Positions 1-64,000 of a stretch of 64,000 bases of DNA are shown here, in pieces. The notes beneath the pieces are model-generated. The model was given only the letters and a program-made list of their open reading frames with translations. It had not been told where the DNA came from and searched no databases. Numbering within the stretch: position 1 is the first letter of the stretch; each line of letters starts with the position of its first letter. The stretch spans positions 62,001-126,000 of the IMG/VR virus record IMGVR_UViG_3300036770_004143, one strand, 5' to 3'. A program made the translations under genes and the position numbers.

Positions 1-1
1 A

Positions 2-412
2 AGTGCCTGAGTTCAAATATTTAGAATCGTTTATGGATCTTTTATTGTCATATAAATGCGTATAATTTGTTGGAGGCCATAAACCTTTTTCTGCACCCAT
101 AATAATATTGCAATTTAATAGTGTAAATTTATCAATAATATCATTTGGTGGTTTGATAAAGTTTGTATCTGTCGCATCTAAAAATAAAATATATTCATAT
201 TTGCCAATAATATTTAATTCTATATATTCTAAAACCTTTACTGTTTTATAGTAAAATAATTTATCATAGTAAGACCCATTAGTTATTAATCCTGAGTTTC
301 TAACAATATGAATGTTATCAATAGGAAAATATTTTATGGCGTTTTTGTAAAATGTTGGCTCATAATAATCAGGATAATCAAATAGTGCTGTGATTAATGC
401 TATTTTATTCAT
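2..412 (-). CDS. PLOD/LH3-like GT-A glycosyltransferase domain protein (3' end runs off window)
   Basis: Not in ORF track; hand translation from ATG at 412 gives MNKIALITALFDYP...YILFLDATDTNF...IIMGAEKGLWPP...KYLNSGT, matching the DxxD / AExxxWP / LNSG motifs of the lysyl-hydroxylase glycosyltransferase domain; open to window edge. Confidence 0.7.
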   Translation of the reverse strand, partial: MNKIALITALFDYPDYYEPTFYKNAIKYFPIDNIHIVRNSGLITNGSYYDKLFYYKTVKVLEYIELNIIGKYEYILFLDATDTNFIKPPNDIIDKFTLLNCNIIMGAEKGLWPPTNYTHLYDNKRSINDSKYLNSGT

Positions 413-413
413 G

Positions 414-1052
414 TTAATTATTATTAATTTGTTTATAAAATTCATTTATAAGATTCTCATCACTCATATATATTTTGTCTTCACCAAAAAACTTAAATGG
501 TATTTCATTTTCCCAAAAAAATATCAATTCGTTTCCTTTTGAATTTTCAATAATTTTATTTGAATCATCATAAACTTCAATAAATGAAAATTTGGGATAA
601 ATACAAACCATATTATTACTAATATCAATAATTTGTTTATGATGAGCATTTCCTCTATATTTATTACCCCATAAAAAAGAAAATTCATTAAATTTTGATG
701 GTACTGCAACATATCCTTTATGTGATATTTTGGGTAATAGTTCTAACAAATCTGTTGGAGTTATTATATCTTCCAAAGTATGAGAACAAATGCTATAATC
801 AAATTTACCATACTTGTTAACGTACTCTAATAATTCAATCCAAGTAGTTTTATCTTGTATGTTAAAGTTAAAAAATTTTACATCATCTTTTTTTATTTCA
901 ACAATATCCGCAACAAATTTACATTCAGGATATGACCAAAATTGTAATGATGCGCCAATATCAATAGTTTTTAAATTATTATCAGATATTATTTTTTTAA
1001 CTTCATCTATTAATTGTTTAACGGATTTGTTGTATTGCCAATGTGTTATCAT
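414..1052 (-). CDS. Putative class I SAM-dependent methyltransferase
   Basis: IDIGAS motif I and FDYSICSHTLED strand; lies in methyltransferase/GT operon. Confidence 0.55.
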   Translation of the reverse strand: MITHWQYNKSVKQLIDEVKKIISDNNLKTIDIGASLQFWSYPECKFVADIVEIKKDDVKFFNFNIQDKTTWIELLEYVNKYGKFDYSICSHTLEDIITPTDLLELLPKISHKGYVAVPSKFNEFSFLWGNKYRGNAHHKQIIDISNNMVCIYPKFSFIEVYDDSNKIIENSKGNELIFFWENEIPFKFFGEDKIYMSDENLINEFYKQINNN

Positions 1053-1659
1053 AATTTTTATTTAAGAAAAATATATCTTGTTGAATTAACTCATATGTTA
1101 TTGGGTGATTTATATTACCAATAAGTTCCACAGGTTTAAACCCCAAATTATCCATATATTCGTAAACAAATTCTTTTGCTGGTGAATTTTTATTATATTC
1201 AACCAAAGAGATTTCCATTAAAATACCCTTAGCTTTTTTGAATATATCTATTCCCCCATTTATAATATCAATCTCAGACCCTTGGACATCAATTTTTATT
1301 AAATCAAATGTTTTATTTAAAAATATATTAGAAATTGTTTTAGTTTGTTTTTTTTTAATAATGATTTGATCATCATCATAAAAAGATGTGTTCTCTCGAT
1401 AAATTGAATTACCTGTACACCTTGGTTCGTTTTTTCTAATGTAAAAATCAACTTGTTTTGCAACGTCACTTAATAAATCTATTGAGTAGTCAACCCCCAA
1501 AGTACGCAATACATCTTCACAAGTTTCATTACCCTCAATCAAATAATAATAAGCATTTGGAAATACAATCATACTTTCTTTATAAAACTGACCAACATTA
1601 GCACCTATATCTAAAATTGATTTAGGTTCAAAATAATCTTTAATTTTTTCTAAACCCAT
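1018..1659 (-). CDS. FkbM-family methyltransferase
   Basis: ILDIGANVGQF and LIKIDVQGSEIDII motifs. Confidence 0.85.
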   Translation of the reverse strand: MGLEKIKDYFEPKSILDIGANVGQFYKESMIVFPNAYYYLIEGNETCEDVLRTLGVDYSIDLLSDVAKQVDFYIRKNEPRCTGNSIYRENTSFYDDDQIIIKKKQTKTISNIFLNKTFDLIKIDVQGSEIDIINGGIDIFKKAKGILMEISLVEYNKNSPAKEFVYEYMDNLGFKPVELIGNINHPITYELIQQDIFFLNKNYDNTLAIQQIR

Positions 1660-1665
1660 AATGAA

Positions 1666-2220
1666 TTAAAAAATTACTACCCCAGTTCCGGTTAAATGAC
1701 CTAAATGTGAAATATCTATTTTATTAATATCAATAAACTTCCAAAAAGTAATCATTTCTTCATTTAATTTTATGTCATCTAGTAAAAGATAACCTTTGTA
1801 ATTTATTTCCTTTAAATAATTGAAAAAAGTTTTCTCAAATGTTCCATCATGGAAAGTATCAAGCAAAATATATCTTGAACTTAATATTAAATCTAAATAT
1901 TCTGGTTTTAATATGTCATCAATATATACATTAATATTTGTAGGGGTAACTGTTAAAGTTAATTGATTATGTAAATTAAATGTATTAATTTTATTACTTG
2001 AATTTATAGACATAGCTAATGCTGAACACCCTTTAAGTGTTCCTATATCTAACATTTTAATACCATCATTGTTTAATGATATATAAGATAATAATCTATA
2101 ATGTTCTACTGAAGATTTAGACGTAAAATAATCTCTATATTCTAAATCATCAATCTTCAAAGATAATGTTGATAAATCAATTTTATCTAAATCTAAATTT
2201 GTTATTTTTTCAAAATCCAT
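1666..2220 (-). CDS. Class I SAM-dependent methyltransferase (Methyltransf_24-like)
   Basis: MLDIGTLKGCSALAM, YILLDTFHD, YLLLDDI motifs. Confidence 0.7.
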   Translation of the reverse strand: MDFEKITNLDLDKIDLSTLSLKIDDLEYRDYFTSKSSVEHYRLLSYISLNNDGIKMLDIGTLKGCSALAMSINSSNKINTFNLHNQLTLTVTPTNINVYIDDILKPEYLDLILSSRYILLDTFHDGTFEKTFFNYLKEINYKGYLLLDDIKLNEEMITFWKFIDINKIDISHLGHLTGTGVVIF

Positions 2221-2222
2221 AT

Positions 2223-3473
2223 TTATAACTCACCAGTTAACCTATCACACCAACCTTTAGATTCGCTATGTGGCCAAATAACCCAATATTTTGGTTGCCT
2301 AACCGCATTGAATTCCCTCCATACTTTGCAATATTTGTCGGGATCATTTAACATTCTATTAATCTCATTCTTATCTGCATCTGCTCTATGGATTGTTTCA
2401 TCATTCTCATCATGAAAAGCAACAACCCAAAAATCATAATCTTTTTCTGGAACAGATGAATATGAAACATCAATGCAATGCTTAAAAACACTTGAAAATG
2501 AATTTAACCAATCTTGCTCACTTTCATAATTATATGTATTTGGTGGATAAGTATGATTTATTGTTTCCTCCTGGATTGCCCTCCTTTCAAATAACATACC
2601 AGCATATCTCTCATAATCCCTCAATGTTCTAACCTTTCCAAATCCAAACAAACCATCATGACCTTCTTGTGTTAAACCATCCATTCCAAATAATTTCTTA
2701 TTTATCAAATGGGATTTTCTATTCTTCTCTGTCCATTCCTTATCATCATCCCATTGTTTTGTTCTATTTTTCCTTGTATATTCATGATACACTGTCAATC
2801 TATGTGGATGAAATAAATCATAACCATGTGTATATGCTCTTGCTGCAATGGATATTTCCTCACCATGAAAATAATATTCTGGATTATGTTGAACTTCAAT
2901 AGAGAATTGACCCAATGTGAAACAAAAATGGGCTGAATAGAATCTTGCTGGGACTGGTAAGGTTAAACTTTGCCAATCTTTTATTGCATCTGGCAAAAAG
3001 AAAACAGCGCCCTCTGGAATAAATCTATCAAATAACATTCTCCAAGGTTCTTTTGACCTTGCCTCTGGGTCATTATCTGGATCAAAAGATGTTACATAAC
3101 CTGTTAATAATGGTTTTGGATGACCTGCTTTTTGTAAATCCTTAATCATTTTAATTAAGATTGTATCCCAATTTTTCTCAAATCTCATATGAGAATCAAT
3201 CTGCAAGGTGTATTCCTCTCCATCATATAACTGTTGGGTTAAATTTCTTGCCCAACAAACACCCTCTGTCTCATTATATGGAATGTCAAGTATCTTGAAT
3301 CTCTTATCTTTTCTCCACTTGTCTAATGTGTCAAATTTATCATTTGGATGATATTGTCGTGCAATTGCAATAACCAAATTTTTTGGATATTTGGCATTTG
3401 ATAACATATCTTCTATGGTTGATTCTAATAAATGGTCTCTGTAAGAGGCAATTTGAACGAAAATTTTGCTCAT
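2223..3473 (-). CDS. GT60-like (Skp1/Gnt1-type) protein alpha-GlcNAc transferase
   Basis: IFVQIASYRD, GVCWARN, EEYTLQIDSHMRF..WD, FYSAHFCF, FHGEEISIAARAYTHGYDLFHP, YHEY: motif series typical of the Skp1-hydroxyproline GlcNAc-transferase family. Confidence 0.8.
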   Translation of the reverse strand: MSKIFVQIASYRDHLLESTIEDMLSNAKYPKNLVIAIARQYHPNDKFDTLDKWRKDKRFKILDIPYNETEGVCWARNLTQQLYDGEEYTLQIDSHMRFEKNWDTILIKMIKDLQKAGHPKPLLTGYVTSFDPDNDPEARSKEPWRMLFDRFIPEGAVFFLPDAIKDWQSLTLPVPARFYSAHFCFTLGQFSIEVQHNPEYYFHGEEISIAARAYTHGYDLFHPHRLTVYHEYTRKNRTKQWDDDKEWTEKNRKSHLINKKLFGMDGLTQEGHDGLFGFGKVRTLRDYERYAGMLFERRAIQEETINHTYPPNTYNYESEQDWLNSFSSVFKHCIDVSYSSVPEKDYDFWVVAFHDENDETIHRADADKNEINRMLNDPDKYCKVWREFNAVRQPKYWVIWPHSESKGWCDRLTGEL

Positions 3474-3524
3474 ATTATTTATCTTATATAAAATATATAG
3501 TTTTTTTTTATTTAAAATAAATAA

Positions 3525-4067
3525 TTAAATTATTAATTGCCAATTTAATGTCTCTTCATTCCAATAATTATTACCATCACTTGGGTATGGTGTTGGTGAA
3601 ACATAATAATTATTCTGATTTAATGACCAACTATCAAATGGTTTCATTAATTCCCAATTTATAATATCTTCATTCCAAACATATCTGTTGTATATTTTAT
3701 ATGGCTCTGGTATGTTTGATGTATCTGGATATGGTATTGGTGAATTCCATAAGCAACTAAATTCCTCTAATATCCATGAAGGAAAAGGTTTTGGAGGGAT
3801 AAAAGCATCCCTAATGCTGTCGTAGTAGTAACCTATTCCAGCATAGTTTTTTCTAAATGCCTTGCTTTGGTCTTGGCTTGGTGTGTTGTTATCAGATTGA
3901 TAATGAACACCACCTCTTGTATTGTAAGAGGTGCGTTTTGCAACACAATTATATAAGTTTGAATAATTTGTTTCAGTATCCAAACCATCTATAATATACG
4001 TCTCATCTGCACCACTTATAACAGATGTGACAAAATTTTCATTATTTAAAAGTGCGTAATGTGCCAT
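3525..4067 (-). CDS. Small partner protein of Thr/Pro-rich fibre 2 (paralog of 7765..8157)
   Basis: [41 protein letters not shown] and PIPYP/W repeats; start overlaps stop of upstream gene at 4067. Confidence 0.75.
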   Translation of the reverse strand: MAHYALLNNENFVTSVISGADETYIIDGLDTETNYSNLYNCVAKRTSYNTRGGVHYQSDNNTPSQDQSKAFRKNYAGIGYYYDSIRDAFIPPKPFPSWILEEFSCLWNSPIPYPDTSNIPEPYKIYNRYVWNEDIINWELMKPFDSWSLNQNNYYVSPTPYPSDGNNYWNEETLNWQLII

Positions 4068-7000
4068 TATGAAAATGTTACTGTTCCAGAATTTTTAATT
4101 TCTCTAATGTTATAACTACCATCAGTATAACTTACTGCATTTGTTTCAGCACCATTTGATAATGTAATAGTTGCAGAAGATGTTAACCATCTTATTATAA
4201 CAACACCTCTGCCACCTTTACCACCAATTGGGGTCTGCCCACCTGTTGCACCACCACCACCACCACCAGTGTAATCAGTACCAACACCACCAGCAGTATT
4301 AGCATCACCTTGTGAACCATTACCTCCACCTCCTATATCACCAGTTCCAGCAGTTAATCCTCCTCCTGCTCCACCTCCACCACCTCCACCACGAGGTATA
4401 TTATTTCCTGTTATTGCCGAATATAATCCAACACCACCATTCCCAGATTTAGTATTTGGTATACTATCTTGACCTTGTGCACCAGCACCCCCACCTCCAC
4501 CAGTAATTGAATTTACACCAATATAATTACCCCCATCATAACCTTGATTAGGAGAACCAGAACCACCTTTGTTTTCATTAGTTCTATTAGCAGCTCCGCC
4601 ACCAGAACCACCATTTGACCCATTTTCTGAAAAACCACCAGAACCACCACCACCACCAGCAATAGAAGTAATAGTTGCAAAAACACTATTAGTGCCATTT
4701 TGACCTTTTACTGTATAGGTTCCACCATTACCACCACCACCAATAGTAACTGTGTAAGTTGTCCCTTTTGTTAAATATAATGCAGTTTCAGCAGCCGAGC
4801 CACCTCCTGATGTACCAAAAGAAGTTCTATAACCTCCAGCACCACCTCCACCACCACGGTCAGCACCACCTCCACCTCCACCAGCAATAACAAGGTAATC
4901 AACTTGAATAGGGGGAACTGTTGGTGTAACTGTTCTTGTTGGTGTGATTGTTGGTGTAATTGTATTTGTAGGTGTAATTGTATTAGTTGGAGTTATTGTT
5001 GTTGTTGGAGTTATGGTATTTGTAGGCGTTATTGTTTGTGTTGGTGTAATGGTATTTGTAGGTGTAATTGTATTAGTTGGAGTTTCTGTATTGGTTGGTG
5101 TTATGGTTGGAGTTGGCGTTTCTGTGTTTGTTGGTGTTATAGTTTGAGTTGGTGTTTCTGTATTGGTTGGTGTTATAGTTGGAGTTGGTGTTTCACTACT
5201 TGTTGGAGTTTGTGTTGGGGTTTCTGTGTTGGTTGGTGTAATTGTATTAGTTGGAGTAATTGTATTTGTAGGTGTTATAGTTTGTGTTGGAGTTTTACTA
5301 CTTGTTGGAGTTATTGTTGGGGTTTCTGTATTTGTTGGTGTTATAGTTTGAGTTGGTGTTTCTGTATTGGTTGGTGTTATAGTTGGAGTTGGTGTTTCTG
5401 TGTTTGTTGGTGTTATGGTTGGAGTAGATGTTTCACTACTTGTTGGTGTTATAGTTTGAGTTGGTGTTTCTGTATTGGTTGGTGTTATAGTTGGAGTTGG
5501 TGTTTCACTACTTGTTGGAGTTTGTGTTGGGGTTTCTGTGTTGGTTGGTGTAATTGTATTAGTTGGAGTAATTGTATTTGTAGGTGTTATAGTTTGTGTT
5601 GGAGTTTTACTACTTGTTGGAGTTATTGTTGGGGTTTCTGTGTTGGTTGGTGTTGGGGTTTCTGTATTTGTTGGGGTTATGCTTGGAGTTGGTGTTTCTG
5701 TGTTGGTTGGTGTTATAGTTGGAGTTGGTGTTTCACTACTTGTTGGAGTTTGTGTATTGGTTGGAGTTATGGTTGGAGTTGGTGTTTCTGTGTTTGTTGG
5801 TGTAATTGTATTTGTAGGTGTTATAGTTTGTGTTGGAGTTTCTGTGTTGGTTGGAGTAATTGTATTTGTAGGTGTTATAGTGCTAGTTGGTGTTATGCTT
5901 GGAGTTGCATCTTGAGATGCTCCTGGTGTTTTTGTTATAGATGGTGTGACAGTATTAGTTGATGTTATGCTTGGAGTAGGTGTAACTGTGTTGGTTGGAG
6001 TTGGAGTTTGTGTTGGTGTTTCTGTATTTGTTGGTGTTATGGTTGGTGTTGGGGTTTCTGTATTTGTTGGGGTTATGCTTGGAGTTGGAGTTTCACTACT
6101 TGTTGGAGTTTGTGTTGGTGTAACTGTATTTGTTGGAGTTATTGTTGGTGTTATTGTGTTGGTTGGTGTTATAGTTGGGGTTGCATCTTGTGATGCCCCT
6201 GGTGTTTTTGTTAGAGATGGTGTGACTGTATTTGTTGCTGTTATAGTTGGTGTAATTGTGTTTGTTGATGTTGGAGTTATACTACTTGTTGGTGTAATTG
6301 TGTTAGTTGGTGTTATAGTTTGAGTTGGAGTTATACTACTTGTTGGTGTAATTGTGTTTGTTGGTGTTATAGTTTGAGTTGGTGTTATACTACTTGTTGG
6401 TGTAATTGTGTTAGTTGGTGTTATGGTTGGTGTTGGTGTTTTACTAGTTGTTGATGTAACTGTATTGGTTGGTGTTACAATTATTATATTTGTGCTTGTT
6501 GGTGTTGGTGTTAAAGCAGAAATTAACCCTCCTTGCCAAAATATATTATTATCAATGGTTATTGTATTTTCAGAACTTCTACCAACAACCAGATGAGTTT
6601 GTGTTGCTGCGGTATTTGAAAATTCAATGGAATTGCCCAACCAAGGTGAAATATTTATATTATTTGCAATATTATCAATTCTATTTGCCAATCCATGTGT
6701 TACAATATTATTAATACCATATACACCAGCAAACACCAAACCAATTATTTTTCTTGTTCCATTTATATCAGCAATTAATGCTGAACCAGAATCACCAGGT
6801 GCTATTGGATAAATGCAAATGAATCCATTTGGTGTGGTTGCAGCACTTGCAACAAATTCAATACAATTATCAAATTGAATTGTTGTTGGTAATCCTTGTC
6901 TTTCATATGAAATTGATATAACAACATTTGTTGCATATGTTAATAATTTCATATCACCTTCACCTTTTGCACCTGAAGTTCTACCTGAACTAAATAGGTT

Positions 7001-7753
7001 TGGATTTAAATATAATAAATCATCAATTTCTTGTGTTGTTGCAAATTCTAGTGGTTCTGTCCAACCAGTTAAACCCAATTGCAAATATGATTCTGAATAA
7101 CTTATATCTGATTCATTTATTGTGGTTAATGCAACATCACTATTATTATAACCATCAAACCTTAAAGGATAATATTTTTTTATAAAACCAATTGAATTTT
7201 GCAATCCTTTATCAGTTGGTTCATTTGGTTGCGTTGCAACATTATTTAAAATATTTGATAATTGTAATCTTGGATTTCTATCACTTGTTATAAATGCATC
7301 TTCAACTAGAACATGGTTATTGGATACACCAACCAAAGAATTTGTTTCATTATCAATAGCCAAAAACCCTAATGTGCCAACCCATGATCCATTTGATGCT
7401 GTATAATTTGTTAAAGATATTCCACCTTGTAATGGTCTTATTTTATTTCTGTTATTTGGATTTGTTGTTTGCCAAGAATAAAAATCTGATGGACATTCTT
7501 CCAAGAATTTTATTTCACATTCAACAACATCTGTTTTAAATGTGTTGCCAGAAAAATTAATTATGCTTGGTATTTGTTCATTTTCTGGTATATCAGAAAT
7601 ATTTAATTTCTTTTTTACTTTAAAAATTAATGATTTCTCATCTGTAACCAAATTGTTGGTTGTTTTATAACCATAACCAACACCAATAATATTTTCAGAT
7701 GTCTCTTCAAAATATTTTAATGTTAATTCTGATAATAATTTTTGATCAATCAT
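4067..7753 (-). CDS. Nal1-like trypsin-fold serine protease + Thr/Pro mucin-like stalk + Gly-rich C-terminal domain; probable virion fibre/appendage
   Basis: GTLGFL..SNNHVL (His), SDVALT (Asp), PGDSGS (Ser); about 530 aa of TPT(N/I/Q) repeats; [20 protein letters not shown] Gly-rich domain. Confidence 0.75.
4920..6510 (-). repeat. Coding low-complexity Thr/Pro tandem repeats ([10 protein letters not shown]-type)
   Basis: gttggtgtt/gttggagtt periodicity on plus strand; boundaries approximate. Confidence 0.9.
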
Positions 7754-7764
7754 TTAAATTTTAT

Positions 7765-8157
7765 TTATGTATTATAAATATTCCATTGTTTATTTTCCTC
7801 ATCCCAATAATATTGGTTGCCATCATTTGGATAAGGTATAGGTGGTTGCCATAAGCAACTAAATTCATCTAATGTCCAACTTGGGTATGGTTTTGGTGGG
7901 ATGAAAGCGTCCCTTATACTATCGTAATAATAACCTATTCCAGCATAGTTTTTTCTAAATGCCTTGCTTTGGTCAAGGCTTGGTGTATTGTTGTCGGATT
8001 GGTAGTGAATACCACCATGTGTGTTGTAGGATGTGCGTTTATGAACTATACCTAATTCATTAAACCAACCAATTTCACCATCCCAATCATCTTCATGACC
8101 AGCACTCTTCATATCTATTACAAAATTATTTTCATCTAAAACTGCATAATACGCCAT
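7765..8157 (-). CDS. Small partner protein of Thr/Pro-rich fibre 1 (paralog of 3525..4067)
   Basis: MAYYAVLDENNFV start at 8157 matches paralog; shares a 44-bp identical block (7931-7974 = 3829-3872). Confidence 0.75.
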   Translation of the reverse strand: MAYYAVLDENNFVIDMKSAGHEDDWDGEIGWFNELGIVHKRTSYNTHGGIHYQSDNNTPSLDQSKAFRKNYAGIGYYYDSIRDAFIPPKPYPSWTLDEFSCLWQPPIPYPNDGNQYYWDEENKQWNIYNT

Positions 8158-8171
8158 AATGTTATATTTTA

Positions 8172-11100
8172 TTACCATGAAATATTACCACTACCAGCAG
8201 TAAAAGTATATGTTTTATACCCTGCCCTTGCTGTTGATGGTGCAGGTGCAGTAGTTGTACCAGCTGCTTGACCATTACATACATGAGATGAGTGAATAGT
8301 TAATAAATTTGGAAAATTATCTGGATATGAAATAATTACAACGCCAGAACCACCTGAACCAGACACACCTGTACTACCTCTTTGTGCACCGCCACCACTA
8401 CCAGTATTTTGCACACCATTTCCTCCTGACCCAGGATTTCCTGCTACACCACCATTTGTACCTGGTGTTCCAGTTGAAGCCGACCCTGAACCAGCCCCTC
8501 CTCCTGCATAATCTTTTAAAATACCAGTAATATCTGATTTTTGGGAGTTTCCACCATTACCAACCAAATTTAAACCACCTGCACTACCAGCACCACCACC
8601 ACCACCACCAGCATTAGTGGTTGCAGTACCCCCAATATTACCTTGAATTGGATTTGTGTTTCTGCTCCCACCCGAAGCACCTCCACCAGCACCACTTGGT
8701 GCACCACCACCGCCTGAACCACCTGAACCACCTGGAGTATTTGAATACCATCCACCACCACCTCCACCAACACTTACTATATTTGCAAAAACAGAATTAT
8801 TACCTGGAACTTGATTTACATTTGACCCACCCTGACCACCAGGACCAACAGTTACTATATATGGTGTGTTCTTATTTATTAAGAATGAATTTTCTAAATT
8901 GCCCCCACCTCCAGTATTAGTAACTGTTGAACGCATTCCACCTGCTCCACCACCACCATTTCCTGGTGTTGTTGGGCTATCAGCGCCTCCAGCACCACCA
9001 CCAGCAACTACAAGGTAATCAACTGTAACAGTTGTTGGAATTGGCGAGGTTGTTGGAGTAATTGTTCTAGTTGGAGTTATGCTATTTGTTGGTGTTATGG
9101 TATTTGTAGGAGTTATAGTGTTGGTAGGTGTTATAGTATTTGTTGGTGTTATAGTGTTAGTTGGTGTTATGGTATTTGTTGGTGTAATTGTTGGTGTTAT
9201 AGTGTTAGTAGGTGTTATGGTTGGAGTTGGTGTTTCACTACTTGTTGGAGTTTGTGTTGGTGTTATAGTTTGAGTTGGTGTTTCACTACTTGTTGGAGTT
9301 TGTGTTGGTGTTTCTGTATTGGTTGGTGTTATGGTTGGAGTTGGTGTTTCACTACTTGTTTGAGTTTGTGTTGGTGTTATAGTTTGAGTTGGTGTTTCAC
9401 TACTTGTTGGAGTTTGTGTTGGTGTTTCTGTATTGGTTGGTGTTATGGTTGGAGTTGGTGTTTCACTACTTGTTGGAGTTTGTGTTGGTGTTATAGTTTG
9501 AGTTGGAGTGATTGTATTTGTAGGTGTTACTGTATTAGTTGGTGTTATGGTTGGAGTTGGTGTTTCACTACTTGTTTGAGTTTGTGTTGGTGTTATAGTT
9601 TGAGTTGGTGTTTCACTACTTGTTGGAGTTTGTGTTGGTGTTTCTGTATTGGTTGGTGTTATGGTTGGAGTTGGTGTCTCACTACTTGTTGGAGTTTGTG
9701 TTGGTGTTATAGTTTGAGTTGGTGTGATTGTATTTGTTGGTGTTACTGTATTAGTTGGAGTAATGGTTGGAGTTGGGTCTTGTGATGCTCCTGGTGTTTT
9801 TGTTACAGATGGTGTAATTGTATTTGTTGGTGTTATGCTTGGAGTAGATGTTTCACTACTTGTTGGAGTTTGTGTTGGTGTTTCTGTGTTGGTTGGTGTA
9901 ACTGTATTTGTTGGTGTTATGCTTGGAGTAATTGTGTTAGTTGGCGTTGGAGTTTCACTACTTGTTGGAGTTTGTGTTGGTGTTTCTGTATTGGTTGGTG
10001 TTATAGTTGGTGTTGCATCTTGTGATGCCCCTGGTGTCTTTGTTAGAGATGGTGTGACTGTATTTGTTGTAGTTATAGTTGGTGTAATTGTTTTGGTAGG
10101 TGTTGTAGTTATAGTTGGTGTAATTGTGTTGGTAGGTGTTGGAGTTTCACTACTTGTTGGAGTTATGGTTGGTGTTACTGTTTTTGTTGGTGTAATTGTT
10201 AGAGTTGTTGTTTGACTTATTGTTGGTGTGATGGTTGGAGTTATAATAAATATATTTGTACTTGTTGGTGTTGATGTAACAGATGGTGTTATAATTGGTG
10301 CTATATTTGGGAAGAATAAGAATATTGTTCTTATTGAATCATCATAAGAAGTAATAGTTGGTGTTATTGTTGGTGTAACAGTATTTGTTGGTGTTATTGT
10401 ATTTGTTGGTGTTATTGTATTTGTTGGTGTTATTGTTGATGTTCTTGTTACTGTTGGTGTTCTTGTTGCTGTTCTTGTTGGTGTTACTGTTCTTGTTAGT
10501 GTAGGTGTTGGTGTTAATGTTCTTGTAGGTGTAATACTTGGTGTTATAGTGTTTGTTGGAGTTTGTGTTGGTGTTATTGTATTTGTAGTTGTAACACTTG
10601 GTGTTATGCTATTTGTTGGAGTTTGTGTTGGTGTTACACTTGGTGTTGGAGGTACTATTATAATAGGTTCTTTATCTGGATTGAACGGATCAATTAATCC
10701 ATATTTTGTTTTTAATATTTTAAAATTATGTCTTACTTGTCCAGCATTTAATGGTTCAATATACATTCTAAATGCTCCCACATCACCAATTAAACTACCA
10801 CCAAATTCTTCTTCAAGAATGATATTTGTTGTTAAACCAGAATATGATGTATTATTTAATATATTAGTTGGCAATAATTCTGAATCTTGTATTAAATCAT
10901 TATTTGTTAATAATATTTGTATTTCTTCATTTTCTGTGCATGAACTTAATGTAAGGGAATCTTTAAGACCTTGTGTTCCACCCCCAATTGAAATATTGAA
11001 AGGTACACCAATTTGTCTTTCTTTTAGGGTATTTAATGGTCTTGGGATAATTTCCTCAAAATTATCAATGATGAAGAATATTTTACCATTTATGTATATT

Positions 11101-12476
11101 CTTAAATTTCCATTTCTATATTTTTTTGTATTAATCCATGATTGGTCAAAGTTAACCACTTCAATGGATGCATTTGTTTCACCACTTAATTTTGGTTGAA
11201 TTAATTCAATGCTTCTATCTGCTGTTGTTGCTGTATATTGGCTTGATATTAATAAACCTAATCCCCCAAGTTCTTTTAAATCACAATTTTCAATTAATCT
11301 ATCTCTAACAAATACTGCATCAATTTGAACCCAATTTTCATTTTGGATATATGTTGTATTTTTAAATTGGTCAAATATTCCTTTTGTTGAACACCATTGA
11401 TTTATGGTTGCACCTGATGTTTCACAAGTCCCTGTTAAGGTGAAAGTTTTAACACAGACTATTGGATTTCCAGAATCACCACTTAATTGAATTGATAATG
11501 CATTTGATACACCATCATATAATGGATTTGTTTCTGGGAATATTACATCTTTATCATAATTTGTAACACCAGTTATGGGATATACTTTATTGCAAGTTGA
11601 TGCTGAATATGTGGATGCTGAATAAGTTGAATTGCAAAGGCAAGTATCCAAGCAAGTTAAACCTGATGTTGGTCTTGTATAACCTGTGAATGATGTTGGA
11701 TGACCATCAGCATAATGATAAAATTTATTTTCTGCTCTTGCACCTAAATAAAAGAATGTTCCTTTATTTTGTGGATATCTTTCATTTAATCCCACTTGGG
11801 TATCCCCGGTCCATCTATATTTTAATATGAATTCTGCTGTCCAACCAAGATTTGGTCTTTCTGGGAATATTTCATAATCATAACCAAATAATCTATAAAA
11901 TCCTTGATAAAATCCCCCAGATAAATTTGCATATAAACCTGTGCTATTTGTTGAACCTGATGATATATTATAAGTATAACTATCATCATTATATATTCTA
12001 TTTGTGGTTGTTGTAAAACCTGTTATTGGATGAAGTTTTAATCTTCTATCAAATTTGTTTCTATTAAAAATATCATTTGGTGATGTGTATAATCCTGTAT
12101 TTATTTCAATGGTTTCACCTGAAATGTTTTGTGTTAACCCATTATCAATTCCTGTTAAACCAACATCACATAATGAAATTTTATTTTGATATGTATTTGC
12201 TGTTAAATTATAATTTTCTGGATTATAATAATTTTTTGAAACAATAACATCTGTGTTAAAATTATTGCAATTGATGCAAATGCTTGTTCCAGAATAGGAG
12301 AAATCAAAATTGAATGGCATTCTATTTCCATCATCTTCAGCAATTAATTTTGATGAAAAAACAGTTTCTTCATCATAATTCAATTCATCTGATGCCAAAC
12401 TTATATCAATAATTTCATTTACAGGTCTAAATCCAATCTTATTGAAATTATATTGATTAATATTTTGATAACTCAT
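8172..12476 (-). CDS. LamG/concanavalin-like domain + Thr/Pro mucin-like stalk + Gly-rich C-terminal domain; probable virion fibre/appendage
   Basis: NGNLRIYINGK..ISIGGG..GDVGAFRMYIEPLNAGQVRHNF LamG-like pattern; about 530 aa TP repeats; VDYLVVAGGGAGG Gly-rich domain. Confidence 0.65.
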   Translation of the reverse strand: MSYQNINQYNFNKIGFRPVNEIIDISLASDELNYDEETVFSSKLIAEDDGNRMPFNFDFSYSGTSICINCNNFNTDVIVSKNYYNPENYNLTANTYQNKISLCDVGLTGIDNGLTQNISGETIEINTGLYTSPNDIFNRNKFDRRLKLHPITGFTTTTNRIYNDDSYTYNISSGSTNSTGLYANLSGGFYQGFYRLFGYDYEIFPERPNLGWTAEFILKYRWTGDTQVGLNERYPQNKGTFFYLGARAENKFYHYADGHPTSFTGYTRPTSGLTCLDTCLCNSTYSASTYSASTCNKVYPITGVTNYDKDVIFPETNPLYDGVSNALSIQLSGDSGNPIVCVKTFTLTGTCETSGATINQWCSTKGIFDQFKNTTYIQNENWVQIDAVFVRDRLIENCDLKELGGLGLLISSQYTATTADRSIELIQPKLSGETNASIEVVNFDQSWINTKKYRNGNLRIYINGKIFFIIDNFEEIIPRPLNTLKERQIGVPFNISIGGGTQGLKDSLTLSSCTENEEIQILLTNNDLIQDSELLPTNILNNTSYSGLTTNIILEEEFGGSLIGDVGAFRMYIEPLNAGQVRHNFKILKTKYGLIDPFNPDKEPIIIVPPTPSVTPTQTPTNSITPSVTTTNTITPTQTPTNTITPSITPTRTLTPTPTLTRTVTPTRTATRTPTVTRTSTITPTNTITPTNTITPTNTVTPTITPTITSYDDSIRTIFLFFPNIAPIITPSVTSTPTSTNIFIITPTITPTISQTTTLTITPTKTVTPTITPTSSETPTPTNTITPTITTTPTKTITPTITTTNTVTPSLTKTPGASQDATPTITPTNTETPTQTPTSSETPTPTNTITPSITPTNTVTPTNTETPTQTPTSSETSTPSITPTNTITPSVTKTPGASQDPTPTITPTNTVTPTNTITPTQTITPTQTPTSSETPTPTITPTNTETPTQTPTSSETPTQTITPTQTQTSSETPTPTITPTNTVTPTNTITPTQTITPTQTPTSSETPTPTITPTNTETPTQTPTSSETPTQTITPTQTQTSSETPTPTITPTNTETPTQTPTSSETPTQTITPTQTPTSSETPTPTITPTNTITPTITPTNTITPTNTITPTNTITPTNTITPTNTITPTNSITPTRTITPTTSPIPTTVTVDYLVVAGGGAGGADSPTTPGNGGGGAGGMRSTVTNTGGGGNLENSFLINKNTPYIVTVGPGGQGGSNVNQVPGNNSVFANIVSVGGGGGGWYSNTPGGSGGSGGGGAPSGAGGGASGGSRNTNPIQGNIGGTATTNAGGGGGGAGSAGGLNLVGNGGNSQKSDITGILKDYAGGGAGSGSASTGTPGTNGGVAGNPGSGGNGVQNTGSGGGAQRGSTGVSGSGGSGVVIISYPDNFPNLLTIHSSHVCNGQAAGTTTAPAPSTARAGYKTYTFTAGSGNISW
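9030..10660 (-). repeat. Coding low-complexity Thr/Pro tandem repeats
   Basis: Repeating [21 protein letters not shown] units; boundaries approximate. Confidence 0.9.
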
Positions 12477-12531
12477 TTATATATATATTATAATAAATAG
12501 TATTTAAATGATATTTATGAATAAAAGTCAA

Positions 12532-13326
12532 ATGATAAATATTAACAAAGAATATTTTAATTCACCTTATTATTTTTTAATTACAGAAAAGACTGACAAA
12601 TATTCATTATATTTCTCAATAAGCAACACATTATCTGAGGCAAGGGATAATGATGATGTTTTTCATTTTGATAAAAAAAATATTAAAAAAGTAAAAAACC
12701 ATTTAAATAAAATGGTTAAGGGAAAGAAACCAACAACAAAAAAGAAGTTGAAAAGAGAACTTGAAGAATTGGTTGGGGATGATGGGTCAATGTTAACATC
12801 AAAAATTCCAATTCTAAATAGCCCCCAACATACGCATAGAACATTAGACCAGATTGTTCCAGCAACAAGGCAAACAAATGACCCAGTTACTCGTGGGTAT
12901 AGAACATATTATGGTGAGAGTGTTGATGATGAAATATCTGAAGTTGATTTATCTGGGGCATTTGGATATGAGGAAACCAAGAATATGGATGGTAAAAAAA
13001 CATATAAATATATGGTGAATAAACTTGGTGTTGAACCTGATGAGGCAAAAGAAAGAACAAAGCAATTTGGTAAGGATCCATATGGAAAAGCTACAAAAAA
13101 GAAGAAGAAGGGGTCAATTGATAAGATGACCTTATCTGAATTAAATAAGGGGAATTTATTAAAGATGGTGGAAGATTTGCTTGTGAATAAGGGGGGTGAT
13201 AATGACATTCAAATATCAAAGGATATTAATCCAATTATTCAAAAAAACATAAAAATGTTGAAAACCCAAGCAGAAAAGAATGGATTATCATTAAATGATT
13301 TAATTAAAATGTTAAAAAGTGAATAG
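12532..13326 (+). CDS. Hypothetical phage protein
   Basis: Long ORF; start moved to 12532 because an ATATTTAT motif lies at 12511-12518. Confidence 0.6.
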   Translation: MININKEYFNSPYYFLITEKTDKYSLYFSISNTLSEARDNDDVFHFDKKNIKKVKNHLNKMVKGKKPTTKKKLKRELEELVGDDGSMLTSKIPILNSPQHTHRTLDQIVPATRQTNDPVTRGYRTYYGESVDDEISEVDLSGAFGYEETKNMDGKKTYKYMVNKLGVEPDEAKERTKQFGKDPYGKATKKKKKGSIDKMTLSELNKGNLLKMVEDLLVNKGGDNDIQISKDINPIIQKNIKMLKTQAEKNGLSLNDLIKMLKSE

Positions 13327-13789
13327 TGAATTATATGGCAAACCTATTCCATTTCCAGATGAGATGAAGCAACATTTGACAATGTGTATGAATTCAGTTG
13401 GTTCAATACCCCAGGATAGTCAGGGGTATAAAAGGAATAAGGACTTGCAAATGAAAAATACCATAACCTATACACAGATGAAAAGGATTAAGGGTTATTT
13501 TGATAATTATAAGGGTGATTATAAGGATTCAGAATTTATTTTGAATGGAGGTCTTAAAATGAAATATTGGGTTGACCAAACATTAAACCAAATGAGAGCA
13601 AATATAAAGATGACCAAAACCAATAGAGCAAATGCTGGGGAAACAAACCAATTCATTGGTGATCATGAGAAAGATGATACAAATGTTAGACCATCACAAA
13701 CACACAAAAAAACATCAGAAAGACATGCCACATCCATTCCAAAAATAACTGAAGAAATAAATAAAATAAAAATGTTAATAAAATATTAA
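13319..13789 (+). CDS. Hypothetical phage protein
   Basis: 156-aa ORF overlapping upstream stop. Confidence 0.65.
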   Translation: MNSELYGKPIPFPDEMKQHLTMCMNSVGSIPQDSQGYKRNKDLQMKNTITYTQMKRIKGYFDNYKGDYKDSEFILNGGLKMKYWVDQTLNQMRANIKMTKTNRANAGETNQFIGDHEKDDTNVRPSQTHKKTSERHATSIPKITEEINKIKMLIKY

Positions 13790-13793
13790 GATT

Positions 13794-14090
13794 ATGGGAG
13801 TTGAAACATCAATTGATTTAAGTCAGAATATTGATAATAATTTGACCAAATATGCTGAAGAGCAAAGGGCAAAGTTGTTGCCAAAAAATGAATATAAGGA
13901 TACAGGATTTGAATATTCACAAACAAACCCAAATGCACTTGGTGATGGGGATGCCAAAGGTAGAGGGAATGGTGTTTTCCTTGATACAGTTAGTCCAACC
14001 ATTGGAACAAAACAAGATGTTGTTGAAAGGAAGAATGGGTTAAAAATAAACAAATGGAAAGCAACCAACCAATATCCAGATTTTAAATAA
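13794..14090 (+). CDS. Hypothetical phage protein
   Basis: 98-aa ORF, TAATG-coupled to next gene. Confidence 0.6.
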   Translation: MGVETSIDLSQNIDNNLTKYAEEQRAKLLPKNEYKDTGFEYSQTNPNALGDGDAKGRGNGVFLDTVSPTIGTKQDVVERKNGLKINKWKATNQYPDFK

Positions 14091-14488
14091 TGAAATTAAC
14101 AACAACATTAAAATCTTTATTAACAGAAATTGCATCCATTGAATCAATTGCTTCAGCCATAAGGGGAAAACAAGTCTGTGTTATTTATTATGATGGGGAT
14201 GAACCTGGTGGAAAAGGATTGAGATTGATTGAACCTGTTTGTCTTGGAACAACAAAACGTGGAAACAAGGCAGTTAGGGCTTATGATGTTGAAGGTGCAT
14301 CACATACAGGTTATCTAGGAAAACAAATATTACCAGGATGGAGGATATTTAGATTGGACAAAATAATGTCCTTAAACCCAACAGGTGAAGTATTTACAAA
14401 TCCAAGAGAAGGATTTAATTTTACTGGGGACAAAACATTTGCTGGAGGCATATGTATTGTTAAAGCAGAATTTGAACAAAACACATAA
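14090..14488 (+). CDS. Stand-alone WYL-like domain protein
   Basis: IYYDG..RLIEPVCLG..VRAYD..WRIFRLDKIMSL pattern. Confidence 0.7.
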   Translation: MKLTTTLKSLLTEIASIESIASAIRGKQVCVIYYDGDEPGGKGLRLIEPVCLGTTKRGNKAVRAYDVEGASHTGYLGKQILPGWRIFRLDKIMSLNPTGEVFTNPREGFNFTGDKTFAGGICIVKAEFEQNT

Positions 14489-14492
14489 TAAA

Positions 14493-15074
14493 ATGGAAAA
14501 TGATTTAATGCAAAAATTGGTAAAATCCAAAGCAATAATGGATGTGCACAATAAAATGGGTAGAGGAAATGCATCAGCTATGCCATTAACAGAGGGGATG
14601 AATATGGATATGAGTGTTCCAAATGCTAGGTATAATATACCAGATGACATTCTTTTAGAAAATGAAATGACAGCACCTGTTGTATCATTAAAAACACCAG
14701 AAACCCCATCAACAGAAGCAATTAAGAAATCAAGACTTCCAGATGAGATAAAGAGAATTATGATTGAACACCCAATTGCACAAGCTGCACCACAAAGTAC
14801 AAGAAATATTTTATCTGATAGTATGATTGAAAAGGCATCACAATTGATGGGTAATAAACCAAAACAAACTGTAGTTGAAACACAACAATCAAATGCACCA
14901 AAAATAGATGCAGAATATATTAAAAAGATTGTTAAGGAAACTGTTAAATCCACAATTAAAGAAATGGGTCTATTAACTGAGAGTACAGAGAAATCAGATG
15001 AATTCTTTCAGTTTAGAGTTGGTTCACATATTTTTGAAGGTAAAATACAAAAGATTAAAAAGATAAAGAGTTAA
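14493..15074 (+). CDS. Hypothetical phage protein
   Basis: ORF from ATG 14493, directly after WYL gene stop; followed by terminator. Confidence 0.6.
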   Translation: MENDLMQKLVKSKAIMDVHNKMGRGNASAMPLTEGMNMDMSVPNARYNIPDDILLENEMTAPVVSLKTPETPSTEAIKKSRLPDEIKRIMIEHPIAQAAPQSTRNILSDSMIEKASQLMGNKPKQTVVETQQSNAPKIDAEYIKKIVKETVKSTIKEMGLLTESTEKSDEFFQFRVGSHIFEGKIQKIKKIKS

Positions 15075-15095
15075 TTAACTAATTTTTTTATTTAT

Positions 15096-15135
15096 AAAAA
15101 GCAATATGCAATTTCTGCATATTGCTTTTTTTTTT
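15096..15135 (+). terminator. Rho-independent terminator
   Basis: aaaaagcaatatgca-atttc-tgcatattgcttttt hairpin plus long T run. Confidence 0.8.
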
Positions 15136-15171
15136 CATTTAATATATTATATTTCACTATAAAATATAAAA

Positions 15172-16392
15172 ATGAGTAAAAAAATAAAAGTTCTAGTTAT
15201 ACCATCCGACCGGTCAGGGGTTGGAAAATTCCGGTCAATTGACCCCCATCTTTTCTTGCAATCAGAATACCCAAGTGAATTTCATGTGGATATTAACTAT
15301 GAACCACCAATGGATGATATGAACTTTTGGAAAGATTATGAGATTGTTGCATTTCATAGAAGTATTGGTCATGATTTTGAGAGGGCAAAGAATCTTATAC
15401 TTACATTAAACAAAATGGGTATTATTACAGTATGTGATATTGATGACTATTGGATGCCAACAAAAGACCATCCAATACATGAGATTATAAAAATTCATAA
15501 GATAAATGAGAAGATTATTGAAAATTTAAAGGCAGCAAGTTATGTCACCACAACAACAAGGATATATGCAGATTTAATAAGGAAGTATAATAAGAATGTG
15601 TTTGTGTTTCCAAATGCTATAAATCCAAAAGACCCCCAATTTAATGAACCAACATTGGAATCTGATAGGGTGAGAGTTGGTTGGTTAGGTGGTTCTAGCC
15701 ATATGGCAGATCTTAATTTATTGGATAAATCATTTGGTTCATTGACAAAATATTCAAATAAATTACAATTTGTGTTATGTGGATTTGACACAAGAGGTTC
15801 AGTTACAGAAATAAATGCTGAAACAAAAGAGCAAAAGAAGAGAAATATAAAACCAGAGGAAACTGTTTGGGCAAGGTATGAGGAAATATTTACCCAAAAA
15901 TATTCCACAATAAGCGAGGATTATAAGAAATTTTTGCTTAAATTTGTGCAAGAATCTTATGATAAGGAAAGTGATGAGGCTTATGTGAGAGCCTGGACAA
16001 AACCTGTTACAAGTTATGCTAGGAATTATGCAAAATTTGACATATCTTTGGCACCTATAAAGAATCATATTTTTAATGAGATGAAGTCACAGTTAAAGGT
16101 AATTGAGGCTGGGTTTTATAAGAAAGCATTAATTGCCACAAATTTTGGACCATACACTATAGACTTGAAACATGGTTTAAATAAAGGTACATTTGTAAAG
16201 GGAGGGAATGCTCTATTGGTTGACGCAGATAGGAATGCTATTGATTGGGCAAAATACATTGAGAAGTTAATGAAGAACCCAAATTTGGTTAAAGACTTGG
16301 GGGAGAATTTGTATGAAACAGTAAAGGATACTTATTCCTTGGTTAATGTTACAAAAAACAGAGCAGAATTTTATAAATCACTAATTAAATAA
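15172..16392 (+). CDS. GT-B (GT4-like) glycosyltransferase
   Basis: GVGKFRSIDP, CDIDDYW, RVGWLGGSSH, DISLAP..FNEMKSQLKVIEAG motifs. Confidence 0.8.
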   Translation: MSKKIKVLVIPSDRSGVGKFRSIDPHLFLQSEYPSEFHVDINYEPPMDDMNFWKDYEIVAFHRSIGHDFERAKNLILTLNKMGIITVCDIDDYWMPTKDHPIHEIIKIHKINEKIIENLKAASYVTTTTRIYADLIRKYNKNVFVFPNAINPKDPQFNEPTLESDRVRVGWLGGSSHMADLNLLDKSFGSLTKYSNKLQFVLCGFDTRGSVTEINAETKEQKKRNIKPEETVWARYEEIFTQKYSTISEDYKKFLLKFVQESYDKESDEAYVRAWTKPVTSYARNYAKFDISLAPIKNHIFNEMKSQLKVIEAGFYKKALIATNFGPYTIDLKHGLNKGTFVKGGNALLVDADRNAIDWAKYIEKLMKNPNLVKDLGENLYETVKDTYSLVNVTKNRAEFYKSLIK

Positions 16393-16399
16393 CTATAAC

Positions 16400-17101
16400 A
16401 TGATAAATGTACCTTTAAACAAGATTTTATTTCTGGATATTGAAACAGTTGGTTGTGAAGCCAGTTTTGATAATTTAAAAACAAATAAACCTGAATTAGC
16501 TTACCAGTTTGAAAATTATTTTGATTGGTTTGAGAAAAGATTCCCAGAAGATGGTGCAGATGGTTTTGATTCTATGTTTCATAATAGATCAGCACTTGTT
16601 GGTGAATTTTTGAAAATTGCTTGTGTTTCTTTGGCCTTTGTTAATGATGATGGGACAATTAAAATGCAATCATTTTCTGGAACAGATGAATTGGATATTT
16701 TACAAAAAACTCAAAAGGTTTTGCAAAAAGTTGGTTCACTTAACTATTTCCTTTGTGGTCATAATGTAAAGGGTTTTGATATTCCCATATTAGCAAAGAG
16801 AATGATGATTAATGGTTTAATGCCTCCAAAAATTTTACCAAGTTATGATACAAAACCTTGGGAAATTAAAGCAATTGATACAAAAGATATTTGGCAATAT
16901 GGTCAATTTGGTTCAATTGCATCTTTGGAATTGATGTGTGTTAGCCTTGGGATTGAATCTTCAAAGAATATGGATGTGACAGGAAACAAGGTGCATGATG
17001 CATATTGGATTGATGGCAACATTGAAGGTATTACCAAATACTGTGAGAGAGATGTGGAAGTGTTAATTGATGTCATTAAAAAATTAATGTTATTAAAATG
17101 A
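16400..17101 (+). CDS. Stand-alone PolB-like DEDDy 3'-5' exonuclease
   Basis: LFLDIET, GHNVKGFDIP, YCERDV exo I/II/III motifs. Confidence 0.85.
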   Translation: MINVPLNKILFLDIETVGCEASFDNLKTNKPELAYQFENYFDWFEKRFPEDGADGFDSMFHNRSALVGEFLKIACVSLAFVNDDGTIKMQSFSGTDELDILQKTQKVLQKVGSLNYFLCGHNVKGFDIPILAKRMMINGLMPPKILPSYDTKPWEIKAIDTKDIWQYGQFGSIASLELMCVSLGIESSKNMDVTGNKVHDAYWIDGNIEGITKYCERDVEVLIDVIKKLMLLK

Positions 17102-17487
17102 GAATTTGGGTAAATGGTTGCTTTGACGTGTTGCACATTGGACATATATCATTATTAGAGTATGCAAAAACACTTGGATATGTCCTAGTTGGTGTTGATT
17201 CTGATGAAAGGGTCAAACAATTGAAAGGCAATGATAGACCTGTAAATTCTGTTGATGATAGGATTAAGATGTTAAAATCTTTGAAATTTGTGGATGATGT
17301 TTGTATGTTTGATACAGATACAGAGTTAAATGACATCTTATACCTATATCAACCAGATGTTATTGTGATTGGTGATGATTATAAATCAAAGAATATAATT
17401 GGTTCAGAACACGCAAAAAGAATTGATTTTTTTGAAAAAAAGAATGATATTAGTACAACTAAAATTTTAAATCATAAAAACAAATAA
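17098..17487 (+). CDS. Cytidylyl/adenylyltransferase (TagD / RfaE domain II-like)
   Basis: NGCFDVLHIGH HIGH motif, VGVDSD, ISTTKI. Confidence 0.85.
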   Translation: MRIWVNGCFDVLHIGHISLLEYAKTLGYVLVGVDSDERVKQLKGNDRPVNSVDDRIKMLKSLKFVDDVCMFDTDTELNDILYLYQPDVIVIGDDYKSKNIIGSEHAKRIDFFEKKNDISTTKILNHKNK

Positions 17488-17488
17488 A

Positions 17489-18103
17489 ATGGAAAATAGA
17501 GAAAATTATAGCCAGGAAGAGCTTGAGAACCTAAAAAATTATCTTGATGGTATAGATGGTGATGAAACTATTGATGATACAGATATGGAAGCATTTATTC
17601 AAAATATGTTTGGTATGTCAATGGATGAATATTCAAATGCTCTTGAAGATGCAATGAAATCAAAAACTCTTGGTTATAAGAAATTATCACCTGATGCTGT
17701 TGAACCCAAGTATAATTTTGAGAAAGATTCTGGATTTGATTTACATTCAGTTGAGGATATTGATTTGGGTGGTATGTCAAGGGCTATGGTTAGCACAGGA
17801 ATAGCATTTAATATTCCTGATGGGTATGAGATACAAATTAGACCCAAAAGTGGATTAGCAATCAATTATGGACTTACAGTACTAAACACACCCTCCACAA
17901 TTGATGGTGGGTATGTTGGTGAGGTTAAGGTGATATTATTTAATACATCAAGAGAAACTTATCAAGTTAAAAAGGGAATGAAAATTGCCCAAGCAGTATT
18001 ATGTCCAGTTCAGCAAGGCAAATATGTAAATCTTGAAAATATAGATGAATTACCTGATACTGATAGAGGTAGTGATGGATTTGGATCAACTGGATTAGTT
18101 TAA
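17489..18103 (+). CDS. dut: Trimeric dUTPase with acidic N-terminal extension
   Basis: SGFDL, IRPKSGLA, TIDGGYVGEV, IAQAV, RGSDGFGSTG motifs. Confidence 0.92.
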   Translation: MENRENYSQEELENLKNYLDGIDGDETIDDTDMEAFIQNMFGMSMDEYSNALEDAMKSKTLGYKKLSPDAVEPKYNFEKDSGFDLHSVEDIDLGGMSRAMVSTGIAFNIPDGYEIQIRPKSGLAINYGLTVLNTPSTIDGGYVGEVKVILFNTSRETYQVKKGMKIAQAVLCPVQQGKYVNLENIDELPDTDRGSDGFGSTGLV

Positions 18104-18116
18104 TATAAAAAATAAT

Positions 18117-19628
18117 ATGATAACAATAGTATATTCAACACATAAAGATATAAACTACAATCAAAAATTCAAAAAACATTTACTAGATAAAGTTGGATTA
18201 AAAGATGTGCAAGTTTTAGAATACCTTAATAATAATGAGTTTTCACTTGCACATCTATATAACAAAGGAATTAGTGAAGCCATATATGACGTTGTTGTTT
18301 GTTTACATAACGATGTTATTTTATCTAAGGATTGGGGTAAAAAATTATTAGATGATTTTAAAAATAATCCTGAGTATGGTATTATAGGAAAAGCTGGATC
18401 TACTCATTTTCCAGAATCAGGAATATATTGGGAGAAGATGCACATGACAATGGTTGGGCAAGTTTACCACCACCCACAAGATAAAGATAAATTTTTGAGT
18501 ATGTATTCACCTAAACTAAATTACCTTATACCTGTTGTGACCATTGATGGTCTTTTTATTGCTTTTGATAAAAATAAAATAAGCCATAAGTTTGATGAAA
18601 CTATTGGGAAGTTCCATTTTTATGATCATTCTTTTTGTCTTCCAAATTATTTTGATGGGGTTAAATTGGGCGTAACTAGTTCATTTGAGATTACGCATGA
18701 ATCTGTTGGTCAACCAAATGAAGAGTTTTTTGAATCAAAAGATGTTTTCTTAAAAAAATTTGGTGAAAAGTTACCCATAACTATTTTACCTGAAAAACCA
18801 CATGTTAATCCAGTTGCTGCATATAATAATAAAAACAATAATAAAGTTGCTGTTATTATACCAACTAAGGGTAATATTGATGTTTTATTTGAATGTATAG
18901 AATCCTTTTATCAAAACTGTAATCCTAATTACTTTAAAATTTTTGTTGCTGACACTGGTTCAGAAGTTGATGAAAAAAATAAAATGAAAGAAAAGTTTTC
19001 ATCATATTCTAATATAGAATTAATTGAATATGATTATTACAATTTTTCTAAAATTAATAACAATGTTGTACAAAATTATGTAGATGGTAGTTTTAATTTC
19101 ATTTTATTCTCAAATAATGATATCAAGTTATTATCCAATGTTATTGATAGTATGTTAATGACGTTTAATGAAAAACCAAATGTTGGCACTGTTGGGGCTA
19201 GACTTTATTATCCAGATAATACAATTCAACATGATGGTGTTTTTGTGTTGTATAATACAAAAAATAATTTCTTAGGTGTTTCACATTTTGGGCTTAAAAC
19301 ACATTACAATTTCATAAACACCAAAAGAATTGTATTAGGGAATACTGGCGCGCTACTCATGATAAGTAAAAAAACTTTTGAGAAAGTTGGTATGTTTAAT
19401 GAGGAATATATAAGTTGCTTTGAAGATGTTGAATTAAATTTACAATGCATTTTACATGGTATGCAAAACTACTTGGATTCAAATGCTGTTGCATATCACT
19501 ATGAGTCCAAAACTAGGGGTGAAGATTCTGATAATTTAAAAAAACTAAACATTGACTATTCAGAAAGATTATTACCTTACATAAGTAATAATATGAATAA
19601 ATTAAAACCATATTTTAATATTAAATAA
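18117..19628 (+). CDS. Two-domain GT-A (GT2-like) glycosyltransferase
   Basis: CLHNDV, IDGLFIA, FHFYD (domain 1); VAVIIPTK, FSNNDI, TGALLMI, FEDVEL, AYHYESKTRG (domain 2). Confidence 0.85.
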   Translation: MITIVYSTHKDINYNQKFKKHLLDKVGLKDVQVLEYLNNNEFSLAHLYNKGISEAIYDVVVCLHNDVILSKDWGKKLLDDFKNNPEYGIIGKAGSTHFPESGIYWEKMHMTMVGQVYHHPQDKDKFLSMYSPKLNYLIPVVTIDGLFIAFDKNKISHKFDETIGKFHFYDHSFCLPNYFDGVKLGVTSSFEITHESVGQPNEEFFESKDVFLKKFGEKLPITILPEKPHVNPVAAYNNKNNNKVAVIIPTKGNIDVLFECIESFYQNCNPNYFKIFVADTGSEVDEKNKMKEKFSSYSNIELIEYDYYNFSKINNNVVQNYVDGSFNFILFSNNDIKLLSNVIDSMLMTFNEKPNVGTVGARLYYPDNTIQHDGVFVLYNTKNNFLGVSHFGLKTHYNFINTKRIVLGNTGALLMISKKTFEKVGMFNEEYISCFEDVELNLQCILHGMQNYLDSNAVAYHYESKTRGEDSDNLKKLNIDYSERLLPYISNNMNKLKPYFNIK

Positions 19629-19636
19629 TTTAAATA

Positions 19637-20392
19637 ATGAATAAAGTAATTTTAGCAACAGGTTCAGATTACAAATATCTGCAAAAAATTCAACCATATT
19701 TATCATCATTAGATAAGAACTCCAATTTTGATGAGAATGTTTTAGTATTTATAGGTGATGAGGATTTTCATTTTGAAAACAAATCTATTTCTTTAACAAA
19801 GTTACCAAAAACATCAATATTATCACTAAATACAATTAGTTGTGTGCAACATGGTGAATTTGCGTTTGCCCCTTATTTTGATAAATTTGAAGATTCTGAT
19901 ATAATTTTTTTCACTGATGGTGATATGTTCTTACAACGAAGTATTACCACAGAAGAAAAAACAATGTACTCAAATTTTAATGATGGAGATGTTTATATTG
20001 GGTATAATTCATCAAAAGATGATACTCTTCAAAAAGAATCTCCAAGGATAGGGTACAAGAATATTATGTATAAAGAATTTGAAAGAGACTGGAATTCAAT
20101 AAAAATTTACAACACCGGAGTGGTGGGTATGAATAAAAAATCATGGAAAAAGTTGGCAAAAGATTATATAGAACTTTATCCTTTAGTTGATACAATGTTT
20201 ACACACTATGCAAAACAACAATGGTTGATTTCATTCCTTATAGGAACAGATAATTATTTTAACATAATAGAAATGGGATATGATATTCATAACCACACAC
20301 ATTATGCTAGTCCAATAGGAACAACACAAGACGCTAATCGTAATGTTTTTTTTGATAATAAACTTGTATTGTTCAAACATAAATGGGATTAA
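19637..20392 (+). CDS. Putative GT-A glycosyltransferase (GT8-like)
   Basis: IIFFTDGDMF DxD motif, YNTGV, KQQWLI; between GT2 and glf. Confidence 0.55.
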   Translation: MNKVILATGSDYKYLQKIQPYLSSLDKNSNFDENVLVFIGDEDFHFENKSISLTKLPKTSILSLNTISCVQHGEFAFAPYFDKFEDSDIIFFTDGDMFLQRSITTEEKTMYSNFNDGDVYIGYNSSKDDTLQKESPRIGYKNIMYKEFERDWNSIKIYNTGVVGMNKKSWKKLAKDYIELYPLVDTMFTHYAKQQWLISFLIGTDNYFNIIEMGYDIHNHTHYASPIGTTQDANRNVFFDNKLVLFKHKWD

Positions 20393-20395
20393 AAT

Positions 20396-21496
20396 ATGTA
20401 TGATTATGTAATTGTTGGTGCTGGGTTTTTTGGTTCTATTTGTGCGCATGAATTGACTAAAAAGGGTAAAAAAGTTTTAGTACTTGAAAAAAGAAACCAT
20501 TTAGGGGGTAATTGCTATACAGATAAATGGGATAATATAAATATCCATTATTATGGTCCTCACATTTTTCACACATCAAATGAAAAAGTTTGGCGCTGGA
20601 TTAATAAATTTGCAGAATTCAAACCTTATAAACATAATGTTGTGGCAAATTATAAAGATAATGTTTTCTCTATGCCATTCAATATGTGGACTTTCTCCAA
20701 ACTTTGGAATATAAAAAGCCCTGATGAAGCAAAAAAAATAATTAAAGAACAAAGTTTAGGAATAGAATACCCTAAAAATTTAGAAGAACAAGCCATAAAA
20801 CTTGTTGGTACTGATATATATGAAATGTTCATAAAGGGTTATACGCAAAAGCAATGGATGAAAGATCCAAAAGATTTACCTAAAGAAATTATCAAAAGAA
20901 TACCTGTTAGATTTACTTATGATAATTCATATTATTTTGACAAATATGAAGCAATACCTATTGGAGGGTACACCCAAATTTTTGAAAAATTATTAGTAGG
21001 AATTGAAGTTAGACTTAACACTGATTATTTTACAGAAAAAGAATATTACAATTCAATAGGGGAGAAAGTTATTTTTACTGGACCTATTGATAAATTTTTT
21101 GATTATAGTTTAGGTAAACTAGAATACAAAACTACTAAATTTTTGCATAAGAGATTTGAGACTAATAACTACCAAGGTGCTGCCCAGATAAATTATACTG
21201 AATTAGACACTCCACAAGTTAGAACTTTGGAACATAAACATTTTGAAAAATCTGAATCTAATGTGACTTGGGTTACTTGGGAATATCCAACTCCATATAT
21301 TGTGGATGAAACAGAGCCTTACTATCCTGTAAATGATGACATCAATAATAGAATGTATCAAGAATATAAAGAGATGGCTAATAATTACCCAAATATTTAT
21401 TTTGGAGGGAGATTAGGTGATTATAAATATTATGATATGGATAAGGTTATAGACTTAGCATTAAATTTTGTTGAGAATTTGACTACTAAATCATAA
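20396..21496 (+). CDS. glf: UDP-galactopyranose mutase
   Basis: VIVGAGFFG, GGNCY, HYYGPHIFHT, YTQKQW, GRLGDYKYYDMD. Confidence 0.95.
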   Translation: MYDYVIVGAGFFGSICAHELTKKGKKVLVLEKRNHLGGNCYTDKWDNINIHYYGPHIFHTSNEKVWRWINKFAEFKPYKHNVVANYKDNVFSMPFNMWTFSKLWNIKSPDEAKKIIKEQSLGIEYPKNLEEQAIKLVGTDIYEMFIKGYTQKQWMKDPKDLPKEIIKRIPVRFTYDNSYYFDKYEAIPIGGYTQIFEKLLVGIEVRLNTDYFTEKEYYNSIGEKVIFTGPIDKFFDYSLGKLEYKTTKFLHKRFETNNYQGAAQINYTELDTPQVRTLEHKHFEKSESNVTWVTWEYPTPYIVDETEPYYPVNDDINNRMYQEYKEMANNYPNIYFGGRLGDYKYYDMDKVIDLALNFVENLTTKS

Positions 21497-21530
21497 TACC
21501 TATTATTTATTATTAAATAAAAACAACTTA

Positions 21531-22262
21531 ATGACGAGAAGAAGATTTGTGAAAAAAGAAGATGAGGTTGAGTTAGCTCCCCAATCAAGAAAAAGCCAAA
21601 TTTGTAGTTTGCTTAAAAAGAAGACAAAAGAGAAATTTCTAAACGACAATCAAGCAATTTATTATGATAAATTGTTAAATCACCAAATAACAATTTGTGT
21701 TGGTCCGGCTGGAACAGGCAAAAGTTATATGTCAATGAAGGCAGCAGTTGATTTACTTGCAGACCCAAACAATACATATGAGAAATTGGTAATTGTTAAA
21801 CCAGCTGTTGAAGCAGAAGAAAAGTTAGGAGCATTACCAGGAACAGTAAATGAGAAGATGGATCCATATATTTACCCATCTTTTTATCTTTTAAACAAAA
21901 TCATTGGCAAGAATATCCGTGAAAAATTAATGGATATGGAGGTTATTGAGGTTATGGCTCTTGCTTATATGAGGGGGTTAAATATTGATAATACTATATT
22001 GGTTTTGGAGGAAGCACAGAACACTACACCAAACCAAATGAAATTAGTATTAACAAGGATTGGTTTTAATACTAAATTCTTTATATCTGGTGATTTGGAG
22101 CAAACTGACAGGTATAAAGACAAAAGGGGAACTGGATTATATGATGCTATGTTAAGATTGCAAGATGTTGATGATATTGCACATCATGAATTTGGTACTC
22201 AAGATATTGTAAGAAATCCCCTAATATCAAAAATATTAAAAAAATATGAAGATTGGAATTGA
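21531..22262 (+). CDS. phoH: PhoH-family ATPase
   Basis: GPAGTGKS, LGALPG, AYMRG, EEAQN, ISGDLEQTD, DIVRNPL. Confidence 0.92.
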   Translation: MTRRRFVKKEDEVELAPQSRKSQICSLLKKKTKEKFLNDNQAIYYDKLLNHQITICVGPAGTGKSYMSMKAAVDLLADPNNTYEKLVIVKPAVEAEEKLGALPGTVNEKMDPYIYPSFYLLNKIIGKNIREKLMDMEVIEVMALAYMRGLNIDNTILVLEEAQNTTPNQMKLVLTRIGFNTKFFISGDLEQTDRYKDKRGTGLYDAMLRLQDVDDIAHHEFGTQDIVRNPLISKILKKYEDWN

Positions 22263-22275
22263 TTTGACAAAAAAT

Positions 22276-22863
22276 ATGAGAATTGGTATTGATTTGAATG
22301 GGGTTTTAAGGGATACCCTTGGTAAAATAGAGCAAGTGTATGATAAGTTCTATGTCTCAAATGAGGAGGGGGGGAGTGATTTTAAATATGAAGTAAATTA
22401 TCCCATTGATTCCTTAAACCTTATGAATCACTTCAAATTTGAGAATAGTGAAGATTTGTATAATTTCTTATATGTTGAACATCCTATGGAAATATTTGGT
22501 CATGCAGCATCCGTTGAATATACAGGGATGAATGATTTAAATGATTTCTATCTTGATATGAGAGATAATTATAAAATTATTATTATTTCAGATGAGATTG
22601 GTAAATCCAAACCTGCCACATTATTTTTTTTATCAAAGTTTTCTTGTTTGATTGAAAACATTATGTTTTATAGTGAACAGACAAAAAATAATATGCTTGG
22701 GTCAATAGATGTTTTACTTACAGCAAATCCAGACTTATTATTAAAAGAAGTTAATGGCTTGAAGGTTATTAAATATGAACAAGAATATAACAAAAACATT
22801 AAAGCTAAATACAGCATAAACAAACTAAAAGAGTTAAAAGATAAAATTTTAGAAATATGTTAA
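22276..22863 (+). CDS. HAD-superfamily 5'(3')-nucleotidase-like protein
   Basis: RIGIDLNGVLRD N-terminal motif (second Asp replaced by Asn); start could also be 22246. Confidence 0.55.
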   Translation: MRIGIDLNGVLRDTLGKIEQVYDKFYVSNEEGGSDFKYEVNYPIDSLNLMNHFKFENSEDLYNFLYVEHPMEIFGHAASVEYTGMNDLNDFYLDMRDNYKIIIISDEIGKSKPATLFFLSKFSCLIENIMFYSEQTKNNMLGSIDVLLTANPDLLLKEVNGLKVIKYEQEYNKNIKAKYSINKLKELKDKILEIC

Positions 22864-23135
22864 AAATCTTAGGAGAACATTATTATGTTGATTTAGATGT
22901 TGTTGAAAAGTATGTTGATATGACAGAAGTTGCACCAATAGAAACAACAGGTACAACAGATACAAAAATAAATATCATTAAATATGAACTTGTAAAACTA
23001 ATGTTAGATGTCATTTTAACAGAAAGTGATGATATTGATGAAAAACTTGGTTTAAGTTCAGCTAGTGACTTGAGTTTACCATTTAAATTGGCTTTTAATA
23101 CATTATTAAACAAAAAGATAATAAACAAATATTAA
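22857..23135 (+). CDS. Hypothetical phage protein
   Basis: 92-aa ORF in operon. Confidence 0.65.
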   Translation: MLKILGEHYYVDLDVVEKYVDMTEVAPIETTGTTDTKINIIKYELVKLMLDVILTESDDIDEKLGLSSASDLSLPFKLAFNTLLNKKIINKY

Positions 23136-23136
23136 C

Positions 23137-24183
23137 ATGAGTGATATCAAAACAAAAATTGAAAATTCCTTAAACCTATTAAAAGACAAAAAATCAAGAA
23201 TTTATTTTGTTGCCCAAGATACAAAAGGAAATGCTAGGGCTTCTATAAAATACATTTATGACCTTGCTTTGGCTTTGAAGGAGAATGGATTTAACCCCAT
23301 CATCTTACATGAAAAAAAAGATTACACAGGTGTAGCATCTTGGCTTGATGAAAGTTATATGACAAATCTTCCCCACCGTTCAATTGAGGGGGAAAATTTA
23401 GAAATTAGCCCAGAGGATTTTATTGTTCTTCCTGAAATTTATGGTTTCATTATGGAACAGATTAAGGATTTACCTTGCGGTAAGATTGTATTAACCCAAT
23501 CATATTCATATGTGTTGGATACATTGCAACCTGGTCAAAGTTGGCCATCACTAGGCTTCCTAAAATGTATCACAACTTCTGAAAAACAGAAAGAGCAGAT
23601 TGAATCTTATATGAAAAAAATGTCATATGATATTATCACACCTTACATAGCAGAAGTTTTTGATAAACCAAAATTACCCCCAATGCCAATTGTTGCAGTT
23701 CATACAAGGGATCAGACAGATACCATTAACATTGTTAAGCAATTCTACTTAAAGTATCCCCAATTTAGGTGGTTTACTTTTAGGGATATGAGGGGTCTTA
23801 ACCAAGTAGAGTTTGCCAACTCTTTAAAGAGTTGTTTTCTTAGCGTTTGGATTGATGATATTAGTGGTTTTGGAACATATCCATTGGAATCAATGGCTTG
23901 TGGGATTCCAGTTATTGGAAAAATACCTGATTTAATTCCAGAGTGGATGAATGAGAAAAATGGAATATGGGTACAGGACAAGTTAAAGATGGTTGATTAT
24001 ATTGCAGAGTTCATCCAGAATTGGCTTGAGGATAGCATTACCCCTGATTTATATGAGGAACTTGAGAAAACAGGGAATGAATACAAGGATAAAGAAAAAT
24101 TCACAACAAATGTTGTCAAGTGTTTTACAGGCTATTTTGATAATAGAATAAATGCATTTCAAGAACAATTAAACAAATTATAA
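23137..24183 (+). CDS. GT-B glycosyltransferase-like protein
   Basis: IVLPEIYG, SVWIDDISGFGTYPLESMACGIPVIG (ExxxxG.PV motif). Confidence 0.75.
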   Translation: MSDIKTKIENSLNLLKDKKSRIYFVAQDTKGNARASIKYIYDLALALKENGFNPIILHEKKDYTGVASWLDESYMTNLPHRSIEGENLEISPEDFIVLPEIYGFIMEQIKDLPCGKIVLTQSYSYVLDTLQPGQSWPSLGFLKCITTSEKQKEQIESYMKKMSYDIITPYIAEVFDKPKLPPMPIVAVHTRDQTDTINIVKQFYLKYPQFRWFTFRDMRGLNQVEFANSLKSCFLSVWIDDISGFGTYPLESMACGIPVIGKIPDLIPEWMNEKNGIWVQDKLKMVDYIAEFIQNWLEDSITPDLYEELEKTGNEYKDKEKFTTNVVKCFTGYFDNRINAFQEQLNKL

Positions 24184-24184
24184 A

Positions 24185-24991
24185 ATGAGTAATAAATTAT
24201 CATTATCTGTTATACTACCAATAAAGTCATCAAAAACAAAAGATTTTAATGCATTTTTTGACAAGGCAATTGCATCATTAGAAAAACAAGAAACTGATTT
24301 TGATGAATTGGTTATTGTCCACACAAAGGAAGATTCTCTTGTTAAATTCTTAAATGAATATGACTTTAAGAATTTGAATGTAAAGAAATTTGAATGGACT
24401 TCTGATCCAAATTATTGTTCACAGATTAATTATGGTGTTGAAAAAGCATCATCAGAATGGGTTTCATTATTTGAATTTGATGATGAATATTCCAACATCT
24501 GGTTTAAGAACTTTAGAAAATATGCTGAAGTGTATCCAGATTATGCAGCATTTTTACCAGTTGTAGTTGATGTGGACGCACAGGAGGTTTTTGCTGGGTT
24601 TACAAATGAGGCAACTTTTGCTGCAAATTTCACCCAAGAAATGGGAATATTGACCAATGACATTTTACATGATTATCAAAATTTTCAGACATCTGGAATT
24701 ATTTTGAAAAAGGATATATTTATTAGCACAGGGGGATTCAAACCATCCGTTAAATTAACTTTTGGCTATGAGTTCTTACTAAGGCTTACCTATAATTCAA
24801 CACCAGTAATGACAATACCTAGATTGGGATACAAACATACCAATCTTAGAGAAGGATCTATATTTTGGAATTATAAATTTGCCAAAGATAAAATTACTGA
24901 AGATGAAGTTAAGTTTTGGCTTCAAACTGCTAAAAAAGAATATTTCTTTACAACTGATAGGGAAATAAAATATGAAACTGAAAACTCTTAA
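24185..24991 (+). CDS. GT2-like glycosyltransferase
   Basis: LSVILPI, QINYGV, SLFEFDDEY, GGFKP. Confidence 0.7.
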   Translation: MSNKLSLSVILPIKSSKTKDFNAFFDKAIASLEKQETDFDELVIVHTKEDSLVKFLNEYDFKNLNVKKFEWTSDPNYCSQINYGVEKASSEWVSLFEFDDEYSNIWFKNFRKYAEVYPDYAAFLPVVVDVDAQEVFAGFTNEATFAANFTQEMGILTNDILHDYQNFQTSGIILKKDIFISTGGFKPSVKLTFGYEFLLRLTYNSTPVMTIPRLGYKHTNLREGSIFWNYKFAKDKITEDEVKFWLQTAKKEYFFTTDREIKYETENS

Positions 24992-25725
24992 TGATAAATC
25001 AAATTGTTGATGTAATTGATGATACTAAGAAAACAAAGAAAAAACCAAAAGAAAATTATTTTGACATAAGAGAAGAAAATGCGGTTATTGAGTTTTTAAC
25101 CGCAACTTCTTTTTATGATAAAAATAAAATATACAATGAATTTCTTAGAAAGCCCTTAGATAAAATGATCTCGTCTATAATTAGACGATATAGATTATAT
25201 AGAAAAGATATGGACTTCAATGAGATTCATACAGATGTCCATTCTTTTCTTATGACTAAGGTGGATAAATTCAAGCCATCTAAAAATAAAAAAGCATATT
25301 CTTACTTTGGTACTATATGTAAGAATTACTTGATGGGGCAGATATTAAAAGACCAAAAAGAAACAAATAGGAAAGTTTCATATGAGGACATATCCTCAAC
25401 TATAGAAGAACGTCCAGATATGTTATATCACATTGATGAAGATGTTTTGGATTTAGATTCAGTCATAATAGAATATACAATAAAACTTAAAGATTTTGTT
25501 GAAACCCAATCATTAACTGATAATGAAAAGAAATTAGGGTTGGCTTTAATAGATGTATTTGAGAAATATGAAACAATATTCACATCAACAGATAATTCAA
25601 AGTTTAATAAAAATTTAATATTGTTGTCATTACGTGAAATGACAAACTTAACAACAAAAGAGATTAGAGTTTCATTAAAAAAATTCAAATCTCTTTATAT
25701 TTTTATTATAAATAAAATTACATAA
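24991..25725 (+). CDS. Putative phage sigma-factor-like transcription protein
   Basis: LDKMISSIIRRY..VDKFKPSKNKKAYSYFGTICKNYL resembles sigma-70 region 2; C-terminal helical LREMTNLTTKEIR. Confidence 0.55.
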   Translation: MINQIVDVIDDTKKTKKKPKENYFDIREENAVIEFLTATSFYDKNKIYNEFLRKPLDKMISSIIRRYRLYRKDMDFNEIHTDVHSFLMTKVDKFKPSKNKKAYSYFGTICKNYLMGQILKDQKETNRKVSYEDISSTIEERPDMLYHIDEDVLDLDSVIIEYTIKLKDFVETQSLTDNEKKLGLALIDVFEKYETIFTSTDNSKFNKNLILLSLREMTNLTTKEIRVSLKKFKSLYIFIINKIT

Positions 25726-25727
25726 TT

Positions 25728-26096
25728 ATGCCTAGACCATTAAAAAAAGAAATTTCATTTAATCAAGAATCAATTTTGAACTTGATGCAAGAAATTTACA
25801 ACGAACTTGTTGAACAGAGGACAACAGCAATCCGCATACAAAATAAAATGTTGGCAATGTTGAAAGAACCTGAAGATATGACTATGATTGGACCAGTCAT
25901 TGAGAAACAACAAAAAATCATAAATGAGTGTGTTGAAAAGAAATTAAGTTTATCTAAACTCCAATCAACTATTTGGGGTAAAATGAGCAAAGATGAAACA
26001 TCCTATTCATTTGCAGATTTGGATGAAGGTGTGTTACAAAGTTTATTGGATAAAGATATTAATAATGAAATAACAAATAATTATACAGTAAAGTAA
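25728..26096 (+). CDS. Hypothetical coiled-coil phage protein
   Basis: 122-aa ORF in operon. Confidence 0.65.
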   Translation: MPRPLKKEISFNQESILNLMQEIYNELVEQRTTAIRIQNKMLAMLKEPEDMTMIGPVIEKQQKIINECVEKKLSLSKLQSTIWGKMSKDETSYSFADLDEGVLQSLLDKDINNEITNNYTVK

Positions 26097-26100
26097 TTAT

Positions 26101-28143
26101 ATGCCAGATTTACTGAATGATTATAAAAAAATTAGTAAGCAGATAGATGCTTACACAACTTATTTAAATAGTGTTCAAGCATCAGATAATGCAAGAGCAC
26201 AAGCCCAAGTATTCTTTGACAAAAAAGTATCTGATGTTAAGAATGCAATTAATGTTTTTGATTCAGTAAAGAATTTAAAAAAAAACAAAACCCCCTCTTT
26301 ATTTGACCAATTAATTGGGTTTATCAAAAAGTTGGATGGGGAAGGTCCAGATACAAATAATAAGTTATTAAAGACTTTTTCAGATATTCTTGTTAAGAAT
26401 TTACCTGAAATTAAGAAAATCCTTTCAGAGGAGGCAATCAAATTATTGGGATGTAGGGATGAACAGACATTCCCAGCATTAAAGTTAGTTGATTTTAAGT
26501 CAGATAATTTTATTGTTCCAATTACAAATCAAATATATGTTCCATTAAAAAATTTGGATTTATGGAAAAATCTAAAAAAAGACCCTGATTCAACAGCTGG
26601 AATTTTCTTTTATGAGGATTTGGGTGGTGTTGATATATTAGATGGTATCAATAATGAAAAATATAAGAATTTTGGTGGAGATTTAAAATTTCCTTTTAAT
26701 AGGGAGATATATGCTAGGATTATATCCCCTAATCAAAGTTTTTATAATAAGTATGATGAGGCTTATCAAGGAGGGCCAAATGCACCTTTGTTTGATTTTA
26801 AGTATGTTACAGAGAATGATTTGGGGGAAACAGGAGATTTTATTGCTGTGACATTATTAAGTAAGAATGATGAATTTAATTTTTATAGCAAATTTATTTT
26901 TGACTATTATGATAGTATTAATATTTTTGATTTTAATAATATTATAAAGAACATTTTTAATTATTTGCTTGATGGTGCTGATATAACACAAACTAGTTCA
27001 CCAAAAGAAATAGGTGAGAAAACAAAGTTTATGTTATTGATTGAAAGGCTTTGTGGTAAATGTTTTGATAATAGTGATGAGATTGATGTTAGTGGTATTG
27101 CCAAAATTGCTGAATTAGATGATGATAGTGATGATTTCTTCACATTTTCAGAAATAGATTTGAGACAAATTGATGACAACATAAATAACTATATGAATAA
27201 GATTGTTAGTTTTGATAGTTGTGGAGTTGTTAACCAGCAGATTGATTATGATAGCATTGTTGATTATGCCAAAGAGGTTGTTGGTGGCTTTGAAACATTA
27301 AATTCAACAGGAAAGAGTGATGCAATAACCAATGCCATTTTAAATATATTAAAAAACAATAACTTAAAAAACAACAACTCAACATTATTTTCATTTGTTA
27401 AATCAATTTTGGAATCTATTTTAACCCCAAAGGTTTTATTCCCCATTATGGTTTTGGGTCAAGTCATTGAAAAGACAGCAACTGCACAATATGATTTGGT
27501 AAGGGGACGTGCTGATGATTTTATTACACAAAATAAGAAAGCAATAAAAAACTTTACAGATGAGGCATTTGATACACCTGAATTTTTTGCAAAAAAATAT
27601 AAGACATATCTCCAGAATGTTACAAGAAGGGTTTTAGAATTATTCTTAAAAGAATTGTTTAATGTTCTTAAGGGTAAGTTAAAAAAATTGGTATCAAGGG
27701 TTGTTGGGGGTGTATTTAAGAATTACTCAAAAAAGCAAGTCCAAGTTATATTGGCTTTAAGTACAGGTTTATTGGGTATTATATCAACAATTACAAATTT
27801 TAGGAAATGTAAAAGTGTTATTGATAGTATTGGTAAAATTTTAAATTCAATAAACATACTAACAAAAGCAGCAATAATTCCAATACCCCCACCATTATTG
27901 ATTGGGGCACAGTTTTTGCCAGGTTTTTCAAATGAAAGGGCAAAGATTAATGTGATTGCTGAAATGCAAAGTTTGGGATTGCCAACAGAAGATTTATTGG
28001 ATGGTTCGCCAAATAGAGTTTTATTATTTGCTGAATCTGTTATAAATGGTATGGATACAGAAGAGATAACAAATGGTGCAGTTGATGGTTTCATTGACCC
28101 CCTATTAACAGGAAGGGTATTTGCCAAAAAAAGACATGGATAA
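26101..28143 (+). CDS. Large hypothetical protein, probably structural (tail/baseplate region)
   Basis: 680-aa ORF upstream of the baseplate spike-like gene. Confidence 0.55.
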   Translation: MPDLLNDYKKISKQIDAYTTYLNSVQASDNARAQAQVFFDKKVSDVKNAINVFDSVKNLKKNKTPSLFDQLIGFIKKLDGEGPDTNNKLLKTFSDILVKNLPEIKKILSEEAIKLLGCRDEQTFPALKLVDFKSDNFIVPITNQIYVPLKNLDLWKNLKKDPDSTAGIFFYEDLGGVDILDGINNEKYKNFGGDLKFPFNREIYARIISPNQSFYNKYDEAYQGGPNAPLFDFKYVTENDLGETGDFIAVTLLSKNDEFNFYSKFIFDYYDSINIFDFNNIIKNIFNYLLDGADITQTSSPKEIGEKTKFMLLIERLCGKCFDNSDEIDVSGIAKIAELDDDSDDFFTFSEIDLRQIDDNINNYMNKIVSFDSCGVVNQQIDYDSIVDYAKEVVGGFETLNSTGKSDAITNAILNILKNNNLKNNNSTLFSFVKSILESILTPKVLFPIMVLGQVIEKTATAQYDLVRGRADDFITQNKKAIKNFTDEAFDTPEFFAKKYKTYLQNVTRRVLELFLKELFNVLKGKLKKLVSRVVGGVFKNYSKKQVQVILALSTGLLGIISTITNFRKCKSVIDSIGKILNSINILTKAAIIPIPPPLLIGAQFLPGFSNERAKINVIAEMQSLGLPTEDLLDGSPNRVLLFAESVINGMDTEEITNGAVDGFIDPLLTGRVFAKKRHG

Positions 28144-28348
28144 TATGGATAAGATTGAAAATATCATTGAGTTTTCAAAAGATTTGAAAAATAAAACCAA
28201 TGCACAGATTATAGAAAGTCTTGATACTTTAAATGAAGAGTTTAATGTTACAAAGAATGTTGTTATTAACTTGACACACAATTTGGATAAGATTGAGGAG
28301 TTATATACAATAATCCTAAAAGAGTATAATACAAGACAGAATGGATAA
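28121..28348 (+). CDS. Small coiled-coil hypothetical protein
   Basis: 75-aa ORF overlapping both neighbours; start may be a few codons downstream. Confidence 0.5.
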   Translation: MPKKDMDNMDKIENIIEFSKDLKNKTNAQIIESLDTLNEEFNVTKNVVINLTHNLDKIEELYTIILKEYNTRQNG

Positions 28349-29843
28349 TAGGTTATTATTCCCAGCAATCATCACAAACATTGATGACCCCCTTATGATT
28401 GGTCGTGTTAGGGCAGAGATTGAATCAGACAGGAATGATGCTATTCTAAAATCTATAACTGATCCCCCATTTAATATTAAGAAGGATATATGGGGGGATA
28501 GGGATCCATTCATATTTAAGCCATTATTACCATATTATTATAATATGCCATTAGCAGTTGGGGAAAGGGTATTGGTTGTGTTCTCAAACAAGGATTTTAA
28601 GTTTGATAATCAGTATTTTATTCAATCTGATTTTACATCCCCAATGCGGGTGAATTTTAATAGTGCAACAGAGGCAAGAATAACCACAGGCTCTGGTAGA
28701 AGGTTTAAGACAAATTTGAGTTTAAAGAATTTGGATGGGACATATAGAAAGAATAAGACAAAAGGAATTTTTGTTGAGCCCCAGGATAATGGTGTTATTG
28801 GTAGGGGTTCTGCAGATGTTATTGTTAAGGAAAACGATGTATTAATAAGATCGGGGAAATATAAAGGACAATTAGACCCAAGAGAATTTCCAAATCCAAA
28901 TATAAATAGATCATTTGTTCAAGTATCACAATTCAATACACGTAAGATTGTTTTACCCCCAGTTGAATTTGAGTTTGAAAGGGAAAAGTTTTTAACAACA
29001 AAGTTTTTGATTGAATGGGTTATTCAGAATCCAGATTCAACATCAACATTTAATGGAGTTGTTAATCTATACTCATTGAAACAAAATGAACGTGTTGCCA
29101 TAAATAAACTTGATATTAATAGTTTGGTTGATGACTTGAAAGTCATTAGAGCAAGAACATCATTTACTGGGTTAAACAAAGAAAAAACAATTGCATTTAT
29201 AAATAATTTTATTTTAAATTGTGATACTCTTCTTAAATTGGATAATGGGACACAAATGTTCTTTCCAAATGAGGTTAAATACCCCATATTTTTTAGACCA
29301 GGATTTGCAACAGTAGTTAGATTAAATGGTTCTTTTGGTAAGGTAATTCCACAGAATTTAGTGGATATATATAACAATATTAAATTTGATAAATTTGCCC
29401 CATCAAGTGGATATGGCTTCATTTATTCAAAAGGAAGCACAAAAGTACCAACACTTACAGAAACTGCTGAAATAACCCAAACACAAATTATTAATGAAGA
29501 TAATTCAGCAACATTGATTGGGGCAGATGAGATATACTTATTATCTCATAAGTCAGATGTTGTTCCAAATAAGAATAAAGTTGATTTAACTGGCTCATTA
29601 TATGGGATTGAACAGGATAAAATAATTGATAATATTTTACCAAATACATCTTCAATGGTTAGGGGAGAGGAGTTATTGGAACTTATTAATTTGATTGTTA
29701 GATTTCTAATAACTCATGCACATCCATTCCCAGGTTTGGCACCAGTTTCAGTGACAGAAGATGGATCCACCATAAATGGTTTGTTGAATGAATTATCATT
29801 GGCAACTAAAAAGATTTTAAATAAAAAAATTAGAATGAATTGA
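28341..29843 (+). CDS. gp5-like baseplate hub/spike protein
   Basis: N-terminal ITNIDDPLMIGRVRA..PLLP..PLAVGERVLV OB-fold pattern and C-terminal THAHPF metal-binding tip motif. Confidence 0.65.
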   Translation: MDNRLLFPAIITNIDDPLMIGRVRAEIESDRNDAILKSITDPPFNIKKDIWGDRDPFIFKPLLPYYYNMPLAVGERVLVVFSNKDFKFDNQYFIQSDFTSPMRVNFNSATEARITTGSGRRFKTNLSLKNLDGTYRKNKTKGIFVEPQDNGVIGRGSADVIVKENDVLIRSGKYKGQLDPREFPNPNINRSFVQVSQFNTRKIVLPPVEFEFEREKFLTTKFLIEWVIQNPDSTSTFNGVVNLYSLKQNERVAINKLDINSLVDDLKVIRARTSFTGLNKEKTIAFINNFILNCDTLLKLDNGTQMFFPNEVKYPIFFRPGFATVVRLNGSFGKVIPQNLVDIYNNIKFDKFAPSSGYGFIYSKGSTKVPTLTETAEITQTQIINEDNSATLIGADEIYLLSHKSDVVPNKNKVDLTGSLYGIEQDKIIDNILPNTSSMVRGEELLELINLIVRFLITHAHPFPGLAPVSVTEDGSTINGLLNELSLATKKILNKKIRMN

Positions 29844-29863
29844 TATTTATTATATAAAATATA

Positions 29864-31366
29864 ATGTCAATTCACTTATCTTATTTCAATAAAAATAATA
29901 CATTAATATCAAATTCCAAAATCAATACAGGTAGAAACCCTGTTATGGAATTATCCTATGGGGCAACAGACTATCTAATCCCAGCATATGGACCAACAAG
30001 ATTAATCTTTAATTTAAATCTCCAACCATTAATTGATAAAGTTAATGATAATATCATTTTTAGTGGTTCATTAAGTAGTGCAACACATACATTGGTAATG
30101 AAGAATTCGGCATCATTTGATGAATCATTGTTGAATGGTAAAATGCCATCCCAAAAAAGAAGAGCATCTTCATTTGATTTAAATCTATTTAGAATTCCTT
30201 TAAGCAGTGGTGACACTGGTTATACCCAATATTGGGATGAAGGTGTTGGCTATGATTATACCAATTATTCAAAAAACTTGAATTCAGGATCAGGTGCAAA
30301 ATATCCCCTTGTCATAAAAGATGATAATTCATTTGCCACAACCGCATCCAATTGGTTTAGTGGTAAGACCATAAGTGGCTGGACAGAATCAGGGATATAT
30401 AACAATAGAAATACAGGAAATGTTAATTATAGCGGATTAACCATTCTTGATACACAGCATTTTGAATTTGGGAATGAGGATATTTCTTTTGATATGACAA
30501 ATGAGATAAATGACATTCTAACAGGTTCTACAACAGACTATGCTGGTTGGGGTATTGCTTATCCACCTTCTTATGAAAATGCAACAGGGTTAACAGAAAG
30601 TTATTCTGTGGGCTTTTTTTCAAGGCATACACAAACATTCTATGAACCATATCTTATCACCACATATGATGATTTGGTAAAAGATGATAGAAATAATTTT
30701 GTGAAAAATAAAATAAATAAACTATATTTGTTTATTACAGATGATGGAAATTACATAAATTTGGATTCAAATCCTATTGTCAATATCATTGATAATGATG
30801 GTGATGTTATGAGTGATATAACTAATCTATCAACAAGATTGGTAACAAAAGGGGTTTATGAAGTTTCTATTCCAAATGTGTTTAGTGGATACACAGCACC
30901 AATGGTATTTATAGATGTATGGAGTGGATTAACCTTAAATGGAATAACCTTGCCAAATGTTGAAAATGAATTTGTATTATATGATATGAATAATAGAATT
31001 AAGACCGGAACAAAATCAACAGAAAATGAATCATATAATTTTGATTTTTATAATGTTATGCAAGGGGAGAAAATCCTTAACACAGATATTAGGAAGGTTG
31101 GGGTTATTATAAAGAAAGCATATAGCACAGATGAATTATTAACAGGGGTTAAAGCATATTATAGGGTTTATGTTAAGGAGGGTGAAACAGAGGTGCAAGT
31201 GCAAGATTGGACAGAAATAAATAGAAGCCCAAATGAATATTATTTTATATTTGACACAAGGGATAAAATCCCAAATAAATATTTTATTGATTTAAAAGTT
31301 CATATTGCTGGGGAAGTTTCAACGTATAAAAAACAATTAGCATTCTTTATTGTAAATAAAAAATAA
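29864..31366 (+). CDS. Putative virion structural protein (beta-rich)
   Basis: 500-aa ORF preceded by ATATTTAT motif; beta-strand-rich composition. Confidence 0.5.
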   Translation: MSIHLSYFNKNNTLISNSKINTGRNPVMELSYGATDYLIPAYGPTRLIFNLNLQPLIDKVNDNIIFSGSLSSATHTLVMKNSASFDESLLNGKMPSQKRRASSFDLNLFRIPLSSGDTGYTQYWDEGVGYDYTNYSKNLNSGSGAKYPLVIKDDNSFATTASNWFSGKTISGWTESGIYNNRNTGNVNYSGLTILDTQHFEFGNEDISFDMTNEINDILTGSTTDYAGWGIAYPPSYENATGLTESYSVGFFSRHTQTFYEPYLITTYDDLVKDDRNNFVKNKINKLYLFITDDGNYINLDSNPIVNIIDNDGDVMSDITNLSTRLVTKGVYEVSIPNVFSGYTAPMVFIDVWSGLTLNGITLPNVENEFVLYDMNNRIKTGTKSTENESYNFDFYNVMQGEKILNTDIRKVGVIIKKAYSTDELLTGVKAYYRVYVKEGETEVQVQDWTEINRSPNEYYFIFDTRDKIPNKYFIDLKVHIAGEVSTYKKQLAFFIVNKK

Positions 31367-32070
31367 TGGAAAAAGAAAAACTAAAAAGAATATTTAATTT
31401 CCTTGAAGAGAAAGGAGAACACATTATAGCATTACCAGTTAAGATTAAATTGGCTATGCCAATAGCAAAAGAAGATTTAAATGTTAAAGGTGATTTGAGT
31501 TTAAGACACGCAAATATAACCTCATTGCCAGAAGGTTTGAAAGTTGGTGGTGATTTATATTTAACTAATTCAAACATAACCTCATTACCAGAAGGTTTAA
31601 AAGTTGATGGTGATTTGATGTTAACCTTTTCAAAAATAATCTCATTACCAGATGATTTACAAGTTGGTGGTTCTTTGAATTTATCATATGCGGATATAAA
31701 CTCACTACCAAAAGGTTTGAAAGTTGGGGGTTCTTTGCATATAGAGGACACAAAAATAACCTCATTGCCAGAAGGATTGAAAGTTAATGGTAATTTGGGT
31801 TTAACTAATTCAAAGATAACCTCATTGCCAGAAGGATTGAAAGTTGGTGGTTATTTGACTTTATCACATACAAATGTAACCTCATTGCCAAAAGGATTGG
31901 AAGTTGGTAGAAATTTGTATTTAAGACATACAAATATAACCTCATTGCCAAAAGGTTTGAAAGTTTATGGAAAATTACTTATAGAAAATGCCCTATTAAG
32001 AAAATACACAGATGAAGAATTAAGAGAAATGATTAGACCTGGATTTATAGATGGAGAAATATTTAGATAA
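31366..32070 (+). CDS. LRR-like solenoid family member A1 (8 repeats)
   Basis: MEKEKLKRIFNFLEE cap, 20-aa SLPEGLKVGGDLYLTNSNIT repeats, KYTDEELREMIRPGFIDGEIFR cap. Confidence 0.85.
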   Translation: MEKEKLKRIFNFLEEKGEHIIALPVKIKLAMPIAKEDLNVKGDLSLRHANITSLPEGLKVGGDLYLTNSNITSLPEGLKVDGDLMLTFSKIISLPDDLQVGGSLNLSYADINSLPKGLKVGGSLHIEDTKITSLPEGLKVNGNLGLTNSKITSLPEGLKVGGYLTLSHTNVTSLPKGLEVGRNLYLRHTNITSLPKGLKVYGKLLIENALLRKYTDEELREMIRPGFIDGEIFR

Positions 32071-32666
32071 TGGAAAAAGAAACAATAAAAAGAATATTTG
32101 AGTTCCTTGAAGAAAAGGAAGGGAAAAAACATAAAGATAGAGATAACTTTATTTGGAAATTAAAATTTAATGAACCCCTAACAAAAGATGATTTAGTTGT
32201 TAATGGTGATTTGGATTTAACAGATTCAACATTAAAATCATTACCAGATAATTTGGAAGTTAAAGGTGGTATGCTTACTAGATTTTCAAGAATAGAAGAA
32301 TTACCAAAAGGGTTGAAAGTTGGTGGTACTTTGGATTTATCCTACTCTAGGATAAAAAACATACCAGATGATATTAAAATTGGTAATTCTTTGTATTTAC
32401 ACAATACAAAAATAACTTCACTACCAGAAGGATTGAAAGTTGGTGGTAGTTTAAGTTTAGTTTTTGCAGATATAGAATCATTACCAGAAGGGTTGAAAGT
32501 TGGTGATATTTTGCATTTACAGCGTTCAAAAATAACTTCATTACCAAAAGGGTTGGAAGTTAAAGGTGAGTTGATTATTAAAAATACAGCATTATTAGAA
32601 TACACAAATAATGAATTAAGAGAAATGATTAAACCTGGATTTATAAAAGGAGACATAATAAGATAA
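32070..32666 (+). CDS. LRR-like solenoid family member A2
   Basis: Same caps and repeats; TAATG coupling. Confidence 0.85.
   Translation: MEKETIKRIFEFLEEKEGKKHKDRDNFIWKLKFNEPLTKDDLVVNGDLDLTDSTLKSLPDNLEVKGGMLTRFSRIEELPKGLKVGGTLDLSYSRIKNIPDDIKIGNSLYLHNTKITSLPEGLKVGGSLSLVFADIESLPEGLKVGDILHLQRSKITSLPKGLEVKGELIIKNTALLEYTNNELREMIKPGFIKGDIIR
32124..32431 (+). repeat. 308-bp direct repeat, copy 1 (identical to 34321-34628)
   Basis: Base-by-base comparison by eye found no mismatch. Confidence 0.85.
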
Positions 32667-33064
32667 TGGAAAAAGAACAATTAAAAAGAATATTTGAGTT
32701 CCTTAAAACAAAGGAAAATCTTAACCAACCACTTGTGTGGAAGTTGAAAACTAATATGCCATTAAGAAAAGAAGATTTGGAAATTAATGGTGATTTGCAA
32801 TTATCAAATATAACATCATTGCCAGATGGATTGGAAGTTAAGGGTACTTTGTATTTAGACAACTCAAGTATAACTTCACTGCCAGAAGGATTGAAAGTTG
32901 GTGATGATTTAAGTCTATATAATACAAAAATAACCTTATTACCAAAAGGTTTGAAAGTTGGGCGTAGTTTATTTATTAGAAATACTCCATTAGAAGATTA
33001 CACTAATGAAGAATTAAGAGATATGATAAACCCTGGATTTATAAAAGGAGACATAATAAGATAA
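32666..33064 (+). CDS. LRR-like solenoid family member A3 (3 repeats)
   Basis: Same caps and repeats; flanked by 44-bp direct repeats. Confidence 0.85.
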   Translation: MEKEQLKRIFEFLKTKENLNQPLVWKLKTNMPLRKEDLEINGDLQLSNITSLPDGLEVKGTLYLDNSSITSLPEGLKVGDDLSLYNTKITLLPKGLKVGRSLFIRNTPLEDYTNEELRDMINPGFIKGDIIR

Positions 33065-33642
33065 TGGAAAAAGAAAAACTAAAAAGAATATTTGAGTTCC
33101 TTGAAGAAAAGGAAGGGCATAATGCACCATTTCGATGGAAAATATTAAATAATAAGCCAATAACCAAAGAAGAATTAAATGTTAAAGGTGATTTGGATTT
33201 AGAAAGAACAGAAATTACCTCATTACCAGAAGGGTTAAATGTTGATGGTAATTTATACCTTTATGAATCAAGCATAACTTCATTGCCAAAAGGATTGAAA
33301 GTTAGGGGTTTATTTTTAGCTAGTTCAAGAATAAAATCATTACCAGAAGATTTGAAAGTTGAAGGTTTGGATTTAGGTGGTACAGAAATAACTAAATTAC
33401 CAAAAGGTTTGAAAGTTGATTATAATTTAGTTTTAAAACATTCAAAAATAGAATCATTGCCAGAAGGATTAGAAGTTGGTGGCGATTTAAATTTAAGAAA
33501 TTGTAAAAACTTAAAGTCCTTACCAAAAGGCTTAATAGTTGGTGGAGATTTACATGTTTATGGAACATCCATATATAAACTTGATGATGATGAAATTGCA
33601 AAAATGATTCATCCTGGATACATAAATGGGAGCATATATTAA
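33064..33642 (+). CDS. LRR-like solenoid family member A4
   Basis: Same caps and repeats. Confidence 0.85.
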   Translation: MEKEKLKRIFEFLEEKEGHNAPFRWKILNNKPITKEELNVKGDLDLERTEITSLPEGLNVDGNLYLYESSITSLPKGLKVRGLFLASSRIKSLPEDLKVEGLDLGGTEITKLPKGLKVDYNLVLKHSKIESLPEGLEVGGDLNLRNCKNLKSLPKGLIVGGDLHVYGTSIYKLDDDEIAKMIHPGYINGSIY

Positions 33643-33646
33643 GATA

Positions 33647-34267
33647 ATGGAAATAAATACAATAAAAAAGATACTTGATTTTATTAAAAAGAAAGAAAAT
33701 AAAGTCCCCTCCTATATTAAGTTAAGAAAACTTAACCTAATGTATGACCTAGAAAATTATCCTGATGATGTTCAATTTACACATAATGATAATCTGTATT
33801 TATACGAAATGCCTATAAAAAAACTACCAAATAAATTTAATGTTAAGGGTTATTTGATGGTGAAAGATTGTAAAAATTTAAAAGAACTTTCAGGTGATTT
33901 ACGTGTTGAAGGTTGGGCAGATTTAGCAGGTTTAAATATAACAAAACTCCCAGATAAAATATATGTGGATGATTATTTAGATTTAGATTCTTGTGAAGAA
34001 TTAATAAAACTCCCAAGTGAATTATATGTTGGGGGTAGTTTAAATTTATCTGATTGTGTAAAAATAAAAGAACTTCCAGATAATTTATACGTTGGAGGTA
34101 ATTTTGGTATTATTTCTACACAAATAGAAGATTTTCCAAATAATTTATATGTTAGACGAGATATAGGCATAAGAAACACCCCCCTTGCCAAAAAATATAC
34201 AGATGAAGAAATAAGAAGTAATAAAAATTTAAATGGGGGAAAATTTGAAGGTAAAATATTTAGATAA
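33647..34267 (+). CDS. LRR-like solenoid family member A5 (divergent)
   Basis: MEINTIKKILDFIKK start at the AGATAATGGAAA junction; LPxxLYVGGSLNLSDC repeats; KYTDEEIR cap. Confidence 0.8.
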   Translation: MEINTIKKILDFIKKKENKVPSYIKLRKLNLMYDLENYPDDVQFTHNDNLYLYEMPIKKLPNKFNVKGYLMVKDCKNLKELSGDLRVEGWADLAGLNITKLPDKIYVDDYLDLDSCEELIKLPSELYVGGSLNLSDCVKIKELPDNLYVGGNFGIISTQIEDFPNNLYVRRDIGIRNTPLAKKYTDEEIRSNKNLNGGKFEGKIFR

Positions 34268-34806
34268 TGGAAAAAGAAACAATAAGAAAAATATTTGATT
34301 TTATTGAGAAGAAAGAAAACAAAAAACATAAAGATAGAGATAACTTTATTTGGAAATTAAAATTTAATGAACCCCTAACAAAAGATGATTTAGTTGTTAA
34401 TGGTGATTTGGATTTAACAGATTCAACATTAAAATCATTACCAGATAATTTGGAAGTTAAAGGTGGTATGCTTACTAGATTTTCAAGAATAGAAGAATTA
34501 CCAAAAGGGTTGAAAGTTGGTGGTACTTTGGATTTATCCTACTCTAGGATAAAAAACATACCAGATGATATTAAAATTGGTAATTCTTTGTATTTACACA
34601 ATACAAAAATAACTTCACTACCAGAAGGGTTATTCATTGGTAATTGGTTAGGAATAATGGATACACCAATAAATAAGTTACCAAAAGGGTTAATAGTTAA
34701 TGGCTACTTAAACATAAATAGTGGAAGTAGTTTAGCCAATTTTTCTAATGATGAATTAAGAGAAATGGTTAAACCTGGATATATAAAAGGAATAATTAAA
34801 ATGTAA
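34267..34806 (+). CDS. LRR-like solenoid family member A6
   Basis: Shares 308 identical bp with A2, different C-terminal repeats. Confidence 0.85.
   Translation: MEKETIRKIFDFIEKKENKKHKDRDNFIWKLKFNEPLTKDDLVVNGDLDLTDSTLKSLPDNLEVKGGMLTRFSRIEELPKGLKVGGTLDLSYSRIKNIPDDIKIGNSLYLHNTKITSLPEGLFIGNWLGIMDTPINKLPKGLIVNGYLNINSGSSLANFSNDELREMVKPGYIKGIIKM
34321..34628 (+). repeat. 308-bp direct repeat, copy 2
   Basis: Identical to 32124-32431. Confidence 0.85.
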
Positions 34807-34962
34807 CCATTAAATCCCATTTAACCACACACAATTTAACCAAGACAATAGATTTTAATAAATATGACATAGTAATAGGCTAAAACAAAAAGTATCTTAA
34901 AATCAAAATATGGAAGCCTTAATCAAAATAGACCTTAATGATATTTATAAATAAAAATTAAT

Positions 34963-35385
34963 ATGATTAATCCAAGAATTAAAAGAATTATTGAAACTGC
35001 CATAAAGGAACAAGCAACTGAAAACTATATGTTCTTTGGTAATTTAAAACAAATAAAAAGACAATGTGAATTATTGCTTGAACTGCAACCAGATGAGGTG
35101 AATGAATTAATAAAAAATGGCCATGACTGGGCAGATGACCACATTAGTGTTGCAAAAGAAAATATGGATCAAGTATTTGATTTTATGATGAATGAATTCA
35201 ATGAGAATGATGACCAAAATTTAACAGAAGCAAAAGCCAAAAAGAACAAACCCAAAAATCCAAAATTATGGAGTCAATGTTTAAGTTGGGCAAAATCAAG
35301 ATATAAGGTATGTCCTAGTGCATATTGCAATGGTGCTGCAGCAAAACGTTATAAGCAATTAGGTGGAAAGTGGAAGAAAGAGTGA
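34963..35385 (+). CDS. Hypothetical two-module phage protein (acidic N-part, basic PSAY C-part)
   Basis: ENYMFFGNLKQ..GHDWADDHI module plus PKNPKLWS..PSAYCNG..YKQLGGKW module. Confidence 0.7.
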   Translation: MINPRIKRIIETAIKEQATENYMFFGNLKQIKRQCELLLELQPDEVNELIKNGHDWADDHISVAKENMDQVFDFMMNEFNENDDQNLTEAKAKKNKPKNPKLWSQCLSWAKSRYKVCPSAYCNGAAAKRYKQLGGKWKKE

Positions 35386-35416
35386 TTTGTTTTTATGAAA
35401 TTTTGTTGTATATTTG
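35386..35416 (+). promoter_or_regulatory. Bacteroidota-type primary sigma promoter (-33/-7)
   Basis: TTTG 35386-89, 19-nt spacer, TATATTTG 35409-16. Confidence 0.7.
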
Positions 35417-35437
35417 CAGTGAAACAAAATAAAAACT

Positions 35438-35815
35438 ATGAAACTATTAAATGATTTGATTGCTTCATTTAAGCAAAATATTTTAGCAATGGTTGATCCA
35501 TCAGAAGATGACATACGTTGCAAGAATATATGTCTTAAACTAATTAATCATCCTGATGCAAATTTAGCATATTCATCAAAATCCCCAGAAAGATTGGTAT
35601 ATCTTGAGGAGGATAACATTTATGTCAATATTATTGATAGAGATGTTTGTATCATATATGAATATGAGGTGTTTAAATTTTTTATTTCCCACCAAAACAC
35701 GCATTTGGAAATAGTGCAGGCTTTTGATGATAAAATGGCATCAAAATTTGATGTATTCTATGATTTATCAAATTACCTAAAAGAAAATTTCTTAGTGAAG
35801 GTTGAAAGTTTTTAA
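35438..35815 (+). CDS. Hypothetical protein
   Basis: 125-aa ORF with own promoter and downstream hairpin. Confidence 0.65.
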   Translation: MKLLNDLIASFKQNILAMVDPSEDDIRCKNICLKLINHPDANLAYSSKSPERLVYLEEDNIYVNIIDRDVCIIYEYEVFKFFISHQNTHLEIVQAFDDKMASKFDVFYDLSNYLKENFLVKVESF

Positions 35816-35827
35816 TGTTTAAAACAC

Positions 35828-35880
35828 ATCACTTATTTAAATGATAATACAAAATATCATTTATTTAAGTGATATTTTTT
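35828..35880 (+). terminator. Hairpin/terminator
   Basis: atcacttatttaaatgata ... tatcatttatttaagtgat near-perfect inverted repeat followed by T run. Confidence 0.6.
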
Positions 35881-35910
35881 TTGTATTTAATTATTTTTTG
35901 TTTATCTTTG
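35880..35910 (+). promoter_or_regulatory. Bacteroidota-type primary sigma promoter (-33/-7)
   Basis: TTTG 35880-83, 19-nt spacer, TATCTTTG 35903-10. Confidence 0.7.
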
Positions 35911-35932
35911 CGTAAACAAAAAAATCAAATGT

Positions 35933-36763
35933 ATGAATGCTAATAAAAGTGGAGAGGAATACCAGGAAGAAATTTTTAAACTTCTAAAAACAACAAATTT
36001 ATCTAATGATTTAATGAATGTAGATTCTTCTATTATTGATAATATTGATGCAAAAAAGAATTTTTTTAAAAACCTAAGAAAAAAAATAACAAAGTTATTC
36101 TTAACTAAGAATGATAAATTACCTTATATTAATTATAATTCATCCATAAAGGGTGATATAATTATTAAAGGTTTAGTTAATATAATTTGTGATATAAAAA
36201 ATTATAGTAATATAGATGGTCGGATGAAATTCCCAACAAACTATGGATTAACAATGAACTCTTTTATGAAAGGAGTGGATTCAAATATAAAATATCCTAT
36301 TTTTTATTTTTTTAGAAATTATGAAAATGACTTAAGTAAACTTTATATTTATTTCTTTTTATTAAAGAAAAATAAATTCAATACATTTACATCTAAATAT
36401 AAAACAAAAGAAACAGTATGTTTTTTAAGCACAGAAAAATTTATTGATTTGTTTTGTTTTATTGAACTTGGTTTTGGATGGAAGTTACACAACATATCCC
36501 CAGTAAAGTATTTTTTAACAAAAAATGAGGATAAAATACAATACAAATCTATTGATTTCAACAAGACATTAGATGATTCTAATATTAGAGTTGATTTATT
36601 GTTTGAAAATGATTATACCTATATATTTTTCTACCAAAATGATGAATGTATATATATTTTATCACAAAGACCAACATCTGCTAATTGTTCATTTATTAAT
36701 TTAAACCATATTAAAATTTTAAATGAAGTTAATATTGTTGACTATCAAACACAAATTCCCTAA
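35933..36763 (+). CDS. Hypothetical protein, possible PD-(D/E)xK nuclease
   Basis: GEEYQEEI...KGDIIIK..IICDIKNY pattern; very AT-rich, Lys/Phe/Asn-rich. Confidence 0.4.
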   Translation: MNANKSGEEYQEEIFKLLKTTNLSNDLMNVDSSIIDNIDAKKNFFKNLRKKITKLFLTKNDKLPYINYNSSIKGDIIIKGLVNIICDIKNYSNIDGRMKFPTNYGLTMNSFMKGVDSNIKYPIFYFFRNYENDLSKLYIYFFLLKKNKFNTFTSKYKTKETVCFLSTEKFIDLFCFIELGFGWKLHNISPVKYFLTKNEDKIQYKSIDFNKTLDDSNIRVDLLFENDYTYIFFYQNDECIYILSQRPTSANCSFINLNHIKILNEVNIVDYQTQIP

Positions 36764-37088
36764 TAATTCTAACTATACTTTCATTTGAAACCATTGTTGG
36801 TTTGTTGCCTGTTCCAGATTTTGGATTCTTTTTTTCAGCACTCCTCTTTTTGGCACAGGCAGCTTTTTTTTCAGCATCACTCATTTTACCAGCAACACCT
36901 GCAGCCCTACATTTTGGATAACCCCCTTTACTATCTGACTCCCTTCCACAGGGTGGATGTTTACCACTTGAATCTTTTCTACATATATTAACCCAGGGTC
37001 CTTTGGGTTGGTTGCTACCTTTTGGTTTCTTTTTTGTACCAAACCAAACAGCAAGATCCTCATTTAGAAATGATGGTTTGTTTTCCAT
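36729..37088 (-). CDS. Small basic Cys-containing phage protein
   Basis: EDLAVWFG..GPWVNICRK..PCGR..GYPKCR motif; TATTTATA motif upstream. Confidence 0.7.
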   Translation of the reverse strand: MENKPSFLNEDLAVWFGTKKKPKGSNQPKGPWVNICRKDSSGKHPPCGRESDSKGGYPKCRAAGVAGKMSDAEKKAACAKKRSAEKKNPKSGTGNKPTMVSNESIVRIIREFVFDSQQY

Positions 37089-37172
37089 ACTATTTTATTA
37101 TATAAATATAAAACTATTATGTTTTTTTCTAATATATAAAATATATTCACCTCTATGGGAAAATATATAAAA

Positions 37173-37202
37173 AAAAGGGTTGCAAAACCTTGCAACCCTT
37201 TC
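37173..37202 (-). terminator. Terminator downstream of major capsid gene
   Basis: aaagggttgcaa-aacc-ttgcaacccttt with A run on the left (U run on minus strand). Confidence 0.8.
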
Positions 37203-37253
37203 TATTATCCTTTAAAATGTCCAGTTTTTTAGTAAAAAAAGTGGACAAATTAA

Positions 37254-39047
37254 TTATCTTAACTCTTGTAAGTCAAATGTTCTAACTCCATCAACTGTAA
37301 TTCTACCATAGAAACGGTTATTAACCAATTTTTTAGCATAACGAGTCATTATACCTTTGATAGGTGTGAAGTTGAATGGGTTATACATAGTTGGAGTTAA
37401 TTGTAAAGGTACATAAGGTGCATAGATATAACCTGTGTCAAGTAAAGATGTTCCTTTATGTCCCATCAAAATTTGGTTTGCTGGGAAGTAAGGATCACGA
37501 TATACTTGGTAACGACCAGCTAATGTACCTACTCTTTCAATACCCATGTTGTATTGGTCTTGCTCTGGTGAAGCATTTGATACATGGAAGTATTCCAAAT
37601 CATCAAAAACTGCACTTACTTCAGAAGAAACAACAATCCAGTTTGCACCACCTCTCAAAGTTGATTTGTGAATTTGTGCAGATACTTGGTTGATTGTTGT
37701 AATCAATGTTTGATTCCAATCTTTTTGAGTGTAAGGGATTGCATTTGTACCCAATCTCTTCCAACCATTGTAATCCCAACGTAAATTCCAAGCTGCACCT
37801 TTTCTAAGGTCACGAAGAATTTCTCTATCAATCTCTGCTGCAATTTGCTCTGACAATAAAGCAGTTAATTCTGCTTCAGCATCAATATTATGGAATGCAG
37901 CAACATCCTGTGCCATTTCTGGAGACCATTGAGCCCTTAACTTTCTTTCAGTTACAGAAACTGTAACAGATTGTAAGTCAAAAGAAACCTCACCAATCTT
38001 ATCTTCAAATTCTAAACTCTTGTAAATTCTATAAGTTGCACCAAATGATGAAGTAGATGTTCCACTAATTGCGGTTGTAAGGCCTGAATAACCATCTAAT
38101 GAATTTGAACCAACAGTTGCTGGTCTTAGTAAATCAACTTCAAGATAAACCACACCTTCTGGTGTTGATAAATCATTATATTGTCCACCACCTGTTAAAC
38201 TATCAGGGAATCCTGCTGTTTGAGTACTACCATATTGAACAAGCCCTTTTGCATACTTCTGTGTCACAACTCTAAATAATAATGGACTACCAGCTACTGT
38301 TGTTGCAGCTGAAAAAGGACCATCAGTTTTAGCAGTTATTGTTAAACTAGCCAAGAAACTTTCATTATCAATTGGATTACCATCAGCACCAATTAATTTA
38401 CCTTCACCTGTGCTTGAGAATCCAGTTAAAGCTATTATAACTTTTCTATACTCAGTTGCAGTAGTAATAGATGCATTTTCTAAATTACTACCATTCCAAA
38501 CAACTGTATTAACTCCAGCAGTAACTGCACTATATTGTCCTTTTGAATAATCATAAAGACCTTCTGGGTTTAAACCTGGCTCATTACCTTCATAGAACCT
38601 ATCATATAGATTTTTTCCACTACCATAACCAGAAGTAGGAGTTTGGTCACTTGGTACACCAGGTGCCCCATAAGGTGAATAATGAGCACCAGCAACATTA
38701 CCAGCATTTGCCTCTTGAATTTGTGGCACAAAGAAGAACAATTTACCAATAGGTAAGTTCATTGCTTGTACAGAAACAATATCATTAGCCAATAATTTAG
38801 AGAATACTCTCCTTACAATTGGGAAAACAACTGTTTCAAATGCACCAGTATCAGATGTACTGGCTGCTTCATTTATAAGATATGATGCTTGGTTTTCATA
38901 TAACTGTGCAACATTCTCTTTTAGGTGGCCTTTAAGACCTTCAAGGAATCCTAATTTATTCCATTTGCTAATAGTATCTTCTTTGATAACTTTTAGGTGT
39001 TTCAACCCAATATTACCAACAAGACCTGATTCTAATAATGCTCCCAT
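37254..39047 (-). CDS. Major capsid protein (T4 gp23-like)
   Basis: FPIVRRVF..DIVSVQAM, VTERKLRAQWSPEMAQD..HNIDAEAELT..EIDREI, YAPYVPL, KGIMTRYA. Confidence 0.95.
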   Translation of the reverse strand: MGALLESGLVGNIGLKHLKVIKEDTISKWNKLGFLEGLKGHLKENVAQLYENQASYLINEAASTSDTGAFETVVFPIVRRVFSKLLANDIVSVQAMNLPIGKLFFFVPQIQEANAGNVAGAHYSPYGAPGVPSDQTPTSGYGSGKNLYDRFYEGNEPGLNPEGLYDYSKGQYSAVTAGVNTVVWNGSNLENASITTATEYRKVIIALTGFSSTGEGKLIGADGNPIDNESFLASLTITAKTDGPFSAATTVAGSPLLFRVVTQKYAKGLVQYGSTQTAGFPDSLTGGGQYNDLSTPEGVVYLEVDLLRPATVGSNSLDGYSGLTTAISGTSTSSFGATYRIYKSLEFEDKIGEVSFDLQSVTVSVTERKLRAQWSPEMAQDVAAFHNIDAEAELTALLSEQIAAEIDREILRDLRKGAAWNLRWDYNGWKRLGTNAIPYTQKDWNQTLITTINQVSAQIHKSTLRGGANWIVVSSEVSAVFDDLEYFHVSNASPEQDQYNMGIERVGTLAGRYQVYRDPYFPANQILMGHKGTSLLDTGYIYAPYVPLQLTPTMYNPFNFTPIKGIMTRYAKKLVNNRFYGRITVDGVRTFDLQELR

Positions 39048-39077
39048 TTTTTTTATTTAGTTTTTTTTATTTATTTT

Positions 39078-40703
39078 TTAACCTAATTTACCCATTAAAT
39101 CTTTCATCCTCAAAAATTGTGGATTTTCATAAGTTTTGGATTCAATCAAGTTAGCAGATGAACCTGTTGAGGCAACATTTGAAATCTTGCGGTTAACAGA
39201 TTCATTTAAAGACGTATTTGAATCTTTTGATAATTCGCTATTAATAGCATTGTATAGATTTTTTGATTCTTGTAATGATTGAATATTATCAAAACGTCTT
39301 AAAATGTTTATTTTTTCTTTTTTTGTTGTTGAATGTTCTGTGAACAATCTTGTTGCATATGCCAAATTAGCATTGAAAACAGCAACATCATTTAATTTCT
39401 CTCTAAATACATTTAATGATTTTTTATAATCACTATTCTTTTGTCTTAATTCCAAAACTTGGTTTTCAAGAGATTCTAAATTCAAATTTCTATTTGGTGT
39501 AATGCCTTTTTTAAGACCCCTACCTGCTTTGCTTCCCATACCATAAGTTCTTGATGCTTCTTTGGTTTCTTGTTTTCTACCAGGAGTTACTTTCTTCATC
39601 TTACCATCAACATTTGCGGCAGATTTGTCATAGTCAAACTTGGCTTTTCCTGTTCCCATTTTTTTAGGACCCTCTTTCATTTTTTCGTTAAAACCATTTT
39701 TAGCCATCTTATACTTAAATTTGGAAGCCTTTTTAGCCTCACCTAAATAGTCATATTTTTCAGATGTTTCACTTTTATTTGCCATACATCCATTATTTTC
39801 TAATACTTTCATTATTCTTCCAGCCTCTGTAATTCCATATTCTTCTATGAAATCACTAACTGAAAAATTATCACAATCAACTTCAATGTTGTTTAAATCA
39901 TCTTCCATATCCATATCAAAATCATCTTCCATATCCATATCATCTTCCATATCCATATCAAAATCATCTTCATCTTCCAAATCAATTTGCTCATCTACTT
40001 CAATTTCATAAATGATATTAGATTTTCTGGTATTAGTTCTTTCAAAAATTTTATCAATGGTTGATTGAGTGTCATCTTCATACATTTCACCCATTTCATC
40101 ATCATAATCACCATCCATTTCCATTTCATCTTCATCTTCAAAACCCATATCCATTTCATCTTCATCTTCAAAATCCATTTCCATTTCATCATCATCTTCA
40201 AAATCCATTTCCATTTCATCTTCAAAATCCTCACCACCAAACTCACTTATTTGTTCACCTAATCTTATTAAATATTCATTATCATCATCAGTTAAAGAGA
40301 TGTCCCCACCATCTTTGCTAACAATAATACCATCTTCATCACCCATTGCTTTAAATACTTTTAATAAGTCATGCTCTGAAGACCCCCTCATATCAATGAC
40401 ATCATCATCATCTTCCATATCAAACTCATCTTCATCTTCCATTTCATCATCCTCTATGTCCATATCCATATCCATATCTTCATCCTCCATATCATCCTCC
40501 ATATCTTCAACATCATCTTCCATATCTAAATCAGTGTCATCATCTTCAATATCTTCTTGCTCATTTAAAGATTCTTTAACTAATTCTTCGATTTCTTCCT
40601 TCATTGTTGAAGAAAGTATTCCTTTTGCGTTTTCTGCAAGCACATCTTCAATTTGTTTCATTTGAATTAGTGCTTCTTCTACTAAGTTTTTTTCAGATTG
40701 CAT
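39078..40703 (-). CDS. Prohead core/scaffold protein (gp22-like) with acidic Met-rich repeats
   Basis: Directly upstream of MCP; C-terminal LNDVAVFNANLAY..KKEKINILRRFD coiled coil; DMEDD repeats. Confidence 0.75.
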   Translation of the reverse strand: MQSEKNLVEEALIQMKQIEDVLAENAKGILSSTMKEEIEELVKESLNEQEDIEDDDTDLDMEDDVEDMEDDMEDEDMDMDMDIEDDEMEDEDEFDMEDDDDVIDMRGSSEHDLLKVFKAMGDEDGIIVSKDGGDISLTDDDNEYLIRLGEQISEFGGEDFEDEMEMDFEDDDEMEMDFEDEDEMDMGFEDEDEMEMDGDYDDEMGEMYEDDTQSTIDKIFERTNTRKSNIIYEIEVDEQIDLEDEDDFDMDMEDDMDMEDDFDMDMEDDLNNIEVDCDNFSVSDFIEEYGITEAGRIMKVLENNGCMANKSETSEKYDYLGEAKKASKFKYKMAKNGFNEKMKEGPKKMGTGKAKFDYDKSAANVDGKMKKVTPGRKQETKEASRTYGMGSKAGRGLKKGITPNRNLNLESLENQVLELRQKNSDYKKSLNVFREKLNDVAVFNANLAYATRLFTEHSTTKKEKINILRRFDNIQSLQESKNLYNAINSELSKDSNTSLNESVNRKISNVASTGSSANLIESKTYENPQFLRMKDLMGKLG

Positions 40704-40742
40704 AATTTTTTATTTATTTTTATTATAAATATACAGAAAAGC

Positions 40743-40811
40743 AAAAAAGTTACTAAACAGCAGTAACTTTTTTTAAAAACAAAAACCCCCAACATAAAAT
40801 GCTAGGGGTTT
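40743..40811 (-). terminator. Two tandem hairpins between 40833 gene and scaffold gene
   Basis: aaaaaagttact/agtaactttttt (40743-40773) and aaacccc/ggggttt (40781-40811). Confidence 0.6.
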
Positions 40812-40832
40812 AAAAGGAAAAACAATTAGTTT

Positions 40833-41042
40833 TTATTGGAAAACTTCATCAATTTTTGATTCTGACACAGCAGTTATTCTCCATTCTTGTGTGAAATTTT
40901 GATACTTTTCAGTTATCTTGGCTTCCACATCTGTTACAGAATAACCCTTCACCAATTTTTCTTCTCTTATCTTTTTTAATTTTCCAGTGTTTTCATCTGG
41001 TAAATTAAAAGTTAGTTTTGCAACAAAGAATTTTTCATCCAT
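40833..41042 (-). CDS. DUF4494-like small protein
   Basis: FFVAKL..KKIREEKLVKGYSVTDVEAKI..ITAVSESKIDEVF resembles the Bacteroidota DUF4494 pattern (from memory). Confidence 0.5.
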   Translation of the reverse strand: MDEKFFVAKLTFNLPDENTGKLKKIREEKLVKGYSVTDVEAKITEKYQNFTQEWRITAVSESKIDEVFQ

Positions 41043-41125
41043 AGGTATTGTTTTTTATTTGTTTGTGTAAATATAGTTATTTTTTTAGTTTAAATCAAAT
41101 ATTATTTTTAGTTTTTGTATTTCTA

Positions 41126-41590
41126 TTAGTCATATATTCTACCTTTTATAAAACCTGGTTTTATCATTTCTCTTAATTGTCGTTTTGTATATTTTGTTAA
41201 ATCTGTTCCATGAATATATAAATCACCTCCAACTTCCAATCCTTTTGGTAGTGAGAATATACTTGAATATGCTACACTCAAACCACCCCCAACTATCAAA
41301 TCTTTTGGCAATGATTCAATTGCTGATTTATATAACATCAAATCACCACCAACTTCTAATCCTTCTGGTAGTGAGATTATTTTTGAACCTCTTAAAGATA
41401 AATCACCTCCAACTTTCAATCCTTCTGGTAATGAGGCTATATCTAAATATGAAAAGTCTAAATCACCTTTAACATTTAAATCATCTTCTATTAATGATAT
41501 ATTATTTATTAATTTCCATTTAAGTGGTAATCTATGTTCTCCCTTCTCTTCAAGGAACTCAAATATTCTTTTTAATTTCTCTTTTTCCAT
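41126..41590 (-). CDS. LRR-like solenoid family member B3
   Basis: MEKEKLKRIFEFLEE cap, LPEGLKVGGDL repeats, LREMIKPGFIKG cap. Confidence 0.85.
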   Translation of the reverse strand: MEKEKLKRIFEFLEEKGEHRLPLKWKLINNISLIEDDLNVKGDLDFSYLDIASLPEGLKVGGDLSLRGSKIISLPEGLEVGGDLMLYKSAIESLPKDLIVGGGLSVAYSSIFSLPKGLEVGGDLYIHGTDLTKYTKRQLREMIKPGFIKGRIYD

Positions 41591-41593
41591 TAT

Positions 41594-42184
41594 CTAATCT
41601 CTAACTATTGGGCCATCTATAAATCCAGGTTCAACCATTTTTCTTAATTGTCTATTTGAATATTTTTCTAATGGTGATCCAGAAATCTCCAAACCACCTT
41701 TAACTATCAAACCTTTTGGTAATGTTTCTATTTTTGTAAAGGATAAAACTAACTCCCCCACAATTTTAACACCTTGGGGTAATGATTTTATTGGACTATT
41801 AAATAAATTTAAATCGCCCTTAACAACCAATCCCTCTCCAATGGAAACTATTCTTTTTGCGTATAATTGTATGCTTTTGCCAACTTTTAATCCTTTTGGT
41901 AATGAGGTTATGGCTTCACAACCAATTATATTTAAGTCACCCCCAACTTGTAAATCATCTGGTAATGAGGCTATTTTTGAAAAGGTTAACATCAAATCAC
42001 CCTCAACTTTCAACCCATCTGGCAAGGAGGTTATTGTTGAATTTTCTAAATGTAAGTCACCTTTAAAATTTAACTCTTCGTTTGTTATTGGCATATTATT
42101 TTGATGTTTCCATAAAAATGGCGCATTATGCCCTTCCTTCTCTTCAAGAAAATCAAATATTTTTTTTAATTGATCTATATTCAC
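41594..42184 (-). CDS. LRR-like solenoid family member B2
   Basis: Same architecture; shares 57/59 bp with A1. Confidence 0.85.
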   Translation of the reverse strand: MNIDQLKKIFDFLEEKEGHNAPFLWKHQNNMPITNEELNFKGDLHLENSTITSLPDGLKVEGDLMLTFSKIASLPDDLQVGGDLNIIGCEAITSLPKGLKVGKSIQLYAKRIVSIGEGLVVKGDLNLFNSPIKSLPQGVKIVGELVLSFTKIETLPKGLIVKGGLEISGSPLEKYSNRQLRKMVEPGFIDGPIVRD

Positions 42185-42846
42185 GACCTATATATTTTAC
42201 CTTTTATAAATCCAGGTTTTATCATTTCTCTTAATTCATTATCTGAATATTTTTTTAATGGTGTTTTTGCTATATATATATGGTTGCCAACTTCCAATCC
42301 TTTTGGCAATGAAGTTATTTTTGTTTTAGTTAAAAACAAATCTGAACCAACTTTCAATTCTTCTGGTAATGAAATTAAATTTTTACAATTGTATAAACCC
42401 AAACCCCCTCCAACTTTAAATCCTTCTGGTAATGAAGTTATGTTTGTGTTGTGTAAATGCAAATTGCCAACAACTTTCAAATCTTCTGGTAATGAGGTTA
42501 TAGATGTTGACCCTAGGTTCAAATCACGACCAACTTTCAATCCTTTTGGTAATGAGGTTATTTTTGATTCATCTAAATATAAATCACCAATAACTTCCAA
42601 TCTTTCTGGTAATGAGGTTATGTTTGCGTATTTTAAACTTAAGTAACCATTAACTTTTAATCCTTCTGGTAATGAGGGTATATTTTTTTTAAAATCAAAA
42701 TCTAAGCTACCTTTAACATTTAAATCTTCTTTTGTTAATGGCTCATTAAGTGCAATTTTCCAAAGTAAATCTTCTTTTATGCTAGAAAATTTATTTTCTT
42801 TTCTTTCAAGGAAATCAAGTATTTTCTTTAATTTTTTTAGTTCCAT
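42181..42846 (-). CDS. LRR-like solenoid family member B1 (7 repeats)
   Basis: Same architecture; starts 1 nt after the prohead protease stop. Confidence 0.85.
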   Translation of the reverse strand: MELKKLKKILDFLERKENKFSSIKEDLLWKIALNEPLTKEDLNVKGSLDFDFKKNIPSLPEGLKVNGYLSLKYANITSLPERLEVIGDLYLDESKITSLPKGLKVGRDLNLGSTSITSLPEDLKVVGNLHLHNTNITSLPEGFKVGGGLGLYNCKNLISLPEELKVGSDLFLTKTKITSLPKGLEVGNHIYIAKTPLKKYSDNELREMIKPGFIKGKIYRS

Positions 42847-42847
42847 T

Positions 42848-43549
42848 TTATTTTAAATAACTATCAAGTTTGGACATTAATTTTAATACATTATTAACTG
42901 GTTCAATTTTCTTTTCCTCTTCCAATTTTTCATCATACTTATGTCTATCTTCCTTATTTGAGAATAGATATGCCCCTGGCGTTGATGGTGATGAAACCAA
43001 ATCAAAGCAAATAAGTTCAAAGTCATCTTGAACCTCATTTTTCTCCCCAACTTTTTTTAGTGATCCAACCCCCCTAGAACTGATACCAAGGCTCACTCCT
43101 TGCCTCATTAGGTTTGCTGCAATATCTCCTTTGGTTGAAACTATGCCTCTCTCATGGAAGGCAGGAGAGGTCAATAACAATAACTTCCCCATTAGGATAT
43201 TGCTATCCCACCAAACATCTGTAATTAAATGGGAAACTCTATCCAAATCAATAAGGGATGATTCTGGGTGGTTTAATTCTGATGTTGATAAACCTTTTTC
43301 AATAATCTTTTTATATCTTTCTGCTTCTCTCTTTAATATCTTTTCAGGATATGTTCTGCCGTTCCTATTTGGAACGTCATGCTTTTGCAAGACAGCAAAA
43401 AACTCAAAAGGTTTGCTATAATCTAATTTTTTATTTTCTCTTATTAAATCAATGTTCAACTCATCTTTTGGATTAACCCACCCAGCATCCATTTCAATTA
43501 GAATGCCATGCCCTATTTCATTTGCTTCAAGAAGTCTTAATTCTTTCAT
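42848..43549 (-). CDS. Prohead maturation protease (T4 gp21-like)
   Basis: NRNGRTYP, SELNHP, LGISSRGVGS, FDLVSSPSTPGA. Confidence 0.92.
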   Translation of the reverse strand: MKELRLLEANEIGHGILIEMDAGWVNPKDELNIDLIRENKKLDYSKPFEFFAVLQKHDVPNRNGRTYPEKILKREAERYKKIIEKGLSTSELNHPESSLIDLDRVSHLITDVWWDSNILMGKLLLLTSPAFHERGIVSTKGDIAANLMRQGVSLGISSRGVGSLKKVGEKNEVQDDFELICFDLVSSPSTPGAYLFSNKEDRHKYDEKLEEEKKIEPVNNVLKLMSKLDSYLK

Positions 43550-43586
43550 AATATATTTTAATATATAAATATTAAAATATTTTGTT

Positions 43587-44027
43587 TTAAACAGATAAAT
43601 CCTTTTTTGTTATAAAAAAGTCAAAATATTTGTTCTTTGAAATGTTTTTGTTGTAAATTTCTTTTATGATTTTTCTAACAGCATCCTTCATTTCTTGGGA
43701 TTTGAATAATACACCATCCTTAACAAATAATGTTATTTCTAAATTCATAAATGATTTTTTATCAAGGGATATTCCACTATGCCTAATATCCAAATCAACT
43801 ATTGTTGATTTATGGAATAGATTTAAATCATTGGCATCCAAGATTGTGTGTTTAATATCCCTTGACTGGGTGCAAACAATTTTTCTCCAATTGTTATAAT
43901 CATCCTTGGGTGAAACCCAAGATTGTATATTGATGTATATTGATTTTAATTCAATGTAATCAATTGTCCCATAAAAAATCTTTAAATCATTAAATAATCT
44001 AAGCCTTATTTTTTTTCCATTCTTCAT
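43587..44027 (-). CDS. Hypothetical protein in head module
   Basis: 146-aa ORF between portal and protease genes. Confidence 0.6.
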   Translation of the reverse strand: MKNGKKIRLRLFNDLKIFYGTIDYIELKSIYINIQSWVSPKDDYNNWRKIVCTQSRDIKHTILDANDLNLFHKSTIVDLDIRHSGISLDKKSFMNLEITLFVKDGVLFKSQEMKDAVRKIIKEIYNKNISKNKYFDFFITKKDLSV

Positions 44028-44083
44028 TGTTTGTTAATTGTTTATATAAAAATAAACAAAAACAATCTATTTACCAAATGGGA

Positions 44084-44788
44084 TTAACTATTCAAGGATT
44101 TATTTAGTGATTTTATCTCATAATAATTCAATATATCAAACTTATCAGTTTTAACCTTCTCAATTGCCTTTAATAATTTTGTCTTAACCTCACCATTTGT
44201 TTCATTCAATAACAATTCAGTTAATTTTTTTTCAGTTTCTTCCTTTAACAAAACAAAATCAGCATTTAACTTATTTTTATCTTCCTTCAATAAGGATAAG
44301 ATTTCTTTTTTGGTTTCCTCATTCAAAGAATTAATATATTCATTTATTTTGTTATTAACAACCTTAACCATTGAACTAATTGGAATATTTACCTTATTCT
44401 CATTAATTGCAATAGGCTGCATTAACACCTTTAAAACACTTTCTTTTAGAACAACCAATTCATCAAGATTGTTTGTTGTTTCATATATTAATTTATCAAT
44501 ATTCTCATATTGATTTTCATCAATCTTATTTAAGATAACAGGAATTTTAGATTTCTTTATAAGTTTTCTACCCCAATCAATACCCTCATCCAAGTATATT
44601 TTTGCAGCAGATTCACTTAATCCCCTTGGCTTGGTTAAATCCCCATATAATACATATAGTTTTGATAAACTCTTATCACTTAATATGTGCTTTTTAAAAT
44701 TTTTAATATTTTCCTTAAAAATCTTTTTATCTTTCACTGATTCTGAAAGATTATTCTCAATAATTGTTTTTACTTTACCAAATTTCAT
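44084..44788 (-). CDS. Hypothetical helical protein in head module
   Basis: 234-aa ORF after portal; TATTTATA motif upstream. Confidence 0.65.
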   Translation of the reverse strand: MKFGKVKTIIENNLSESVKDKKIFKENIKNFKKHILSDKSLSKLYVLYGDLTKPRGLSESAAKIYLDEGIDWGRKLIKKSKIPVILNKIDENQYENIDKLIYETTNNLDELVVLKESVLKVLMQPIAINENKVNIPISSMVKVVNNKINEYINSLNEETKKEILSLLKEDKNKLNADFVLLKEETEKKLTELLLNETNGEVKTKLLKAIEKVKTDKFDILNYYEIKSLNKSLNS

Positions 44789-44813
44789 ACTTCTTCTTTT
44801 TTTATAAATATTG

Positions 44814-46664
44814 CTAACCTAATAACTTTTTTAGTTCATTTTCCAAATCACCCAAAGATTTTTGACCTTTTTTGAATGGTGAATAATTTAATCCATTTAT
44901 TTTGTTGTTTTCTGACAAAATATTTAGATTATCAAATCTTGATTCTGGTGCCAAGCCTGGTTCTCCTGGTGGTGGCATTTCACCCCCTCCTGGTGGCGGT
45001 GGTGGTGGAGGCGCACTCATATCCATTCCTCCCATATCCATTCCTCCCATATCCATTCCTCCCATATCATCTGGTGGTGGAGGCATTGCACCTGCTGTTG
45101 CTGTTCCACCTGAAACTGAACCATATAACTTATCAATATTATCAAACAAGCCAGTTTTCTTGATGATAAGAGGTGTTTGTTTTAATTCTTCACCAACTGC
45201 CTTTTCAATCCTTTGTTGTTGTAAATCCAATCTAATTTCCTCATCTGAAAATCCAAAAATATGTTTCTTTGCCCAAGTTGCAGAAACTGGTGCAATCCCT
45301 GTCCCGGGATCTGAAACAGCATCACGATATAATCCAATTTTCTCTTTCCATATATCAATTTTCAATAAATCAGATTGTGTTGAAGGATTTGTCAAGCCTA
45401 ATGTGAAATTGGATATCTCATCTTCAAAACCCAATAAAAATAAATGTATAATAGCAATCTTATTTAATTCAGATATCATACATTTCTGAATTCTATTTAT
45501 TGTCCTTGCAAATCTAATGTCCTGTAATGATAATGTTTTACCATCACCAACCACATCTTCAAAACCCAAGAATGTTTTTGGTATTCTTAATGCTGTAACC
45601 AATTTCTTTTGAATATATTCAATATCTGCTATTTCTCCCAAATTGCTCGCACCTGCTAAAGTTTCAATTGGACTTGCTTGACCTGGATCCCTAACTGGAA
45701 CAAAATAATCTTGGTCAACAGCCATTTGATTATACCTCATATCAACATTACCGGTTTTGCTATCAACAATCTGTTCTCTCTTGAATTTATTTGCAACACG
45801 TTGTACGTACGCCTCAACATCATTATCATCCATATTTCCAACAAACACTTTAAACACCCTTCTTTCTGGTGCTCTTGATGTTCTATATATTAACATTGCA
45901 TCTTCTGATAATAAAAGTTGCTTCCAGATACGTCTTGCTTTTTCCAATAAGGATGTTCCATATGGTAATTTTCTATCATCCCCCAATATTCTAAAGTGTG
46001 CAATTTCCCAAGGTTGGAATTCCATCTGTTTATTTTTCCATTTAAATTTAAGGGAATCATTTTCTGATGATAGTTCTCCATAGCCTGATGCCTTTTCTGC
46101 ACTACCTGGTTCTAATCTTTCAATTTCAATATTTGGTAATTGATTGCATCCAACAATACCTTTTTCTGGATCCAACTTTAAAAAGACAAAATTATCACCA
46201 AACTTACATGTGTTCCTAGTCCACATTGGTAATGATGTATTTATATCCAAAACATTATTAAATAAATCTGTTAATACAGATTTTATTCTTTTTGATTCTG
46301 AATATATTTGCAACATATGTCCATCTTCATTTGAAGTTGTTGATTCTTCTGCATATATATCTAATGCTGCCCCAATTTCTGGAGTGTACTCCATACTTTC
46401 GAAATCATAGACTGATGCCAATCTTGTTGGTTCATAATAAACTGCTTGGGTATATAAGTGGTTATCAATTTTTGCCCATTGGTTTGATAGATAAAAAGAT
46501 TGCTGTGCTTGTAGTTTTTCTCTTTCAAATTCAACTTTATTTTGAGTTCTTAATAGTTCTTTCTTATCAAACTTATATGTGGGTATATCTTGATTTAAAA
46601 GGGAATTTGGCCCAAAAGTTGCTGATAACCTTTGCCATACTGTTAGATTTTCATTATTGCTCAT
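44814..46664 (-). CDS. Portal protein (T4 gp20-like)
   Basis: IGAALDIYAEE, IAHFR, YGTSLLEKARRIWKQL.L.EDAMLIYR.SRAPERRVF..VGN, IETLAGASNLGEIADIEY. Confidence 0.93.
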   Translation of the reverse strand: MSNNENLTVWQRLSATFGPNSLLNQDIPTYKFDKKELLRTQNKVEFEREKLQAQQSFYLSNQWAKIDNHLYTQAVYYEPTRLASVYDFESMEYTPEIGAALDIYAEESTTSNEDGHMLQIYSESKRIKSVLTDLFNNVLDINTSLPMWTRNTCKFGDNFVFLKLDPEKGIVGCNQLPNIEIERLEPGSAEKASGYGELSSENDSLKFKWKNKQMEFQPWEIAHFRILGDDRKLPYGTSLLEKARRIWKQLLLSEDAMLIYRTSRAPERRVFKVFVGNMDDNDVEAYVQRVANKFKREQIVDSKTGNVDMRYNQMAVDQDYFVPVRDPGQASPIETLAGASNLGEIADIEYIQKKLVTALRIPKTFLGFEDVVGDGKTLSLQDIRFARTINRIQKCMISELNKIAIIHLFLLGFEDEISNFTLGLTNPSTQSDLLKIDIWKEKIGLYRDAVSDPGTGIAPVSATWAKKHIFGFSDEEIRLDLQQQRIEKAVGEELKQTPLIIKKTGLFDNIDKLYGSVSGGTATAGAMPPPPDDMGGMDMGGMDMGGMDMSAPPPPPPPGGGEMPPPGEPGLAPESRFDNLNILSENNKINGLNYSPFKKGQKSLGDLENELKKLLG

Positions 46665-46679
46665 AATATTTTTTATATT

Positions 46680-48431
46680 TTATTTTACACCAAATAGCCA
46701 ACCATATTTTTGATAATCATTGACATTTGGTTTATTTGATACATTATTATCTGTTGAACTTGATATCATAGGATTAAAGAACATAGATTGTTCTGTATAT
46801 ATGTTCTTGAATGAACTCCAAGAGTTAATCATAGCCTTTGTATGGTTTGTCACTTTTTCCAAAACCTGGAATGATTTTTCTGCAACATATGTAGCCATAG
46901 CAATTGCCATAATACAATCATCATGATGTCCCTTTTGATGATCAGGTCTTCCATTTATATATATAAACGTATTCATCTCATTGTATAGTCTATTTGAATA
47001 TATTTTAAACTCATGCCTCAATGCTTCCTCAAAAGACGCAATCATCTGCACCCTTTTATTATTGAAATTTATTCCTGGGATTTTATCTGCCATTTTTGAA
47101 TCATATTTCCATTTATTGTTATTATCAATATTATCATAATACAAACTTGGATAATTCATTTCTTGCAATTTTCTTGATGTTGCAACACCCATCCCACCAG
47201 TTAAATCAACAACAACAAATGCCTTATATAATGAACACCATTTAAAAACAACTTCTGCCAATATATCTGGTGGTATTTTGCCAACATATTCCAAAACTTG
47301 TTCTTGCGTATCAAAATCAATAATCTGGATGGTTGAAAAATCTTCTGAATCCCCCCTAGACACATCCACACCTGCAACATATCTATGACCATTTTCTGGC
47401 TCTTTAAACATCCATAAACTATTCCCCATCAATTTTGATATGGGATTTGTTAGTTGGTTTTTTAAAATATTTGATAATAATTCAGAATCAAACACATTAT
47501 CCCCAGACCCCAAGAAATTACTTTCAATCTCTTGTGACACCTTTCTCTTATCATATTTAAGTTTTTTAACCATACCCTCATACCAAGATGAGCATGGTTT
47601 ATAACCTTCTTCAATATATTCAATAACTTTCTGATGGTCTCTCTCATAAGAATTTTCATGTGATAAATCAATTAAATCATCTTTGCTATACTCCTCCTTA
47701 TTTAATAGATAGTGAATCATATCCTTTGTCTTCACCATATACAAATCTTTTGTGTATCTTGGATCCCTATACCAAACCATTTCTGTAATCTTGAACTCAT
47801 TCATATTACGTAACGCTTGGTCATATATTTCATAATATATTGGGTCATATCCATTGGGTGTTGATATTACTACAACTTTACCACCAGTACTCAAAGATGC
47901 CATAGATGCAGCCCAAAAATCAGGGTCAGCATCAATATAAGCAGCCTCATCAAATATTAATGTGGTTGGGGTATAACCCCTCAATGCATCCTTTGATGTT
48001 GCCACAGCCTTAACCTCACAATCATTGTTTAATTTAAAATGTCTTGCAGAATTCTTTTCAGATGAAAAACCAATTCCAACCCAATTTGGCCATTGCTCAA
48101 TAAAATGTCTAACCTTATTTGCCATTTCCACAGCTGTATCCAACTTATTTGCAATAATCAATATCTTTTCAGGTTTATTCCTATTTGCAAATGCCAACCT
48201 TTTTGATATCCAGGCTGCTGTCACAGTTGATACACCAGCCTGTCTATACTTTAATGCAATATTTTCATTATATAAATCAAAATCCTCAATCAACTTAATT
48301 TGGTCAGGAAATAAATCTAATGGTACATATCTTTTTGCTGTATTGTCATATGTCTGCAAATATGTCTTTAAACAGTATGGTGTGCTCTTTATGCATTTGG
48401 CAGATTCAATCAATACTTGATCTCTTGTCAT
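46680..48431 (-). CDS. Terminase large subunit (T4 gp17-like)
   Basis: LKYRQAGVST Walker A region, LIFDEAAY Walker B, ISTPNG, GVDVSRG..DFS nuclease, HHDDCIMA; start at 48431 (MTRDQ) inferred from motif spacing. Confidence 0.93.
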   Translation of the reverse strand: MTRDQVLIESAKCIKSTPYCLKTYLQTYDNTAKRYVPLDLFPDQIKLIEDFDLYNENIALKYRQAGVSTVTAAWISKRLAFANRNKPEKILIIANKLDTAVEMANKVRHFIEQWPNWVGIGFSSEKNSARHFKLNNDCEVKAVATSKDALRGYTPTTLIFDEAAYIDADPDFWAASMASLSTGGKVVVISTPNGYDPIYYEIYDQALRNMNEFKITEMVWYRDPRYTKDLYMVKTKDMIHYLLNKEEYSKDDLIDLSHENSYERDHQKVIEYIEEGYKPCSSWYEGMVKKLKYDKRKVSQEIESNFLGSGDNVFDSELLSNILKNQLTNPISKLMGNSLWMFKEPENGHRYVAGVDVSRGDSEDFSTIQIIDFDTQEQVLEYVGKIPPDILAEVVFKWCSLYKAFVVVDLTGGMGVATSRKLQEMNYPSLYYDNIDNNNKWKYDSKMADKIPGINFNNKRVQMIASFEEALRHEFKIYSNRLYNEMNTFIYINGRPDHQKGHHDDCIMAIAMATYVAEKSFQVLEKVTNHTKAMINSWSSFKNIYTEQSMFFNPMISSSTDNNVSNKPNVNDYQKYGWLFGVK

Positions 48432-48465
48432 ATTCTTTTTTTTATATAAATACACATAAAACAAA

Positions 48466-48497
48466 AAAACCCCAACCTAATTAAAGATTGGGGTTTT
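48466..48497 (-). terminator. Hairpin terminator upstream of terminase gene
   Basis: aaaaccccaa ... ttggggtttt with A run on the left. Confidence 0.6.
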
Positions 48498-48510
48498 AAA
48501 TATTATTTTA

Positions 48511-49851
48511 TTAGTTTCTTCTAATGTTTAAATCTTTCAATAATTCATCAAGTGATATGTCCTCAAAATCTGAGGGGTCAAAATTTGTTTGCTTACCACC
48601 AGTATAATCATCTGGTGCTTGATTAGATGCAAATTCATCATCATCATAAGCATCTTCATCATCCATATCATCCATATACTGGCTTTGTAGGTAATCAAGA
48701 TATCTCTCTTTACTAACTCTAGCTTGTGAAATTAATTCATCAAATTCTCTTTTAGCATAATCTTGATCAGATGGTGTATCTGATATTACATATTTCATCA
48801 AATTAATAAATTCATCTGCTGGTATTTTATATAACTCAACAAAGAAAAATCTAATCAAACCAATATCTGATTTATCAAATAATTCAGCAGGTAAAATATT
48901 CCTTATTTTTTCCAAAATGGCTGGACCAATTCTTAAACCTTCTGTTTCTGATTTTAATGTATCTGCTTGACCTAATGTCATATTAGCCATATTATCATCA
49001 CTAGAATAACCATGTCTTGCTAATGCTTCTTCAATTCCTTTTGCAATTTCATGACATAATATTGGAAACATAAATGCTGTGGCATTGATTACAGTCTTTG
49101 TTTCACCAGTTTCTGGATCCTCTTCATCATCAACATCAACAGCTGCAGAAACTCCACCACCTTTTGCTGCCATATCCATCATTGATTCATTCAAGAAATA
49201 TAATGCATCAACTAAAGGGATTGTTGTTGAGTATAGTTGGTATAATTTTGGGTCAATTGCATCTAATTGAGATTTAACCTCTGGCTTCTCATATATATAA
49301 TGAGTTTTCCTTGCAACCCCACCAATGATAGCATTAATGATATCCCTTTTGAAAACTTCATTTGATAATTCTTCTTCTTCTTCTGGGGATAATTCTTGTT
49401 TAATTTTATCTTTTTCTTTTCTCATTTTACCAACAACATCATTGCCTGGCATCCCTAAACTAGCATTAATGATGAACTCATCATCACTAACTTCCATTTC
49501 ATTTAATGTTTCACTAATTGCTAATTCAACTAATTCATCACTATACCTAGATTCTAATTGTTGAATTGCAGAAGCATTCTGATATACTCTTGATGTTACA
49601 ATTGAAACTAATTCATTTGCAGTTAATGTTTCTTTACCTGCAATCTTTCTAACTCTATTTAATACATCATTAAATGAACGGCTATATAGTTTTTGAACAT
49701 CTGCTGAACCCCTCTTTAAGGCAGGGTTTTGTCCAAACATAGAATTTGGGTCTGCAAGTTTTTTCTCCAATCTAGGATCCATACGTTCAGGACCAGTGTA
49801 TTCTAACTGTTCTCTTAATTTTTTGTTGATTAGTTTGTCTATGTTCTTCAT
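48511..49851 (-). CDS. Hypothetical phage protein with acidic C-tail
   Basis: 446-aa ORF; LCHEIAKG motif of unknown role. Confidence 0.65.
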   Translation of the reverse strand: MKNIDKLINKKLREQLEYTGPERMDPRLEKKLADPNSMFGQNPALKRGSADVQKLYSRSFNDVLNRVRKIAGKETLTANELVSIVTSRVYQNASAIQQLESRYSDELVELAISETLNEMEVSDDEFIINASLGMPGNDVVGKMRKEKDKIKQELSPEEEEELSNEVFKRDIINAIIGGVARKTHYIYEKPEVKSQLDAIDPKLYQLYSTTIPLVDALYFLNESMMDMAAKGGGVSAAVDVDDEEDPETGETKTVINATAFMFPILCHEIAKGIEEALARHGYSSDDNMANMTLGQADTLKSETEGLRIGPAILEKIRNILPAELFDKSDIGLIRFFFVELYKIPADEFINLMKYVISDTPSDQDYAKREFDELISQARVSKERYLDYLQSQYMDDMDDEDAYDDDEFASNQAPDDYTGGKQTNFDPSDFEDISLDELLKDLNIRRN

Positions 49852-50630
49852 TATCCTTTGAAATTTATTAATTGCATAATGTTATCAATAATAGCATCTT
49901 TTGCTTTATTTGGTCCTATTGCTTTTGGAACAGTTTTTACACCTGGGCGTGGGTTTTGGAATGGGTTATCTCTCCTTGATGGTTTTATTTTTGGATTTGC
50001 TGGTTTTACAACTGGTTTTGTTGTTGTATCAGCCTTTGGCATAGGGTTTATTTTTGGATTTGGGTTTTGGAATGGGTTATCTCTCCTTGATGGTTTTATT
50101 TTTGGATTTGCTGGTTTTACAACTGGTTTTGTGTCAGGGGCTTGTTCTTTTAAATGATTTAACAAACCTCTCTTTGTAACTTGTGGTCTTAATTTTGATT
50201 CAACCATTTTATTCATTTGGTCTTCAATAAAAGAATCAATCATATTTGATTCCTTCATATCTTTTTTTGAATTACCCTTAACATCCATAACACATCTTTC
50301 ATATTTGTTTTTTTGTGCTTTTGTCCACTCACTTCTTTCAGAAGTACCAAATTCTTTCTTTAATTGTGCTGTGCAAATAGCCCAAGGATTGGATTTAGAC
50401 TTTTTAGCCTCACCCATCTCTCTTTTCTCTAATCTAACATTATAACCTTTAGCCGCTAATTGCATAGCCTTTGGTTCATTTTTAGTTGAGATGCTTCCTT
50501 TTGTTGTGGTTGATTGTTCACCTAATAACTTTGAGTATAAATAATTTATATTATTATCACTCATACCTTTTAAAGCGTTTATAGAAAAACCCTCCTCCAA
50601 TAAGGTTAATACTTTTTTATTAATTTTCAT
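49851..50630 (-). CDS. Hypothetical protein with duplicated Pro/Lys motif
   Basis: TKPVVKPANPKIKPSRRDNPFQNP twice (71-bp perfect repeat at 49951-50021 and 50062-50132). Confidence 0.65.
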   Translation of the reverse strand: MKINKKVLTLLEEGFSINALKGMSDNNINYLYSKLLGEQSTTTKGSISTKNEPKAMQLAAKGYNVRLEKREMGEAKKSKSNPWAICTAQLKKEFGTSERSEWTKAQKNKYERCVMDVKGNSKKDMKESNMIDSFIEDQMNKMVESKLRPQVTKRGLLNHLKEQAPDTKPVVKPANPKIKPSRRDNPFQNPNPKINPMPKADTTTKPVVKPANPKIKPSRRDNPFQNPRPGVKTVPKAIGPNKAKDAIIDNIMQLINFKG

Positions 50631-51012
50631 ATACTATGGTTTTTTCAAATTCTAAGATTAAATCTCTTTCATACAGTTTATTTTTTATTTCTTGTTCAGT
50701 TTCACCAAACTTAAATACCAATCTATTTTTTGCATCTTCATTAACTTCCCAGCCTAATGCTATAACACCATCAACAGAATCAATCATAGAGAAATAATCA
50801 GAGTTTTGTATTAAATACAATGATACATCTTCTGTTGTTAATTGTCCAACTTTTGTTATATATTTTAATTCTGGCGGTTTTGGATAACCATTGGCAGGTT
50901 TTGCTTCCCAACTCTCCCCCCAAACTGAATCAGAGGATGAAAAGATAAACTCATATATATAATCACCTTTATAATTGATACCCAAAGAATTTATGAAAAT
51001 TAATCTATTCAT
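50620..51012 (-). CDS. Hypothetical phage protein
   Basis: 130-aa ORF in operon. Confidence 0.65.
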   Translation of the reverse strand: MNRLIFINSLGINYKGDYIYEFIFSSSDSVWGESWEAKPANGYPKPPELKYITKVGQLTTEDVSLYLIQNSDYFSMIDSVDGVIALGWEVNEDAKNRLVFKFGETEQEIKNKLYERDLILEFEKTIVYEN

Positions 51013-52319
51013 TTTATGATTTCTCCTTTTTTTGTTATTTTTACAGTGTTTTCATTTAACTTCAACATAATATTACCCAAGTTAGTCTTACCCATAACTT
51101 TGAATCTCTTAAACTTATTTAAGAAATTGTTTGCAGCAGAATATTGTTTCTCTGTTTCAGATAAAATTTTAATTGATTTTAAATTTTCATTTAATGATTT
51201 TTCTATTTTTCTTTTCTTCTGCTCTGACAACACTTTTTCTTGTGGGCTTAATTCAAAATAGTTTGAAATAATTCTATCCACTTTTGATTCTGAATATCTC
51301 TTTTTTGGTGCATATTCTTCACCACCTTGAGGCATAGCACCCATATCTGGCATTTCACCTCCCATACCATCAATCCCTTGCATATCTGGCATTTCACCAT
51401 CCATTCCTTCCATATCAGGCATTTCACCATCCATGTTAGGCATTTCACCATCCATTCCTTCCATATCAGGCATTTCTTCCATATTGCCCTCTTCTCCACC
51501 TCCTTCAAATTTTGAAAGAATGTCATCAACATCTTCTTCATCAAGAATGTCAATATTTAAAGATGATATGACCATATTAATGACATATTTAATTTCTTCA
51601 GATGTTAAACCTTCTTCATTTTCAAGTGTCCTAATCTTTTGTGTTAATCTTCCTGTTAATTTTTGGATAGTTTTAAAGGTAACTTCCTCATCACCTTTGC
51701 CTTGTTTTGGTTCCATAGGTTCATCCTCCATATCCATATCTGGCATTTCATCACCCATATCATCCATTCCTGGTTCAGCAGGTGGTGGCATTTCACCTTC
51801 CATACCTGGTTCACCCATATCAGGCATTTGCCCTTCACCACCTTCCAATGGAGATGGGGGTAACTCTGGATTTGGAACAGCTGGTGGTTCTGGTGGTGGA
51901 GCAGGCATATCACCCATTTCATTATCAGGTTGTGCAGGTTTTGGTGTTTTTAATGTGTATTTCTTTTGCTCACCAAATAATGATATACCATTTGGATTAT
52001 CATATAGTTCATTTAATTCCTTTGTTATTAGATTTAATTTCTTAAATGCTTGAGAATAAGATCTGTAATATTTTCTGTTTCTTATTGGGTCTATATAATC
52101 TAATGTGGATTCATTTAATCCCTTTTTAATAACATAACCAACTTTCTCTTTAACAATAGCATATACATTACCATCTGTTAATTGTATGTCATATTCCTTT
52201 GAAGAAGTTTCATTTATATTAGCTTTATCAACTTCTTTATACATAGCAATTTCTAACATTCTATTTAGTTTTGCACTACCTTGTAGCTTTTCACTGCCTA
52301 TTGGTTTTAATTTACTCAT
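51009..52319 (-). CDS. Hypothetical protein with Pro/Met/acidic disordered tracts
   Basis: PPPEPP and EMPDMEGMDG repeats. Confidence 0.65.
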   Translation of the reverse strand: MSKLKPIGSEKLQGSAKLNRMLEIAMYKEVDKANINETSSKEYDIQLTDGNVYAIVKEKVGYVIKKGLNESTLDYIDPIRNRKYYRSYSQAFKKLNLITKELNELYDNPNGISLFGEQKKYTLKTPKPAQPDNEMGDMPAPPPEPPAVPNPELPPSPLEGGEGQMPDMGEPGMEGEMPPPAEPGMDDMGDEMPDMDMEDEPMEPKQGKGDEEVTFKTIQKLTGRLTQKIRTLENEEGLTSEEIKYVINMVISSLNIDILDEEDVDDILSKFEGGGEEGNMEEMPDMEGMDGEMPNMDGEMPDMEGMDGEMPDMQGIDGMGGEMPDMGAMPQGGEEYAPKKRYSESKVDRIISNYFELSPQEKVLSEQKKRKIEKSLNENLKSIKILSETEKQYSAANNFLNKFKRFKVMGKTNLGNIMLKLNENTVKITKKGEIIK

Positions 52320-52332
52320 TTTTTTATATTTT

Positions 52333-52527
52333 TTAATTATTTAAGCCATTTATTCCACCTAATTTAACTGCTGACATTTCAATAACTGTATCAGTCCCCC
52401 CTGTTGTGTTTACAATAACAGCCTGTGGATGAGGTACTTGTGTTGTCCCAGTCAATGGATCACCACTGAAAAACCCCAACATACCTTTGGTATATTCATA
52501 AAACGTGTTTGCACTAACTACTGCCAT
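52333..52527 (-). CDS. Small hypothetical protein
   Basis: 64-aa ORF with TATTTATA motif 16 nt upstream. Confidence 0.6.
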   Translation of the reverse strand: MAVVSANTFYEYTKGMLGFFSGDPLTGTTQVPHPQAVIVNTTGGTDTVIEMSAVKLGGINGLNN

Positions 52528-52590
52528 TTTTATTTTATTTATATATAAATATATCTATTATGTCAAATATTAATATAGTAAAAATAAAAT

Positions 52591-53334
52591 TTAATAAATT
52601 TCATTTTCAATAGATAATTCTTTGGTTCTTTTATTATATTGATAATTAAACACCTTATCTAATAGACCACTACGCCTTAAATACTTATAAACCAAGTTTT
52701 CATTTGAAAATTCACCCCCCTTCTCCAAGCCACCTTTCCTAAATTTTCTTAATTTATCTGTTAATTTTTTTATTTTTGTTTTTGAAACTTTTAATGATGC
52801 CTCATCTGCATCTTTTAATGTTTTCTTAACAAATTCAACCCAATGGTTTATTTTTAATTTTAATTTTGTTTTATTAACTGGGGGTTTTTCTTTTTTGGGA
52901 ACAACTATCCACTCCTCATTCATTAATGAGTATTGACCTTCTGCTGTATGTTCTTCTTTTTCATCTTGTGGATATACTTCAACATCATAACCTTTGATTG
53001 TTAAATTATGCTTATCATTAAAAATTAATTTCTTTGCTGAAAATAATTTTAAATAAACTTCACCTTCATCCTCAAATTGATCCAAATCAATAATTATATG
53101 CAAATCAAAATCAGAATATTCTGACCAGTTATAATTGGATAATGACCCAGTTAATATTATATCTTCAACAAAAACATCCTCATCCAAAAATTCAATAAAC
53201 TCTTTTGCAATATCCAATAACCCTTTTTTAATTTCAGGCTTCATCTTTGCCTTCTTTACATTATTGGGACTGTCCCAAACTTTTGGGTTCAATGTATCTT
53301 TAACTATAAAACTTTTTATTATATTATTCTCCAT
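52591..53334 (-). CDS. Pol-beta superfamily nucleotidyltransferase
   Basis: ILTGSLSNYNWSEYSDFDLH (hGS..DxD) and YDVEVY third acidic residue. Confidence 0.8.
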   Translation of the reverse strand: MENNIIKSFIVKDTLNPKVWDSPNNVKKAKMKPEIKKGLLDIAKEFIEFLDEDVFVEDIILTGSLSNYNWSEYSDFDLHIIIDLDQFEDEGEVYLKLFSAKKLIFNDKHNLTIKGYDVEVYPQDEKEEHTAEGQYSLMNEEWIVVPKKEKPPVNKTKLKLKINHWVEFVKKTLKDADEASLKVSKTKIKKLTDKLRKFRKGGLEKGGEFSNENLVYKYLRRSGLLDKVFNYQYNKRTKELSIENEIY

Positions 53335-53336
53335 AG

Positions 53337-53579
53337 TTATTTTTTTACATATTTGTAAGTTTTAGCAATAGTTGTACTAAAGAATTTCCCTTGAGATTCA
53401 GCCATCCTAAATTGGGTGTAAATTTTGTGTGGAACATCATCATATTCATATTTTATTCCATTATTAAATTCAACCAATAACTTTTTTGTTTCCAAATCAT
53501 ATTCAGTTTTTTTAACATTGCTAGATTTGACCTCATTGATGATTTTTTTGCCACTTATAATTTCTTTTGTTATTGCCAT
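53337..53579 (-). CDS. KTSC domain protein
   Basis: VKSSNV..YDLETKKLLVEFNNG..YEYDDVP..AESQGKFF. Confidence 0.88.
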   Translation of the reverse strand: MAITKEIISGKKIINEVKSSNVKKTEYDLETKKLLVEFNNGIKYEYDDVPHKIYTQFRMAESQGKFFSTTIAKTYKYVKK

Positions 53580-53612
53580 AGTATTTTTATATATAAATAT
53601 ATAAAATGAAAA

Positions 53613-53648
53613 AAGCCTCCAGAAATATCTAAAATATTTTGGAGGCTT
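53613..53648 (-). terminator. Hairpin terminator
   Basis: aagcctcca...tggaggctt stem with A run on the left. Confidence 0.6.
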
Positions 53649-53669
53649 AACAAAAATGATTAACCTAAA

Positions 53670-54134
53670 TTAAGGTGTGGAAACAATAAAAGGATATTTG
53701 TAATGGAAAATAGTATCACATTTTTTGTTATGTAACTTCACATCTAATACCCCAAATTCAGGAGTTGATGTTTTTATACTAAATAATAAACCTATATTAC
53801 CCCCCACTTTAGTCTTATCCAGGATAGTTATCCTGCTTTTGGATAATGGGTATAACTCATATTTGACAAAGTAATTACTATCTATAACCATATTTGTCAA
53901 ATTAGTAATATTACCTAAACTATCATTATGATAAAATTTAGTAGAAACTACATATGTAGAACTTGATGCAATTGAAAACCAATCTTCATTTATACTAGAA
54001 TATTTTGTTGTAGAATCAATTGATAATTCAACTGCATTTATATTCCTGTTTGATGTAACTTGTTGCAAGGTAAATACTTCATTATCACAAGATAATATCA
54101 AGGATAGAATAAGGAGGGGGATAATAGTTTTCAT
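53670..54134 (-). CDS. Predicted lipoprotein
   Basis: MKTIIPLLILSLILSC signal peptide II with lipobox Cys16, then DNE. Confidence 0.6.
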   Translation of the reverse strand: MKTIIPLLILSLILSCDNEVFTLQQVTSNRNINAVELSIDSTTKYSSINEDWFSIASSSTYVVSTKFYHNDSLGNITNLTNMVIDSNYFVKYELYPLSKSRITILDKTKVGGNIGLLFSIKTSTPEFGVLDVKLHNKKCDTIFHYKYPFIVSTP

Positions 54135-54160
54135 AGTTTTTTAATATAAATATATTATGT

Positions 54161-54592
54161 TTATGAAATGCTTATTGTTTTCTTTCCTGTTTCAACATAA
54201 TTTGGCAAGAATAATGTCAAAATACCATTTGAAACTGTTGCTTCAATATTACCCTCATTTATTTGGTAATTATTCAATTTGAAATTGTGTCTTATTGTTT
54301 TAGTTTCACCCTTCTTGTTAAATACCCTTTTTCCGGTTATCTTTATTTCCTTGTTCTCCAAAACAATTTCCAAATTGTCTTTTGTGTAGCCTGGAACTTC
54401 AAAGGATATATAAGCACCATCCTTGGTTGATTCAATATCATATTCATCATTAAAAATACTACGACTTTGGGTTGATTGTGATGAAATGTTTTGGTCTGAT
54501 GAACTAAAAGGGTTGTAAGTTGAATGTGATGTAAACACAAATGGGCTTGAAGAACCAAATAATAACTCTGCTAAAAAATCTCTCTCTTTCAT
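54161..54592 (-). CDS. Small heat-shock protein (Hsp20/alpha-crystallin)
   Basis: FEVPGYTKDNLEI..ITGKR..IEATVSNGILTLFLP. Confidence 0.88.
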   Translation of the reverse strand: MKERDFLAELLFGSSSPFVFTSHSTYNPFSSSDQNISSQSTQSRSIFNDEYDIESTKDGAYISFEVPGYTKDNLEIVLENKEIKITGKRVFNKKGETKTIRHNFKLNNYQINEGNIEATVSNGILTLFLPNYVETGKKTISIS

Positions 54593-54635
54593 AATTTTGT
54601 TTTTTTTATAAATGTTTATTTTTTTTATGAGAAAG

Positions 54636-54651
54636 TCAAATTTAATACCAA
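54636..54651 (-). promoter_or_regulatory. Sigma54-like -24/-12 element for hsp20
   Basis: Minus strand TTGGTATTAAATTTGA, 44 nt upstream of hsp20 ATG; GG-N10-GA rather than canonical GG-N10-GC. Confidence 0.4.
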
Positions 54652-54663
54652 CTTATTTTCATA

Positions 54664-54738
54664 TGACATTTTGTCAGTTATAAGCATTGTTAGATGACAT
54701 ATTGTCATATGAATCATTATTTTACTGACAATTTGTCA
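54664..54738. promoter_or_regulatory. Three TGACA-N3-TGTCA palindromes at exact 31-bp period
   Basis: 54664-76 TGACAtttTGTCA, 54695-707 TGACAtatTGTCA, 54726-38 TGACAattTGTCA between divergent hsp20 and clpC. Confidence 0.8.
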
Positions 54739-54791
54739 AAACTATTGGATTAGTCCAAAATTTGTATGATATTTATAAAAAAACATAAGAT

Positions 54792-56804
54792 ATGAATGTT
54801 GACTATTTTGATGATGAAAAAACAACAAGAGGCAAGAAAAACACCTCTGGTTCAAAAACTCCAGTATTGGACAATTTTAGTAGGGACTTATCCAAATTGG
54901 CTGAGATGGGAAAATTGGATATGTCAATTGGTAGGGAGAAAGAGGTTAAGAGATTGGCTCAAATCTTATCAAGACGAAAAAAGAACAATCCATTAATCCT
55001 TGGTGATGCTGGGTGTGGTAAAACAAACTTAATTGAAGGTGTTGCATTGATGATTTCAAAAGGTGAGGGTCCACAAAATCTATTAAACAAAAGAATTGTA
55101 AATTTAGATTTAACCTCTGTTGTTGCTGGAACTAAATATAGGGGTCAGTTTGAGGAAAGAATGAAAGTAATTCTTGATGAATTGATTGCAAATCCAAATG
55201 TTGTTGTATTCATTGATGAAATACATACATTAATTGGGTCTGGAAACTCATCTAATGCTATGGATGGTGCAAATATATTCAAGCCAGCATTAGCATCTGG
55301 GGATATTCAATGCATTGGTGCAACCACATTTGATGAATTTAAAAAATCAATAGAGAAAGATGGGGCATTAGCAAGGAGATTTCAAAAAATCAAACTTGAA
55401 CAACCTTCAATAAGTGAAACAATTAAAATTGTTAAACAATCTATTGATAAGTATGAATCCTTCCACAAGGCATCATATAGTGATGAGGTTATTGATTTAT
55501 GTGTCAAGATGGCAGATAGATATATTAATGATAGAGCATTTCCTGATAAGGCTTTTGATGTTATTGATGAAGTTGGGGCAAAACTACAAGTTGAGGTTAA
55601 AATACCTGAATCAATTGTAAAATTAAAAGAAAAGATTAATGACTTAAAACAGGAAAAAACAAGAGTTGTTATAAACCAAGAATATGAATTGGCTGCTGAA
55701 ATTAGGGATAAAGAGTTAAAGTTATTAACAAAACTTGAATCTGAAACAAAAAAGTTTGAAGAGGATAAGTTAAAGAATAAGCGAAAGATAGATATTGAAG
55801 ATGTCTATTCTGTTGTTTCAATTATGACAAATATTCCTTTGGAACAAATGAATATTGATGAAAAGCAAAAACTAATAAATTTAGATAAAAAGATTAAGGA
55901 AAATCTTATTGGTCAAGACGCTGCTGTTGAATCTATTACAAGATCAATTAAAAGAAATAGACTTAACATTAAAGACCCAAATAGACCAGTTGGTAGTTTC
56001 ATATTTTTAGGATCCACAGGAGTTGGTAAAACACATTTAGCAAAACAATTAGCCAAACAATTATTTGGAAATGAGAAATCATTGATTAGGGTTGATATGA
56101 GTGAATACCAGGAAAAACACACCATATCAAGATTGATTGGTTCGCCTCCAGGCTATGTTGGTCATGATGAGGGTGGTCAATTGACTGAAAAAGTTAAGAA
56201 TAACCCATATTCAATTATCTTGTTTGATGAGATTGAAAAAGCCCATAAGGATGTATTTAACTTGTTATTGCAGATATTAGATGAAGGTCATTTAACTGAT
56301 AGTCTAGGTAAAACTGTCAATTTCAAAAACACAATCATCATTTTAACAACAAACTTGGGTATCAAAAAATTCCAAGACTTTGGAACTGGAATTAGTTTCA
56401 CATCATCCAAATATGGCAATGAAGTTGCTAAAAAAGAAATGCTAATGAAAGAATTGAAAAAGTTCTTCTCACCTGAATTCTTGAACCGTATTGATGATAC
56501 CATTGTATTTAACACATTGAATGATGAGAATGTTAAAAAGATAACTGAAATTGAACTTAACAAACTAATTACAAGATTAATAGAATCTAATTACATTGTT
56601 TCCTTTGATTCATCTGTTATTGATTTAATTAGCAAAGTTGGATTTGATGACACTTATGGAGCAAGACCAATCAAGAGAGCAATCCAGGATAAGATTGAGG
56701 ATTTAATATCTGATGAGGTTTTAAATGGTTTCATTAAAGAGAATGAACCTTACCACCTAGTGGTTGAAGATGAAAATGTTATAATTAAAAAGGGGGTCGC
56801 TTGA
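54792..56804 (+). CDS. Class I Clp/Hsp100 ATPase, ClpC-like, lacking the N-domain
   Basis: GDAGCGKT and FIDEIH (D1), UVR-like middle coil (QEYELAAEIRDKE), GSTGVGKT and FDEIEKAH (D2), GISF loop, YGARPIKR. Confidence 0.9.
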   Translation: MNVDYFDDEKTTRGKKNTSGSKTPVLDNFSRDLSKLAEMGKLDMSIGREKEVKRLAQILSRRKKNNPLILGDAGCGKTNLIEGVALMISKGEGPQNLLNKRIVNLDLTSVVAGTKYRGQFEERMKVILDELIANPNVVVFIDEIHTLIGSGNSSNAMDGANIFKPALASGDIQCIGATTFDEFKKSIEKDGALARRFQKIKLEQPSISETIKIVKQSIDKYESFHKASYSDEVIDLCVKMADRYINDRAFPDKAFDVIDEVGAKLQVEVKIPESIVKLKEKINDLKQEKTRVVINQEYELAAEIRDKELKLLTKLESETKKFEEDKLKNKRKIDIEDVYSVVSIMTNIPLEQMNIDEKQKLINLDKKIKENLIGQDAAVESITRSIKRNRLNIKDPNRPVGSFIFLGSTGVGKTHLAKQLAKQLFGNEKSLIRVDMSEYQEKHTISRLIGSPPGYVGHDEGGQLTEKVKNNPYSIILFDEIEKAHKDVFNLLLQILDEGHLTDSLGKTVNFKNTIIILTTNLGIKKFQDFGTGISFTSSKYGNEVAKKEMLMKELKKFFSPEFLNRIDDTIVFNTLNDENVKKITEIELNKLITRLIESNYIVSFDSSVIDLISKVGFDDTYGARPIKRAIQDKIEDLISDEVLNGFIKENEPYHLVVEDENVIIKKGVA

Positions 56805-56811
56805 CCCCCTT
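56790..56811. terminator. Bidirectional hairpin between convergent genes
   Basis: aagggggtc-gctt-gaccccctt overlapping the clpC stop codon. Confidence 0.7.
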
Positions 56812-56817
56812 CCTTTT

Positions 56818-57630
56818 TTACCTCTTTTCCCTAAAAGATGGTCTTATAACTGGTATATGTTTCTTTTCATATTTTTCATAACCTAGACTTGCAATCATTT
56901 CCCTCCCTATTTTAATCCCATTCTCCACATCTTCTAAAACAACATACTCATCTGGTGTATGATAATCATAATAACCAATGGATATGTTAAGGCAACTAAA
57001 ATCAAATAACTTCTTTAATGCATATACATCTGTATAAGGATGTGAGCCAAACCTGGGGGTTGTATTCTCTACTAATACACTGTTAATCTTATTGAAGAAC
57101 TCACTATCCCTATTAAATAAAGGAACACCAGATGAAATTTCAGTCACCATCCAATCAAAAGGGGCATCAAACTGTATGGCATATCCAACGTTTTTGAAGA
57201 ATTCTGGATCTGCTTTTAATGAACCAATACACCCAATTTCTTCTGATACAAAAAAAGCAGCCTTTAAAACTGGTAATTCTGTCAATAAAGTTAAACAGGC
57301 AAAAACACCAGCTTTATCATCACCCCCAATTCCAGTTGGTTGCCCAATCTTATTATAACCCTTATAAGCCTCTTTTAAGACACCTTTTGAATTTTCCCTT
57401 AGTTCAGTTCTAACATCTATATAAGTGTTGTTGTGGACTGTATCTGTGTGTGCTACAACACAAGGATAGGTTTCTGTTTCACCCTTTGTGCAATATATGT
57501 TGGACATCTTATCAACCTCATATGGTATATTATTCTTTTTTAGAAATTCACATATGTAATTAACTAATTTTAATTCCCTGTCACTATATGATGGAATTGA
57601 TAACACTTCTTTTAATAATTCTTTGTTCAT
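56818..57630 (-). CDS. Zn-dependent peptidase (M28/M42-like)
   Basis: VAHTDTVH, GGDDKAG, SEEIG, QFD, YHTPDE metal-ligand motifs. Confidence 0.8.
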   Translation of the reverse strand: MNKELLKEVLSIPSYSDRELKLVNYICEFLKKNNIPYEVDKMSNIYCTKGETETYPCVVAHTDTVHNNTYIDVRTELRENSKGVLKEAYKGYNKIGQPTGIGGDDKAGVFACLTLLTELPVLKAAFFVSEEIGCIGSLKADPEFFKNVGYAIQFDAPFDWMVTEISSGVPLFNRDSEFFNKINSVLVENTTPRFGSHPYTDVYALKKLFDFSCLNISIGYYDYHTPDEYVVLEDVENGIKIGREMIASLGYEKYEKKHIPVIRPSFREKR

Positions 57631-57654
57631 GTTTTTTTGTATAAATATAAGTGA

Positions 57655-58065
57655 TTAAATTGTTAAAAACTTAATTTCACCACCCTTTTCTTTTATCATA
57701 TCCTTGATTTCTTTGTATGAATATTTTTCAGATAGAGTTGTGTATTTTGCAAACATTGAGTGTGCTTTTAGATTTTTTGGAATTGAATCTATTTCTAAAG
57801 CCGTTAGGTATAAATCACCATCAATAGTTAAATTATCTGGGAGAGTTTTTATTTTTGTCAATCTTAAATCAAGATATCCTTTAACAGTAAAATTGTCTGG
57901 TAATCTTTTTACCCTTGCACCATATAAATCAAAATTATCATCATAAAATAAATCTTTATCATCTATTGAATCAAAATCATTGATTAATTTCCATGTTAGG
58001 GGTGTTCTTTTGTTATCTTTTCCTTCAAGGAATTCAAATATTCTTTTTAATACTTCTTTTTCCAT
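57655..58065 (-). CDS. LRR-like solenoid family member C2 (divergent, 3 repeats)
   Basis: MEKEVLKRIFEFLEG cap, LPDNFTVKGYLDL repeats. Confidence 0.8.
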   Translation of the reverse strand: MEKEVLKRIFEFLEGKDNKRTPLTWKLINDFDSIDDKDLFYDDNFDLYGARVKRLPDNFTVKGYLDLRLTKIKTLPDNLTIDGDLYLTALEIDSIPKNLKAHSMFAKYTTLSEKYSYKEIKDMIKEKGGEIKFLTI

Positions 58066-58535
58066 TATCTAATTATTTTTCCTTTTATAAATCCAGGTTT
58101 AACCATTTCCCTTAATTCATCATCTGAATATTTTGTTAATTTTGTATTACCTATAACCAAAAAAGATTCAACTTCCAAACCTTTTGGTAATGATGTTACT
58201 TTTGTAAATCTTAAATCCAAAGCACCACCAACTTTCAATCCTTCAGGTAATGAAGTTATTGAATCACAACCCAATAACCACAAAATACCACCAACTTTTA
58301 AGTCTTTTGGTAGTGAGGTTATATTAATAGAACCATTTAAATCCAAATCACCACCAACTTTTAAACCTTCTGGTAATGATTTCACTTTTGACCTTTCTAA
58401 ACTAAAATTACCTTTAATATTCAAATCTTTTTTTGTTAATGGTATATTATTTTCCCATTTCCATAAAAATGGTGCTCTATGTTCTTGATTATCTTCCAGG
58501 AATTGAAGTATTCTTTTTAATTGTTCTTTTTCCAT
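58065..58535 (-). CDS. LRR-like solenoid family member C1
   Basis: Same caps and repeats; TATTTATA motif 18 nt upstream. Confidence 0.85.
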   Translation of the reverse strand: MEKEQLKRILQFLEDNQEHRAPFLWKWENNIPLTKKDLNIKGNFSLERSKVKSLPEGLKVGGDLDLNGSINITSLPKDLKVGGILWLLGCDSITSLPEGLKVGGALDLRFTKVTSLPKGLEVESFLVIGNTKLTKYSDDELREMVKPGFIKGKIIR

Positions 58536-58695
58536 TGTTTAGTTAATTTCAATTATAAATATATAAAAAAAACTATTTTTAATACCACATTCAACTAATA
58601 TCACTATAACTAATCTCTTATGTAAAGATAAGTCTTATTATTGACTTTATCATACCCCAAGCAAACTATTTTATTTAAAATAAATGAAAAAAACA

Positions 58696-58727
58696 TTTGG
58701 AAAATCAAAAAAAGGGATGTATATTTG
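58696..58727 (+). promoter_or_regulatory. Bacteroidota-type promoter driving tmRNA
   Basis: TTTG 58696-99, 20-nt spacer, TATATTTG 58720-27. Confidence 0.7.
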
Positions 58728-58764
58728 TATTCTCAAAACAAGTGAGGTATTTATACAAAGAAAA

Positions 58765-59186
58765 GGGGACGAAAGGTATCGATTGGCGTGGATTGTGTGA
58801 GTAGGCATGTTGGGGCTGAATTAACCTCATTAACAACTGGTTCAAGCCTTTAACTGGCAACACTTTAGAAACTTTAGCAACTTTAGGCTTAGTGCGTGAA
58901 GATGCTGTTGTTGCAGCTTAGTAGTTGTGACAACCCCAGGTCGGTGGGCATATAACCTAGGAACAGAAGCCTCATAGTGTGATACTACTTATTGTGTCAA
59001 AGGTTTTAGTTTGGGGTGCTACCTGTTAGTCTATGCAAATAGCAGAAGTGAATCCTCCATAGTTGGCAGATCAAATGGCAAAATATGAACTGTCTTATGT
59101 GTCCATACAGAATCTATGGAATAAACATGTAGTCTATTTACTTAATTACGAGCAAGACCAGGGTTCAATTCCCTGCGTCTCCACCA
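58765..59186 (+). ncRNA. ssrA: tmRNA (422 nt); tag peptide (A)GNTLETLATLGLVREDAVVAA at 58856-58924
   Basis: 5' GGGGACG pairs with 3' CGTCTCC-ACCA including the G3:U alanine determinant; T-arm CAGGG-TTCAATT-CCCTG; GCATGT/AAACATGTAG helix; tag ORF ends GCA GCT TAG TAG. Confidence 0.95.
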
Positions 59187-59218
59187 ATGGAAGAACCATA
59201 TTATTTGGTTCTTCCATT
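59186..59218 (+). terminator. Hairpin terminator after tmRNA
   Basis: aatggaagaacca-tattatt-tggttcttccatt. Confidence 0.75.
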
Positions 59219-59327
59219 TATTTTAAACAAAATGTTACTTATTATTAATATTTATATTAAAAATACAACCAATCTAGGGTAAAATCTTACCTTACATTTT
59301 ATTATCTTTGCAAAAAAAAATAAAATT

Positions 59328-59933
59328 ATGAAAAAAATAATATATGCACTAGTTGCAGTATCAACTGTTGACTTGTTACAAATGACAAGTAATACCAAAT
59401 TTCAAAAAAATGAAATTAATGAAATAAAAATAACCAGTCAAAAAGTTCTAAAGAATAAGGATGCCAAATTATTATTCTTATATCTTGAGATAATTGAAAA
59501 TGGTATCAAACATCCTGATATTGTTTTAGCACAAGCAATATTGGAAAGTGGTTATCTATCAAGCCAAATATTCATTGAGAATAAAAACCTATTTGGGATG
59601 AGATTTCCTGAAAGAAGGCCAACAGTTGCCTTATCAAAGAATAGGGGGTATTCTGTTTATGATTGCTGGACAGATAGTGTTAAGGATTATAAGTTGTTCC
59701 AGGATTTTCTATTTAGAAGAAAAGAAAAGACAAGAGATGAATATTTTGATTACTTAAATAGAATTTATGCAGAGGATCCAAATTATGTGCCATTCTTAAA
59801 AAAAGTTATTGAGGATAATAAGATTATCATAGAGTCCAATTTAGATTTATATAAAGAATTCAAAAACAACACAGAAACATATGAATATAATGAAAAAATA
59901 TGTGAATTAGCAAAACCAATAAAAATAGTTTAA
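59328..59933 (+). CDS. GH73 glucosaminidase-like peptidoglycan hydrolase
   Basis: IVLAQAILESG..NKNLFGM..Y.VYDCWTDSVKDY..YAEDPNY; hydrophobic N-terminus; TATCTTTG at 59303-10. Confidence 0.75.
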   Translation: MKKIIYALVAVSTVDLLQMTSNTKFQKNEINEIKITSQKVLKNKDAKLLFLYLEIIENGIKHPDIVLAQAILESGYLSSQIFIENKNLFGMRFPERRPTVALSKNRGYSVYDCWTDSVKDYKLFQDFLFRRKEKTRDEYFDYLNRIYAEDPNYVPFLKKVIEDNKIIIESNLDLYKEFKNNTETYEYNEKICELAKPIKIV

Positions 59934-59969
59934 TGATATTGTTATATTTATATATATAATATATAAATT

Positions 59970-61256
59970 ATGATTTATGAAAATAAACTTTATGCCCCCA
60001 TCAAGAACTATAGCCCAAGTATTATAACTTCAAAATATAATGAAGTTAGAAAAAATAAGCAACACAAAGGTCTTGATTTGGGTGTACAATCTGGAACACA
60101 AGTATTAGCACCCCAGGATGGGACAATTAAAACTAGCCAAATAACCCAAGGTAATTGTGGTGGTTTGATTGAAATAACACATGCTGACAATATAACAACA
60201 AGATATTGTCATTTAAAAAAGATAGATGTTAGACCAGGTCAAACTGTTAAAGCTGGACAAGTGATTGGTTTGAGTGGTGGTGCAGCAAATGATTTTGGAA
60301 AAGGACTATCAACAGGCGCTCATTTGCATTTTGAAGTTCTTGTTGGAAACCAATTTGTTGATCCAGAAAAATATCTATCAGGACAAGCAGCTACTTTTAC
60401 AGGAGACACATCAAGTAATTCTTATAATTTAAGCAATGATGGAAGTACATCTTCCTCATCAAAAAGTTATATTGCAGGAGATGGAAGTACAAGTTCATCA
60501 CAAAAAACATATAATATGTATAACCCAAATAAAGAAGCAGTTGTTCCTGAATCAATTAAAAATGATGTTAAAAATATTAAAGAATATTATAAAAAATTAA
60601 ACATACCAATTCTTTTGGAATATAATTTATTTGAACCAAATGAATTAACAAAACTTGGTGAAAAATTAGTTGATTCATTTAGTAAAAAAAGTAATAAAGA
60701 ATTTTCAGATAATTACACCTACCAGCCAATTGGCACAGAGTTTAGATGCCAGTTTAGTAGATGTGAAACCACTAAAAAAGGAAATTGCTATCTAACAGAG
60801 ATATACTATGATAATAGTACTCATTATATTGAAGTATGTGCTGATAACTTTGAACTAAAAAATAGAGTTGCAAGGAAAAATGATATTATTGCAAATATTA
60901 AATCAAATGATGATAATTATAGTGTAACTATATCAAGGGGACTTAGTACAAAAGTTGAATTAGTTAAGGGTGGTACTAGAGAAAAGAAACCATATAAATT
61001 CACATATGGGGGGACATCCTCCTCATCAAAAACATATAAACTAGGAAATGGTGATACTAGTATGTCAAGAAAGACTTATAGCCTTGGGAAAGGGAAAACA
61101 AGTTCTTCAAAAGAACCCTATGCTTTAGGTAGGGGTGGTACAGATATGTCAAGTAAGAGTTATGATATGCCTGGAAAAAGTGATAAAATTTTATCAAATG
61201 AAACATATAATTTAGATGTTAAAAATGAAATAAATAGAATACGCCAAATTTTATAA
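59970..61256 (+). CDS. M23 family metallopeptidase with Ser/Gly-rich repeats
   Basis: HKGLD, TRYCHL, VKAGQVIGLSG, STGAHLHFEV. Confidence 0.88.
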   Translation: MIYENKLYAPIKNYSPSIITSKYNEVRKNKQHKGLDLGVQSGTQVLAPQDGTIKTSQITQGNCGGLIEITHADNITTRYCHLKKIDVRPGQTVKAGQVIGLSGGAANDFGKGLSTGAHLHFEVLVGNQFVDPEKYLSGQAATFTGDTSSNSYNLSNDGSTSSSSKSYIAGDGSTSSSQKTYNMYNPNKEAVVPESIKNDVKNIKEYYKKLNIPILLEYNLFEPNELTKLGEKLVDSFSKKSNKEFSDNYTYQPIGTEFRCQFSRCETTKKGNCYLTEIYYDNSTHYIEVCADNFELKNRVARKNDIIANIKSNDDNYSVTISRGLSTKVELVKGGTREKKPYKFTYGGTSSSSKTYKLGNGDTSMSRKTYSLGKGKTSSSKEPYALGRGGTDMSSKSYDMPGKSDKILSNETYNLDVKNEINRIRQIL

Positions 61257-61257
61257 A

Positions 61258-61491
61258 ATGAAAAAATTCTTTAAATCATTATTAACAGCAAATGGTGATA
61301 TATCAAGCAAACGATCAATAGGTATTTCTGCTGCAATGACTATCATATTTGCATCAATTGTTGATTTGTTTTCAGACTTCACAATAACTAATTATGTATT
61401 TGAAGGCCTTGTTTGGTTGGCTATTGCTGGATTAGGTTTTGTTGCTAGTGAAAAGTTTGCAGAGGTATTCAATTCAAAGAAGAATAGTTAG
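61258..61491 (+). CDS. Small membrane protein, possible holin
   Basis: Two hydrophobic segments after ISSKR; follows cell-wall hydrolase genes. Confidence 0.5.
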   Translation: MKKFFKSLLTANGDISSKRSIGISAAMTIIFASIVDLFSDFTITNYVFEGLVWLAIAGLGFVASEKFAEVFNSKKNS

Positions 61492-63098
61492 TTTGCAAAA
61501 CAAAATAAATTTCTACTTTGTATATACCTCAAATCTCTTGTTTTAAAATTAGGTGGTAGTTGAAGAACTATAGCAACACCTCTACCTTGTTGACCAGTTT
61601 GACCACTATCTATTTTAATCTTCCAATCATTTGTTTTTTCTATATATTTTGGTCCATCAATTATTAAACCTTTTATATTATCAAAAGTCCTTTTTATCTT
61701 TTCAAGATCTCCTTCAACAATTTTTTTAGTAGCCTCAATTATTATATCAATTATTTCTTCTAAAAATTTCTTAAAAAAATTTATATCAGAACCATAATCA
61801 TTAAGAAAACCACTTTCTTTAATGTTTTTTAATATTTTTGGAATGTTTGGTTCTAATATTCTTGTAATATGGAGTGTGTTATTCTTTTTACTACTTGTAA
61901 TATCATCTATTTTGAAATATTTTAATTCAATAATATCACCTTTAACTAAAACTTCACTTTTTTCTTCCATACATAATGAAACAGGGTTATCCACCATTAT
62001 ATCACCTTTTGTCATTTTATTATGTTCTTCAATTTCTAAAAAAACAGAGTTTTTGAAAATTAATTCAATTTTATTTTTAATATCTTTATTTGAAGAAATA
62101 CAATTACTATAAACATTATTTTGTTCATAACAATTTTTATAAAATTCTTTAATATTTTTACTTGATAACATTATTTTAATTGTGTCAGCATAAGCTAAAT
62201 AAACTTTATTTTTTACTGTATTCTCACTATTTGCTTCACCTACTGCTTCAATATACAAAGCACCATTCAAATCAGCTAATGTGCTTATTTGGTAATTAAC
62301 ATTACCTTTATATGATATAAATTGATTTGAATGTTCAAATCTTTTTTCAAATTTAAAAGCATCAGTTGTCTCTCTTTTATGTGTCAATCCACAAAGTAAT
62401 TTATCAATTGGTGTTGTTTTTTCGGTACAATCGTAAGAATAACTTGTACTTTTAGGTAATTCTTCTGAATCAAAATTTATTTGATAATCCACATATGTAT
62501 TATATATTAAATTTTTTTCCTTACCTGCTTCAAGACTCATTAAACTTGTTTTATCATTTAGATAAAAAGAATCATCATACATATTAACTAAATTCCTATA
62601 TGAATAAAAATTAGGTTCATTTATTGATATCTTTCTTTCTCTATTTATAAAGAAATTTGTAAATATATCAATATGAAGTGATACAAAATCATCAAACAAA
62701 CCATCATCTCTTTTTTCTACACTTAATAGATTAGTAAAAATTTGACTAATATATATATTCATAAATTTAGGAAGACTACTACAATAAAATTCAGCATTTA
62801 ATTGGATTGATTCATTATCTAAATTTGATTTTTTTGATTTTTTTGATTTTTTTAATTGCTCTGTTGCTTTATCACAATCACTAAAATTTTTAAAATCAAT
62901 AGATTTTAACTCAACATTTGGCTCTAAATATGATATAATTCTATTTTCTAATTTAGTTTTACTATTATTTGGTACTATATCTTTAAATTTACCTTGTACA
63001 CAATCATATACAAATTGAAACTCATCTGGTGTAATATATTTATGTTTCACACGTTTGCTATTACCCTCATCTAATCTAAATAAATTAAAACTATTCAT
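61488..63098 (-). CDS. Hypothetical protein
   Basis: 536-aa ORF, no recognised motif. Confidence 0.6.
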   Translation of the reverse strand: MNSFNLFRLDEGNSKRVKHKYITPDEFQFVYDCVQGKFKDIVPNNSKTKLENRIISYLEPNVELKSIDFKNFSDCDKATEQLKKSKKSKKSNLDNESIQLNAEFYCSSLPKFMNIYISQIFTNLLSVEKRDDGLFDDFVSLHIDIFTNFFINRERKISINEPNFYSYRNLVNMYDDSFYLNDKTSLMSLEAGKEKNLIYNTYVDYQINFDSEELPKSTSYSYDCTEKTTPIDKLLCGLTHKRETTDAFKFEKRFEHSNQFISYKGNVNYQISTLADLNGALYIEAVGEANSENTVKNKVYLAYADTIKIMLSSKNIKEFYKNCYEQNNVYSNCISSNKDIKNKIELIFKNSVFLEIEEHNKMTKGDIMVDNPVSLCMEEKSEVLVKGDIIELKYFKIDDITSSKKNNTLHITRILEPNIPKILKNIKESGFLNDYGSDINFFKKFLEEIIDIIIEATKKIVEGDLEKIKRTFDNIKGLIIDGPKYIEKTNDWKIKIDSGQTGQQGRGVAIVLQLPPNFKTRDLRYIQSRNLFCFAN

Positions 63099-63118
63099 AA
63101 ATTTTTACAATTTTTTAT

Positions 63119-63132
63119 ATATTTATAAATAT
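63119..63132. promoter_or_regulatory. Overlapping bidirectional late-type motif
   Basis: Palindrome ATATTTATAAATAT between divergent genes. Confidence 0.5.
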
Positions 63133-63175
63133 AACAATATTGTTATATCTAAACATTTTTTTAAAAAAAAACAAA

Positions 63176-63397
63176 ATGACAAAAGAACAAATCTTAGGAG
63201 TTGTTAGGCATTTACTTACATTCTTTGGTGGTATTTTGGTTACAAAAGGTCTTATTGATGAAACAATTGTAACAGAAATAATTGGTGGTCTTTCCACTTT
63301 AATTGGTGCTATATGGTCTTTTATTGCTAAGACGCCAATTTTAGCACCTACTGAAACACCTGTTGAAACTCCAAAAGTTGCAAAAAAAGGTAAATAA
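63176..63397 (+). CDS. Putative holin (Pam3-gp28-like)
   Basis: MTKEQILGVVRHLLTFFGGILVTKG..IIGGLSTLIGAIWSF two-TM pattern. Confidence 0.6.
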   Translation: MTKEQILGVVRHLLTFFGGILVTKGLIDETIVTEIIGGLSTLIGAIWSFIAKTPILAPTETPVETPKVAKKGK

Positions 63398-63415
63398 TCA
63401 AATTTACCAAAATAG

Positions 63416-63446
63416 AAAAGGGCTTATATCACTATAAGCCCTTTTT
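63416..63446. terminator. Bidirectional terminator
   Basis: aaaagggcttata-tcac-tataagcccttttt between convergent genes. Confidence 0.8.
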
Positions 63447-64000
63447 TTATAAGTTAAATGCTTTTAAGGAGTATTTAAATGGATTCCCAGGTATTTGCTT
63501 AATCTCATTAAGCATCTGTTCAACAACATCACCAATTTCATATTGTGATGGTGAATCTAAACATCTTTTCTTATATATCTGTACAAACCCATCAAATGAT
63601 AGAAATTTATTGCTATTTAATTGTGAATTATACATCTTGAAGAACCTAGATGATTCTTTTGCCCTTGCTTTTGACATCCCTGCCTCAACCAAATCTTTAA
63701 AGCAATTATGATACATTTTATTTAACTTCTCACTTTGAGCATTTAATGTATCATACCAGAATTTACCCTTATCACCAAATTCAAGCCAATCTTTTGGTAA
63801 GTAGAATTTATCCTCTTTCAATTCCTTGTATCTTGCTGACTCTGCATTCTCAGCTAATAATGCCACAGAATGCTTCAAAAATTGAATGTGAGTGGCTATC
63901 TCTGTTGTGGTGACAAAGTGTAGGGAACTAAATCTAAATGGTGAATTATGCCCTTCCTGTCCCAAATAAAATAATAGTTGTTCCACATTCCTAATCTTCT
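63447..64000 (-). CDS. thyX: Flavin-dependent thymidylate synthase (5' end outside window)
   Basis: GHNSPF, LKHS..ENAESARY, ARAKESSRFF, QYEI motifs; frame open to window end. Confidence 0.7.
   Translation of the reverse strand, partial: KIRNVEQLLFYLGQEGHNSPFRFSSLHFVTTTEIATHIQFLKHSVALLAENAESARYKELKEDKFYLPKDWLEFGDKGKFWYDTLNAQSEKLNKMYHNCFKDLVEAGMSKARAKESSRFFKMYNSQLNSNKFLSFDGFVQIYKKRCLDSPSQYEIGDVVEQMLNEIKQIPGNPFKYSLKAFNL

Follow-up and report, generated by a model that had tools for sequence, protein, structure and literature searches.

A virus record of 270,075 bp (IMGVR_UViG_3300036770_004143; linear, 30% G+C, estimated at about 90% complete) was examined through a window of 64,000 nucleotides, corresponding to bases 62001-126000 of the record. 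Within this window, a gap of 199 bp separates two divergently oriented chaperone genes. The first encodes a small heat-shock protein of 143 amino acids (hsp20; Pfam HSP20, E 7e-9), and the second a ClpC-like, two-ring AAA+ unfoldase of 670 amino acids with matches to Pfam AAA_2, AAA_lid_9, ClpB_D2-small and UVR. The latter is 50-54% identical to the ClpC proteins of Bacteroidia, which are of about 860 amino acids, but lacks their N-terminal Clp_N domain. Near-identical DNA was found in freshwater, aquatic, wastewater, runoff and subsurface metagenomes from 12 studies, whilst no isolated phage was close, the best ClpC match among isolate phage records being 53% identical. The features of the intergenic region are listed in the table below.

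Table. Features of the hsp20-clpC intergenic region and its flanking genes (window coordinates; promoter positions are relative to the predicted hsp20 start)
Feature	Position	Strand	Sequence	Remarks
hsp20	54161..54592	-		Gene downstream of the sigma-54-type promoter
Sigma-54-type -24/-12 element	54636..54650	-	TGGTAT-N5-TTGA	GG at 54649/54648, GA at 54637/54636; predicted start near 54624, leader of about 32 nt
Dyad 1	54664..54676		TGACATTTTGTCA	Centred about -46; 11-nt core ends 14 nt from the TGG
Dyad 2	54695..54707		TGACATATTGTCA	Centred about -77
Dyad 3	54726..54738		TGACAATTTGTCA	Centred about -108; its TTTG (54732-54735) sits where a -33 element for clpC would be
Near-palindrome	54745..54758		TTGGAttagTCCAA	May be the -33 of a second sigma-A-like promoter or another factor's site
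-7-like box	54757..54764	+	AAAATTTG	21 nt after the TTTG in dyad 3
Recurrent phage promoter-like box	54770..54777	+	TATTTATA	22 nt before the clpC ATG
clpC-like gene	54792..56804	+		670 aa, no N-domain

The initial annotation had described three TGACA-N3-TGTCA palindromes at an exact 31-bp period, a TTGG-N10-GA element pointing at hsp20, a further near-palindrome, a late-type motif before clpC, and the absence of a nearby regulator gene, and each of these elements was confirmed at its position. The three dyads, spaced 31 and 31 bp from start to start, are the only exact matches in the 64-kb window, where 0.13 are expected, and none of 100 shuffled sequences reached three. When a single mismatch was allowed the motif was no longer enriched (6 against 3.45), hence the signal is the cluster of three perfect sites. 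TTGG-N10-GA is the reverse complement of 54636-54651 and reads TTGGTAT-N5-TTGA towards hsp20. This element has GG at -24 and TTG at -14 to -12, with exactly the 10 nt between GG and the -13/-12 dinucleotide that define a sigma-54 promoter, although the base at -12 is A rather than the classical C. Amongst 363 ORFs of the genome, hsp20 was the only one with such an element within 100 nt upstream. An E. coli-type sigma-70 scan showed no enrichment (7 against 6.0), and no CIRCE/HrcA operator (TTAGCACTC-N9-GAGTGCTAA) was found in the window with up to 3 mismatches.

The ClpC protein was used to recover 80 related viral loci, most of them only 66-68% identical, from which 66 distinct upstream regions were obtained. 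Of these, 62 had retained a sigma-54-type element of the form NGG(C/T/A)A(C/T)-N5-TTG(A), with the same spacing, 52-63 nt before the ATG of the divergent gene. A dyad was located 13 nt upstream of this element, or 44 nt upstream (13 + 31) where the proximal copy had decayed, and neighbouring dyads were 30-31 bp apart. Intergenic lengths seemed, without statistical testing, to group near 165-180, 190-205 and 209-217 nt, which would fit an array kept in register with both promoters. Among the four closest genomes, the spacers between dyads had diverged whilst the dyads, the sigma-54 element and the boxes on the clpC side had not. The phage Hsp20 proteins were themselves very diverged (about 40-47% identical among relatives). 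In about half of the relatives, including L051 (2343-2711), L045 (2433-2807) and L037 (2312-2743) of the related phage loci, the divergent gene was not hsp20 but encoded a protein of 123-145 amino acids with two UVR (UvrB/UvrC) motifs, possibly a McsA-like partner of ClpC. The control region is therefore kept independently of the gene it drives.

To determine whether the dyads have a bacterial counterpart, as the initial annotation had suggested testing at Bacteroidota heat-shock promoters, 185,579 genomes (one per prokaryote species) were scanned for two dyads 30-32 bp apart; the test came out positive. Most of the hits obtained were in Firmicutes. In many Bacilli and Clostridia (loci L087-L165), the identical pair of 13-mers flanked -35-like boxes beside genes for TetR_C_19 proteins or small XRE proteins of 70-76 amino acids; as no such gene was found in the phage record, these were rejected as unrelated operators and look like convergent use of one operator sequence. 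At least eight hits were in Bacteroidota, and seven of these eight lay directly upstream of hsp20 genes, in Kordia, two Flavobacteriaceae, a Cryomorphaceae, a Bacteroidales, a Saprospiraceae and one unclassified member of the phylum. Each of these seven had TGG(Y/A)A(Y)-N5-TTG 11-13 nt after the proximal dyad, and the second dyad was 31-32 bp from the first. Single dyads with the same geometry preceded dnaK and a probable grpE.

Unbiased samples were then drawn from the GTDB class that holds Kordia (Bacteroidia). The strict composite (dyad, 9-15 nt, TGGNA-N6-TTG) occurred seven times in 6 of 61 genomes, and never when the pattern was reversed; it preceded dnaK twice, grpE, hsp20, a LemA-like gene, thioredoxin and one unknown gene. 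Only about 10% of sampled genomes thus carry the strict TGACA/TGTCA composite, with most using variants at position 2 of the half-site, and across lineages the dyad generalises to G-N-CA-N3-TG-N-C. Of 30 hsp20 promoters, 23 had the sigma-54 element (0.3 in shuffles) and 17 had a dyad (0.5 in shuffles). At those 23 promoters the -12 tetramer was TTGA in 16, and the commonest -24 hexamer was TGGTAT (8 of 23), so that the phage promoter has the commonest host form and its GA at -12 is the local norm rather than a deviation. Of 29 grpE promoters, 28 had a dyad and 12 had the strict composite, whilst 19 of 30 groES promoters had a dyad, placed farther upstream and with ATGA or CTGA at -12. Reversed controls gave none for grpE and groES, and 0-2 over the whole set. 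Hosts carry one to three dyads, with the proximal copy 12-14 nt upstream of the sigma-54-type promoters of hsp20, grpE and dnaK. By contrast, only 3 of 28 host clpC genes had a dyad, hence host clpC was rejected as a model for the phage clpC side, and the link to phage clpC has no host precedent.

The sigma-54 dependence of this regulon has been published. Sigma-54 promoters were mapped by transcription start sites at groES-EL, lon, dnaK, grpE-dnaJ, htpG and clpB of Flavobacterium psychrophilum, with three candidate activators left unassigned (PMC9723704), and a 2025 survey predicted the same for Bacteroidota and Planctomycetota (PMC12316311). In the library searched, we found no paper that describes the dyad, its binding protein or its use by a phage.

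Profile searches of the whole phage record revealed no Sigma54_DBD, HTH_3, TetR_N or HTH_8, and Sigma54_activat matched only the second ClpC ring. Host factors must therefore act, although the record is about 90% complete and a phage regulator could lie in the missing part or belong to an unknown family. Sigma54_DBD was found in the Bacteroides control genome, and the five host genomes examined share two AAA+ groups. One is a conserved protein of 387 amino acids (loci L261, L262, L265 and L269) with a receiver domain and an AAA+ domain that matches Sigma54_activat strongly; as it lacks both the GAFTGA loop and any DNA-binding domain, it was rejected as the DNA-bound activator. The other begins with an AAA+ domain (GAFTGA at residue 88), continues with a linker of about 120 amino acids and ends in HTH_8, and reaches no NCBIfam equivalog cut-off, including that of PspF.

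This second, PspF-like protein was present full-length in 41 of 41 sampled genomes, including one of 0.5 Mb. Its gene followed miaB on the same strand in 22 of 30 loci, and in about half of the 41 genomes groES lay 2-4 kb from it on the same contig and strand. A conserved neighbourhood in Bacteroidia (host loci L276-L305 and L306-L322) runs miaB, the activator, one or two genes, then groES-groEL. Of 17 miaB promoters, 14 carried a single dyad, and 12 of these had a TAnnTTTG-type box 11-21 nt downstream, placing the dyad over the -33 region; the reversed control gave none. This is the signature of a regulator that represses its own operon. It makes this protein the best candidate for the binder, an inference that we consider more likely than not, but one that rests on an autoregulation signature and gene neighbourhood only.

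The clpC side of the region is organised differently. A sigma-54 promoter for clpC was rejected, because the spacing is GG-N14-TG. The core TATTTATA gave 47 occurrences in the genome and preceded 40-odd of the 363 ORFs, mostly 22-28 nt before the start codon, with no conserved upstream partner, whilst related 8-mers such as ATATTTAT occurred within 100 nt upstream of up to 62 ORFs and in none of 234 coding controls. This box, TATTTATA (extended to ATATTTATAA), is the reverse complement of the T4 late box TATAAATA and represents a phage-specific promoter class, though the analysis does not show that it is late. Another enriched upstream word, AAACCTGGAT(TT), was found before 16-22 genes across the genome and never in the coding controls. 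Also before clpC, the TTTG within dyad 3 and the -7-like box form a sigma-A-like pair (Bacteroidota consensus -33 TTTG and -7 TAnnTTTG, 19-21 nt apart), although the first base of the -7 box is A rather than T and the TATTTATA box follows 5 nt later. The geometry is that of the host miaB promoters. In 58 relatives the stretch from dyad 3 to the last box was conserved position by position, with dyad 3 the best conserved of the dyads and at a fixed distance from the clpC promoter elements, the -7-like box conserved as aAaaTTTG, and the TTGG half of the near-palindrome conserved in at least 80%, its other half less so. Dyad 3 therefore probably matters to clpC as well, be it as a repressing, activating or neutral site.

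In four metatranscriptome runs from three studies, assembled contigs covered hsp20 (record 2 of run X15 spans 54117-54606, that is this gene alone) and clpC (record 12 of run X17 begins at 54787), but none covered 54626-54739. This fits two divergent transcripts that start at the predicted promoters, and argues against carried-over DNA, although contigs cannot show transcript ends. One further contig (run X15, record 1) was permuted, joining 54132 back to 53790 inside the unannotated 154-aa gene at 53670-54134, which may be an assembly artefact, a tandem variant or a circular molecule.

The phage genome contains exactly two dyad-plus-sigma-54 composites. The second lies outside the window, at genome position 185988-186026 (1502-1540 of locus L004), where GACATCTTGTC is located 13 nt from a perfect TGGCAC-N5-TTGC. 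No ORF of 50 amino acids or more follows for about 500 nt, and Rfam and tRNA scans found nothing downstream, so the product may be a non-coding RNA or a long leader. It is situated in an ORF-poor region of about 1 kb (185457-186441; L004:971-1955) that holds several 17-bp palindromes of the type CCCCCTTAATTAAGGGGG and other G/C-run repeats, has no Rfam family and no tRNA, and could be an origin or a regulatory hub. Across the viral contig collection the composite was found in at least 120 contigs, against about ten expected by chance on a rough estimate. Of the first downstream ORFs in 52 of these, 34 encoded HSP20, 6 HSP70, 4 UVR-motif proteins, 2 Cpn10, 1 Cpn60 and 1 a sigma-70-family protein. 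Some of these contigs may be host fragments, but many are 100-370 kb.

Taken together, we interpret the intergenic region, with good confidence, as a host-mimicking control region, in which the sigma-54-type promoter facing hsp20 is of the type that Bacteroidia use for their own hsp20, grpE and dnaK genes and the three dyads are sites, each for one dimer, for the host activator of that regulon. In this view, host RpoN-polymerase would sit closed on the promoter until up to three activator dimers, bound on one face of the helix, assemble into the hexameric ATPase; the long linker would let the AAA+ domains form a ring that reaches the closed complex without DNA looping, and stress-dependent release of the activator would then fire hsp20, so that the phage chaperone is probably switched on when the infected cell signals protein stress. 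The sequence architecture, its conservation, its host counterpart and the absence of sigma-54, an activator and three regulator families from the phage record are demonstrated here, whereas RpoN dependence, the identity of the binder and its binding, ring assembly, the direction of the effects and the inducing signal are inferred from sequence alone. The proximal site is only about 20 bp from the -24 element, at a fixed distance in hosts and phages (groES sites lie farther away), which is unlike classical position-independent enhancers, so the binder could be something other than an activator. More speculatively, since dyad 3 overlaps the -33 of the sigma-A-like clpC promoter as in the apparently self-repressed miaB-activator operon, the activator may damp early clpC transcription while phage-directed transcription from the TATTTATA promoter takes over.

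The interpretation given in the initial annotation, that the phage plugs its chaperone pair into a host heat or protein-stress regulon whose factor and site may be uncharacterised, is thus partly supported. It is right for hsp20, but control of the pair is indicated for this one gene only, and the regulon is not wholly uncharacterised. The activator and its sites are not assigned in the papers searched, and it was the phage array of three perfect, phased sites that made the motif visible and led to a testable site and a testable protein in a phylum whose sensing of heat and protein stress is still unsettled. If the model holds, chaperone genes carried by large phages are not merely captured cargo, but are kept under a host stress circuit that needs host sigma-54 and a host ATPase, across more than a hundred viral contigs; sigma-54 control of phage genes has, to our knowledge, rarely been described. 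The composite may also serve as a sequence marker that points to Bacteroidota hosts for uncultured phages, and as a compact stress-inducible promoter cassette for Bacteroidota genetics. A broader reading, about as likely as not, is that the single miaB-linked, PspF-like activator is the master heat-shock regulator of Bacteroidota, working from a fixed site about 20 bp upstream of the -24 element rather than by looping, and that many phages of this phylum have wired their own chaperone genes (hsp20, dnaK, groES, a UVR-motif ClpC partner) to it, using the host's protein-stress sensor as a cue for infection-induced stress.

Of the alternatives, the best surviving, though unlikely, is that the dyads are operators of a host or phage repressor that holds the sigma-54 promoter silent, with activation coming from solution, for example from an activator without a DNA-binding domain. 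The rigid 12-14 nt between the proximal dyad and the TGG is more typical of operators than of enhancers, the dyad over the -33 at miaB is in a repressor-like position, and hosts do encode the receiver-domain AAA+ protein that lacks an HTH. However, that protein also lacks the GAFTGA loop needed to contact sigma-54, the only universal activator with GAFTGA has its own HTH_8, arrays of two or three sites in helical phase fit the assembly of an activator ring, and activators such as NtrC and PspF also repress sigma-70-type promoters that overlap their sites. It is less likely still that a phage-encoded dimeric regulator of an unrecognised family binds the dyads as a lambda-like switch between hsp20 and clpC, the resemblance to host sites then being mimicry for competition, or coincidence. 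Three phased dyads between divergent genes do recall tripartite phage operators, the Firmicutes TetR and XRE repressors show that unrelated proteins can read this sequence, and most of the 363 phage ORFs have no known function. Yet, in addition to the absence of the three regulator families from the record, the genome holds only two other core (GACA-N3-TGTC) matches, both in one non-coding region, of which the exact one sits next to a perfect sigma-54 promoter, and a third core match inside a short ORF; moreover, the geometry relative to the -24 element is that of host promoters, and the composite recurs before chaperone genes in viral contigs of different kinds. Passive inheritance of a host promoter with a captured hsp20, a common host-derived gene in phages, or a chance cluster is very unlikely, given that sites and spacing are kept whilst the spacers and Hsp20 proteins diverge, that the same promoter drives a UVR-motif gene in about half of the relatives, and that chance is excluded by the shuffled sequences.

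Several known systems share parts of this arrangement. The TetR (TetR_C_19) and small XRE operators of Firmicutes have the identical pair of 13-mers, but sit beside their own regulator genes and flank sigma-A -35 boxes. Tripartite phage operators such as lambda OR likewise place three dyads between divergent genes; here, no repressor gene is adjacent or was detected in the record, and the motif belongs to a host regulon and is tied to a sigma-54 promoter. In RheA-hsp18 of Streptomyces albus a small heat-shock gene is under a dedicated dyad with TGTCA/TGACA half-sites, though the repeat has the opposite orientation and a different spacer and belongs to a repressor, whilst ibpB of E. coli is sigma-54-dependent but lies in a different phylum with no shared dyad. 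NorR, with three sites, and NtrC at glnA require several dimer sites to build one hexamer, and NtrC sites also repress an overlapping sigma-70 promoter, much as dyad 3 may act at clpC and the dyad at miaB; the half-sites and signals differ, however, and those sites act at a distance. As with PspF and the psp operon of Escherichia coli, also a stress response, the candidate activator has no N-terminal sensor domain, is probably controlled in trans, would bind upstream dyads and appears to repress its own sigma-70-type promoter, but PspF sites lie about 80-126 bp upstream and use IHF-assisted looping, and the candidate has a linker of about 120 amino acids. The closest systems are the sigma-54 (motif SM4) promoters of the protein-quality-control genes of F. 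psychrophilum (Guerin et al. 2021, PMC9723704) and the predicted sigma-54 chaperone cluster of Bacteroidota (PMC12316311), which have a -24/-12 promoter in front of chaperone genes, the kind to which the host promoters collected here belong and whose commonest hsp20 form the phage promoter matches. Those are chromosomal genes for which the papers assign no activator and, as far as text searches of them show, describe no upstream dyad. The sigma-54 chaperone regulon is thus already known, whilst its upstream site, its probable activator and its use by phages appear to be new, with the promoter here lying in a phage and accompanied by three phased sites.
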